Shown piece after piece: positions 1 to 64,000 of a stretch of 64,000 nucleotides of DNA (positions are counted from its first letter, which is position 1; each line of letters begins with the position of its first letter). The DNA is from Pristiophorus japonicus (lineage: Eukaryota). The DNA lies in contig NC_091992.1 in assembly GCF_044704955.1 (NCBI RefSeq), forward strand, positions 84,940,001 through 85,004,000. Direction: 5' to 3'. The notes under the pieces are model-generated. The model was not told where the DNA came from. It saw only the letters and a list, made by a program, of their open reading frames with translations, and did not search any database. The translations under genes and the position numbers were made by a program.

Positions 1-1107
1 TTAGCAATCACCATAAATCTAGCTGAGTTGCTTATTTCTTGCAGCCAATTACAAACACAACTTGTTCTTTGACAATCTAATTAGGATAATTTACCATGTT
101 TGAGTCAGCGGTGCTCTTCACTGTGGGGATAAATCAACCTGCTTGGCTCGGAGCTGCTGTCTCTCAACCTGTTAAATCCACTGCTACCTGCCACCCCCCG
201 CCCCCCCCCCCCCGACCAGTCTTCGAATAGGCCGGGTTTTGCTAGCTCAGGTATTTGACTTATTTGCGGGCGTAGGATTGCTGGAAGTGACTGTGCCCAT
301 CTTCGGCACTCTCGGAGTGAGGCACTTGTACAAGCCGGGCATCCCTTTCCGCTCCGTGTGAGTTTATTTCCCCCCTCGAGATGTAATCAGTTCCACTTGG
401 AGTCCAACACTCAACAATTTCTGTCCTTAAGAGGATCACCAAACGCACAAGCAACCACAGTACACCCCTGGGATCTGCACAAGTTTCAAAGAATTAGTCA
501 ACGAAAGGGTTTTTGCAGCTTTCAAAATTCACTTTATTTCTGCCGCAGAATGCTTTCTATCATAAAGTGTGGTTGAAAATATTTCACAGATTTGAAGACA
601 ATTTTATTCCTGCTGCTCACTGGATATATAGTAGATATAAAAAGAAATGATGCATTGCTGAAGGGGATAAACTTCCACAGGACACACGGCGAGAGAACTA
701 CCCGAGGTTGGGATCCTGAGAGCTGATTATCGAAGTGGTTAGTTGTACCTCATGAGCATTGCTGCTATTTCATCTCAGCAACACAACCCAGAGCATGCAT
801 TGGGCAATCTTTACTGGGAGTGAGCAGCCTCATCTTCCTATTGTGCAGTGGAGGGGAATTGCATTTATTGCTACCACATGGGCTTGTTTCTCCAGTTTCA
901 TTATCTCTTCTATCACGTTCTCTCTTCAGGATCTAAACAAAAAAGAGATTCTTCTTCCTGGCGGTTTATTATACCGGCTCATCACATGGGGTTGGTGCAA
1001 CCCTTGGCAACATGAATGGGCATTCTGATCTTCAGCTGGTTCGTTAGTCATAGGAACAGGAGTAGGCCAGTCAGCCCTTTGAACCTGTTCTGCTACTCAA
1101 TCAGACT

Positions 1108-1915
1108 ATCATCATTATCATAGGCAGTCTCTCGGAATTGAGGAAGACTCTAAAAATGAGTCCTTAAGTGTTCCTTAAGTCCAATACGAGAGCCACAATC
1201 CCTCTCACAGGTGGGACAGATAGTCATTGAGGGTAAGGGAGGATGGGACTGGTTTGTCGCACGCTCTTTCCGCTGCCTGCGCTTGATTTCTGCATGCTCT
1301 CGGCAATGAGACTCCAGGTGCTCAGTGCCCTCCCGGATGCACTTCCTCCACTTAGGGCAGTCTTTGGCCAGGGATTCCCAGGTGTCGGTGGGGATGTTGC
1401 ACTTTAGCAGGGAGGCTTTGAGGGTGTCCTTGTAACATTTCCTCTGCCCACCTTTGGCTTGTTTGCCGTGAAGGAGTTCTGAGTAGAGCGCTTGCTTTGG
1501 GAGTCTCGTGTCTGGCATGCGAACAATGTGGCCTGCCCAGCGGAGCTGATCAAGTGTGGTCAGTGCTTCAATGCTGGGGATGTTGGCCTGAACGAGGATG
1601 CTAATGTTGGTGGTATTTGTAGGATCTTGCGGAGACATCGTTGATGGTATTTCTCCAGCGACTTGAGGTGCCTACTGTACATGGTCCATGTCTCTGAGCC
1701 ATACAGGAGGGCGGATATTACTACAGCTCTGTAGACCATGAGCTCGGTGGCAGATTTGAGGTCCTGGTCTTCAAAGACTCTTTTCCTCAGGTGGCCGAAG
1801 GCTGCACTGGAGGCGGTGTTGAATCTCGTCGTCAATGTCTGCTCTTGTTGATAAGAGGCTCCCAAGGTATGGGAAATGGTCCACGTTGTCCAGGGCCGCG
1901 CCGTGGATCTTGATT
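1108..1915 (-). mobile_element. RTE-clade LINE, 5'-truncated 3' fragment
   Basis: ORFs 1560..1865 and 1150..1638 give LLYGSETWT, QLRWAGHIVRMPDTRLPKQ and C-terminal CPTC...HLRTH; (GAT)n tail at 1108-1121. Confidence 0.92.
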
Positions 1916-2271
1916 GCTGATCTGTACCTCAACTCCAGTCCTCCACTCTCTCCACAAGTCTTTTTCAGCTCCTTTGCCTGACAGCAGCCATTCGAACCAG
2001 CTTTATCCAAGCATGCAGTGGGATTCATCCTCTACCTCCCCTTTATTCTTGAATAGCTGATACAACGGCCACGCCTCACTTCTAACTTGTGCTGAGTTTT
2101 TGTCACCATTTTTTGACTCTTTCCCCTGGATGTTATTCTTACCAACCAGCTTTCTCTTCTCCTGATTTCTGTCAGGGTTCCATGGGTGCTGGTCATTCCA
2201 CAATACCATGAATAAATAACCATTCTTCTTGTGTAAGTCTACACAGGGAGTGTCAGCAGTTTATTCAACGA

Positions 2272-2768
2272 TGGGGCTGAACCCAATCTTCTCCTCACTC
2301 AATGTTATCCACGCCCCTCCCCCCCGCCGCCAACTCGCACATGCGCTCACTCTCACTCATTCACTCTCCTTCCCTCTTTCACTGTCTCTCCTTCTCTCCC
2401 CTCTTTCTCTCTCTCTCTTTTACTCTCATTCGTGTTCACTCACCTGTCTCTTTATTTCTCACTCGCTCTCTGCCTCTCTCTCTCTCCCCCCGTCCCCCTT
2501 CCCCTCTCTATCTCTCAGCTTTCTCACTCTCTGACCCCACCCCTCCTTTCTCTCCCTCTCATTCTCTTTCTTTCCAGCGGAGGCCACTAGATAGTAGTGA
2601 GGAGTGTGGGCCCAGGCAAATTTATTTCCCTCTGTGGCTCGGGGATGTGGACACTAATTTTAGTGCCCCTGCTGCTGTCCCAGTTGGCACTGCGGGTTGA
2701 GTCTGGTACCTTAAGGTCTGTGAGGCTCAATCTTTCACTAGTATAATCACTCGAGCCACTGGAGGGGG
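2272..2768 (-). mobile_element. Old SINE (LF-SINE-like) interrupted by a TC-rich simple repeat (~2345-2572)
   Basis: Loose similarity by eye to 31590-31840; tRNA-like head near 2750-2768; family name from memory. Confidence 0.35.
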
Positions 2769-2894
2769 CGAAAAATTTCTATTTCAATATTATAGCTTCT
2801 GACATTTGAAATCTCTTTCAGGAAATCGTTGCAGTTAAAGGGGGAGTTTTAGGGTGAGGGTTAGGGTTGGGGGTGTGGGGGTAGTTAAAGTGTT

Positions 2895-3468
2895 AAAAAT
2901 TGGAATCTCGACCTAAACCCGCCTCCAACCCACCCACTTCCGGTTTTAATGGAGGCAGGCAACCAACCCGCTGCCAGGAGACGGGCTGCCTATTTAAATA
3001 TTATAATAAGGCCGGAAATCTCTTCTTTAACGTCCATTTTGTAATTAACAACTCCTGAAACCCGCCAGCTACAGCAAGGCAAGTATGGGTGCTGCATCCT
3101 GGAAGTAAGTGCCTTTACACCTACCTCCTGGATCCAGGATCCCTGCCTCACCCACCCCCCGTGAGCGGAGACCCCACAACAAGGCCACCAAGCACCACCC
3201 CACCCCCCTCCCCCCCGACACGACCCCCACACAATCCTTCTCTCCTTCCTCTGTGCGGCCTAGTGCCGCAGGCCTATCCCCCTGGAGCTAGTCAGCCTCT
3301 CAAAGTGGCTGGCTGAGGGTGGGAAACAAAGGCTTCTCATTCAAATCAGGCCCTGCAATTAAAGTTGGCAGGGACTGCGGGTAACCTGTTCTCCCGGCTT
3401 CCCCACCACCTCGGAGCCTCCCCCCCTCCCCCCACCCACAACCTGCCTTCTCCATTCAAATCCAGCCC
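2895..3468. mobile_element. Degenerate non-autonomous DNA transposon (Harbinger-type MITE) fragment
   Basis: Ends in AAATCCAGCCC like other GGG-terminal MITEs here; internal blocks are similar in reverse complement to 14933-15140. Confidence 0.5.
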
Positions 3469-3519
3469 AACGATTCAGTCTTCAGTTCATTTTGCACCTT
3501 TTGATTTTCCTTTATAGGT

Positions 3520-4080
3520 CCCGACCTGCGAGAGACCATCAGCGGCAGGTCGGGGCCATAAAAGGAGCGGCGAGCGGCGGCCATGGGCAGCGTGGCGGCG
3601 TACCAGGGCAAGGTACAGCGCGAGCTGGCACAGGAGGGCGACGGCAGCGGAGAGGGACGTCATCAAAATCCAGCTTGGTGATTGGACCGTGGGCAGACAC
3701 AGCAGGAGTGGCGAGTGATTGTAGAGGGATGTGATCAGGGCTCAGGAGAAGCGAGAGTTCAGGACCAGAAGAGGCAATGGCCCAGGGGTAGCATGGGCCA
3801 GCCCACACTGTGATATGTGTGCACACTAGGTCCGTGCAGCAGAGCTGGTCTCCAGTTCTCTTGCCACTGGACCAAGACCTAGCTCTGTCAAGCCCGTGTG
3901 GTGGCTGGTGTGCAATGGCCACCATATGTGAAAAAAATTCACGCACAGGCATCTTCCACCCTTCAATATGTAATTCGGGACCTGGAATATTAAGTCCTTC
4001 ATTGAAACACCTGTGAACTCATTTTTGTTGGCGTGGAAGCAAGTCATCCTCATTTCGAGGGACTGCCTATGATGATGATG
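3520..4080 (+). mobile_element. Non-autonomous retroposon with RTE 3' tail
   Basis: Last ~50 nt (TGGAAGCAAGTCATCCTC...GAGGGACTGCCTATGATGATG) match the RTE 3' end at 41772-41823; ATAGGT on both sides (3514-3519, 4081-4086); second copy at 32430-32768. Confidence 0.8.
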
Positions 4081-5549
4081 ATAGGTAATCATATTGGCAG
4101 CTGACTTCAAATCCCAGTATTGTGTGATTTCCAAACTTGCCTTACGTTACTCTGCAGTCTCTCTAGTTCTCCTCCAGGCTGCCAGGTGGAACTCTGCAGG
4201 AAGAGCCAATTGTCCTCTTATCTGATTTGAAGCAACATTGAGGTCCATTATACAGGAGGATATGGACACCAGAATGGAGTAGGGGGCCCATTACATTTTA
4301 AATTGTAAAGAATATTGAAAGGCTAAATAAATATTTATTCATGGATAATCTAGAGCAATAAAGCATCACTCAATCGGGTTAAATCTTTTCATAGAAAGGA
4401 AAAAGGAATGAAGAAGAAGAAGGTGAGGGAAAGAGATGTGAAGGAGGAGAGAGTGAGGGAAAGAGGAGTGAAGAAGGAGAGTGAGGACAGTAATTTACAT
4501 ACTTGTTTGTGAATATGTATTGTGAATGTGCCTTTAAAGCAACAAAGTACAATTACTGTTAAGCAAACCGAAGGTAGGGTCATTTGTAGTTTAATTGTTC
4601 CATTGGGGAACTTTTCAGAATGTAACGTTTTAGCTCCAGGTCAGAAGCATGTGGCAAAAAATGACTTCTTGTTTTTGTTAAAGACTGTTTTGTGTTCGTA
4701 ACTAAGTGTGACATGCACACACTGAAATATGGTTTACATTTTCGTGTCCAGTCAGCAATAAATCCAGTAATAACTTATTGGGCATTTCTAACCTGGAGCC
4801 AGCAATTTACTAACAGTTACAACTACTTCTTTCCTTTTTTATTTGCTTGGCCATAGTTGCTATGACAATTGACTGGCTTACTAGGTCACTTCAGAGAGTA
4901 TTAAGAGTCAACAATACAGCGTGTGACTGGAGCCAACTGGAGACCAGACTGGGTCATGAGTACGTCTGCCTTCTCTGATAGGCATGAGGGAATCAGTTAG
5001 GAATATAGGAATTGCTAGGCGACAAAAGTCCATCTAGTTAGCACGTACGCGCCATTTGGCTGTATCTATTTGGTGTGAGGCAGTGAACTGTCTGCTGATG
5101 CTGTGGGGATTTGGAACAGTTTAGCGTGGCTTCCGTGAACAACTTTTCGCCCAAAGTCTTTGACGTGGCGAAATAAAGATCCAGATACTGATGACAAAGC
5201 GCATTTAGAATCAAGAGCCAGAGCACTTCCCCGCGGTCCCTGAGTGTTTGCCCAATGACTTTTCTGAAGGGTGATTGTGGGAATGAACGAAAACTGGTGA
5301 AAAGAGAGCACGTACCAAGGGTGAAGTATTGCAGATTGGAACATCACAGCTCAAAAGAGAAAGCTGCAGACATATTCCAACTTGGCTCCACTGTTAGGTA
5401 GTGTATCGCTGCTGAATTTAACCCACTGTGTTACCTTTGGGATAAAACAGCAGGACGTCCTGAGTTTGTGAAAGGCGTAAAATAAACATATATCCTTTTT
5501 ACTTTTTTTCCGCAATAAAATGCTACAGGCAGGAATTTGGTATGTGAGT

Positions 5550-6210
5550 GTGTTCAGTCATATGAGAATGGTATGTTGGCCTTTATTGCAAAAGGATTGG
5601 AGTGTACGAGTAAGGAAGTCGTGCTGCAATTCTACAAGGCTTTTCTGCAACCACACCTGGGAGCACTGTGCACCGTTTTGGTTTCTGTACCTGAGGAAGA
5701 ATATACTTGCCTTAGAAGGGTTGCAGCAAAGGTTCACTAGATTGATCCCTGGGATGGGGGGATTGACCAATGAGGAGAGATTGAGAAGAATGGACCTATA
5801 CATTCTAGAGTTTAGAAGAATGAGATGTGATCTCATTGAAACATATATGGTTCTGACTTAGCATGACAGGGTAGATGCTGAGAGGCTGTTTCCTCTGGCT
5901 GGAGAGTCCAGATCTAGGGGGCATAGTCTCAGGATAAGGGGTCAGTCATTTAGTGCTGAAATGAGGAGCAATTTCTTCACTCAGAGGGTGAATCTTTGGA
6001 ATTCTCTACCTTAGAGGGCTGTGGATGCTCAGTCGTTGAGTATATTTCAAGGCTAAGATCGATAGACTTTTGGACTCAAATGGAAACAAGGGATATGAGG
6101 ATCAGCTGGGAAAGTGGAGCTCAGGTCGATGATCAGCCGTGATCTTATTGAATGGTGGAGCAGGCTCGAGGGGCCGTATGGCCTAATCGTGATCCTATTT
6201 CTTATGTTCT
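5550..6210 (+). mobile_element. CR1-clade LINE 3' fragment
   Basis: GMLAFIAKGLE and ALEGLQQRFTRLIPGM...RRMRCDLIETY, followed by a CR1-type 3' UTR ending CCTATTTCTTATGTT. Confidence 0.9.
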
Positions 6211-6947
6211 CAACAGTGATGATTAGAACCCTTCTTTACATTTTTTCCTGGATGCAACTGCTTCAACATTCCTCCCTTACTATTTAACCTTCTCACTGAG
6301 ATAGCCAGCAAGATGTAATCAGAGGAACTTCTACACTGGCTAGGAATGTGGAATGCATCTCAAAATATCTGTGCGCAAAGCAGGCAGCAAGCAGCCTGTG
6401 ATGATCATCGGATGTGTTCCATGCTTATATTGCAATAGCTGCTAAGAGGTTATGTACCATTAGCAGATAGTTTAATTAAAATAGAGCAGTCTGACAGATT
6501 ACCCAGCGGGACACGAATTCCCACTGAAGTCCTGCCATTCATAAAACCTCATTTAAACATTAAAGTTATATTGTCTTAATTCTTAAGGAGGTCATTCTTC
6601 ACAGAAACTATCCTGGCATACGTTCGGTGAGGACGGAGCTGATTGAGATGGCACAGCTGCAGAATTTGTATTTTTTAAATTTCAAGGATCCTTAGTAAAA
6701 TGAAGTGCTCATAAATAATGAAATCCATTTGCGTTTTCTGATTGATCGCAATGTTGCTGGCCACTGTACGAAACTCCAATGTTACACAGGGAGCTCATTG
6801 CTCTGATTGAGGAGTCAAATACTAAACTGAAACAGCCACAATGCGTTGTGTTCTAGATGTTCAGCAGCGCCTGAGCAGTGTATCAGTTCGTACTCGATTT
6901 CTTCATTCCCCAGTCTCTCTCTCTCTCAAGGTGCTGATTTTGTTGAG

Positions 6948-7345
6948 TTCTTCTTCTTCTTAGGCAGCCCCCCGGAGTTGAGAATGACTTGCTTCCACAC
7001 TAAAATGAGTTTGAAGGTGACTGATGAGTCCGATGCGGGATCTACAGACCCTGTCACAGATGGGGCAGGTGGTGGTTGAAGGGACAGGTGGGTGGGGTGC
7101 TTGGTTTGTCGAACGGTCCTTCCACTATTTGTACTTGACTTCCGCGTGCTCCCGGCGAAGAAACTCGAAGTGTTTGACGTATTCTCAAATGCTTCGCCTC
7201 CACTTTGAGCCGTCTTGGGCCAGGGATTCCCAAGAGTCGATAGGAATGTTACATTATTTCAAGGAGGCTTTGAGGGCGTCCTTTTCTCTGCCCTCCTGGG
7301 ACTCACTTGCCATGATGGAGCTCGGAGTTGAGTGCTTGTTTCAAG
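6948..7345 (-). mobile_element. RTE LINE 3' fragment with (AAG)n tail
   Basis: Similar to other RTE 3' ends (GGAAGCAAGTCATTCTC); TTCTTCTTC at 6948-6960. Confidence 0.8.
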
Positions 7346-7354
7346 ACAGTCCAA

Positions 7355-7792
7355 AGATAAGAACAGGAGTCGGCCATTCACCTCCCTCAAGCCTGTTTCG
7401 CCATTCAGTTAGATCACGTACCTCAGTTTCATTTACCCGCCTTTCATCCGTATCCCCTGATGTTTTAAAAAAATCTCCACCTTGAAAGTTTCAATTGACC
7501 CAGTATCCATTACCTTCTGGGGAGCGAATTCCACATTTCCACTACCCTTTGTGTGAAAAAGTGCTTCTTGATTTCACTCCTTGAATGGCCTAGCTCTAAT
7601 TTTAAGATTATGCCCTCTTGATTTGGATGCCCAAACCAGAGAAAATAATTTATTTGTATCTACTCTATCAATCCCTTTATCATTTTAAAGACTTTCATTA
7701 GATCACCCCTCATACTTCTGAACTCATGTGAATACAAACCAAGTTAATGCAACCTGTTCTCATAATTTAACTCTTTAAGCCCTAGTATCATT
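7355..7792 (-). mobile_element. CR1-clade LINE 3' fragment
   Basis: Reverse complement of CR1 ORF2 end and 3' UTR (GAACAGGAGTCGGCCATTC). Confidence 0.75.
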
Positions 7793-8230
7793 CTGATGAG
7801 TCAGAAGGTTGTGAGTTCAAATCCCATTCCAGAGACTTGCGCACATAAATCTAGGCTGACAGTCCAGTGCAGTACCGAGGGAGTGCTGCACCGTCGGAGG
7901 TGCCGTCTTTCGGATGAGACGTTAAACCGAATCCACATCTGCTCTCTCAGGTGGTTGCAAAAGATCTCATGGCACTATTTCGAAGAAGATCAGGGGAGTT
8001 ATCCCCAGTGTCCTGGTCAATATTTATCTCTCAATCAACATAATAAAAACAGATTATCTGGTCATTATCACATTGCTGTTTGTGGGAGCTTGCTGTGCGC
8101 AATTTGGCTGCCGTGTTTCCTACATTACAACAGTGACTACACTCCAAAAGTACTTCATTGGCTGTAAAGCACTTTGAGATGTCTGGTAGTCATGAAAGGC
8201 GCTATATAAATGTAAGTCTTTCTTTCTTTC
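7793..8230 (+). mobile_element. Deu-domain SINE (SacSINE1-like), 5'-truncated
   Basis: B-box GAGTTCAAATCC, Deu core GGATGAGACGTTAAACCG...ATGGCACT...GTGTCCTGG, L2-like tail GGCGCTATATAAAT + (TTTC)n. Confidence 0.88.
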
Positions 8231-8811
8231 TTACCTCCTTAAAGGTCGATATATCTTTCAGAACCCCAGCAGAGTGCACCTAACGCAGTACATAGTGGTG
8301 ATCGAACCTGCAAGCTTCTCGGCTGGTATTGGGCAGTGTAGGGAGACACAAGCCTTCACTATCAGAGGCGGAACCCACGCAACACAGTTATATGAACATA
8401 ACAAAAAGAAAAGATAGATATGGAGAGAAACACAAACACACAACAAAGACAGATACGCAGAAACCCAGATGTAACAATTTGAGATACAGGCACACAACAA
8501 GGAGGGAGACTGAGACAAATAGAGAGATTTCAAAGAGATCAAACTGAGCAACAAAGAACAGAACCAAGAAAAAAGGAGGGAGACCAAGTCAAGCAGCAAA
8601 AGGAAGGACACATCAGAGAGAGAGAGATCAGAAAGCTATGAGATGAAATACATTCCAGCAGAGAGAAAAACGGCAATGGCAAAAGGGGAGCGTGAGATGG
8701 AAATTGTAACAACCAAAAGCAGAGGCAGAGAGGAAACAAAAATCCAACAAGGACAAAGAAGAAGATTTTTTAATATTACAAGTTTCATCGAGCACCATAG
8801 AGCTTATGAAT

Positions 8812-9022
8812 AACAAACAACAACAACAACTTGGATATATATAACGCCTTGTATGGAGTGAAACGTCCCAAGGTGTTTCACAGAAGTATTATGAGATAAA
8901 AAATGTGACACCGAGCAGCATAAGGAGAAATTAGGGCAGGTGACCAAAAGCTTGGTCAAAGAGGTAGGTTTTAAGAGCATCTTAAAGGAGGAAAGAGAGG
9001 CAGAGGCAGAGATATTTAGGCA
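8812..9022 (-). mobile_element. L2 LINE 3' fragment
   Basis: (CAA)n tail; reverse complement similar to 45905-46098. Confidence 0.8.
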
Positions 9023-9099
9023 GGCGGGGAAGTGGGGAGAGAAGCAAAACTGGAATTGTGCAGCAGAAAAGTAGAAAGTGAATTTGGAAGACAGAGTAA

Positions 9100-10920
9100 A
9101 CGAGGGCTGGGAAATAGGCAACAAGGGAGTTTGGCACTACTAAGTGGTATATACTTCGATGCAAGAAGTATAGGGAATAAGGCAGATGAGCTGAAAGCAC
9201 AGACAGACACTTGGGAGTATGATATTATAGCTATTACTGAGACATGGCTGAAAGAAGGGCAGGTATGGTAGCTCAACATTCCTGGTTACGGGGTTTTCTG
9301 ATGGGAGATGGGGTTAAAAAAGGAGGGGGGGTCGCAGTATTAATTAAGGAAACAATTACAGCTGTGAGAAGGGATGATATAAGAACATAAGAACATAAGA
9401 AATAGGAACAGGAGTAGGCCATATGGCTCTTCGAGCCTGCTTCACCATTCAATAAGATCATGGCTGATCTGATCATGGACTCAGCTCCACTTCCCTGCCC
9501 ACTCCCCATAACCCTTATCCCCTTATCATTTAAGAAACTGTCTATTTCTGTCTTAAATTTATTCAATGACCCAGCTTCCACAGCTCTCTGAGGCAGCGAA
9601 TTCCACAGATTTACAACCCTGTGAGAGAAGAAATTTCTCCTCAGTTCTGTTTTAAATTGGCGGCCCCTTATTCTAGGATTATGCCCTCTAGTTCTAGTCT
9701 CCCCCATCAGTGGAAACATCCTCTCTGCATCCACCTTGTCAAGCCCCCTCATAATCTTATACGTTTCGATAAGGTCACCTCTCATTCTTCTGAATTCCAA
9801 TGAGTAGAGACCCAACCTACTCAGCCTTTGCTCATAAGTCAAACCCCTCATTTCCGGAATCAACCTAGTGAATCTTCCCTGAACTGCCTCCAAAGCAAGC
9901 ATATCCTTTCATAAATATGGAAACTAAAACTGCATGCAGTATTCCAGGTGTGGCCTCACCAATACCTTGCAGAGCTGTAGCAAGATTTCCCTGTTTTTAT
10001 ACTCCATCCCCTTTGCAATAAAGACCAAGATACCATTGGCCTTCCTGATCACTTGCTTTACCTGCATACTATCCTTTTGTGTTTCATGCTGTACTGTGGC
10101 ACTTTGCAATCTTTCTCCATTTAAATAATAACTTGCTCTTTGATTTTTTCTGCCAGAGTGCATGACATCACACTTTCCGACATTATACTCCATCTGCCAA
10201 ATTTTTGTCCACTCACTTAGCCTGTCTATGTTCTTTTGCAGATTTTTTGTGTCCTTCTCACACATTGCTTTTCCTCCCATCTTTGTATCGTCAGCAAACT
10301 TGGCTACATTACACTCAGTCCCTTCTTCCAAGTCATTAATATAGATTTTAAATAGTTGGGTTCCCAACACTGATCCCTGTGGCACCCCACTAGTTACTGG
10401 TTGCCAACCAGAGAATGAACCATTTATGTTAGAGAGGTCATCAAACAAGGCCATATGGGTTGAATTGAAGAACAAAAAAGGGGCGATTACACTACTTGGA
10501 GTGTACTATAGACACCCAAACAATCAGAGGGCGATAGAAGAATAAATATGCGGGCAAATTGCTGCAAAATGCAAAAACTACAGAGCTGTAATAGTGGGGG
10601 ATTTCAACTACCCGAATATTAATTGGGGAAAAAGTTGTGTAAAAGGTACAGAGGCAGCAGAATTCCTAAAATACATTCAGGAGAACCTCTTTAGCCAGTA
10701 TGTAACAGGCCCAACAAGGGAGGGGGCTGTTCTGAACTTGGTTTTGGGGAATGAAGAGGGGCAGGTGGAAAGAGTATCAGTGGGAGAGCATTTTGGTGCT
10801 AATGATCATAATTCAGTAAGACTCGGTAGTTATGGAAAAGGACAAAGGTGGACCAGAAATAAAGGTTCTCAATTGGGGTAAAGCAAAATTTGCTGAGCTG
10901 AGATGGGATTTGGCCAAAAT
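9100..10920 (+). mobile_element. CR1 LINE ORF2 endonuclease region, split by another CR1
   Basis: APE motifs YFDARSIGNK...IIAITETW (ORF 9032..9271) and GDFNYPNINW...NDHNSV (ORF 10594..10881). Confidence 0.88.
9381..10427 (-). mobile_element. CR1 LINE 3' part (RT and 3' UTR) nested in antisense in another CR1
   Basis: SGVPQGSVLG, KFADDTK, WQMEYNVGKC, RPHLEYC; (AAGAACAT)n tail at 9381. Confidence 0.93.
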
Positions 10921-12022
10921 CGAGGCTACTCGGGGATCTCCCAAGCCATTGTCCATGGTAAGTTGGATGACAGGTGGGAAACGTGGCAAAAAAGCCCCCA
11001 AAAATCCTGTATTTCTGGGTTTCCTGTCCATAGCTCCTCCCCCACGCATCTCCTAGATCATTTTGGGTCTGCGTGTCTCGGTGAGCTTTCTTCAGTCTGA
11101 TTGGTTGAAGAGCCACACTGTTCCCTTTCCTGCTCGCACACATCACAGATCTGCTGTAGAGGGCGCCATGCTCGAAGTGATCTCTAGAAAGAGTGGGACA
11201 ATAATTGTGGCCTATTTGTACGTGTACGATGTGCGCACGCAGCTGAAGAAGACTCACAAGTGCTGGATATCGCCGAGAAACGGATTTCCAATCGGTCAAA
11301 ATTTATTTTGACAGCTCGCACGCACCCACGGGAGAAGGATACTTGCGGGCAGAGATTTGGGCCGTTTGCCGAACACTTGCCCAGTGAATGTCCTTCAAAC
11401 TCTTAACGCCTGGTAAAAGCAGGCATACAGACTACTTTTTACCAACGTAAGACTATTAAAATATTCAAAAATGTTATTACTTATTTTTATATTAAAAACC
11501 ATGTTTATGAAGGTAAGTTTATCTTTAACACTATTAAAACATTTTTTTTTAATTTGAAAAAATACATATTTCTCTAAAACATTTAATTTAATGCAATTTC
11601 TATTAATTTAAAAAAAAGAAGTGTTGTTTTATTTATGTTTGTGTTTTATTTGATTTTTGGAGTGTTCTCATTGATTGTAATAGAATCTTGGAGCTCACGT
11701 CATCATGAATGAGAAGACTAAATTGTGATTGGTGGTCCAGGCCCACATGATCCCAAGATATACATGCGATTCTGCAAGACATGTTCCCGTACGCTGGACT
11801 GCGCAACCAGGCCTCCGAGCGCAATCCTACGTTCCTCTGGGACCACCAGGTATTTTTGTAACATTTTTGGGGGTTTTGAGGCGTTCGCCCATTGGAAGAC
11901 TTCAACCGCAAATTTCCCTCCAGTAAGTAGCCGTTCAAAAGCCTGCGAAAAGTCTGTGGGAGGCTGTAGGCATAGTGAATGATGACCACTGCTCATCTGC
12001 CACTGACCGCAAAATCCAGACC
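10921..12022. mobile_element. Non-autonomous DNA transposon remnant (Harbinger-type end)
   Basis: Right end GACCGCAAAATCCAGACC is the near reverse complement of GGCCTGGATTTTGCGGTC at 63373; GC-rich arms with an AT-rich core. Confidence 0.55.
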
Positions 12023-12843
12023 AATATTCTACTGTTAAAGGCCTTTTCCTTTAAGGCCACATAATCTAACTGTCATAAATAGCGACACTCTGCAATTAGT
12101 TAGAAATTACTTTTTGTTGGTGAGGAGAGTTTGCTCGTTGGCAGACGTTTGCAATTTTCTAGCTCCAGGTTAGTTGAAAGCAGCATGAAATAACTTTTTT
12201 TTCATACTAGAGACAAAGAGCGTGGAGCTTTACTGCTGAGAGAAGAAAGGAAAATAGAATAAGTATCATCAAAAACAAGTGAAAATTAAAAAAAATAAAG
12301 CAGTATCCTTGACCGCTCAAAGAAGAGCAAGACTTTATGCTTCAGAAAATTCATTCAAAGTAATGGACTGAAAAACACAGTTGTGCAATTTGCCGATAAG
12401 TGGTCCCAGCATGTGTTGGGTCGGCCGAAGCAAAACATCTTCCCTTGTCTTCCCATTGGAACAAACTCCAGATTTAGGAGTTAAAGTGGCCATTTGCTGA
12501 CAAACACACAACACAAATTCCACCCCGAGGTTCACAATTTATTCTCTCTTGCCCCCCCCCCCCTGCTGCAGGTTCTGACCCCGTGCTGGGGTACATTGCC
12601 ATAGATGCCACATATGCCATGAACACAGGTTTCTCCCGATCTTCCACTCTAACGTTATGGAAGATTCTCGCAAACCCCAGACAAACAAGGTAAACACCAT
12701 TTTATTCCGTTTCTCGGGAGTTTCCATGGATTTTCCACCATAGGTGCAGCAGAAAGTTGGGAGACGAATGTTGGGTCAACACATCTGAGCCAAATCCTAT
12801 TGTTGTTCAACATCTATAGTAACCATTGAATTCTACAATAGGT

Positions 12844-13312
12844 GGCAGCTGTGGCTCAGTGGGTAGCACCCTTACCTCCACAGCCCAAAGGTTGTGGGCT
12901 CAAGTCCCACCACAGAGTCTTCAGCACAAAATCCAGGATGACACTCCAGTCCAATACTGAGGGAGAGCTGCACAATTGGAGGTGCCGTCTTTCAGATGAA
13001 ATGTTAAACTGAGACTCCATCTGTTCTCTCAGGTGAACGTAAAAGATCCCATGGCACTATTTCGAAGAAGAGCAGGGACGTTATCCCTGGTGTCCTGGAC
13101 AATATTTATCTCTCAATCAACATCACTAAAATAGATTATCTGGTCATTATCTCATTGCTGTTTGTGAGAGTTTGCTGTGTGCAAATTGGCTGCCGCATAT
13201 CCTACCTTACAAAAGTGACTGCACTTAAAAAAGTACTTAATTGGCTGTAAAGCATTTTGAGATATCCGGTGGTTGTGAAAGGTGCTATATAAATGCAATC
13301 CTTCTTTCTTTC
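12844..13312 (+). mobile_element. Deu-domain SINE (SacSINE1-like), near full length
   Basis: A-box TGGCTCAGTGG, degenerate B-box, Deu core, L2-like tail. Confidence 0.9.
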
Positions 13313-13552
13313 TATAATGCTTCTCATAAGGAGAACGTCTCCAAGCACACTCTTCCTGCTTTGTTGCTTTTGTCCTCTCCCGTCTGCCTCCTACCTACGT
13401 TGTTGACTTGCAAGGTCCATGCCACTGCTTGCACAGGGCTCCGGCCTCAGTACACACACTCTCAGTCATTGTCATCTCTGGGAATCTTGGCAGACATTTT
13501 GAACTCATGGTGCCAGTATCAGATTTAGGGTCAAGGAACCAGGGCAATAAAC

Positions 13553-14014
13553 AAAAAGAAGACTTGCATTTATATAGCGCCTTTCACAACCACCGTACAT
13601 CCCAAAGCGCTTTATAGCTAATGAAGTACTTTTGGGATGTAGTCATTGTTGTAATGTGTGAAATGTGGCAACTAATTTGTGCACAGCAAGCTCCCACAAA
13701 CAGTGATGTGATAATGACCAGATAATGACCAGATAACCTGTTTTTGTCATGTTGATTGAGGGATAAATATTGGTCAGGACACCGAGGATAACTCCCCTGA
13801 TCTTCTTCGAAATAGTGCCACAGGATCTTTTATGTCCACCTGAGAGAGCAGACAGGGTCTCGGTTTAACGTCTTATCTAAAAGACAGCACCTCCGACAGT
13901 GCAGCCCTTCACTGGAGTGTCAGCTTATGATTACGTGCTTAAGTCACTGGACTGGGACTTGAACCCACAACCTTCTGACTCAGAGGCAAGTGTGTTAACA
14001 ACTGGGCCGCAGTT
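13553..14014 (-). mobile_element. Deu-domain SINE (SacSINE1-like), near full length
   Basis: Reverse complement of the 12844-13312 family. Confidence 0.9.
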
Positions 14015-15331
14015 GAGGAATTTCCCAGGGCTCTGGGCCATGGACAGGGGTGTGGTACCATTAGCCTCTGTTAGTAACAGAAGTCATTCAAGGTAGGGGT
14101 AGGAGGAGGGAGTGGAGGGTTCCATGTCTTAGCCTCAGCCTGGGGACCCCATGAGTCTGAATCTGGAGCTGAATGTTGCCAGTAAATCTCGTAGCATTAC
14201 GGAACCTCCAGCTATTACAAACTACACAAATAATACCTGTTGTTCTGCTAATGTATTCTGTCCCTTTGCCAGCATAGAAATTGCACATTTCTAAATGATG
14301 GCCATGCCGGCATATTGTGAATTAAACAAATGTAATATTTTTCAGTTATATGCCTGTTATGAAAGTGATATCTACAGAAAACAGTTAACCAAAAATCATA
14401 ATTAAATATTTCGATCAAAATAACATCACATTTTGTGGTGATTGATCAGACTATTTTCCAAGCAACAGAATTACAGAACAATAGAATTGCAGTCACACAA
14501 ATTAGAGTGCAGCTATGTCACATGCTTTGTGCAATTACATTGAGTGGAGTTTTTTATTTAACTTCTTTGAATCTGAGCTTTTTGAATCAAAATTAAATTA
14601 AAACTAAATCTGTGTCTGCTGGAGAGTACAATGTAAACTCAATTTGGAAATGAAATGGAAACAGTCATTAGAATAAATAATTGGAATTAAATCACTCGAA
14701 GCAAATGATTTGAGGTTTTTTATCCCCTGATGAAACGCGATATGGACTTGATGAGTTGAATGGCTTTTTCTCATTCCTTGCTTGTTTAGCGATATTTTTA
14801 GTATCTTTTTTATATTCTGAGAAACAATTAAGAATTCGCAGAATAATTGGGGCTGCTGTTAGAACATATTATGGGGTGATTTGATTGAAGGTGTTTAATA
14901 TTATGAACGATGAGACAGAGTAGATAAAAGCAGGAGACTGAATTTTATTGGGGAGGTGGGTTGGAGGCAGGGAGCTCCGATGTGGGCAGGAAACCCGGGA
15001 GAACAAGTTTCCCGCAGGCCCTGCTGATTTTAACGGCAGGGCCTGATTTTCATGGGAAGTCTCTATTTCCCGCCTGCAGCCAGCCAGAATGAGAGGCAGG
15101 CTGGCTGCGGGCGGGTAGGCCTGTGGTGCTAGACCGCAAAGGAGGGATGGAGGGATCACAGTGGGGTCAGCCAGACGACGATCGGCTGGGGGGGTGGGGG
15201 GGGGAGAAAAGATCGGGGTCGGACCATTGGCCGGAGTGGGGGGTGCGGTGGGAAGAATGGATCGGGGCAGGACTCCTGAGCTACGAGGGGGGAAGAGGGG
15301 AGGGAGAAACGATTGGGACCAGCATCGTGAG

Positions 15332-18300
15332 TGTTATATATGTATACTTGTATTTACTCTGTACAGCCACCAGAGGGCTCATCCCCTGGAGTTCCAAGGG
15401 ATCCATAATCCCTTGGGAGAACAGGTATTTAAGCAGGCTTCACAGATTGGAGAGGCACTTTGGAGACCTGCAATAAAAGACCAAGGTCACACTTTACTTT
15501 GAGCTCACAGCATTCAGTCTGACTCTTTCTCCATACACAACAACTGGCGACGAGATACAGATAGCGAACCCAAAGATGCAGAGAACAGTGGGCATCCTGA
15601 AGAAATTCTCGGAGGGAGATGATTGGGAAACTTTTGTGGAGCGACTCGACCAATACTTCGTGGCCAACGAGCTAGATGGGGAAGATAGCGCTGCTAAATG
15701 AAGGGCGATTCTCCACACCGTCTGTGGGGCACCAACGTATGGACTCATGAAGAATCTGCTCACTCCAGCGAAACCCACGGAGAAATTGTACGACGATTTG
15801 TGCAAACTGGTCTGGGAGCATTTGAACCTGAAGGAAAGCGTTCTGATGGCAAGGTACCGGTTCTACACCTACAAAAGGTCTGAAGGCCAGGAAGTGGCGA
15901 GTTATGTCGCCGAGCTAAGACGCCTTGCAGGACATTGCGAATTTGAAGGACATTTGGAGCACATGCTCAGAGACTTTTTCGTACTTGGCATTGGCCATGA
16001 AACCATACTTGGCAAACTTTTGACTGTAGAGACCCCAATCTTGAGTAAGGCCATAGCGATAGCCCAGGCGTTCATTGCCACCAGTGACAATACTAAGCAA
16101 ATCTCTCAGCACACAAGTGCTGCTACAAGTACTGTGAACAAAGTGATGTTGTTTTCAAATCGTAACGTACAGGACAGGTCATACATGCCTGCAGCTACAC
16201 GTCCGCAGATGTCTCAGAGTCCACCATCAAGGGTGATGAATGCAAGGCCATTAACACCTTGTTGGCGCTGCGGGGATGATCATTGTTTCCATTCATGCCG
16301 ATACAAAGAGTACATTTGCAAGGGCTGTGGAACAATGGGACACCTCCAACGAGTGCGGAGGCGAGCTGCAAATCCTGTTAAACCTGCAAGCCACCATGTT
16401 GCAGAGGAGGACAGATCCACGGAGGATCACGATGAAACAGAATCTCTGATAGAGGAGGCAGATGTACATTGGGTGCACACATTCACCACGAATTGTCCCC
16501 CGATAATGCTGAATGTTGAAGTAAATGGACTCCCGGTGTCAATGGAGCTGGACACGGGCGCGAACCAGTCCATCATTGGCAAAAAGACTTTCGAAAGGTT
16601 GTGGTGCAACAAGGTCTCAAGGCCAGTCTTAATTCCAGTTCGCACGAAACTAAGAACTTGCACGAAAGAACTGATTCCTGTAATCGGCAGTACTACCGTA
16701 AAGGTCTTCTACGATGGAGTGGTGCACAAGCTACCACTCTGGGTGGTACCGGGCGATAGTCCCTCGTTGCTTAGCAGGAGCTGGCTGGGAAAGATACGCT
16801 GGAACTGGGACGACATCCGAGCGCTATTGCCCACTGACGACACTTCGTGTGCCTAGGTCTTAAACAAATTTCCTTCGCTATTCGAACCAGGCATCAGGAA
16901 ATTCCAAGGAGCAAAAGTGCAGATCCACCTAATTCCATTGGCGTGTCCCATCCATCAAAAGGTGAGAGCAGTACCGTACATGATGAGAGAAAGGGTAGAG
17001 ATCGAGCTAGACCCTCAAAGAGAGGGCATCATTTCAACGATTGAGTTCAAAGAGTGGGTCAGTCCTATCGTCCCAGTCCTCAAGGGAGATGGCACCGTCA
17101 GAATCTGTGGCGATTACAAAGTAACTGTCAATCGTTTCTCCCTGCAGGACCAATATCCACCACCAAAGGCCGACGACCTCTTTGTGATGCTGGCGGGAGG
17201 AAAGATGTTCACGAAGCTGGATCTGACTTCAGCCTACATGACGCAGGAACTGGAGGAATCATCGAAGGCCCTCACCTGCATCAATACGCACAAAGGTCTT
17301 TTTGTTTATAACAGATGCCCGTTTGGAATCCAAACAGTGGCGGCAATATTCCAGAGAAACATGGAAAGCTTACTGAAGTCGGTCCCGCACACCGTGGTCT
17401 TCCAGGACGACATCTTGGTCACAGGTCGGAACACAGTTGAGCATCTGCAGAACCTGGAGGAGGTTCTTAGTCGACTCAACCGCGTGGAGCTCAGGTTAAA
17501 AGGCTCGAAGTGCGTTTTCCTGGCGCCTGAAGTGGAGTTCCTGGGAAGGAGGTTTGCGGCGGACGGTATCAGGCCCACCAACGCGAAGACGGAGGCAATC
17601 AAGAATGCACCGTGGTCACAGAATGTGATGGAGCTGCGGTCGTTTCTGGGACGCCTGAACTACTTCGGTAACTTCTTACCGAGTCTCAGCACATCGTTAG
17701 AACCACTACATGTCTTACTACGAAAAGGGGATGAATGGGTTTGGGGAAAAAGCCAAGAAAATGCCTTTGTCAAAGCGAGAAAATTGTTATGATCAAACAA
17801 ATTGCTTGTGTTGTATAATTCATGTAAGTGTTTAGTACTAGCATGTGATGCGTCATCATATGGCGTGGGTATGTATTGCAACAAGCTAATGATTTTGGGA
17901 AACTGCAACCGGTTACTTATGCATCCAGGAGTCTGTCTAAGGCTGAGAGAGCCTACAGCATGATTGAGAAAGAAGCGTTAGCGTGTGTCTATGGGGTAAA
18001 GAAAATGCATCAATACCTGTTTGGGCTAAAATTCGAATTGGAAACTGACCATAAGCCACTTATATCCCTGTTCTTCGAGAGTAAAGGGATAAATATCAAC
18101 GCATCGGCCCGCATCCAGAGATGGACGCTCACATTGTCCGCATACAACTATGCCATCCGCCACAGGCCAGGCACAGAAAATGTGCCGATGTTCTCAGTAG
18201 GCTGCCATTGCCCGCCACGGGGGTGGAAATGGCGCAGCCCGCAGATCTAGCCATGGTTAGGGAAGCATTTGAGAGTGAGCAATCACCTGTCACTGCCTGG

Positions 18301-19657
18301 CAGATCAAAACCTGGACAAGCCAGGACCCCTTATTATCTCTAGTCAAAAGCTTTGTGCTTCATGGGAGCTGGTCCAGGGTCCTAGTGGAAATGCAGGAAG
18401 AGATAAAGCCATTCCAGTGGTGCAAAGATGAAATGTCTATACAAGCAGACTGCCTTCTGTGGGCCAATGGAATAGTGGTCCCCAAGAAGGACAGAGACAC
18501 CTTCATCAGTGACCTCCACAGTACCCACCCAGGCATCATAATGATGAAAGCGATAGCCAGATCACATGTGTGGTGGCCCGGTATCGATGCAGACTGCGTT
18601 CACAGATGTAATACATGCTCGCAGTTAAGCAATGTACCCAGGGAGGCGTCGCTAAGTTTATGGTCTTGGCCCTCCAAACCGTGGTCTAGGGTACACGTTG
18701 ATTATGCAGGCCCATTCTTGGGTAAAATGTTCCTTGTGGTTGTAGACGCATACTCCAAGTGGGTTGAATGTGAGATAATGTCGGCTAGCACGTCCGCTGC
18801 CACTACTGAAAGCCTGCGGGCCATGTTTGCCACACACGGCTTACCCGATGTCCTGGTGAGCGACAACGGGTCATGTTTTACCAGTGCTGAGTTCAAAGAA
18901 TTCATGATCCGTAACGGGATCAACATTTAAACCAGCATCCAATGGTCAGGCAGAGAGAGCAGTGCAAACCATCAAGCAAGGCTTGAAGAGTGTAACTGAA
19001 TGCTCACTGCAGACTCGCCTATCCTGAGTCTTGCTTAGCTACCGCACGAGTCCCCACTCACTCACTGGGATCCCACCTGCTGAACTACTCATGAAAAGAG
19101 CATTAAGACAAGGCTCTCGTTAGTTCACCCTGATTTTACATGAACAGGTAGAGAGCAAGCGGCTTCAACAAAGTGCATACCATGATAGCGCAAATGTATC
19201 ACGCGAGACTGAAATCAATGATCCTGTATTTGTATTAAATTATGGACAAGGTCCCAAGTGGCTTCCCGGCACTGTTGTGGCCAAAGAGGGGAGCAGGTTG
19301 TTTTGGGTCAAACTTTCAAATGGACTCATTCACCGGAAACACTTGGACCAAATCAAACTCAGATTCACGGACTACCTTGAGCAACTTACCTTGGACCCAA
19401 CTTTTTTGATCCCCCAACATACACACCAGTGGCAACCGGCACCACGGTTGACCATGAAGCAGAACCCATCATCCACAGCAGCCCAGCAGGACCCAACGCA
19501 CCAGGCAGCCCAACAAGGCCAGCTGCACAGCAGCCCAGCGAGGGCCCAACAAATGATTCAACAACACCAGCTTTCACACCGAGACGATTAATCAGGGCAA
19601 GAAGGGCCCCAGATTGACTCACATTGTAAATAGTTACACTATTGACTTTGGCGGGTG
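15332..19657 (+). mobile_element. Gypsy (Mag-like) LTR retrotransposon E1, 3' LTR missing
   Basis: 5' LTR 15332-15542 (TGTT...AACA, AATAAA); PBS TGGCGACGAG 15545-15554; gag-pro-RT-RNaseH-integrase; PPT-like tract ~19647-19657. Confidence 0.95.
15576..19628 (+). pseudogene. Disrupted gag-pol of E1
   Basis: Two Cys knuckles (CWRCGDDH, CKGCGTMGHL), protease ELDTGA, RT RICGDYK and FQDD, RNaseH DAS/TDHKPL, integrase HSTHPG, HVDYAGP, VSDNG; several stops and frameshifts. Confidence 0.93.
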
Positions 19658-22305
19658 TGGTGTATGTAGCACACAAATCACTGACTCCACACAGTCTGGT
19701 GTAAGTCTAACTGCTGTGACCTTCGTCCTTTATTGTTCAGCTCCAGAGTGCCTCCCAGGTGTGGTGGTCACCCTTATATAGTCCTTCTTACAGGTACTAC
19801 CAGGGTTTCCCACCGCAGCACCCTCTGTGGTGTGGCATAGTACTTACATTACATTTAAGGTACTGGGACGATACACACACCATTACATAACATCACCTTC
19901 CCCCCCCACCTGGACGCAGGACAACGATACACACATCATTACATAACATCACACTTGTCCAACGGAAGGCAGGTGGGCATAGACAGTGCGTTAGTATGGT
20001 ACATATTATCTGGTACATTAACTGGTTATTGATTGGTAGCGGAACCTTGATTTCCTTGTTAACCGTTATCATTAATTGTACTTCATCCATTATTTTACAC
20101 AAATACAGTGGCCATTCAGCAGAAAAAAAGTAATTCTTATTATAAATTCACTATCTCACATTAACATAGCTCATTTTAGACTCGCTCTGCCAAACAGAAG
20201 TCCTTTGTGGGGACCACCTCTTTGTAAGGCCCTTTTAAGACTCCCGAGTGCATTTCCTCTTTTAGGCGCCATCTTTGATGCAGGAGGATTCCACGAGGCT
20301 TCTCCTTGGGCGCCGCCATCTTTGATGCTCTGCAGATCCGACACGATGCCGCCGCCATCTTCTTCTCCGCCGCTCCGAATGCCCTCCGCCGCCGCAGCCT
20401 CCGCTCCCCTCCGCTGCCACCTGACTTGCCGCCTCTCCAGCGGCCGCACTTGCCGCGTCCCCCGCGGCCTCCGTAGTGGCCTCCCCTGCGGCTGCCATGG
20501 CCGCCGACCGACGCTACCAGCTCCTCTGCGGGGCCTCTTCCTCTGCGGGACCCTTCCGAACCGCCGGCCCCTGGATCCCTCAGCACCCCGCCCGCAGCGC
20601 CCCGCCGACTCAACCCCCACCCCCCCTTGGGCCCCTCTGTGCAGGGCTGCTTGCCTGTGGGGGCTGAGGCTGCAGGGTCTCTGTGTGAGATCCGGGCCTG
20701 GGACTTGCCTGTGAGGGCTGGGGCTGCAGGATCTCTGTGTGAGGTCCGGGCCTGGGGCTTGCCTGTGGGGGGATTGAGGCTGCAGGATCTCTGTGTGAGA
20801 TCCGGGCCTGGGACTTGCCTGTGGGGGCTGAGGCTGCAGGATCTCTGTGTGAGGTCCGGGCCTGGGGCTTGCCTGTGGGGGGATTGAGGCTGCAGGATCT
20901 CTGTGTGAGGTCCGGGCCTGGGGCTTGCCTGTGGGGGGATTGAGGCTGCAGGATCTCTGTGTGAGGTCCGGGGCTGGGACTTGCCTGTGGGGGGATTGAG
21001 GCTGCAGGATCTCTGTGTGAGGTCCGGGGCTGGGACTTGCCTGTGGGTGGATTGAGGCTGCAGCTCCAGCTCGGTCGGCGCTGCTCTCTGGGGACCCGGG
21101 GCACGGCAGCACCCCGGGGAGCAGCAGCCTGTGGAGGAATTAAGTCTTCCCAGCTCCCACGGACCTTCCCCATCCACCTCCGGCCGAGGAGTGTCAGCCC
21201 ATCGCCTGCAACGACCCACAAAGGTAAAGCGTGCGTCCCGTCCCGGTGGGATACCTGCACCATCGCTCTGCCGAGAACAGGTATTAGTTCCTGGTGTAGG
21301 TACGCAGCTTCGCCGTGACCGGGACCAGCTTGGGTCGTGCAGCTGGGTTAATCCACAGTTTATCAAAAGTTCTCCGACTCATCAACGACGGACCCGAGCC
21401 CGTGTCCACTTCCATAGTCACAGGGACTCCGTTGATTTTTACTTCACTTATCACTGGGGGCGAATCGTCGGTGCACGTATACAGTCCAAGCACCTCATCA
21501 TCTTCTGCTTGCTCCTCGCTGGATGATGGATCATCCCCCATCTCCCCAGCCACACGGTGAGTCCGATTTCTTTTACACATACGCTGAAGGTGGCCTTTAA
21601 CGTGGCAGGTATTGCACGTGTACTCCGCAAACCTGCACCGGTGAGCCCCATGGCTTCCTCCACAGCGCCAGCATGGTGCTGGTTGATTGACCCCCCTCGG
21701 CGGACTCTGAGCTCCAGGATCCCGAGGTCCGTGCTCTCTGCCCCGGGCAGAGCCACGTTCTGCAGTTTTGTCCGTGGTGGGCGCTATCCTGTGGACAGTG
21801 CCTGCCAGGTTCGAGACTGTGTGGATTATTTGCTTGGTGCTGCAAGTCGAGGTCATATATGCCCGGCTGATGGCGATGGCCTTTGTCAGAGTGACTGTGG
21901 GTTTCGTGGCCAGCAGCTTGTGAAGGAGGTCCTTGTGGCCAATCCCCATAACAAAAACGTCCCGCAAAGCCTCGTCAAGGTGTGCCCCAAAATCACACGG
22001 CGCCGCGAGTCTCCTGAGGTCTGCAGCATATTTGGTGAAATCCTGACCCTCAGGTCTGCAGTGATGGTAAAATTTGTATCTGGCCGTGAGGATGCTCTCC
22101 TTCGGTTTAAACTGGTCACGAATGAGTTCAGTCAGCTCCTCGTATGACTTGTTCCTGGCGCTCCCAGTTGCCAGCAAATCCCTGACGAGACAGTAAACCT
22201 CATCTCCACAACTGGAGAGCAATATCGGCTTATGCTTCTCTCTCATTGCGTACGTGTCCTCCGTCAGGTCATTTGCTGTGAAGTAGTACTCGAGCCTTCC
22301 GATGA
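19658..22305 (-). mobile_element. Gypsy-derived element E2: gag-protease only, GC-rich extension, PPT and 3' LTR
   Basis: LTR 19658-19892 (TGTTATG...CATACACCA on minus; TATATAA and AATAAA); PPT 19893-19910; ORF 21284..22246 with two CCHC knuckles and EVDTGS; no RT, RNaseH or integrase. Confidence 0.9.
20650..21063. repeat. Minisatellite, ~7.5 copies of a 54/56-bp unit, inside E2
   Basis: CTTGCCTGTG recurs at 20650, 20704, 20758, 20814, 20868, 20924, 20980, 21036. Confidence 0.95.
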
Positions 22306-25300
22306 AAAAGCATCCACCACCACCAGGAACATTTTACCGAGAAACGGGCCCGCATAGTCAACATGGATCCTCACCATAGTCTGGAGGGCCAGGATCACAA
22401 ACTTCTCTGGGCACGTTGCTCAACTGAGCACACACGCTGCATTGCTGTACACAGGACTCTAAGTCAGAGTCGATACCGGGCCACCACACGTGGGATCTGG
22501 CTATCGCTTTCATCATCACTATACCCAGGTGTGTGCTGTGGAGATCCGAGATGAACGTCTCCCTGCCCTTTTTGGGTAGCACTATGTGGTTACCCCACAA
22601 CAGGCAATCTGCCTGAATGGACAGCTCGTCCTTTCGCCGCTGGTACGGCTTGATTGGCTCTTGCATTTCAATGGGGATGCTGGCCCAGCTCCCATGCAGT
22701 ACACAGTTTTTTTACTAGGGACAGCAGAGGATCTTGGCTGGTCCAAATCCTAATCTGGCGGGCCGTGACAGGTGATTTGCCATTTTCAAATGCTTCCATG
22801 ACCATCAACAAGTCTGCGGGCTGCGCCACCATCAACAATTTGCAGGCTGCGCCATTTCCACCCCGTGGTGGGTAATGGTAGCCGACTGAGAGCATCCACA
22901 CAGTTCTCGGAGCCTGGCCTGTGGCGGATGGTATAGTTATACGCTGATAGTGCGAGTGCCCACCTTTGTATGCAGGCTGAGGCATTAGTATTTATCCCCT
23001 TGTTTTCAGCGAACAGGGATATGAGGGGCTTGTGATCGGTTTCCAGCTCAAATTTGAGGCCAAACACGTACTGATGCATTTTCTTTACCGAACACACATG
23101 CTAATGCCTCTTTCTCAATCATGCTGTCGGTCCTCTCGGCCTTAGACAAGCTCCTGGAGGCATAGGCGACAGGTTGCAACTTCCCCGCAACATTAGCTTG
23201 TTGTAATGCACACACAACTCCATACGACGACACGTCACATGCTAGCACGAGTCTTTTACACGGGTTATACAATACAAGCAGCTTGTTGGAGTATAAAATG
23301 TTTCTGGCTTTCTCAAAAGCAATTACTTGGTTTTTTTCCCCATACCCAGTTCTCACCTTTACGTAATAACACATATAGAGGCTCTAAAAGGTGCTTAACC
23401 CAGGTAGGAAGTTATCAAAATAGTTGAGGAGTCCCAGGAACGACTGCAGCTCCGTGACGTTCTGTGGCCTGGGCGCATTCCTGATAGCCTCTGTCTTGGC
23501 ATCTGTGGGCCGAATGCCATCCGCCGCGATCTTTCTCCCCAAAAACTCTACTTCTGTTGACATGAAGACGCATTTCAACCTCTTCAGCCGCAGCCCGACA
23601 CGATCTAGTTTTTGTGGATGCTCGACGATGTCCCAACCCGTGACCAATATGTCGTCCTGAAAAACCAGCCGACCGAATTCCAGACGGACATCTGTTGTAG
23701 ATGAACAGTCCCTTGTGCGTGTTGATGCAGGTGAGGCCCTTCGAAGACTCCTCCAGCTCTTGCGTCACATAGGCCGAAGTCAGGTTCAGCTTGGTGAATG
23801 TCTTGCCTCCTGCCAGCGTCGCAAATAGGTCGTCTGCCTTAGGTAGCGGGTATTGGTCTTGTAGCGAGAAACGATTAATAGTTAATTTATAATCGCCGCA
23901 AATCCTGACCGTGCCATCACTTTTGAGTACTGGAACAATCGGGCTGGCCCACTCGCTGAATTCCACTGGGGAGATGATGCCCTTGCGTTGCAGCCTGTCC
24001 AGCTCGATTTCCCCTCTCTTCCTCATCATGTGAAGTATCGCTCGCGCCTTGTGGTGAATGGGTCATGCCTCTGGGACCAAGTGGATCCGCACCTTTGCCC
24101 CGGAAAAGTTGCCAATGCCTGGCTCAAAAAGGGAAGGAAATTTGTTAAGAACATGGGTACATGAGGCCTCATCGACATGTGATAGTGCTCAGATGTCATC
24201 CCAGTTCCAGCGGATTTTGCCCAGCCAGCTCCTTCCAAGCAGTGTGGTGATATCGCCCGGGTCAATCCAGAGTGGCAGCCCTCAGAGCTGACCTTGACCA
24301 TGGCGCTGCCCAGGACAGTGATGAGCTCTTTGGTGTACCTTCTCAGTTTCGTGTGGATGGGGCTCAGGGCTGGCCTGAGTGCTTGTTGCACTACAATCTC
24401 TCAAACATCTTTTTACTCATGATGGATTGGCTAGCACCAGTGTCCAGTTCCATGGCTGTGGGTAAGCCATTCAGTTTTACATTTAGCATTGTAGGTGGAC
24501 ATTTAATCAAAAATGTGTGCACCCCATGTACTTCAGCATCTGCCTCCTCTCACTGAGGCTCGAATTTGCTTTGCTCCACTATGGACCGATCTGCCTCTGC
24601 CACGTGGTGGTTAACAGGTTTTGCAGAGCTGCAAGCTCGTTGGAGGTGCCCCATTGTTCCACAGCTCTTGCAAACATACCCTTTGAAGCGGCATGAATAG
24701 GCTGAATGGAAGCCTCCACAACGCCAACAAGGTGTGAATTGCTTTGCAGTCATCCTTTGTTGCGGACACTGAGTCATCTGCGTCACCTGAGGCCTGCTGG
24801 CAGTTGCAGACTCGTGGTTTCTGCCCTGTACATTTCTGCTCGCAAACACAGTTGCAGTTAATTTATGAACATTGCTAGCACTTGTGTGCTGAGAGGTTTG
24901 TTTGGTGTTATCAGTGGTGGACATAAACGCCTGTGCTATTGCAATGGCCTTACTGAGGGTTGGTGTCTCTACAGTCAAAAGTTTTCGTAGGATGGTCTTG
25001 TGGCCAATGCCCAGTACAAAAAAGTCTCTGAGCATTTGCTCCAGGTAGCCATCAAACTCACATTGTCCTGCAAGTCGCCTTAGCTCGGCGTCATAGCTCG
25101 CAACTTCCTGACCTTCAGATCGCTGGCATGTGTAAAACCGATACCTCGCCATCAGCACACTCTCCCTTGGGTTAAGATGCTCCCGAACCAGTGTACACAG
25201 CTCCTCATATGACTTATCTGTGGGTTCACCGGAGCCAGAAGATTCTTCATGAAGCTGTAGGTCGGTGCCCCGCAGATGCTGGGATCCCTTGGGACTTCAA

Positions 25301-25356
25301 GGGATGAGCTCCCTGGTGGCGGAACATAGGAGTGCATGCTTTACAGATACACAACA
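22306..25356 (-). mobile_element. Gypsy (Mag-like) element E3, deleted at both ends
   Basis: 5' LTR remnant ~25275-25356 (starts TGTTGTGTAT, resembles the E1 LTR) joined directly to gag CGAPTY; protease, RT (FQDD 23651-23662), RNaseH and integrase up to VVVDAF. Confidence 0.93.
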
Positions 25357-25675
25357 CAAAGAGCTGTATGCTTGCCTTACTTCGGGCTCTGAGGATGCAG
25401 TCAAGTGGAGGAAAGCCACTGTTGACTTGTGCCAGTGTTTAAAACTGGGGGCAGTTTGGACCCGTGCATGGGTGAATATCTGAACTTTTTTTAGGTGCTT
25501 AAAGGATTGTATTATTATCCAGGATAGAAATGCTATAGGGTTAAAATGGAAGGGTGCTTGAGAGATCTTATTTTTGTATTGGCAATTTAGATGCACGTTT
25601 CTAAGATGGCAGCTCCACAGGTGTAATCATGCAGCTTTGAAATTACAGCTTCCTCTGTTTTTGACCTCGTCACGT

Positions 25676-27287
25676 TTTGGTGGGATTGAAGGCCGATAAA
25701 TCTCCAGGGCCTGATGGACTGCATCCCAGAGTACTTAAGGAGGTGGCCTTGGAAATAGCGGATACATTGACAGACATTTTCCAACATTCCATTGACTCTG
25801 GATCAGTTCCTATCAAGTGGAGGGTAGCCAATGTAACCCCACTTTTTAAAAAAGGAGGGAGAGAGAAAACAGGGAATTACAGACCGGTCAGCCTGACCTC
25901 AGTTGTGGGTAAAATGATGGAATCAATTATTAAGGATGTCATAGCAGCGCATTTGGAAAGAGGTGACATGATAGGTCCAAGTCAGCATGGATTTGTGAAA
26001 GGGAAATCATGCTTGACAAATCTTCTGGAATTTTTTGAGGATGTTTCCAGTAGAGTGGACAAGGGCGAACCAGTTGATGTGGTATATTTGGACTTTCAGA
26101 AGGCTTTCGACAAGGTCCCACACGAGATTAATGTGCAAAGTTAAAGCACATGGGATTGGGGGTAGTGTGATGACATGGATTGAGAACTGGTTGTCAGACA
26201 GAAAGCAAAGAGTAGGAGTAAATGGGTACTTTTCAGAATGGCAGGCAGTGACTAGTGGGGTACCGCACTAGTTCTGTGCTGGGGCCCCAGCTGTTTACAC
26301 TGTACATTAATGATTTAGACGAGGGGATTAAATGTAGTATCTCCAAATTTGCGGATGACACTAAGTTGGGTGGCAGTGTGAGCTGCGAGAAGGATGCTAT
26401 GAGGCTGCAGAGTGACTTGGATAGGTTAGGTGAGTGGGCAAATGCATGGCAGATGAAGTATAATGTGGATAAATGTGAGGTTATCCACTTTGATGGTAAA
26501 AACAGAGAGACAGACTATTATCTGAATGGTGACAGATTAGGAAAAGGGGAGGTGCAATGAGACCTGGGTGTCAAGGTACATAAGTCATTGAAGGTTGGCA
26601 TGCAGGTACAGCAGGTGGTTAAGAAAGCAAATGGCATGTTGGCCTTCATAGCGAGAGGATTTGAGTACAGGGGCAGGGAGGTATTGCTACTGTTGTACAG
26701 GGCCTTGGTGAGGCCACACCTGGAGTATTGTGTACAGTTTTGGTCTCCTAACTTGAGGAAGGACATTCTTGCCATTGAGGGAGTGCAGCGAAGGTTCACC
26801 AGACTGATTCCCGGGATGGTGGGACTGATCTATCAAGAAAGACTGGATCAACTGGGCTTGTATTCACTGGAGTTCAGAAGAATGAGAGGGGACCTCATAG
26901 AAATGTTTAAAATTCTGATGGGTTCAGACAGGTTAGATGCAGGAAGAATGTTCCCAATGTTGGGGAAGTCCAGAACCAGGGGTCACAGTCTAAGGATAAG
27001 GGGTAAGCCATTTAGGACCGAGATGAGGAGAAACTTCTTCACCCAGAGAGTGGCGAACCTGTGGAATTCTCTACCACAGAAATTTGTTGAGGCCAATTCA
27101 CTAAATATATTCAAAAAGGAGTTAGATGAAGTCCTTACTACTCGGGGGATCAAGGGGTATGGTGAGAAAGCAGGAATAGGGTACTGAAGTTGCGTGTTTA
27201 GCCATGAACTCATTGAATGGCGGTGCAGGCTAGAAGGGCCGAATGGCCTACTCCTGCACCTATTTCCTATATTTCTATGTTTCTATG
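25676..27287 (+). mobile_element. CR1 LINE, 5'-truncated, RT domain to 3' tail
   Basis: KSPGPDGLHP, NYRPVSLTS, QHGF, DFQKAFDKVPH, KFADDTK; tail TTTCTATG repeats. Confidence 0.95.
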
Positions 27288-28143
27288 GTGCTGCAAGTGA
27301 ATTTTTTTTATGATTGAGCATTTTATGTCACAATGATTCAGGAGTTTTCAGTCTTATCCTTAACTAGATTTTTGAAGCTTGTTTCCTTCTGCCTTCCCAC
27401 CCTCCCTCCCCCTCAGTGATTGCCTCAGTGATTGTTTCCTTGTGAGATAAGGCCCATTCCAACAGCAACTACCTTGCTCATGTCCTGAAGTAATTCAGTA
27501 GCTTTACAGCAGTGTGGCGGTAAATCAATTTTTAATCTTCACCGGGGAGTTAATTTATGTCACAGCACTAAGGTAAGGCAAAGGCCTCGTGTATAATCTC
27601 GGTATATTTTCACTTTGACACGGAGCTGACTGATTCAATTGAGCAAAGAACAAATTCCCGCAGGTTTCGCAGATCTAGTAAAACACAGGTGTCTGTTCAC
27701 AAAATGTTTCCACAAATTCTTCACACAAATCTGCAAGGGAGCATCTTCAAAATCTTTGCAAAGGAAATGTGAAAGTTGCCTCACACAACAATGGGAATTA
27801 TACTGTTTCCCCCCCGTCCCCCCAGCCCCCTCTCCCCCACCCCCCGCCCCACCTCATCTTCTCTCCATACTAAGGACCAGAAACTAGGATTGATCCTGTA
27901 TATGGTAATGGAGAGTTTACCCTTTACGTCTGCCAAAGGCCATCACATATAAATCAAAAGGGCAGTCGTTTATTTTTAATCTTTGGCGAAGATAAACCGA
28001 CTCTCTAAGATTATAGGACTCGTTACATCAGCAGTACACCACAATTGCCAACTTGCAAAAGTTGACCAACTTCTTCAGAGAAACTGCCTGAGCCCCCAAA
28101 ACAACAGGCAGACATCTGCCAGAAGGCCTCACACCACCCCACC

Positions 28144-28558
28144 ACAGTGGGTAGCACTCTTGCCTCTGAGACAGAAGGTTCTGGGTTCAAGTCCCTCTCC
28201 AGAGATATGAGCGCATAATCCAGGCTGACACTTCAGTACAGTACACTGTCAGAGGTGCCGTCTTCTGGATGGATATTGAACCGAGGCCTCATCTGTCCAC
28301 TCAGGTGGACGTAAAAGATCCTGTGGCACTACTTGAAGAAGAGCAGGTGTGTTCTCCCTGGTGTCCTGGCCAATATTTAACCCCCAACCAACATCACTAA
28401 AAACAGATTACAGAAACAGCAGTACACAATTTGGCTACCGTGTTTCCCACATTACAGCAGTCACTACACTACAAAAGTACTTCATTGGCTGTAAAGTGCT
28501 TTGGATATCCTGAGGTCCTAAAAGGCTCTATATAAATCTTAGTTCTTTGTTTCTTTCT
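28144..28558 (+). mobile_element. Deu-domain SINE (SacSINE1-like)
   Basis: B-box GGTTCAAGTCC, Deu core, tail. Confidence 0.85.
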
Positions 28559-28783
28559 TAACCTCTGCAACCTTCTGCACCCTTGTATTCACACCCACAA
28601 CCTTTCAGGTCCTCTGACTCTGGCCTCTTATACATCACATCCTTCCTTCACCTCATCGATGCCTGGGACTCATCCTTAGGAAGTCCCTCCCTAAAGGTTC
28701 TCCACGGTTCAAAACCTACTCAAAACCCATCTTTTCGAACAGACGTTCAGCCTCCTCCCTGATCCCTCCCTCCAGAACTCAGT

Positions 28784-29832
28784 GGGGGCGAATTTCACCA
28801 AATACTTCAGGCGCTAAAAAGAAGTGGCCAAGATGGAGTCTTGAGCTGAAACGCTGGTTTAGCCCGCGTTCAGGGCAAAACATCACCTTGGTAAAGGAGT
28901 TGGAGTCAGTACTAGGAATGGCCACCCAGAGGCTTGTTAAACAGCTGATTACCACTTAAAATGAGGCTGCACTGCATTTTCGTGGCTAGCACTTCAATTA
29001 ACGCCTTTTCCTAACAGCGACCAGCTGTTTGGGAGTAAACGCAGCGTTAATATCGATTTCAAGCGCTACTGAAAGGGTTACTCACCACTTAAAGGGATAC
29101 TCGCCCTGGTCAGTGCTGCTGGAGTTGTGACGAGGACCACTGAAACACATCGGGAGACTTTCTGGGGCACTGTGTCACAACTTCACCAGCACTCGAGCAT
29201 AATTTATTCTGCAAATTCTCTGAGGTCTTCGCCTAAAAAGAGTAAGTACTGTGCTACTCCACCTTATTGGGCACCTTCTAAGAGTCACCAGGTGAAAGCG
29301 AGCATTGTTCAGTGACATCTTGCAAGGGGTCCCCCTTGGTCTGGACGAGGAATGGGAGAAGGATATGAGGCCGGGCAGAGCAGCACCAGCTGCTGCAGGA
29401 GAGAGGGACAGGAGGGCGAGGTGGGCAAGGTGGACTGTTCCCCCCCCCTCCCTGCGGGTACAGGACATTCCTCCTCCTCTGGACCCCCTCCACCAGGACC
29501 TCCAGTGCCGCATCCGAGAACCTGTGCACCCTTTCCCTCGGTCCTTGAGCCATCCTGCAATATGCTGCTGTGTACCAGCCAGAGCACTCCACACCCTCAG
29601 TGGAAATGGGTGCGAGGAGTCTACATATACTTCTCCATGAAAATTGCTTCTAATCAGCACTTGAGCGCTAAACCTGCCGGTCTCTGTTTAGCACCTCCAG
29701 GCAAGTTCAATTTATGGTCATCAGCAATTAGGACCAAATTTGTGTGTTAAATCCAGACTTTCAAACAGACGTGTCTTATTAGCACTGCACCCATTTAGTG
29801 CCTGTTTTCACCCTTTGGCCACAATAACCCCC
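28784..29832 (-). mobile_element. Harbinger-derived element with a Myb/SANT-like coding fragment, inserted in an old L2 remnant
   Basis: GGGGG...CCCCC ends with AGT/AGC flanks; peptide RERVHRFSDAALEVLVEGVQRRRNVLYP (ORF 29278..29592) resembles the Harbinger Myb/SANT N-terminus. Confidence 0.55.
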
Positions 29833-30579
29833 AGCGTCTTTTCCCTTATCTTAGTTACATTGTGAAATGCCTTGGAACATTTTATTACAAATGCAAATTG
29901 TCATTGTAGAATATAAATTCTCCAATTATGGAAAACTTTAACGAGTCTTGAGCTCTTCAGGATGACTGTGCCCAGAGTCATGACTAGAATTGCAGTTTAT
30001 GATTAGAAAGTCGGCGAAACATTAAGAGTGGGAGAGATGTGGCTTCAGGCTCATCAGTATGAGTATCACGCTCCAAGTGCCAGCATGCAGCATTGGGTTA
30101 GGTGCGGGCATGTGGTTTGTCTGAAACTCTGTTATTATCTCAAGTAATATGGCTCTATAAAAACAGAGACCTGGCACCTTTCCTGAAGTGTCTGGGAAGA
30201 TGTGATATTTTCCACACTGAGCAGAGCTGTCAACATTAGAGCAATTCCAAGCGCGAGCTTTTGTTTTAGTTACTAGCCTTATAACCTTGCACAAAAACCT
30301 AAGCAAGGCTAAAGGTGACCTGCTGTGCCTGTTGCTTGGGCCACAGGAATGATGACATTCTCTCCTCTTCTTGCTCTTATCGTTGTTTCCCTGTCGTTCA
30401 TTTCTGTGCCCCCCACCAAAAAACTCAAAACTCATTCCTTATCCCTAAATCTTTCCATTCTTCTGTGTTCTTTCTTTGATTTATAAATTATGTTCCCATA
30501 TCACTATGAAATAAAAGTCAAATATTTGATTAGGAGCTTGATGGTATTGAGAGATACAACTAAGCAAATAGCAGGCCAA

Positions 30580-30668
30580 TGTCACGTGATCAAATGTCAT
30601 GTGATTAAGTATCACATGTCCGGTGTCACGTGATCAAATGGCATATGATCAAATGTCACATGATCAAA
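30580..30668. repeat. Six degenerate 15-bp units TGTCACGTGATCAAA, each with an E-box
   Basis: Cores in order: CACGTG, CATGTG, CACATG, CACGTG, CATATG, CACATG. Confidence 0.85.
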
Positions 30669-31247
30669 CCTACAGGAAAATGTCAAACCAGAGTTGGCGC
30701 CCTATATTAGGCTGAACCAAGCTGTACACCAGCTCAAGGCCCAATGTGACCCTGAGCTGGACTTCAAACTCCATATCTATGTCTGTCACCTCAGAATTTG
30801 AGATTTTATTCTGAATCTAAAGGTGTTCTATTTTCAATACAAAGGAAACAGTTTGTCATAATGAGATTTGTAGCAACAAAGTTTGTTGTCGTGAGGTATC
30901 TTATTGCATAAAACCCACAATGGAGAGGTCTGAGCGAAAACAATATCGGGCTTGTGTTTGCATTAGTTTCTCACACAGATAACTTGCAGCCTCTGGAAAT
31001 GAGCCATTGACCTGCTTTCAGTCCTGGTCTTCTGAATGTTTCATTGAGTCACCGAGACAGCTACAGTGACATCACCAAACAGCATTCCTTAAAGCAACAG
31101 GCCCACAGCTCTGCTTGTACTGCTGCTACAAATTATTACTGCAAATTCTCATTTACATCTCTATCAGTAACAAGCCAGTAAAAATTCCCGACAAAATGTT
31201 CACATTGCTGATGAGAAATCTTATGTGTTTATAAAAAATTTAAACAC

Positions 31248-31579
31248 AGGATGTGGGCATTATTGGCAAGGCCAGCATTTATTGCCCATCCCTAATTGCC
31301 CTTGAGGGCAGTTAAGAGTCAACCACATTGCTGTGGGTCTGGAGTCACACATAGGCCAGACTGGATAAGGGCAGCAGATTGCCTTCCGTAAAGGACAAGA
31401 GTGAACCAGATGGGTTTTTATGACAATCTAGCAGTTTCATAGTCATTATTACTGATACTAGCCTTTCATTCTAGATGTATTTAACTAATTGATTTTAATT
31501 GCCCCAGCTGTTTTGTCACTGGATTATTAGTTCAGACCTCTGGATTACTAGTCCAGTAACATAACCACTATGCTACCAT
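31248..31579 (-). mobile_element. tRNA-derived SINE, second family
   Basis: Head GGTAGCATAGTGGTTATG on minus; related copies at ~4860-5005, 44660-45463, 52650-53010. Confidence 0.75.
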
Positions 31580-32429
31580 TCCCTACTGTTCAGTTAGTTG
31601 ATCTAAGTTTGTATAACAGCTGGCATGTCACACTTGGGCCTCAGTACCCTTGCAGTAAGAGTCAGCCGGTACCGTCTCCTGATTGCTACAAGTGACCGCT
31701 TCTGGGAAAGCATGAGCCTGGGGACATGGAGTGAGATCAGGATCGGGATTGGCTAAGATACACTCCATGGAGGAATAGACCTTCACTGACATTCAGAGAC
31801 ATTCACTGTCTCGATTCGCTTGGCTTGGGTAAAGCGAGCATGATTACTGTATCTCAGCAAAAGTTAGAATATTCAGGAGCAATGGGGAGAATTTGGGAGA
31901 GTAGGGAAGGGAGGAAGATACACACACAGTAATTACAGCTGTGAATTTTGTTTAATGTGTTGGCCTCTTGTGGGATATGGCTAGTACCTGAGGTGGTAAT
32001 ATTCTGTTCAAATTGTTGGATAATATTAGAGGTGGGCGAAGGGTAATTCTTGCCAATGAATGTCATGTGATTGCTTGTAAATTTCAGGCTGCAGGTCAGA
32101 AGAAACCAGGATGAAATGCCCGTCTTACATTCTCTTTAAGATTGCTTCACTTTGTGTGACATCGAGCGTGTGAGACTGAGGCAGGGAAGGAGAAGATGCA
32201 TGAGGAAAGGGTAGCGAGGTGGAGAAAAGAGAGAGGCAGGGGCAGAATGAGATAGACAGAGGGAGAGAAATGACCATAAATGGAACAAGACAGGTGGAAA
32301 CAGATCGGTTGAAGCTTCACAAAGGCAAAAGAGTCTTCTCATGGTCAATAAAGTGCCTGAATGCCTGAATAGATGGACAACCTGGATAATATGGCTGCTT
32401 CTGCCTTTAATGGTGGTGTTTATGTTGCT

Positions 32430-32768
32430 AGGATGTTGCGGCGGGTGAGGGTGTGGGTCCTGGGGGTGCAGGGGGACGGTGCGGGCCTACCCACACTGCG
32501 ATGTGTGTGCGCACTGGGTCTGTGCAGCAGAGCTGGTCTCCAGTCATCCCGGTTCAACCCTTGCCACTGGATAAAGGCCGAGCTCTGTCGAGCCCGTGTA
32601 GTGGCTGATGTGCAATGGTCACCACACATTAAAAAAATCCATGCACAGGCATCTTCCATCCCCTCAATTGGAGTTCAGGACTGGAACATCGGGTCCTTCA
32701 TTGAAACATCTATGAACTCTTGTGGAAGCAAGTCATCCTCGTTCGAGGGACCGCCTATGATGTGATGA
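32430..32768 (+). mobile_element. Non-autonomous RTE-tailed retroposon, second copy
   Basis: Aligns by eye with ~3780-4080; RTE 3' end with a degenerate GAT tail. Confidence 0.8.
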
Positions 32769-32863
32769 TATCTGCTCAAATCAGGCACAGAGAATTCTGA
32801 GAATCATTAGCATTCTTTTTGCTTTGCTCTGTCCATTTGATTACACCATTTCATAGAATCATA

Positions 32864-33673
32864 GGAACCGAGTTTGGTCAAACCTAAGTTCCGCCCATCA
32901 TCATCATCATAGACAGTCCCTCGGAATCGAGGAAGACTTGCTTCCACTTCTGAAGTGAGTTCTTTGGTGGCTGAACAGTCCAATACGAGAGCCACAGACC
33001 CTGTCACAGGTGGGACAGACATTCGTCGAGGGAAGGGGTGGGTGGGACTGGTTTGCCACACGCTCCTTCCGCTGCCTGCGCTTGACCGCTTCACGCTCTC
33101 GGCGTTGAGATTCGAAGAGCCTGCCGGATGCACTTTCTCCATTTAGGGCGGTCTTCGGCCGGGACTCCCAGGTGTCAGTGGTGCTGTTGCACTTTATCAG
33201 GGAGGCTTTGAGGGTGTCCTTGTAATGTATGTTTCCGCTGTCCACCTTTGGCTCGTTTGCCGTGAAGGAGTTCCGCATAGAGCATTTGCTTAGGGAGCCT
33301 CGTGTCTGGCATGCGGACTATGTGGCCTGCCCAGCGAAGCTGATCGAGTGTGGTCAAAACCTTTCATGACCGTTGAAAGGATTGCTAAGATCCTGATGGT
33401 ACTTTGGGCGGAGGTTTGGTGGAAACATGTCGAAAAAACCTTCACGCGGTGATCTCTTCTGCTGTTGGAGCGGAGGACCGCTCGGAACAAACTGGGGAGT
33501 GAGCGGGCAGGAGGACTTTTGTCGGCATAACATGCCGGCGCACGCCAATGGATGCTCCCCGGCGGTCTTCACTCCCCGCCGATGTGAGGGCCTCACCAAA
33601 CTCGCTCGGAGGGGAGAGCGCCCAGAAAACAGCGAAACAGGCAGCCAGCGGTAAGTCCACCAAATTCAGGCCC
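32864..33673. mobile_element. Harbinger-type MITE in the CR1 tail, itself holding an RTE fragment
   Basis: Imperfect TIRs GGAACCGAGTTTGGT / ACCAAATTCAGGCCC; ATA on both sides. Confidence 0.6.
32897..33355 (-). mobile_element. RTE LINE 3' fragment
   Basis: QLRWAGHIVRMPDTRLPKQ and CPTCDRVCGSRIGLFSHQRTH; (GAT)n tail. Confidence 0.92.
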
Positions 33674-34648
33674 ATAGAATCTTACAGCACAGAAGGAGGC
33701 CATTTGGCCCATCATGCCTGTGCTGGCTCTTTGAAAGAGCTATTCAATTAGTCCTAATCCCTACTCTTGCCCCATAGCCCTGCAATTTTCTCCCCTTCAC
33801 GTACTTATCCAATTCCCTTTTGAAAGTCACTATTGAATCTGCTTCCACCACCATTTCAGACAGTGCATTCCAGATCATAACAACTCACCGTGTAAAAGAA
33901 TTTCTCATCGTCTCACCTCTGGCTCTTTTGCCAATTATCATAAATCTGTGACATCTGGTTACTGACCCTTCCGCCGGTGGGAACAGTTTCTCCTTATTTA
34001 CTCTGTCAAAACCCTTCATGATTTTGAACACCTCTATTAAATCTCTCCTCCACCTTCTCTGCTCCAAGGAGAGCAGTCATAGCTTCCCGAGTCTCTGCAT
34101 GTAACTGAAATCCCTCATCCCGGTACCATCCAAAACTGAACACAGTACTCCAGCTGAGCACAATACTCCAGTGTTTTATAAAGATTTAGCATAACTTCCT
34201 TACTTTTGTACTCTGTGCCTCTATTTATAAAGCCTTGGATCCTATATATTTTTTTAACAACCTTATCATCTTGTCCTGCCAGCTTTAAAAATGTGTATGC
34301 AAACCCTCAGGTCCCTCTGTTGCTGCACCCCTTTAATATCGTACCATTAGCTTATATTGCCTCTCCTCATTCTTCCTTTCAAAATGCATCACTGCACACT
34401 GTCATGTATCTTACATTATTATATGTAACTGTATCCTAACATGCTATACATGACTGTAATAAGATATGACCTGTAACCGCCAGCATACCTTACCACCAGA
34501 GGTGCACTTGCAAGAGACAGGTATATAAGGACAGGTCTCAGGCAAGTACAGCATTCCAGAGCTGTGAAATAAAGGTGCAGGTCCAGAGTGACCTTGACTT
34601 CACTACATGCCTCGTGTGAATCTGTACTGAGGGGACAGGACTTTACAG

Positions 34649-34666
34649 TGGCGACGAGGATGGGAT
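34649..34666 (+). promoter_or_regulatory. Primer-binding site complementary to the tRNA-Ser(GCU) 3' end
   Basis: TGGCGACGAGGATGGGAT one base after the LTR; complement of ...ATCCCATCCTCGTCGCCA (tRNA sequence recalled from memory). Confidence 0.85.
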
Positions 34667-34689
34667 GAAAAGTACAATGCTGGAGACAA

Positions 34690-37600
34690 TTGGGAGGACT
34701 TTATAGAAAGGCTCCAGCAATGCTTTATAACCAAAGACTGGTTAGGAGCTGTGGCTCGAAAACATACGCTTTAATGAAGGATCTGCTGGCACCCGAGAAA
34801 CCAGCAAGCAAGTCGTTTGAAGAATTGAGCACACTGGTAAGAGACCACCTGAAGCCAGCGAGCAGCCTACACATGGCCAGACACAGGTTCTACAACAACA
34901 GACGCTGTGTGGGCCAGAGCATACCCGACTTCGTGGCGGAACGTCGGAGGTTGGCTAGTTTATGTGAGTTCTCCGATGAACTGAGGAGAGAAATGCTGAG
35001 AGACTTTTTCATTGAAGGAACAAGCCACGCAGGCATATTCCGAAAGCTCATAGAGACCAAGAACCTGACCTTAGAGGCAGCAGCACTGGTTGCACAGACA
35101 TTCTTGGCAGAGGAAGAAGAAACGAGGTTGATTTACAATGCAGGTACAACAACTAACGAAATATCGGAACAAGGAGTTCACAGCATGAAACAAGCTGCTA
35201 CCCCCACACACAGACAAAAGCGGGAGAGCAGGCCCTCGACATCAGGCAGTGGCGCCAGAAGCCATCAAGGGCCACAGGAACGGCCGTTCACACCTCATCA
35301 ACCCACAATGCGAGCAATCAACTACAAACTGAGAGAAGCTCAAGTGAGATCAGCCAGACGCAGCTTATTCTTTGGAAACACTTTAAACAATGGAACAGGT
35401 CTCTGCTGGAGGTGTGGGGGTGGGCACTCATCAAGGGGATGTCGATTTCAGCAGGCTGTTTGCAGGAACTGTGAATATACAGGGCATTTGGCCCGCATGT
35501 GCAAATAAACGGCAGCTCGGCTGGTATACGAATCGGATGGGTCAGAAAGCAGACCAGAAGACGGTGGGGACAGTACCCGGGACACTGATGTACAGCGGGT
35601 CAACACGATCAATGGCCGCTGCTCCGACAACAGGACGCCTCCTATAATGATGAGGGTCCTACTCAACGGGATACCTGTCAACATGGAGCTGGATATGGGA
35701 GCGAGTCAATCTCTCGTGGGCGCTCAACAATTTGAACAACTGTGGCCGCATAAAAGAGACAGACCAAAACTCACAAGGGTCGACACCAAACTGAGGACCT
35801 ATACCAAAGAAATCGTACCAGTCCTCGGCAGCGCCATGCTCGCCGTCGCACACAAAGGGACAGTGAACTGACTTCCCCTGTGGATTGTCCCTGCTGGGGA
35901 GAAGCTGGCTGGCAAAACTAAACTGGAAATGGGATGATGTCCATGCCATGTCATTAGAGGAACGGACCTCCTGCTCAACAGTTATAAAGTGATTTGAAAC
36001 ATCTCTTTCAGCCAGGTGTGGGCACTTTCAAAGGGGCCAAAGTCAAAATCTACACCACACAGGATGCTAGACCAGTCCATCACAAGGCCAGAGCTGTACC
36101 CTATGTGATGAGGGAAAAGATTGAACACGAACTAGACAGGCTTCTGCGGGAAGGCATTATATTACCTGTGGAATTTAGCGACTGGGCAAGTCCCATCGTC
36201 CCAGTCACGAAGCCTGATGGATCCATACGAATCTGTGGGGACTACAAATCTACCATAAACAGAGTCTCCCTACAGGACCAGTACCCGCTGCCCAGAGTGG
36301 AGGACTTATTTGCCACATTGGCTGGAGGTAAACTTTTCTCAAAACTAGACCTCACATCTGCATATATGACGCAAAAATTGACCGAGGAATCGAAGCTACT
36401 CACCACCATCAACACACATCAAGGCCTTTTCATGTACAATCGATGCCCAGGTCATCAGGTCGGCAGCCGCCATATTCCAGCGCAACATGGAGAGTCTGCT
36501 CAAGTCCATCCCGGGGACGGTTGTATTTCAAGACGACATACTTATCATGGGTAGGGACACCGACTCCCATCTCCGTAATTTGGAGGAAGTACTAAAGCGG
36601 TTGGATCGGGTAGGACTACGAGTTAAGAAATCCCAAGTGCCTGTTTCTCGCACCCGAGGTTGAATTTTTGGGCAGAAGGATTGCCGCTGATGGAATCTGC
36701 CCAACAGAGTCCAAAACAGAAGCAATTCGCCTGGCACCCAGGCCTCGGAATGTCTCAGAACTGCGCGCCTTTCTCAGGCTACTCAATTACTTTGGGAACT
36801 TTATGCAGAACTTAAGCACGCTGCTGGAGCCTCTCCACGTGCTACTCAGGAAGGGGTGCAATTGGTTTTGGGGGGCCGCCCAGGAATCCGCCTTCAATAA
36901 GGCACGCAACCTTCTGTGTTCCAACAGTGTTTTGACTTTCTTTGATCCAGGTAAAAAGCTAGTTCTCACATGCGATGTGTCAGCGTATGGGGTCGGGTGC
37001 GTTTTACAACATGTCAATAGTGCGGGCAAATTACAACCCATAGCTTATGCCTCCAGGTCACTTTCACGGGCGGAGCGCAGATACGGAATGGTAGAGAAGG
37101 AGGCACTTGCGTGCGTGTACGGTGTCAAAAAGATGCACCAATATCTTTTCGGGGCCAAGTTCGCGTTAGAAACCGACCACAAGCCTCTCACATCCCTCTA
37201 TCCGAGAGCAAGGCAATAAACGCCAACGCCTCAGCGCGAATTCAACGGTGGGCACTCATGCTGGTGTCCTACGACTATACCATAAGGCACAGACCAGGCA
37301 CAGACAACTGTGCCGACATGCTCAGCAGGCTACCCCTGGCGACCACGGAAGGGTCTGACGAACAGGGCTGTGAGATAGTCATGGCAATCAATGCCTTTGA
37401 GTCCACAGGTTCGCCCATGACGGCTCGCCAAATCAGAGCCTAGACGGCCAGCGACACCACATTATCCTTAGTAAAAAGATGTGTCCTAACCGCTGACTGG
37501 GCAGAGGCTCGCGATGCCCGCCCCGAGGAATTAAAACCTTTTCACAGGCGCATGCATGAGCTATCACTTCAAGCGGACTGCCTGATGTGGGGCAGCCGAG

Positions 37601-38732
37601 TAGTCATGCCTCTGCGAGGCAGAGAGGCATTTGTCCGGGAGCTCCACCGCGAGCACCCGGGGATCGTTCTCATGAAGGCCATAGCCAGATCCCACGTCTG
37701 GTGGCCTAGTATTGACGCGGACTTGGAGCTCTGCATCCGACGGTGCACCATTTGTGCCCAACTCAGCAATGACCCCAGAGAGGCTCCCTGAGCCCCTGGC
37801 CCTGGCCTACCAAATCATGGTCGCGGGTGCACGTAGACTATGCGGGCCCATTCATGGGCAATATGTTCCTCGTATTTGTAGATGCATTTTCAAAGTGGAT
37901 CGAATGCACCATTTTAAACGCGAGCACAACCTCCACCACTGTGGAGAGCCTTGCAATCATGTTTGCAACGCACGGAATCCCTGACATATTGGTCAATGAC
38001 AATGGTCCGTGCTTCACCAGCGCAGAATTCCAAGATTTTATAATTGACCACGGCATAAATCACATCAAGATGGCACCATTCAAGCCGGCCTCCAACAGCC
38101 AGGCAAAGAGTGCAGTGCAAATCATTAAACAATGCATGCTTAAAATCCAAGGTCCCACGCTGCCGTGACTGCTGCTGGCATACAGATCTCGTCTGCACTC
38201 ATTGACTGGGATTCCTCCCGCACAACTGTTGATGAAAAAGACTTTAAAAACAAGGCTCTCATTAATCCTCCCAGACACGCACAAAATCGTTGAGGCAAAG
38301 CGCCGTAAGCTGACTGAGTACCATGACAGAAATTTAAGGGGGAGATGGAATGAGATAGGGGACAAAGTATTTGTACTAAACTATGGCAGGGGTCCCAAAT
38401 GGCTTGCAGGGACAGTAACGGGCAAGAAAGGAAACAGGCTACTGGTAGTACAAATGGACAATGGCCAAACCTGCCGGAGGCATGTAGACCAAGTCAAAAG
38501 CAGATTTACCAACAACACTGCGGAACCAGAGGCAGACTACAATATGGAACTCGCACCACACCTGGTGGACAGACAGAGGGAACAACTTTAGGAAAGGGCA
38601 GTCTCAACAGACAGCCCAGGCGTGATACCAGCAACCACACCCAAAGAAAAACAGACACCAAGGCAAATAACTGAACCATAACTCAGACGCTCCACGCGAG
38701 AGCGTAGACCACCTGAGAGACTGAACCTATAA
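34690..38732 (+). pseudogene. Disrupted gag-pol of E5
   Basis: CWRCGGGH and CRNCEYTGHLARMC knuckles, ELDMGA protease, RICGDYK, FQDD at 36526-36537, HVDYAGP and DNGP integrase; stops and frameshifts. Confidence 0.93.
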
Positions 38733-39171
38733 AGACAATAAGACCTTGTGGGAGGGTGATGTCATGTATCTTACATTATTATAGATAACTGTATCGAAAC
38801 ATGCTATACATGACTGTAATAAGATATGACCTGTAACCACCAGCATACCTTACCACCAGGGGTGCACTTGCAAGAGACAGGTATATAAGGACAGGTCTCA
38901 GGCAAGTGCAGCATTCCAGAGCTGTGAAATAAAGGTGCAGGTTCAGAGTGACCTTGACTTCACTACATGTCTCGTGTGAATCTGTACTGAGGGGACAGGA
39001 CTTTACACACACTTCTCTGTGTTAAATTTCATTTGCCCATTTCACCAGTCTGTCGATGTCCTCCTGGAGTCAGCTATTATCCTCCTCTCTCTTCACTACT
39101 TTTCCAAGTTTTGCTTCTATGGCAGACTTTGAAATTATGCCTTGTATATCCAAGTCCAGGTCATTAATATA

Positions 39172-39527
39172 CAGGCAATTATCCGCACACGGATGCAATG
39201 AGAAACCGTTGTAACGGCATTTAAAATTCCGTGTGTGCGCGCGCTGCTGCAGCCGCTGTCTCTTGCGGCTGCCGCTGATGTTGGAGTCCTTTCGGCCTGG
39301 GAAGGCAGCATACTCTGGAACCCCGGAGCCAGATAATCTCCTCCTCGAGACCACCTGCATGCATGCTGGTAATGGCCATACTTAGCTGTCTTGTTACCGT
39401 TTGTAGCTGATCGCAAGTCTTTATTCATTGAAATTTTAACTTTATAATGTCAACTCACTCTAATGGAGAAATCGTTTACCCGGCATACCCCAATCCCCGA
39501 GGGACCCGGATAATCGAGATTTGCCTG
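39172..39527. mobile_element. Tc1/mariner-superfamily (pogo/Tigger-like) MITE
   Basis: TA TSD (39170-39171, 39528-39529); TIR CAGGCAA(ATCTCGA)TTATCCG with a 7-nt deletion on the left; removing it restores the CR1 sequence seen intact at ~54980. Confidence 0.85.
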
Positions 39528-40358
39528 TATATCAAAAATAGCTAATACCGAATCCTGGGGTACACCATTGTATACCTTCCTATAGTCTGAAAAACAACCG
39601 TTCACCACTACTCTCTCTTTCTGTCCCTTCACCAATTTTGTATCCACAAAGCCACTGCGCCTTTAATCCCATGGGCTTCTATTTTGCTATTATGTGATAC
39701 TGTATCAAATGCCTTTTGAATGTCCATATACACAACATCAACCTCACTACCCTCATCAACCTGCTCCGTAACTTCATCAAAGAACTCAATTAAATTAGTC
39801 AAATACAAATACAAAATGCTCATTCAGTACCTTAGTCATGCCATCTGCCTCCACAAGAAGACTTCCTTTCTGGGGCCTAATCGGTCCTACTCTTCCTTTG
39901 ACTATCCTTTTATTATTTACATGTTTCTAAAAGATTTTGGGGTTCCCTCTTACATTACCCGTTAATCTAGTTTCACACACACTCTTTGCCCCCTCTCATT
40001 TCCTTTTTCAATCCTCCTCTGCACTTTCTGTATTCAACTTGGTTCTCCGCTGCATTATGAATCTGACCTTGATCATAAGCTTCCTTTTTCTGTTTTATTT
40101 TAATCTCTACAGCTTTAGTTATCCAAGGAGCTCTAGCTTTGAATGCACTTCCTTTCCCCCTCATGGGAATGTGTCTAGTCTGTACCCAAACTATCTCCGA
40201 TTTGAAGGCCTCCCATTGCTCAATTACTGCTTTATCTGCCAATCATTGATCCCAATACACCTGGGATGGATCCCTTTTCAACTCACTGAAATGAGTCCTT
40301 CTCCAGCTGAGTATTTTTACATTTGATTGCTCCTTGTGCTTTTCCATAACTACTATAA

Positions 40359-41823
40359 CCTGTGGCTGAAAAACTCCTCCCAGAGTCGCAATGCGGATTC
40401 CACCCACTAAGGGGCAGAATGGACATAATCTTCACCGCGTGGCAGATACAAGAGAAATGCAGGGAACAGCACCAACCCTTGTACATGGCCTTCTTCGACC
40501 TCACAAAAGCCTTCGACACTGTCAACCATGAGGGATTATGGAGCATCCTCCTCAGATTCGTCTGCCGTCAAAAGTTTGTCACGATGACATGCAAGACGTG
40601 ATCCTGACCAATGGATCCATCACTGACCCATCCCGCGTCTGGACTGGGGTCAAGCAAGGCTGTGTCATCACACCAACGGTCTTCTCGATCTTCCTTGCTG
40701 CAATGCTCCATCTCACCCTCAGCAAGCTCCCCACTGGAGTGGAGCTAAATTACAGGACAAACGGGAATCTGTTCAACCTCAGGCCAGATCCAAGGTCATC
40801 CCATCCTCCTTCATCGAACTACAGTACACAGATGACGCCTGTATCTGCGCACACTAATAGGCTGAACTCTAAGCCATCGTCAACACCTTCACCGAGGCAT
40901 ATGAGAGCATGGGCCTTACACTAAACATCCGTAAGACAAAGATCCTCTACCAACCTGATCCCACCACACAGCACTGTCCCCCGGTTATCAAAATCCATGA
41001 TGAGGCCTTGGACAACGTGGACCATTTTCCATACCTCGGGAGCCTACTGTCAACAAGGGCAGACGAGGTCCAACACCACTTTCAGTGTGCCAGTGCAACC
41101 TTTGGTCGCCTGAGGAAGAGAGTGTTTGAAGACCAGGATCTCAAACCCGGCATCAAGCTCATGGTCTACAGATCAGTGGTGATACCCGCCCTCCTATATG
41201 GTTCAGAGACATGGACTATGTACAGCAGGCACCTCAAAATACTGGAGAAGTACCACCAACACTCCCTCCACAAGATCATGCAAACCCATTGGCAGGATAG
41301 GCGCACCAGCGTCGGTGTTCTCACTCAGGCCAATATCCGCAGCATCGAAGCATTGATCACGCTCGTTCAGCTCCGCTGGACGGGCCACATTGTTTGCATG
41401 CCTGACACGAGACTCCCAAAGCAAGTGCTCTACTCGGAGCTCTGGCATGGCAAGCGAGCCCCAGGTGGGCAGAGGAAACATTTCAAAGACACCCTCAAAG
41501 CCTCCTTGAAAAAGTGCAACATCCCCACCAACACCTGGGAATCCCTGGCCCAAGACCGTCCAAAGAGGAGCAGAAGCATCCGGGAAGGCGCTGAACACCT
41601 CGAGTCTCTTCGCCGAGAGCAAGCTGAAGCCAAGCGCCGACAGTGGAAGGAGCGCACGGCAACCCAAGCACCCTACCCACCCGTTCCTTCAACCACCATT
41701 TGCCCCACCTGTGACAGAGACTGTAGGTACCGCATTGGACACATCAGTCACCTGAGAACTCATTTCTAGTGTGGAAGCAAGTCATCCTCGATTCCGAGGG
41801 ACTGCCTCTGATGATGATGATGA
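40359..41823 (+). mobile_element. RTE LINE, 5'-truncated, RT to tail
   Basis: LPESQCGF, FFDLTKAFDTV, GVKQGC, LQYTDD, ORF 40909..41769 ending in a C2H2-like motif; (GAT)n tail; imperfect TSD TATAA(A)CCT. Confidence 0.95.
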
Positions 41824-42324
41824 TATAAACCTAATGATATTGTGATCATTGTTTCCCAAATGCTCTCCCATCAAAAAATGCTCCACTTGCTCCATTTCCT
41901 TCCCCAGGCACTAGATCCAGCACTGCTTCCTTCCTCGCTGGGCTGGAAACTACTGATTAAAATGTTCTCCTGTACACATTTCAGGAATTCCTCCACCTCT
42001 TTGCCCTTTATAATGTTATTTTCCCAGTCTATATTAGGATAATTGAAGTTCCTTACTATCCCCACTCTATTGTTCTTGCATCTTTCTGAAATTTGCCTGC
42101 AAATTTTCTCATCTATCTCCTTCCCATTATTTCCTTGGATTTTTTTTGATTTTCCAAGTGATGGCAAATGATCGGGAGAATGCCGCTCAAATTCAACCCC
42201 TCTGTACTAAACCAGGATAACTACCTGTGTGATTCAGACGATCCATTTATCATTTGGTTCTTATTAACATTAACTTGAATCTGAAGTAAACTTTTATAAT
42301 TAGTTTCATGAATCTACAATTGTG

Positions 42325-43030
42325 ACTTAGTTGGCAGCTCATATCTCTGAGTCAGAAGATTTTTGGTTCAAGTCCCACTCTGGGGTTTAAATATACTTCC
42401 AGAGAAGGAATCTTTTAGCCATCTCAGGTCAATGTTGATGATCCCAGGACACAATTTGAAGAAGGGCAGGCAGCTCTCCCAGTGCCCTGTCCAACATTCC
42501 TCCCTCAAATACCTTCACCAAAAATTGTGAACTCCTCTCTGTTTTTGTGCAGTTTTGGCAGTCACAAACTGGCCACCATGTTAGTTTACATAGCAACAGT
42601 TACTGGATCGAAAAAGTAATTCATTGTGTGAAGTACTTCACGTTATTTCTCAGACGGGCGATAAGCTACACAATAAAAATAGCTTATTGCCCACCACAAT
42701 GATGGGACAATGGCCATAGGTGCAGAAAAATGGGCCTTCATTTTCTAAACTGGCCTCCAACAGGACTATCGAAGTATTGGTACCTGATGTCAAGGTGAAT
42801 TCAGATGAGAAGTAGTTTTATGGTTGGTCTTCCAGGACCTGATTTATAATGGTAAAAATGAAAGACTTACATTTATATCGCGCCTTTCATGACCACAGGA
42901 TGTCACAGAGCGCATTACAGCCAGTGAAGCTCTTTTGAAGTGTAGTGACTTTTGTAATGTAGGAAACGTGACAGTTTGCATACATCAAGGTCCCACACAT
43001 AGCAATGAGGTAATGACCAGATCTGTTTTT
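42325..43030. mobile_element. Two diverged Deu-SINE fragments (+ 42325-42665; - 42860-43030)
   Basis: B-box, Deu core remnants and tail similarity to other copies. Confidence 0.65.
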
Positions 43031-43476
43031 AATGGGTACAAGGGTCAAGTAGCAACAAGGGAGAGCGGAGAGCTATTGATAACTGTAATGAATCTCCTTT
43101 TATACAATTAATGATTAAGTGGCCATTTAGAAGGATCCTTTAACAAGCTGACTCAGGCCTGTAGGGCCACTTATCCCTGCTCACTGTAAAATGCAATCAT
43201 TTACACCTATTTATAATCCATCACTGTTATTTTACATCTGCTGTTGTGACACTGCAGCTTGGAAGCTACGCAACTGTAAGTTGTTATATTTAACTGTGTT
43301 CTATAGACAGTACAGAAATAGCACAATTAACCAACAAGTGTATTAGATGCTAAGCCTTTCGCTTGGGTGTCACATCTGCATTAACTGGGCACGAGTGGGG
43401 AACTACAGAACTAACAAATAGCTGGCACCAGTGGCACCAGTTATAGTTATTATTGAAAAATAAATTGACTTAAAAA

Positions 43477-43685
43477 TGTGGAATTCTCTACCGCAGAAAG
43501 TTGTTGAGGCCAGTTTGTTAGATATATTCAAGAGGGAGTTAGATATGGCTCTTACGGCCAAAGGGATCAAGGGGTAGGGAGAGAAAGCAGGAAAGGGGTA
43601 CTGAGGGAATGATCAGCCATGATCTTATTGAATGGCCGAATGGCCTACTCCTTCACCTAATTTCTATGTTTCTATGTTTTCTATG
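43477..43685 (+). mobile_element. CR1 3' end
   Basis: Similar to 27060-27287; TTTCTATG tail. Confidence 0.88.
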
Positions 43686-43859
43686 GTAGTTGGGAGCTGA
43701 AATTTATTTTTGCTTTTTTTAAGAAAATGTAACTTCACAATCTCAGCTTGATGGCAAAAGCTAACAATCACACATCTTTAAAGACAACTATTTTCTGCGA
43801 ATGAAAATACTTTAATTTGTAAAACTCGAGTTTGAATCAAATTAATGAAGAAAAAGTCA

Positions 43860-44312
43860 TTGGAGTAAATCGCGACTTTGTGTGATCGTGTAAAACGAGT
43901 GATAGCGAGTTGTTGGCCGGTTTTACACCCTCCCATTTTTATTTTACTCCTGAATATCACTGCACCTGAACATCCGCTATGTCCTTTCTGGTGTCTGCAC
44001 CGGAAGAATGATATCGAAATGCACGTCAGGGAGTCGAAATTGCCTACCACCTGAAACGAGGCGCACCTACCATTTTCAAAGTGTTCCGGCCGCCCCATTG
44101 CATGGGCGGAAGTAGCCTCATCATGGGGGCAGAAGTGGGGGCGGGGCAGAGTGATTAAAGTGCAAATGGCCGTCCCGGGCACCGCTCCAAAACTGAGGAA
44201 GGGCAATTTTCAAAATGGCAGCCCCTCCACGGAGACTCAGCGGCCATTCTGCGCCGAACCATGGCCACTCAGGCGGCCACGGGCCTTATAGAAAGGACCA
44301 ATTTCGGCCCCC
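43860..44312. mobile_element. Harbinger-type MITE remnant
   Basis: GC-rich block ending CAATTTCGGCCCC; left TIR not clear. Confidence 0.45.
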
Positions 44313-44659
44313 AGATCTCCTGTAACAGCACCGGGTGTAATTCAGAGGCAAAGTGCCCCCATACAAACTTGGTGCCACTGATCCCAGAGCTGTGGTTTGG
44401 GAGCTATCCATCTAATGGAGCAAACTGGTATGGTCTAGGAAGGACATTATTTTTGAATAAAAAATGATTTTGCTCCTTCTGTACTTGTTGCATAATACTG
44501 TTAGTCCTCTACACTTAATGACAGAGACTGCGGTCAGTACTGGGTCACTCACACCCACACCTGCCTTTTGAGATATGGCTTATTCAAAGAAAGAACTTAA
44601 ATCTATACAACGCGTTTCACAACCTCCGTACGTCCCAAAGCGCTTGTTTAAAATTAATT

Positions 44660-45463
44660 GATAGGAAGCGGGCATCGCTGGCAAGGCCAGCATTTATTGC
44701 CCATCCTAATTGCCCTCGAGAAAGTGGCGGTAAGCCGCCTTGCTTATTGTTTTTCGCAGCGGTGTGTCACTGAGAGGTGATCTTATTGAAACGTATAAGA
44801 TTCTGAGGAGGCTTGACAGGATAGATGCAGAGAGGATGTTTCCCCTCGCGGGGAAATCTAGAACTAGGGGGCGTAGTTTCAGAATAAGGGGTTGCCCATT
44901 TAAAATAGAAAAGAGGAGGAATTTATTCTCTCAGAGGGTGTGAAACTTTGGAATTCTCTGCCTCAGAAAGCTGTGGAGGCTGGTCATTGAATATATTTAA
45001 GGTGGAGATAGACAGATTTTTGAACTATAGGGGTGTCAAGGGTTACGGGAAGCGGGCAGGGAAGTGGAGTTGAGGCCAAGATCAGATCAGCCATGATCTT
45101 TTTGAATGGCGGAGCAGGCTCGAGCGGCCAAATGGCCTATTCATGCTCCTATTTCTTATATTTGTATGTATTTCACAGGGCAGTTAAGAGCCAACCACAT
45201 TGCTGTGGGTCTGGAGTCACATATAGGCCAGATCAGGTAAGGATGGCAGATTTCCTTCCCTAAAGGACATTAGTGAACTAGATGGGTTTTTACGACAATC
45301 CAATAGTTTCATGGTCACCATTACTGATACTAGCTTTTTATTCCAGATTTATTTAATTAACTGAATTTTAATTCCTAAGCTGTCGTGGTGGGATTTGAAC
45401 CCACGCCTCTGAATCATTAGTCCAGGCCTCTGAATTACTAGTAAAAAGCACAACTGCTACCAT
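44660..45463 (-). mobile_element. tRNA-derived SINE (second family) interrupted by a + strand CR1 3' fragment (~44766-45168)
   Basis: Flanks match 31248-31579; the insert encodes LRGDLIETYKIL and a CR1 3' UTR. Confidence 0.8.
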
Positions 45464-45704
45464 TCTCGACAGTCACTGTTGTAGTGTGTAGAGACAGAGG
45501 AGAGCAAACAACCAGAGGCCCCTGACTGGTTACATTCACTTGGGCTTCTCCGTGATACTAACAACTGTTTCTCTTCTACAGAGCAGGAACACTTTTCCCC
45601 AACACTCACCCCGCCCCACCTCGAACTTCCATCTGGAAGAGCAGAATTCTGATCAGCAAACCTACACCCTCTTCCTATTGCTGTTCTAGCATTCTTCACA
45701 CTCA

Positions 45705-46098
45705 GACTTAATTCTCATCCTTATTTACAAATCCCTCCATGGCCTCACCCTCCCTATCTCTGTAATCTCTTCCAGCCCAACAACCCCCCGAGATGTCTGC
45801 GCACCTCTAATTCTGCGCTCTTCAGCACCCCTGATTATAATCGCTTAACCATTGGTGGCCGTGCCTTCTGTTGCCTAGGCCTCAAGCTCTGGAAGTCCCT
45901 ACCTAAGCCTCTCCGCCTCTCTACCTCTTTTTTCTCCTTAAAGACACTCCTTAAAACATAAATTTTAGTCACCTGCGCTAATTTCTACTTATGCGGCTCA
46001 GTGTCAAATTATTTATCTCATAATACTCCTGTGAAGCACCTTGGGACGTTTCACTACATTAAAAGCGCTATATAAATACAAGTTGTGGTTGTTGTTGT
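45705..46098 (+). mobile_element. L2 LINE 3' fragment
   Basis: YKSLHGL region, IGGRAF, tail GCGCTATATAAATACAAG(TTG)n. Confidence 0.85.
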
Positions 46099-46565
46099 TT
46101 TACTCTGTTCCAATTGGCATAACAATGTTCCTCTCCTACCAGCTCACGCCGAGGCAGGCCACGGAGGTGACCAGACTGTGGAGTGGAGTGTTGCTGCCAT
46201 CTCAGCTGTAGCACAACATCATAAACTCATTCACAGGGCACCAAACCGTTAAATATACATGAAGACCGCCCATAGCGCACATACATTGAACTGCAAGTCC
46301 ACTACACTCCATCAGAAGTTTTCAGTAAAATAAATCCTGCTTCATTACCTCTAAAAATGATAATCTTCTGGCTCGCTTGTTGCGTTTCTATTTGACCTGC
46401 GCCATTAACATGCTGCTGCCTTTAAGGTCTGTGCAGTCACTGGGATTTCCGCTCAGTTGCTTCAATGTCCCAATAGATTACCTCCAGCTGCACTAGAAGC
46501 ACCGCCCCCGCCCCCCCAACGCCACCCCCCCGCCTCCCCTCACATGGTAAAAAGGGCCAGCTGTT

Positions 46566-46978
46566 TTTGTTTTCTTTGGAGCAGAGGAAGCTGAGGGGAG
46601 ACCTAATTGAGGTGTATAAAATTATGAGGGGTCTAGATAGAGAGGATAGGAAAGACCTATTTCCCTTAGCAGAGGAGTCAACAAGCAGGAGGTATAGATT
46701 TAAAGTAATTGGTAGTAGGTTTAGAGGGGGTTTGAGGGGAAATGTTTTCATCCAGAGGATGGTGGGGTCTGGAACTCACTGCTTGAAAGGATGGCAGAGG
46801 CAGAAACCCTCATCGCATTTTAAAAGTACTTGGATATGCACCTGACGTGCCGTAACCTGCAGGGCTACGGACCGAGAGCTGGAAAGTGGGATTAGGCTGG
46901 ATAGCTCTTTGTCGGCTGGTGCGGACACGATGGACTGAAATGGCTTCCTTCCGTGCTGTAAATTTCTATGATTCTATG
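46566..46978 (+). mobile_element. CR1 3' fragment
   Basis: FSLEQRKLRGDLIEVYKIMRG; TTCTATGA tail. Confidence 0.88.
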
Positions 46979-47035
46979 AGAATCACATGGTATCCCACCC
47001 CCCCTGCAGAAGTGCACTGCTTACACATTGAAAAA

Positions 47036-47437
47036 TAGAACAAGACTTGCATTTATATAGCGCCTTTCACAACCTCAGAACATCCCAAAGCGCTTTACAG
47101 CCAATGGAGTACTTTTGAAGTGTAGTCACTGTTGTAAAGTAGCAGCCAATTTGCACACAGCAAGCTCCCACAAAAAGCAATGTGATAATAACCAGATAAT
47201 CTGTTTTAGTGATGTTGGTTGAGGGATAAATATTGGCCAAGGCACTGGGGAGAACTCTCCTGCTCTTCTTCGAAATAGTGCCATGGGATCTTTCACATCC
47301 AACTGAAAGGGCAGACGGGGCTTCAGTTTAATGTCTCATCTGAAAAACGGCACCTCTGACAGTACAGCACTCCCTCAGTACTGCGCTGTGGTGTCAGCCT
47401 AGATTATATGTTGAAGTCTCGGGAGTGGAGTTTGAAC
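47036..47437 (-). mobile_element. Deu-domain SINE (SacSINE1-like)
   Basis: Reverse complement of tail, Deu core and B-box. Confidence 0.88.
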
Positions 47438-47614
47438 TGTAATATCAGTGTTTGTTTCAGACTCAGCTCATTCGCTGAAAAGTGAAGAAAGCAGTCAGTC
47501 CCAGGAGGCAATCATTTCCCTGGATTTTCTGGGGGTCTATGGGCTAAAGAAGACCAATGGGATTAAATTGTGCCTTAAAATATAGTTCCCGCTGAGGTGA
47601 GGTGGCATGGAAAC

Positions 47615-50600
47615 TATTATGTTCAGAATAACTCCAAAAGACTGTGTTGTTAGCTCAAACCATTGTGATCTTGGTCTCTTCAAACTAACTCCAAAGTGAG
47701 GCAGCAGCATGGTGGATTGCCTTTTATACCTGCTTGCCCAGGGTGCACAGGTGACCTTTAGGTCTCCCACAAGTGTGCCTCCTGGCGGCAAGTCTTACAC
47801 ATTGGTGAGGTTTGAATACATAACATCACCCCCCCCCCCCCCGCCCCCCCCACCCCAAAGTCTTATGTACAAGTTATTTACAGGTTGAGGCGATCTGGTG
47901 CTCTGCGTTCCTGGGTCGATCACCTGAGTTGAAGTCCTGCCATGGGTGAATTGGTCGGATCATTGCTGCACGGCAGCGCGGCTGGTCTGATCAGACTGTT
48001 GGGCATGGTGGGTTCATCCTCGTGGTTGACAGCGAGGTCGATTGCTGGCTGGGTGTGTGTTGGTGGATCATAGATGGTAAAGTCTTCTTCAAACTGATCT
48101 TGGTAGTCCATGAATCGCAGTTTAGTCTGATCCAAGTGCTTTCTGAACGGTTGCCCATTCAACAGTTTAACAACAAACACACTATTCCCTTCCTTGGCTA
48201 AAACAGTGCCAGCAATCCATTTGGGACTATGACCGTAATTGAGATCAAACACAGGAGCATTAACCTCAATGTCACGTGACACAGCTGCGCGACCGTGGTA
48301 CATGTTATGCCTGTGCCGCCGGGTTTCTACGTGATCATTGAGATCCGGGTGGACTAAGGAGAGCCTGGTTTTGAGTGCTCTCTTCATTAACAACTCTGCA
48401 GGGAGAATCCCGGTGAGCGAGTGGGGGCGTGTCCGGTAGCTGAGCAGGACCTGAGATAACCGGGTTTGCAAGGAGCCGTCCGTTTCGCATTTCAAGCTCT
48501 GCTTGATGGTTTGGACTGCCCGTTCTGCTTGACCATTGGACCAAGCCAGTACTAAGCATTTACATGGGTCACACAATACAAGTAACTTGTTAGAACATAG
48601 CAGGTTTCTGACCTTACTAAAGGCTGTCTCTTGAGATTTACCCCAAACCCAGTCATCACCCTTGCGTAGCAATAAATGCAAGGGTTCCAGCAAAGTGCTC
48701 AATCCCGGTAGAAAGTTCCCAAAATAGTTGAGGAGTCCCAGGAACGAACGCAGCTCCGTCACATTCTGTGGTCTAGTTGCATTCTTGATGGCCTCCGTCT
48801 TGGAGTCCGTGGGTCTGATACCATCTACTGCAATCTTTCTCCCCAGAAATTCGACCTCTGGCGCCAGGAAAACACATTTGGAGCATTTCAGCCTGAGTCC
48901 CACTCTGTCCAGTCGCTTTAGAACCTCTTCCAGGTTGTGCAAGTGTTCGGTGGTGTTGTGACCAGTGATCAAGATGTCATCTTGGAACACCATGGTGCAT
49001 AGAACCGATTTCAGCAGACTTTCCATGTTCCTCTGAAAGTTGGCCGCAGCCGAGCAAATCCCAAAAGGGCATCTGTGGTACACGAACAGTCCTTTGTGCG
49101 TGTTGATGTACGTCAATTTCTTTGACGGTTCAGCCAGCTCCTGTGTCACGTAAGCAGAGGTTAGATCTAGCTTGGTGAACGACTTTCCCCCTGCTAGCAT
49201 TGCGAATAGGTCCTCCACTTTAGGTAGTGGGTACTGGTCCTGTAACGAGACTTGGTTGATTGTTACCTGTAGTCCCCGCAGATTCTGACCGTCCCATCGC
49301 TCTTTAGCACCGGCACGATTGGACTGGCCCACTAATTGACCTCGATTGGCGATATGATTCCCTCTCGTTGAAGTCTGTCCAGCTCGATCTCGACTTTCTC
49401 TCGCATCATATATAGGACTGCTCGGGCCTTGTGATGAATGGGCCATGCCTCAGGAACAAGATGGATATGCGTCTTGGTGCCTGTGAAGTTGCCGATGCCC
49501 GGCTCATATAAAGCCGGGAATTTGTTTAGCAACTGGGAGCACGAGGCATCATCCACCGAAGGCATTGCTTTGATGTCATCCCAGTTCCATCGGATCTTTC
49601 CTAGCCAGCTTCTGCTGAACAGCATTGGGCCATTGCCTGGTACAATCCATAGTGGTAAATCATGCACCATTCCGTCGTACGATACTTTAACTGCTGCACT
49701 GCCGATAACAGGTATGAGTTCTTTGGTGTAAGTGTGCAGGTGTGAAGGTGTGTACCCCATACGCTTCCTCTTCATCCTCAGGTTGAGTTGCCTTTCCTGC
49801 TCGTTCAGCGTGATCCGCGCTGGATCAATCGTTCTCTGCTGACTCTGCCACGTGGTGAGTCAGAGGTCATTTGCAGATTCGCTGGAGGTGCCCCATTGCA
49901 CATATAGTGCTTCAATCGGCATTGATGGACTCTATGACTGCCCCAGCAGTGCCAACATAGTTTTAATGGATACGCATTCATACCCCACTGCGGCCTCTGA
50001 GTCACCCTAGGCCTGGCTTCTGCGGTCGTGTCGGCCCTGCCATGTACAGTTCTGCCTGCTGAAGGCATTATTTTATGCACAGTACTTGCCGGTGAGCTTC
50101 GATGCTGTGAAGATATCTGTTTTGTGTTGTCGCTCGTGGATATGAAAGCCTGGGCTATCGTGATGGCCTTGCTCAGATCTAGGGATTCGGCAGACAGCAG
50201 TTTGCGAAGGATGACCTCGTGGCCGATTCCAAGCACGAAAAAGTCCCGCAACATTTCCCCCAAAGATCCGGCAAATTCGCACTGTCCTGCAAGGCATCTT
50301 AGGTCAGTGACAAAGCTCACCAGGTTCAGGACCTCGGTGCGATAGTGCGTGTAAAATCGATAACTGGCCATTAGGATGCTTTTCTTCAGCTTGAGTTGTT
50401 CCCGAACCAGCGTGCACAGCTCTGTGTAAGTCTTGTCCATTGGTTTGTCCCGTGCCAGCAGATTTTTGACAAGGCCATATATCGAAGACCCACATAAGGT
50501 GAGGAGAATCGCCCTGCGCTTGACCGCCATCTCTGTCGTGTCCAGCTCATTTGCCACGAAGTACTGGTCGAGATGCTCAACAAAGGCTTCCCAATCATCA

Positions 50601-50888
50601 CCCTCAACAAATCTCTCAAGAATACCAACAGCAGCCATTACCGCATGAAATTTCGTAATCTGTAACTCGTCGCCAATTATTATGTTCAGCATTACTCCAC
50701 AAGACTGTGTTATAAGCTCAAACCATTGTGACCTTGTTCTCTTTAATGTAACTCCAAAGTGAGGAAGCAGCATGGTGGATTGCCTTTTGTACCTGCTTGC
50801 CCAGGGTGCACAGGTGACCCTTAAGTCTCCCACAGGTGTGCCCCCTGGTGGCAAGTTTTACACATTGGTGAGGTTTGCATACATAACA
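47615..50888 (-). mobile_element. Gypsy (Mag-like) element E4 with an internal deletion
   Basis: 211-bp LTRs 47615-47825 and 50678-50888 (about 19 differences by eye); TSD GAAAC at 47610-47614 and 50889-50893; PBS 50666-50675; G-rich PPT 47826-47856. Confidence 0.96.
47878..50638 (-). pseudogene. Disrupted gag-pol of E4
   Basis: MAAVGILERFVEGDDW gag start; RT FQDD at 48976-48987; RNaseH start fused to the integrase C-terminal part. Confidence 0.9.
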
Positions 50889-51377
50889 GAAACAAAAATC
50901 AACAGTCTCTGTATTTTTTTCCTTCTGTTTCAGGCTTATACCTTGATATATTCCAGCACCGTAATTACAGTAATGATAGTATCCATCAGCCAACTGTGAA
51001 ATACTTGTGTAATTTAGTATTACTGCATCTATAAACAGCTATCAACTCATTTCTGAGTTGAATGTATAATTATATTGATGTTCATCCAATGGCAATGGTT
51101 CTCTTTGAAACTGATGTGCCTTTTATGTTCTAAAAGTGTTTAAATTTACTGTGAACATTCAGAGCATCTCTGATCCACTGATAGGATGGAATGCAAGTTC
51201 GAAGCACATATCATTATACCAGCTTAATGTCCTTTCAAATCTTATGCTCACAGTGGGCATCAGGCTTGAAGGGGCCATGAGACTGGGCTGCTTAGGTCTT
51301 ATGTAGCTAAATTCATCTTCAAGCTGTTCATGGGTCTAGGGAGCATATGGGGCTGGGGGTGAAGACGAGCGACTAGG

Positions 51378-51810
51378 CAGGAGTGCGAAAATGGGAGGGC
51401 AGGGAGAGTGGGAGTGGGAGGGCAGGGAGAGTGGGAATGGAAGGGCAGGGAGAGTGGGAATGGGAGTACAGGGAGAGTGGGGGTGAGAGGGCAGGGAGAG
51501 TGGGAATGGGAGGGCAGAGAGAGTGGGAATGGGAGGGCAGGGAGAGTGGAAATGGGAGGGCAGGGAGAGTGGGAATGGGAGGGCAGGGAGAGTGGGAATG
51601 GAAGGGCAGGGAGAGTGGGAATGGGAGGACAGGGAGAGTGGGGGTGAGAGGGCAGGGAGAGTTGGGGTGAAAGGGCAGGGAGATTGGGAATGGGAGGGCA
51701 GGAAGAGTGGGAATGGAAGGGCAGGGAGAGTGGGGGTGAGAGGGCAGAGAGAGTGGGAATGGGAGGGCAGGGAGAGTGGGGGTGAGAGGGCAGGGAGAGC
51801 GGGAATGGGA
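51378..51810. repeat. Purine-rich minisatellite, 23-bp unit GGGAGGGCAGGGAGAGTGGGAAT
   Basis: About 18 tandem copies visible. Confidence 0.95.
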
Positions 51811-52649
51811 CGGCAGGTAGGCTGGGGGGATTGGGAGAGTAGCAATGGTTATGTGTACACGCATGTACGTGCTCTTTCTTTCCCTCTGCCCTCTCTTTCT
51901 CGCTCTCTCTGAGGCTACATCATCTATTTTAGATTTTTTGCAGACACACACAGGTCTGTGTGTGTCTGCAAACATAGAGTCGACTGGGTATTGTTAGCCA
52001 TTGGGTTTATTGCACTTCCGACTGTAAAAGCTGCCAGTTCAAAAATCAATAAGATGTCCCTACAGGAGACATCGGATTGTAGAGGTGGATTGGATTCTGA
52101 ACAACTACCTTATTTTCACATTTAAAATATCTGAAACCCATCCAGGAGAAAATTAACTTTCAGCTTTAAAGCCAACGTTATAATAGATGTGAAAATAAAT
52201 GTCACAAGAACCCTTTAACTTTACAACCCATTCAGAGATATCTGAAGCTACCGTTTTTGTGCAAACTGCACTCTTCTGCAAAGTACTTTAGTATTTTTCC
52301 CCCTGCAACACAAGTGATGAAATGCTGAGTAAACCTGCAGCTTATTAAAAGCCCATATCCCAGGGCACTTTCAGGGTAACGACCAATTCCTACATGTCAT
52401 GGGCCTATTTATCAGGCTCATTTTTGGGCTGTTCGCTCTTCTGGGCCTGTGTCATCATTTTCAAAACTTTCAGTCAGCTTTTACTAGTCTTCCAGGTTGA
52501 AGTACATGAGTGTGAAAATAATTCAAGCAGAGAAGATAAGGTTCATGGTAATAGCACAAAATAAATGTTTTTAGTCCTGACGAAATATTGGAAAATAACA
52601 AGATTCATTCTTCATATGGTTTCTTAAATGTTTTAGGATTTTTTAAAAA

Positions 52650-53010
52650 ATCATTCTCGGGTTGCGGGCAGTTATTGCCTGCCCTTAGTTGACCTGAGAA
52701 GCTGGTGATGTGCCTCCTTATTGAATGGCTGGGTAGCGATTTGATACAAGACCATTCCAGAGGGCAGTGAAGAGAGGACTACATTGGTCAGACCGAGTAT
52801 GTATGGCACTAAAAGATGTTAATGAACCTGTTGGGTTTTTACAATAATCCAACAGGTTCCTGGTCACTATTACTGATAGCAATTTTTTAATTTCCCAGTT
52901 ATTTAAAACTGAAATCTAATTCTCAATCTGCCATGAACTAATTTTCCCTAGATTATTAGACCAGGCCTCTGGATTACTAGCCCAAGACCATAAGCACTAC
53001 ACTACCATAC
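52650..53010 (-). mobile_element. tRNA-derived SINE (second family), diverged
   Basis: Similar to 31248-31579. Confidence 0.7.
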
Positions 53011-53144
53011 CCTCTACCCTCATATCCCTTACCTCCCAGTGCCTTCCTTATATTTCATACTCTTTTTATCACAGGTGAAGCTGACTTGCCAGGGGTCGTT
53101 CTTCAAGTCCTTTCCTCGCTCTGTATCAATTGGTAAGATTGATT

Positions 53145-53283
53145 AAGGAGGTCAAGGGTTATGGGGAGCGGGCAGGGAAGTGGAGTTGAGGCCAAGATCA
53201 GATCAGCCATGATGTTATTAAATGGCAGAGCAGGCTCGAGGGGCCGAATGGCCTCCTCCTACTCCTATTTCTTATGTTCTTAT
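53145..53283 (+). mobile_element. CR1 3' end
   Basis: Very similar to 45030-45165. Confidence 0.85.
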
Positions 53284-54026
53284 TGGTGTGGAGCCAGCCC
53301 TGACTCCAGTGCACACGCCTCAGTTACACTGCATTCCCTACGTTCAGGGCATTAAACTGTCATGCAATGGGCAGAGAATTGGATGGAGGCCCTAGGAATT
53401 GGGTGGAGGCTTCTGCGACTCAGCTCCTCACCATCAGGGATTTAAAAATAAAATAAAACATACTTCAGTTTTGCCAATAAAGCAAAGGTACTGTCAGCAA
53501 TCCAATCCCTTACCACCACCCCACCCTCCAATTGATTGCATGTGCAAGATTTAAAACTCATCATACAGTGGAATTGCAGGAACAGAGTGACTGCTGCCAA
53601 TGACTGGAAGCTGCACAGAAGTGTACTGCGCATTTATCTGGAACTGGAAGCTTCTATTTTTTTCACCAGAGCAATTCTCTCCCAGCATTTTTGAACCAGT
53701 TCACTCGCTCCCACCATTAAATTTTTTTTTAAAGAATCCACTCCCATGATGAACCGATACATTGGCAGCAGTCGCCTCCTTAAAAGAATGGACTTGGGTA
53801 AAAGAGCAGAACTTGGTTAGAGGGCAACAGAAAGGAAACAATACAGAGCTTAGTCAAATCAGAGTGTGGGATGGGCTTTGCTTACTGTCCTGGATGCTTG
53901 AGGACGAACGTACGATCAACAAGGCTGATCGGAGCCCTGATAGACTACACGGCCACAACACATGCTGACTACTGCAGAGATCAGAGACAAGGCTGGAAGA
54001 ACTGATCAACAAGTTTCTGGACTTTT

Positions 54027-55472
54027 AGAATTATAGAATGGTTACAGCACGGAAGAAGGCTATTCGGCCCATCGAGCCCGTGCCAGCTCTCTGCAAGAGC
54101 CCTTCAGCTAGTACCACTCCTCTGCCCTTACCCTGTAGCCCTGCAAATGTTTTTCTTTCTGGTACTTATCCAACTCCCTTTTGAAAGCGGGGATTGAGTC
54201 TGCCTCCACCACCCTTTCGGGCAGTGCATTCCAGAGCCTAACTCCTCGTTGCGTAAAAAAGTTTTTTCTTACGTCGCCTTTGGTTCTTTTGCAAATCACC
54301 TTAAATCTGTGTCCTCTGGTTCTTGACCCTTCCACTAATGGGAACAGTTTCTCTCTATCTACTCTGTCTAGACCCTTCGTGATTTTGAACACCTCTATCA
54401 AATCTCTCAATCTTCTCTGCTCTAAGGAGAACAACCCCAGCTTGTCCAGTCTATCCATGTAACTGAAGTCCCTCATCCCTGGAACCATTATCATAAATAA
54501 TTTCTGCACACTCTCCTATGCCTTCACATCCTTCCTAAAATGCGGCACCCAGAATAGGACACAGTACTCCAGTTGAGTCTGAACCTGTGTTTTATACAGG
54601 TTCATCATAATTTCCATGCTTTTGTACTCTATACTTCTATTCACAAAGCCCAGGCTCCCGTAAGCATTTTTAACCGCTTTCTCAACCTGTCCTGCCACCT
54701 TCAACGATTTGTGCACATATACCCCTTGACCTCTCTGTTCATGCACTCCCATTAGGATTGTACCCTTTAGTTTATATTGCCTCTCCTCATTCTTTCTACC
54801 AAAATGTATCACTTTGCACTTTTCTGCATTCAATTTCAGCTGCCACGTGTCCGCTCATTCCACCAGCCTGTCTATGTCCTCTTGAAGTCTATCACTATCC
54901 TTCTCACTGTTCACTATACTTCCAAGTTTTGTGTCATCTGCAGATTTTGAAATTGTGCCCTGTACACCCACATCCAAGTCATTAATATATATCAAGAAAA
55001 GCAGTGGTCCTAGCACTGACCCTTGGGGAACACCACTGTATACCTTCCTCCAGTCCAAAAAACAAGTGTTCACCACTACTCTCTGTTTCCTGTCACTTAG
55101 CCAATTTCTTACCCATTCTTCCACTATCCCTTATATTCCACTTCAACTTTGCTGGCAAGCCTATTATGTGGCACTTTGTCGAACGCCTTTTGGAAATCAA
55201 CCGCATTTCCCTCATCAACCCTCTCCGTTACCTCATCAAAAAACTCAATCAAGTTGGTTAAACATGATTTGCCTTTAACAAATCCATGCTGGCTTTTCTT
55301 GGTTAATCCACACTTGTCCAAGTGACTGTTAATTTTGTCCGTGATTACTGTTTCTAAATGCTTCCTCACTACAGATGTTAAACTGACCGGCCTATAGTTG
55401 CTGGGTTAAACGTTACACACTTTTTTGGAAAAAAAAGTGTAACATTTGCAATTCTCCAGTCCTCTGGCACCT
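54027..55472 (-). mobile_element. CR1 LINE RT region and 3' UTR
   Basis: QHGFVKGKSCLTNL, DFQKAFDKVPH, SGVPQGSVLGP, SADDTK. Confidence 0.93.
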
Positions 55473-55476
55473 CAAG

Positions 55477-56057
55477 TCACTGGAGATATATCACCAACGA
55501 TGTCTCTGCAAGATCCTGCAAATCCCCTGGGAGGACAGGCACACCAATATCAATGTCCTTGTCCAGGCTAACATCCCCAGTATTGAAGCACTGACCACAC
55601 TCGATCAGCTTCGCTGGGCAGGCCACATAGTTCGCATGCCAGATACGAGACTCCCTAAGCAAATGCTTTATGCGGAGCTCCTTCATGGTAAAGGAGCCAA
55701 AGATGGGCAGCGGAAACGTTATAAGGCACCCTCAAAGCTTCCCTGGTACAGTGCAACATCACCACTGACACCTGGGTGACCCTGGCCGAAGACCATGTGA
55801 GGTGGAGAAAGTGCATCCGGGAGGGCGTTAAGCTCTTCGAGTCTCAACGCAAAGAGCGCGAAGAGGTCAAGCGCAGGCAGCGGAAGGAGCACACGGCAAA
55901 CCAGCCCCATCCACCCCTTCCCTCGACGAATGTCTGTCCCACTTGTAACAGGGTCTGTGGCTCTCGTATCGGACTGTTCAGTCATCAAAGAATTCACTTT
56001 GGGAGTGGAAGCAAGTCTTCCTCGATTCCGAGGGACTGCCTATGATGATAATGATGA
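55477..56057 (+). mobile_element. RTE LINE 3' fragment
   Basis: CPTCNRVCGSRIGLFSHQRIH; (GAT)n tail. Confidence 0.92.
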
Positions 56058-56631
56058 TTTATATGGAAAACATGCTCAAATATTGCATTATGCCAGTAAC
56101 AGGCATGAAGAAGAAAAACATATAAAACATCCCAACTTGCAAGGATTTTTAGGAGAACCATATGCGATGTTGGAACAAGATGGCGTAGGAGAGGAACCTT
56201 CTTATCTCTAACGACAAAGGGCATGATCATTCCTTCGCTCCTGAGTTGTGTCTTCGAAAAGCTACAACTCTCTTTCTGGTAAAAACTGTTGTGTCCAAGT
56301 GGCAAATAAAATTCTTTAGGGTTAGAAAATAGCTACAGTGTCTAGCTTGATTCTTGACCTTTTGTATTCTGAACAAGAGAGAGGAATCCCTACACTGCTA
56401 CAGCACTAAGACCCTGAAGTCACGACAATTTAAATAGTCACCACCGCACGCCCGGCCAAGCTGTCTGCTGTGAAATCCAGTAAAACATCACACTGTTACA
56501 ACGCTATCAAAGTGTTTTTAATTGAAAAGTTTCAGTTATCTTTTGAAGACTTGTAGATAACTGGCCCCTTTACTGCAGCTGGATTGTAATGTATGGACCT
56601 GTGAGCATGCTCACAGACTTGTGGAGATGTT

Positions 56632-57291
56632 TCTTGCCATCTGAAGGAGGTGGGGGTCCCCAATGGAGTGCTCTCTATGCGGGAGTCCTCCCTTTATTTA
56701 TTGGGAACTTGGTCTGGAGGGTGATGAATGGGGGGGGGCAGTCCCGAGCAAAAAGTTTTTAAGTCGGTTCATGGACTCTCGGGCCGCCTATAATTTCTGC
56801 GGGTCTGGATGAGTCAGTGTTCCATGTTTATGTTGAGTGTTTGAGGTTGCAGCCCCTCTTCCATTATTTGAAGGGGTTGCTCCTCAATTTCTGGCTGCAC
56901 TTCAGTCCCACACTCCTGATCTTTGGGCAGCTGGTGCAGAGGGGAGCGGGTAGGTCCAAGGGCCTCCTCGTAGGACTGCTCCTGGGCACGGCCAAGGGTG
57001 CCATCAGCTGGTCCAGGCAGCGGGCGGTCCAGGGGATCATTCAGCCCGACTGCCTGCCTCTCTTCCGTGGCTACGTTTGCGTCAGGGCGACCCGGAGATG
57101 GAGCACGCGGTATCCACCACTACGCTCGCAGCCTTCCGCGAGAGGTGGGCACCAGAGGGACTGGAGTGCATCATCACCCCGGGAACAGAATTTTAGTTTA
57201 AGTTGACATAGTTCCCAGTTCATTTGTAAATTTGTGGGTTCTAGTGCCCTTGCCAAAAGGAGGTACTTGATTTAAAGTTATATTAAAATAG
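56632..57291 (+). mobile_element. Tx1-clade non-LTR retrotransposon, 5'-truncated
   Basis: ORF2 C-terminus PQWSALY...WRV...FC..ESVFHVYVECLRLQPLF...FWLHFSP resembles Xenopus Tx1 ORF2 as recalled; TSD TTGTGGAGATGTT (56619-56631) / TTGTGGAGCTTTT (57292-57304). Confidence 0.88.
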
Positions 57292-57366
57292 TTGTGGAGC
57301 TTTTGCACTGTGAGTGGTTGCACTGTGAATGGCTTAGCCAGTCACGTGATGTTCAGAAGACTCAAT

Positions 57367-58125
57367 GGGCCCAAGTTTCAGATGTCCTCCCAGAACGGCG
57401 CACTCCAAGAGGTCTGCCTATTATAATGAAAAAAGCACCTAAAACTTACCTCGCGATTCTCCGAGTCCAGCAGGCCTGTTTCACAGTCAACGCAGTGCAG
57501 TACAAGCAGCTGGGGGCAGAGCTACAACCCTGCGCCAAAAAGAGTGTCGGCAACTGCGCGCGTGCGCAGTAGCTCCTGGCCCCCAGATTCTGTGTGCGTG
57601 TACTGCTTGCTGTGTGGGAGGGGCCAAAAGCACGCAGCCCCTAGCCCTGGTCAGGCTCCCGGTGCTCCTGAAAGGGTAGGTGAGGTAGGAACTTTTTATT
57701 TTTAATTTATTGATTTATTGATTTATTTATCATTTATTATTGATGATGGTTCTTTATTTTTAAAAATGAAATGTTTACTGCTTTGGAAAATCCTCTAACT
57801 TCCCTGGATCTCTGGATCTCTAACATCTCTGGATACCTGCGCCTGATTTCTAAAGTCTCCGCAAGGTTTTTCAGAGCGTACAAAAGTGTACACTTACTCC
57901 GTTCTAACTTAGTTTGGAGTAACTTTTCGCTGCCTAAACTTGCAAATCAGGCGTAAGTGGCTCGTAACGCCCCCTTTTGAAAAAAAAACTGTACTCAAAC
58001 GAAACTATACTAACTCACTTAAACTGGAGCAAACTAAATGATGAGAATTGCAATTTCTAAGTTATTCCATACTAAACTAATTGCTCCAAAAAAAATAGGA
58101 GCAACTCGAGTCGAAACTTGGGCCC
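57367..58125. mobile_element. PIF/Harbinger-type MITE
   Basis: Perfect 13-bp TIR GGGCCCAAGTTTC / GAAACTTGGGCCC; 3-bp TSD AAT; empty site visible in LTR copy B (61221-61250). Confidence 0.92.
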
Positions 58126-58747
58126 AATAAAACCCCAGTTAATTGAGTTCAGGTTCTCCACGATGAGGTGTGCAGTTGTGAGCCTGGTGGATGAACTGGT
58201 AGGGTTCAGTTTGATTGTTAAACCTTTGCTAATAAACCGTCTAGTTCTTTACAGCAAATGTGATGCTATGAATTCTTAAGCAGAGAACCCATGAAGCAAA
58301 AACACTACATCTATCACACTGTAGGTGATGCTATGGAAGTGAGCTGATAGACACTGATCACCTTTCATGTTTTCAAATTCTGATCTGCCACTCGGCAATA
58401 CTCATGGGAATGCCAACCAATCAGTATGCTAAGTTTAAAATACAAAGTAGCTATCCAGTGAGTGAATTGGATTCAGATTAGATATTTGGTTTAAATCAGC
58501 AGAAACTGATGCTAGCAGTTCCATTCTGGGGCTAGAACTGAGGAGCAGAAACTGCTGAATTAAAGTCAATGGTTTGGATTTCTTGGAGAACAAAAATTGC
58601 TGTAATTTCATAAGAAACAGGATCATTAATCTGCCTCGACTGAACTGGAGAGACTTGTACGGACCCAATCAGAAGCAGTTTTTAAACTGGCAACTTGCCA
58701 CCAACCCAAACAGCAACAACAACAAATTGTATTTATATTTTTTAAAG

Positions 58748-59535
58748 ATTTGGATTTATATAGCGCCTTTTGCGACCACTGGACGTCTCAAAACGCTTTA
58801 CAGCCAATGAAGTACTTTTGGAGTGTAGTCACTGTTGTAATGTAGGAAACGCAGCAGCTAATTTGCACACAACAAGCTCCCATAAACAGCAATGTGATAA
58901 TGACCAGACAATCTGTTTTTGTTATGTTTAATTTGCTTCAATTGCTGATTTTCTAATTTTAACTTGATGTATAATTATTGAATATATTATTTAATTTTGT
59001 TTAGTTATGATGATTCTGTATTATTCTGAACTTACTATTGTATACTCATTGTATTATTTACAATGTAATTTGTATTTTTTTCCTGTTTTTTCTCCTGTGT
59101 CTATCTGAGTGCACATTTTGGCTGCCACTTCGGACCGGAGCCTTTAACCTCTTTTACACTTCCTTCTCCCGCTTTTTCTTTCTTTCTCTCCCTTGTTAAT
59201 AGCTAACGTGATGTAAGGCTATTGTGAAGCTCCTTGGGATGTTTTACGACGTTAAAGGCGCTATATAAATAAAATAATAATTATTATGTTGATTGAGGGA
59301 TAAATATTGGCCAGGACACGGGGGATAACTCCCCTGCTCCTCTTTGAAATAGTGCCATGGGATTTTTCACATCCACCTGAGAGGGCCAACAGGGCCTCGG
59401 TTTAACGTCGCATCTGAAAGACGCGCACTTCCTCCGACAGTGCAGCACTCCCTCAGCACTGCACTGGAGTGTCAGCTGCCTAGATTTATGTGCTCAAGTC
59501 CCTGGAGTGGAGCTTGAACCCACGTCTTTCTGACT
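58748..59535 (-). mobile_element. Deu-domain SINE split by an L2-tailed insertion
   Basis: SINE halves 58748-58928 and 59284-59535. Confidence 0.85.
58929..59283 (+). mobile_element. AT-rich L2-type 3' UTR insertion
   Basis: TSD TTATGTT (58922-58928, 59284-59290); tail GTTAAAGGCGCTATATAAAT(AAT)n. Confidence 0.75.
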
Positions 59536-59864
59536 CCATCATGCAGGAATTTGATGTCTCAAAACTCCTTTCCTTCCACTGTAAGTGAAAATGTAGCCAT
59601 TTAAATGGCATCTGGAGTCCTTCAAACTACTGGCATAGTGTTCAACTAAGGCAAACATTCCTCAGCCTGCTGTGTAAGCTGGAGCACTCGTACAGAATTG
59701 ATAATGTGCGCAAATCCCCAACACGTGAGCATGGGCCGCGTGATATTCAGCCCCATTTGGATTATGAACCAGAATTTCCAGACTATTGCATGCAGTTTTG
59801 GCACCTCATTCCAAAAGAACATTAAAGCTCGAGAGAGTGCTCAAGGAAGAGCGATGGGATTTTA

Positions 59865-60035
59865 GGGGGTAATTTTAACCTAACTGGCCGGGCGGGAATC
59901 CCATGGGATCAGGTGGAACTCCGGTTTTACAAGCCGCCAATATCGCTCTCGGTTAACTTCAATGGAGACTACAATCGGGTGGGTGGGGGAACCAGCGTGC
60001 CTCCCGATCCCATCAGTTAGGTTAAAATTGCCCTG
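59865..60035. mobile_element. Short MITE within a decayed CR1 remnant
   Basis: 20-bp TIR GGGTAATTTTAACCTAACTG / CAGTTAGGTTAAAATTGCCC. Confidence 0.8.
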
Positions 60036-60606
60036 GTTACAAAATGAGAAAGAACAGAACTGCTTTTCACTGGAGCAACGAAGATTAAGCTTAGATATGA
60101 TGCAGCTTATAACATGCTGAAACGCCATGCCATGTGAATGTAAGCAGTTATATCATTCAAACGGCGATCACAGAATTGCAGAACATAGCTACAAAGCTAA
60201 TAAGCCTCCAGCAAGAAAGAGATTTAAAAAAAGATTTTCCCCCCACAGAGTGGTAGATACTTGGAATGGGCTCCAGCCAGGGCAGTTAAAAGCTGGAAAC
60301 ATTTCTGGGACAACGAACATGTTGTTTCTGCAGCACGGCTAGTTAGTACCAACTAATATTGGTTATAATGCTTGACCAATATCCTGTGGGGTGAACACTT
60401 GATTCATGGTGGTGTAATTTGAGAATAGAGGGTAAATTGTACGTGGCTACATTGTGGACTCTCACTTGAAGGGGACGTGGGTTGCAGAATCAGACTGTAG
60501 CTCTATCTCCAACTGATGCTTCTGTCTGTCATGGCTCCATGTAAGAAGTTAAATTAAATCCCTTTGGTCCATTTATCCCGGTGACCTAGTGTATGGAGTG
60601 AGGGTA

Positions 60607-60780
60607 AGGCTTCGATTTTAAAATTCTCATCCTTGTTTTCAAATCCCTCCATGGCCTTGCCCCTCCCTATCTCTGCAATCTCCTCCAGCCCTACAACCCT
60701 CCACGATCTCTGCGCTCCTCCAATTTTGGCCTCTTGAGCATCCCCGATTTTAATTGCTCTACCATTGGTAGCTGTGCCTA
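60607..60780 (+). mobile_element. L2 LINE fragment
   Basis: DFKILILVFKSLHGLAPPYL motif; similar to 45710-45880. Confidence 0.8.
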
Positions 60781-61291
60781 GAGCTTATAACTGAAACTTT
60801 GGAGGAGATTCTGCTTGCAAACCCTTTTAAAACAACCTAGCTGCTGGTACAAGTTAATTTACTATGGAACGCGATTGTCTGCTTGATGGACAATTACTTG
60901 CCAGTCTGCATGCTCTTTGAACTTGCATCATCTCATTACGATTCCTCTGCTTGCAGGACAAGGTGGCGCATAACAGAAGGAAACAGTCCTGAACTGGAGG
61001 CTGGACCCAGAAATTTCAAGCCATTCACTGCATTTTAGGAGGCCACGCTTGTAATATGTTTGCTTCATGGGTTCTTTGCTTAAGAATTCATAGCAACACA
61101 TTGCTGTTAAGAACTAGTTGATTTATTAGCAAAAGGTTTAACAATCAGATGACACATTGCCAGTTCATCCACCTGGCTCACAGCCACCTGCCTCGTCATG
61201 GATTCCCCCGAAACCAACTGGCTGGGGTTTTATTGAGTCTTCTGAACATCACGTGACTGGCTAAGCCACTCCCAACTCAACAACTCGACAA

Positions 61292-61768
61292 CTATTTTAG
61301 TTGCACCTATAAATCAAATTTAAATCAAGTGCCCTCTGATTAAAAGGGGCGCACCAAAACCGACACATAAATTAACTTTTAACAATAATGATTCAAATTT
61401 AAATTTGGTTGCCGGGGTGATGATGCACTCCAGTCCCTCCGGCGCCCACCTCTCGCGGAAGGCCGCGAGCGTACCGGTGGACACCGCGTGCTCCATCTCC
61501 AGGGACACCCTGGCTCGGATGTAACCGCGGAAGAGAGGCAGGCAGTCGGGCTGAACGACCTCCTCGACCGCCTGCTGCCTGGACCGGTTAATGACTGAAC
61601 TTAGCCATGCCCAGGAGCAGTCCTACGAGGAGGCCTTCCGACCTGCCCGCTCCCCTCCACACAGGGTGCCCAAAGATCAGGAGTGTGGGACTGAAGTGCA
61701 ACCAGAATTTGAGGAGCAGCCCCTTCAAATAATGGAATAGGGGCTGCAACCTCAGACATTTAACATAC
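61292..61768 (-). mobile_element. Tx1-clade LINE 3' fragment (insert B1)
   Basis: YVKCLRLQPLFHYLKGLLLKFWLHFSP...SLEMEHAVSTGTLAAFRERWAP; flanked by target copies 61279-61291 and 61769-61781. Confidence 0.9.
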
Positions 61769-61781
61769 AACAGCTCTACAA

Positions 61782-62222
61782 CTATTTTAGTTGTGCACTT
61801 TAATCGTGCCCCCTGGGAGGGGCACACTCCTTTTTGTACTTTCTTTGTATTTGTTTGTGTGTTTTTAAAAAACATTTTGTGGGTTCTTTTGGGCACTAAA
61901 ACCGTAAATTTACAAGTGCCCCCTATAAAAGGGGAGGGGGACACTAAAACCCGGCAATTAAAACAAATTAAACATTAAAACATGTAAAATCAATTTAAAA
62001 TTTGGTTGCCAGGGATGATGATGCACTCCAGTCCCTCTGGTGCCCACCTCTCGCGGAAGGCCACGAACGTACTGGTGGACACCGCGTGCTCCATCTCCAG
62101 GGACACCCTGGCTCGGATGTAACCTTTGGTTTTTTTTGAGGGCACTAAAAACACAAATTATACAAGTGCCCCCTGGCTAAAAGAGGGGAGGGGCACTAAA
62201 ACCGACAACTTAAACACATTAC
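61782..62222 (-). mobile_element. Tx1-clade LINE 3' fragment(s) (insert B2, composite)
   Basis: ORF2 end plus 3' UTR 61782-62124 and an extra UTR piece 62125-62222; flanked by target copies 61769-61781 and 62223-62235. Confidence 0.85.
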
Positions 62223-63372
62223 AACAGCTCTACAAACCTGTGAGCATACTCACAGGTACATACATTACAACCCTCAACATCACTGGTTGTGAGAACGTAG
62301 AATCATTAGGGGAGGGTAAGGATGGAGCCCTCTCCAAAGCTCAGGGCTAGGACTATGCTTATCTTAATTCGTGCCCTCCTATTCTCTCTCTATGCCTCTC
62401 ACACTCACACTCAGTCACACATAGGTGCTCACTCAACCACAAAACTATCACACTCTGTAATTTGCAATGGAGGTCCTGTTAGAAGATCTCTCTTGCAGTC
62501 AGCATTCCAACACATGTTTCTCTTCTGTATCTACAGACTGGAAGAACAGCCTGCTAACATGATGGGTGCACACAGACACACACACCAACACTTCAGTGCA
62601 TCCTTCATCATTCTCACTAACTATCACAGGCACCAGCGCAGCGACATACACCCTTAAGGTTGCAGATAATGACCATGAGGCAGCAGCACCAGATGATGCC
62701 CAGGGCATGAATGAGAAGGAGCCAGTTGTGGTGGTAGAAAGGGAGCGGTGACCTGATGGCGAGAGCGCCAACTTACTTTCATCCACTGCTGCAGTGCCTG
62801 GGCATTCTGACCTCACAGGGCCCGCTTAGAGAAGGAGATTACTGTCCGAGCAGGGTTGTCTGCAAGGCACGTGGGCGATTTGAAACCCCTTAACTCGTAC
62901 TTTGAATGGGATTTGCCATGTTAGTGAACATTCTGTGTGAGAGAGAGTGCACTACTGGCGGGTGATCAGGTTTGAAATTTTAAGGGTGGTCTGACCCGGA
63001 AACCACCTCGTTTAGGAACTCCTGAATTCTCCAATCCCTGCACACGCAATTGCTGTTGGCGAAAGAATTTCCAGGCTATTATTCTAAAAATGATCTTACC
63101 TTGAATTATACAAGGTTGGTTATACGATGTCACCCAATACTTGATTAACTGTTGTACTGACTCCTTACTTTTACATAATGATTGATAATTGCACACAAAT
63201 TTTTTTCCTTTTCTTTTTCTACCTATGCTAGTGGAACCTTTGCCCAATCATCGTGTTCCACACCTCCCTAAATCTTTTGTGGTTCCCTCCCATTGCACAG
63301 AGCATCTTGATGCATTCCAGTGAGGTTGGGGCTTGACCACTCTGGCCCATTCCAAAGTAGGAACTAATTATT

Positions 63373-64000
63373 GGCCTGGATTTTGCGGTCATCAGTGAAG
63401 GGGCGGCACTCACCGCTGACTTCGAAAAAAGCTGCCCATAAAATTTAGTGGGTCCGGAGTGTCGATTTCTTCTGTTCCAATGTGACTTTGAATCCAATGC
63501 TATCTATCGGCGATATGTGGTGACAAGGAACTGTGCATGCATCAGAGAGATTGTTCAGCAATCTGATTGAAGAATTCTCACAAACAGCAAACAGGAAGTA
63601 AAAAGCAGGGATTATCATTCACATTTTAATAATTGAACAATTGGTAAAATAAAGATTGGGACATACACATGGGATTAAGGGAAAAGCTGAAGTATCATTA
63701 AAAAACTTTAAAAAAACAAAAAATAATATTTAGGATTTTAAAAATCATACAATTTTTAAATATTATTCTGAGGAAATGAGATTCCAAAATTGTAAAGTTA
63801 GTTTTTCAGGGCCAGAAAGGTTGTTCAGTAGTAATTATGACTTAATATGCTGTTAGAAGCTCAGTTACTCCTGATCGAACAAGACTTAACATTTTCAATG
63901 GTGTTTAAAGCAAGATAATGTTTAGTTTCACAACAATTCACTGATCCTGTGCTGATTGCATCTGTGAAGACTGCACAGCGCACCCTGCGGAGGAGCAGGG
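63373..64000. mobile_element. MITE-like element, same end family as 10921-12022; runs off the window
   Basis: Starts GGCCTGGATTTTGCGGTCA. Confidence 0.5.

Follow-up and report, generated by a model that had tools for sequence, protein, structure and literature searches.

A Tx1-clade LINE family at one site of an LTR, with sister subfamilies in CR1 and a likely upstream targeting signal

A family of Tx1-clade LINEs occupies one fixed position in a 275-bp LTR, both in the analysed window (a 64-kb stretch of DNA) and across the genome, and near-identical sister subfamilies are located at two sites in CR1 LINEs (CR1a and CR1b). As a whole, independent insertions of a Tx1-clade element at a fixed LTR site, a choice of that site in two parts and joining of new copies to resident ones form a reading that we regard as reasonably probable. 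A more specific version is tentative, with slightly less than an even chance of being right: an APE-type LINE would read an upstream hexamer outside its endonuclease, or through a host factor, and would thereby have reached two CR1 sites from a Gypsy LTR while its nuclease stayed nearly the same, stacking onto residents and forming chimeras between subfamilies.

Target site and inserted copies

Two solo LTRs in the window, LTR A and LTR B, carry inserts that begin immediately after LTR position 47. The coordinates given in the initial annotation, including five copies of the target, were all correct, and the features are as follows:

56585..56631, + strand: solo LTR A, positions 1-47, containing the 5' target copy at 56619-56631
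56596..56601, + strand: upstream hexamer position (LTR A positions 12-17), at a distance of 18 bases from the inferred nick
56632..57291, + strand: insert A, a 660-bp 5'-truncated Tx1 copy of the older subfamily with the ORF2 C-terminus and a short 3' UTR
57292..57305, + strand: 3' copy of the insert A target-site duplication, from sequence
57306..57366, + strand: LTR A continuation to an AT-rich poly-A-like signal, containing a local 15-bp duplication
57367..58125, no strand assigned: 759-bp non-coding element splitting LTR A, a bystander with 13-bp terminal inverted repeats and a 3-bp duplication
58126..58309, + strand: LTR A 3' part, matching LTR B 61050-61235 at 81%
61050..61278, - strand: LTR B 3' part
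61279..61291, - strand: LTR B 3' target copy, from sequence
61292..61768, - strand: insert B2, a 477-bp 5'-truncated Tx1 copy, matching positions 6563-6953 of full-length copy L225 at 90%
61769..61781, - strand: middle target copy at the B1/B2 boundary, from sequence
61782..62222, - strand: insert B1, 441 bp, a 3' UTR fragment followed by the ORF2 end and a long 3' UTR
62223..62269, - strand: solo LTR B, positions 1-47, containing the 5' target copy at 62223-62235

All three inserts lie in the orientation of the LTR, lack poly-A and have a common 8-base end. On a full-length copy of 7158 bp their 5' ends fall at 6365, 6947 and 6555, in agreement with the differing truncation points described initially. 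Insert A matches L225 positions 6365-6928 at 85% and shares 51% amino acid identity with Xenopus Tx1L over 78 aa, while B1 is composite, with 97 bp of 3' UTR followed by a piece running from the ORF2 end to the tail. The outer 5-bp duplication is degenerate for LTR A (3/5 bases, 56580-56584 versus 58310-58314) and agrees at 4/5 bases for LTR B. At the hexamer position of each LTR (62253-62258 in LTR B) the first base is unlike the common form. We take the 759-bp inverted-repeat element in LTR A to be a Harbinger-like MITE. A search of the 64-kb window found no further piece of the inserts' Tx1 family, as had been stated.

The inserts are 5'-truncated Tx1-clade LINEs, as first proposed, and their full-length relatives group with Xenopus Tx1L: an RT tree (24 rows, rooted at the midpoint without an L1 outgroup) places them with Xenopus Tx1L and with turtle and sturgeon elements at a support of 98/96. 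ORF2 has the Tx1 layout of an N-terminal APE endonuclease, an RT and a C-terminal zinc-binding region, and its best PDB matches are L1 ORF2p. By Pfam, PF03372 is above cut-off in the open frame of copy L226, PF00078 is above cut-off in L225 and PF13966 falls just under it; the endonuclease was missed in the frameshifted fragments of copy L155. A candidate CCHC zinc knuckle of ORF1 reaches 19.3 bits in L155 (PF00098), below the cut-off of 20.8, and PF00098 was not matched by Pfam in the 701-aa L225 frame. Two further Tx1-clade traits, 5' truncation and target-site duplication, are both present.

Genome-wide, 3' ends of the window's type adjoin the target in 27 of 30 matches, compared with the threshold for a target-specific Tx1 family, over 20% of flanks within a single repeat (Kojima, 2015, PMC4494074), and the alternative that most 3' ends lie in unrelated sequence fails. 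The target is found within 3 mismatches at 26/30 3' ends in a sample overlapping this set, and the remaining 4 keep the first 5 target bases. On one contig, the initial 100 exact sites, taken unselected, comprise 54 Tx1-filled, 40 empty and 6 other sites. Exact matches across the genome comprise 1246 filled junctions and 1309 empty sites against 0 in reversed-pattern controls, so the site association is not due to chance. The target-site duplication is 14-17 bp long and mostly exceeds 13 bp, at least one further LTR base being included in 53/60 array-terminal units and at least two in 45/60. Because 5' breakpoints vary widely, with 53 distinct ones among 56 mapped array-terminal units, the insertions are independent, as had been favoured over a common breakpoint. 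When the wider lineage is sampled by its endonuclease (n = 20), 2 copies lie in the LTR, 17 in CR1 and 1 is unclear.

The target is a real LTR, as it was originally called, because two-LTR elements with RT, RNase H and integrase exist. It has short inverted ends, a 5-bp duplication within 1 mismatch flanks 16 of the 23 resolvable solo copies, and paired LTRs flank PBS, pol and PPT, the three two-LTR elements having PBS-like and purine-rich ends in common. These elements rule out a non-autonomous DNA transposon as the target, a candidate in view of the first 60 LTR loci, which are without a common internal flank. At locus L153 the order RT, RNase H, integrase corresponds to PF00078, PF17917 and PF00665, of which PF17917 alone is above cut-off. 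From domain order only, the target element may be Gypsy-type, an order that is not diagnostic against BEL/Pao elements, in which RT, RNase H and integrase follow one another as in Ty3/Gypsy.

The upstream hexamer and the CR1 sister subfamilies

One hexamer is found 18-19 bases upstream of the cut at all three targets. Among LTR sites that are exact over 28 bases around the nick, this motif, chosen post hoc, is associated with occupancy: 32/44 sites with an intact hexamer are filled (12 empty) versus 22/50 with an altered one (28 empty; OR 3.4, p = 0.007), and a neighbouring control pentamer has no significant effect (p = 0.28). A second, partly overlapping sample contains the intact hexamer in 27/57 filled versus 7/42 empty sites (p = 0.002). 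In CR1, 12/12 filled CR1a 5' junctions have the hexamer at a distance of 18 bases upstream; at CR1b junctions the distance is 19 bases in 4/7, the exact word being missing at the other 3. These associations make it likely that a hexameric signal at this upstream distance of 18 bases contributes to site choice. Since altered sites are still filled and both window LTRs deviate at the first base, the hexamer is either no absolute requirement or underwent later mutation.

Changes at the third position of the hexamer look neutral. The CR1a match does no more than mirror the CR1 consensus, the hexamer being present at 4 empty sites too. A palindrome of 20 bp located directly upstream of the nick in the LTR was also considered as a signal and set aside, no such palindrome being seen at the listed CR1 sites.

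The three subfamilies are ca. 96-98% identical in ORF2 protein and occupy three different sites, differing in 3' UTR and target and hardly in endonuclease. In the 240 N-terminal residues of ORF2, the majority sequences of the LTR and CR1b groups show 1 unfixed difference and those of the LTR and CR1a groups 6, with 5-6 endonuclease changes nearly fixed in CR1a copies; these endonuclease sequences represent the younger full-length subfamily and not the older one of the window. Endonuclease differences between subfamilies include G13S, C67S, A74G, S159C and I201V. The hairpin loop is identical between groups. Endonuclease-region trees do not separate LTR and CR1b copies, have weak support and do not resolve target monophyly. 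The initial reading of the LTR as the target stands for the window family; it had missed the CR1-using sisters, the likely upstream targeting component and the formation of stacks.

Insertion at the LTR site likely proceeds by target-primed reverse transcription, and site choice probably has two components, namely a short word where the nick is made and the hexamer 18 bases upstream. Reading of the hexamer would fall not to the catalytic face of the endonuclease but to a different region of ORF2p or to a DNA-binding protein of the host, by analogy with R2 and its upstream motif. Descendants could have shifted from the LTR to the two CR1 sites with 1 to 6 endonuclease changes, a move that would be allowed by the same hexamer at a like distance, read outside the catalytic face.

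Specificity of the endonuclease alone is an unlikely explanation. The APE domain would read ca. 10-20 bp around the nick, its small number of residue changes or a relaxed consensus would account for three targets, and the hexamer association would arise secondarily from the age or subfamily of the LTRs. This is in line with the nearly fixed changes of CR1a copies, with the pair of purines located 3-4 bases ahead of the nick and the T after it that the three targets have in common, and with the in vitro sequence specificity of the Tx1L endonuclease, which alone nicks its own site almost exclusively according to the accessible part of the report (PMC1950540). However, the LTR and CR1b groups use different sites with practically the same endonuclease, and occupancy tracks the hexamer, with no significant effect of the control pentamer, even though the bases around the nick are exact.

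RNA-guided priming appears less probable still, although it may act together with two-part site choice. Read-through RNA would pair via the flank with the nicked strand and each subfamily would inherit its target, a mode known from R1Bm and SART1. The precise 3' junctions, which lack poly-A, agree with this, as do the subfamily differences in 3' UTR and target, the absence of the older 3' end type from the first 100 CR1 junctions (0/100) and the need of R1Bm for downstream target sequence in accurate priming, as given in the accessible text (PMC7265360). RNA guidance does not predict, however, that a motif on the upstream side of the nick matters, and unrelated RNAs, with 5S-like and tRNA-like heads joined to a Tx1 tail, are inserted at the same CR1 site.

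Stacked inserts and shared 5' breakpoints

Adjacent inserts have the same 5' breakpoint in 21/37 pairs versus 31/4129 cross-locus pairs. Despite equal breakpoints, stacked neighbours are different insertions; among the 18 pairs of sufficient length for comparison, identity is 78-95% and the 3' UTRs differ. The longer, younger-type 3' UTR is located upstream in 17/22 pairs, and by divergence the upstream copy is the younger in 17/25 (p = 0.11). B1 and B2 of the window have different 5' breakpoints. At locus L224, a duplication starting at the nick is ca. 100% identical over 2.1 kb, of which 219 bp are CR1, and ca. 89% identical beyond, pointing to possible homologous joining onto a resident copy. 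In only 1/18 pairs are shared private mutations concentrated towards the 5' end, and a long copied 5' tract, seen in 1/18 pairs plus L224, was rejected as a feature of every stacked pair.

Newcomers would insert in front of residents because the upstream context of the LTR would be kept by the 5'-most target copy only. Newcomer cDNA would often pair with the homologous resident, whose 5' breakpoint would thereby be inherited. In chimeric L1 insertions, cDNA pairs with homologous insertion-site DNA to make the 5' junction. That filled LTRs instead stem from one or a few ancestral insertions copied with the LTR element, with stacks as later tandem duplications between flanking direct repeats, would fit the equal 5' ends of neighbours, the ABAB pattern of one array and some CR1-site loci that are identical to one another, but is highly improbable and largely refuted by the many distinct breakpoints, the divergence of neighbours with their different 3' UTRs and the solo LTRs' own 5-bp duplications.

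Comparison with known systems

The endonuclease domain is usually regarded as the only target determinant in APE retrotransposons, according to the accessible part of one account (PMC10499050). Known families have diverged too far from one another for a comparison that would show how site-specific elements switch targets. Three subfamilies at three sites, thousands of filled and empty sites and few residue differences make swap tests possible. If true, hexamer-guided hops from the LTR to CR1 would provide a natural series for target change in site-specific retrotransposons, and the stacks would be a genomic record of homology-formed 5' joints, a step relevant to retrotransposon-based gene insertion.

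LTR targeting by Tx1 elements is not new. Tx1-8_Crp and Tx1-4_AMi, crocodilian families of the Keno/Tx1-Mar group, prefer specific LTR retrotransposons, and relatives in the same group target other transposons (Kojima, 2015, PMC4494074). Compared by description only, they too are Tx1-clade LINEs in LTRs; an upstream motif, a target in CR1 and 5' breakpoints in common are all absent from the accessible part of that description. The habit was already in print; as for the family itself, a literature search, with most subscription papers, Repbase Reports and Dfam outside its coverage, found no account of it, of a CR1-targeting Tx1 or of a Tx1 upstream motif.

Tx1L (YTX2_XENLA, P0007), which groups with the present element and turtle elements in the RT tree, likewise inserts in another transposon. 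It is 48% identical to the CR1b sister over 97% of a 1149-aa ORF2 piece and 45% identical to an LTR-resident copy over the endonuclease region. In contrast, its target is the piggyBac-type Tx1D and its hairpin loop is 3 residues longer.

R2Bm would be similar by inference in combining a fixed-distance upstream motif with a nick word, one added base being tolerated (RUM plus RASIN, accessible part of PMC10499050). R2 has a restriction-like endonuclease and N-terminal ZnF/Myb domains, whereas the present element has an APE endonuclease and Pfam found no N-terminal ZnF/Myb domain in it. R2-like bipartite recognition was set aside for this element, which is APE-type and no R2, and in which the upstream motif is a statistical association. 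In the 'Anneal' 5' junctions of R2/PRINT, as described in the accessible text (PMC11331408), cDNA pairs with homologous insertion-site DNA, as proposed here; in the present stacks, by contrast, a resident copy on the downstream side of the nick would supply the homology, with duplication of the intervening DNA and equal 5' ends as the outcome.

Tx1 inserts and their target LTR

The initial annotation described two short-repeat copies in opposite orientation, each broken after position 47, with copies of a 13-bp target flanking every insert and the inserts oriented as the repeat, sharing an 8-base 3' end and lacking poly-A. All of this is borne out by the sequence. The two LTRs are approximately 81-86% identical in matched parts, and the relevant window features are:

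From 56585, plus strand: LTR A, with a single insert of 660 bp (insert A)
From 62269, minus strand: LTR B, with two inserts of 441 and 477 bp (B1 and B2)
56597-56616 and 62236-62255: 20-bp palindrome between hexamer and nick of the LTR
57367-58125: 759-bp inverted-repeat element with a 3-bp duplication, interrupting LTR A at its poly-A-like signal
20644-21063 and 51376-51848: local tandem-repeat arrays

The remainder of the window is densely filled with dispersed repeats. At one other locus (L022) a different insertion occupies the same LTR position as the 759-bp element, and at two more (L011 and L023) insertions lie farther along the LTR.

Mapped to a 7158-bp full-length copy (L225), the window inserts begin at positions 6365, 6947 and 6555. 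B1 is a composite of a 3' UTR fragment fused to an ORF2-end piece. The rest of the window has no match to L225, in agreement with the initial annotation, which noticed no further Tx1. The assignment to Tx1 itself is upheld by domain set, identity to Xenopus Tx1L and tree placement: full-length LTR-resident copies (6.6-7.2 kb) encode an APE endonuclease, RT and a C-terminal zinc region, identity to Tx1L is 45% in the endonuclease region and 51% over 78 aa for insert A, and in the tree the RT clusters with those of Tx1L and turtle elements (support 98/96). LTR residents fall in two age classes: divergence from the full-length majority is about 10.5% for the window's 3'-end type and about 4% for the younger type.

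The target is a true LTR, as evidenced by inverted ends, 5-bp duplications and two-LTR elements. Empty copies are about 275 bp long with inverted ends of 10 bp, and 16 of 23 resolvable copies (7 of 30 not being resolved) are flanked by a 5-bp duplication with at most one mismatch. A search for purine tracts ahead of the LTR 5' end yielded 30 loci at 21 distinct places. Three of these have upstream sequence in common; they are two-LTR elements in decay that share a primer-site-like start and a purine-rich end. One of them shows the order RT, RNase H, integrase, with RNase H alone passing the Pfam cut-off. The element is likely Gypsy, BEL/Pao being the alternative assignment. In the two-LTR element at L153 both LTRs are filled, and at least four units are stacked in the 5' LTR. 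At G000 C17:111084591-111173614, five LTR starts with identical flank, approximately 21.5-24.5 kb apart, form a large tandem segmental repeat.

Site fidelity and sister subfamilies in CR1

The genome spans 5.9 Gb. Of the best 30 among 40 listed matches to the insert A 3' end (window copy included), 27 run directly into the target; the other three are followed by the first 6 target bases, a later LTR part and unrelated DNA, respectively. An exact 23-mer of this 3' end occurs 57 times, with the exact target next in 35. Among 30 of these loci checked, which overlap the previous sample at several loci, 26 carry the target within 3 mismatches and four keep its first 5 bases only. Genome-wide, exact 34-base patterns match 1246 times for the filled junction and 1309 times for the empty site (controls 0). 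Of 30 LTR copies found via the LTR 3' part, 19 are filled. On the largest contig, the first 100 sites with an exact target core comprise 54 filled by Tx1, 40 empty and 6 other sites. Target-site duplications are mostly 14-17 bp long. The proposed independence of the insertions is confirmed by 53 distinct 5' breakpoints among 56 mapped array-terminal units. Overall, the observation of a Tx1 family targeting one LTR site is real and its interpretation correct. Four loci (L201, L210, L308 and L158) carry mini-insertions in which 11-25 bases of nothing but the Tx1 3' tip are accompanied by a full duplication, which we read as priming aborted nearly at once.

A second sampling by endonuclease (20 of 40 hits fetched) returned 2 copies in the LTR, 7 and 10 at two homologous CR1 sites and 1 unclear. 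The two sites (CR1a and CR1b) belong to different CR1 LINE families and fall in the part encoding the RT C-terminal region, with the residents antisense to CR1. Exact CR1 junctions number 11,987 genome-wide, a count inflated by some identical loci. ORF2 majorities built from 7 LTR, 9 CR1b and 8 CR1a copies (one copy, L155, left out) differ pairwise at 24, 49 and 34 of 1299 residues. Over the N-terminal 240 residues, a single position, which is not fixed, separates LTR from CR1b, and six positions separate LTR from CR1a. None of the differences in the endonuclease region lies inside the hairpin loop, which influences nicking in L1 (PMC1950540). Because mean divergence from the own majority declines (3.8%, 2.2%, 1.7%), the sequences suggest the order LTR, CR1b, CR1a; trees are loosely consistent with it, with weak support and no outgroup. 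At their 5' ends, CR1-resident copies open with a stretch similar to the LTR target, which a descent from LTR residents would predict.

In L175, the stack at the CR1a site includes, upstream of the full-length copy, a unit whose head resembles 5S rRNA and whose short tail is Tx1-like, either a single chimera or a SINE3-like family. In L217 and L209, presumably tRNA-like sequences are fused to Tx1 tails or bodies at CR1a. Two groups of identical filled CR1 junctions near the largest contig's start (L193, L194, L195, L198, L202; and L192, L196, L199, L203) represent either duplicated blocks or CR1 copies mobilised along with the insert.

An upstream hexamer and stacked insertions

A hexamer at LTR positions 12-17, which we take to be an E-box-type word, lies 18 bases ahead of the nick, assuming that the element's last base is the shared T. 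The identical hexamer is found 18 bases before the CR1a nick in 12 of 12 filled junctions and also in 4 empty sites, and, at CR1b, 4 of 7 junctions have it 19 bases before the nick (after exclusion of 3 spurious pattern matches). Among LTRs, 27 of 57 filled copies keep the hexamer intact, against 7 of 42 empty ones (p=0.002). In a sample not selected for state (n=44 + 50, omitting 6 'other' sites), 32 of 44 hexamer-intact sites are filled vs 22 of 50 altered sites (p=0.007; control pentamer, p=0.28). Against a strict rule speak these many filled altered sites, the third base, which seems free, and both window LTRs, which deviate at the first base. The Tx1L endonuclease being sequence-specific by itself (PMC1950540) also counts against such a rule.

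Stacking was analyzed in 68 arrays (110 units; 42 adjacent pairs, 37 mapped, one breakpoint placed by eye). Adjacent units share a 5' breakpoint within 3 bases in 21 of 37 pairs vs 31 of 4129 cross-locus pairs; the window B1/B2 pair does not. The 18 adjacent pairs of sufficient length are 78-95% identical, with differing 3' UTRs and few private mutations in common, and are therefore not tandem duplicates. A route to stacks with equal 5' ends is likely displayed by L224, where a CR1 fragment within an old LTR-resident Tx1 was struck at its CR1a site. The duplication runs from the nick through 219 bp of CR1 and about 1.9 kb of resident at approximately 100% identity; beyond that, identity is about 89%. 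Downstream of the nick, new cDNA would pair with the resident, to which it is homologous, and the resident would serve to complete synthesis of the new copy. Newer Tx1 types tend to lie upstream in stacks; the upstream unit has the longer UTR in 17 of 22 pairs and is the less diverged one in 17 of 25 (p=0.11).

Comparison with known systems

In the literature searched, Repbase and Dfam apart, we found no account of this Tx1 family, of any Tx1 that targets CR1 or of upstream motifs used by APE elements. Tx1 insertion into LTRs, taken alone, is already known in kind: according to Kojima 2015 (PMC4494074), crocodilian Tx1-8_Crp and Tx1-4_AMi prefer LTR retrotransposons, Tx1-Mar prefers a Mariner element and Tx1L resides in Tx1D. 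Also described are two-part target recognition in R2 (PMC10499050), flank-aided priming in R1Bm/SART1 (PMC7265360) and 5' junctions formed by annealing in R2 (PMC11331408). What goes beyond known LTR targeting is the likely upstream signal, the proposed switch of targets and the stacks, probably joined by homology. That an APE-type LINE chooses sites via an upstream hexamer, hops from LTR to CR1 sites and stacks by cDNA joining onto the resident is a tentative reading, to which we give slightly less than an even chance.
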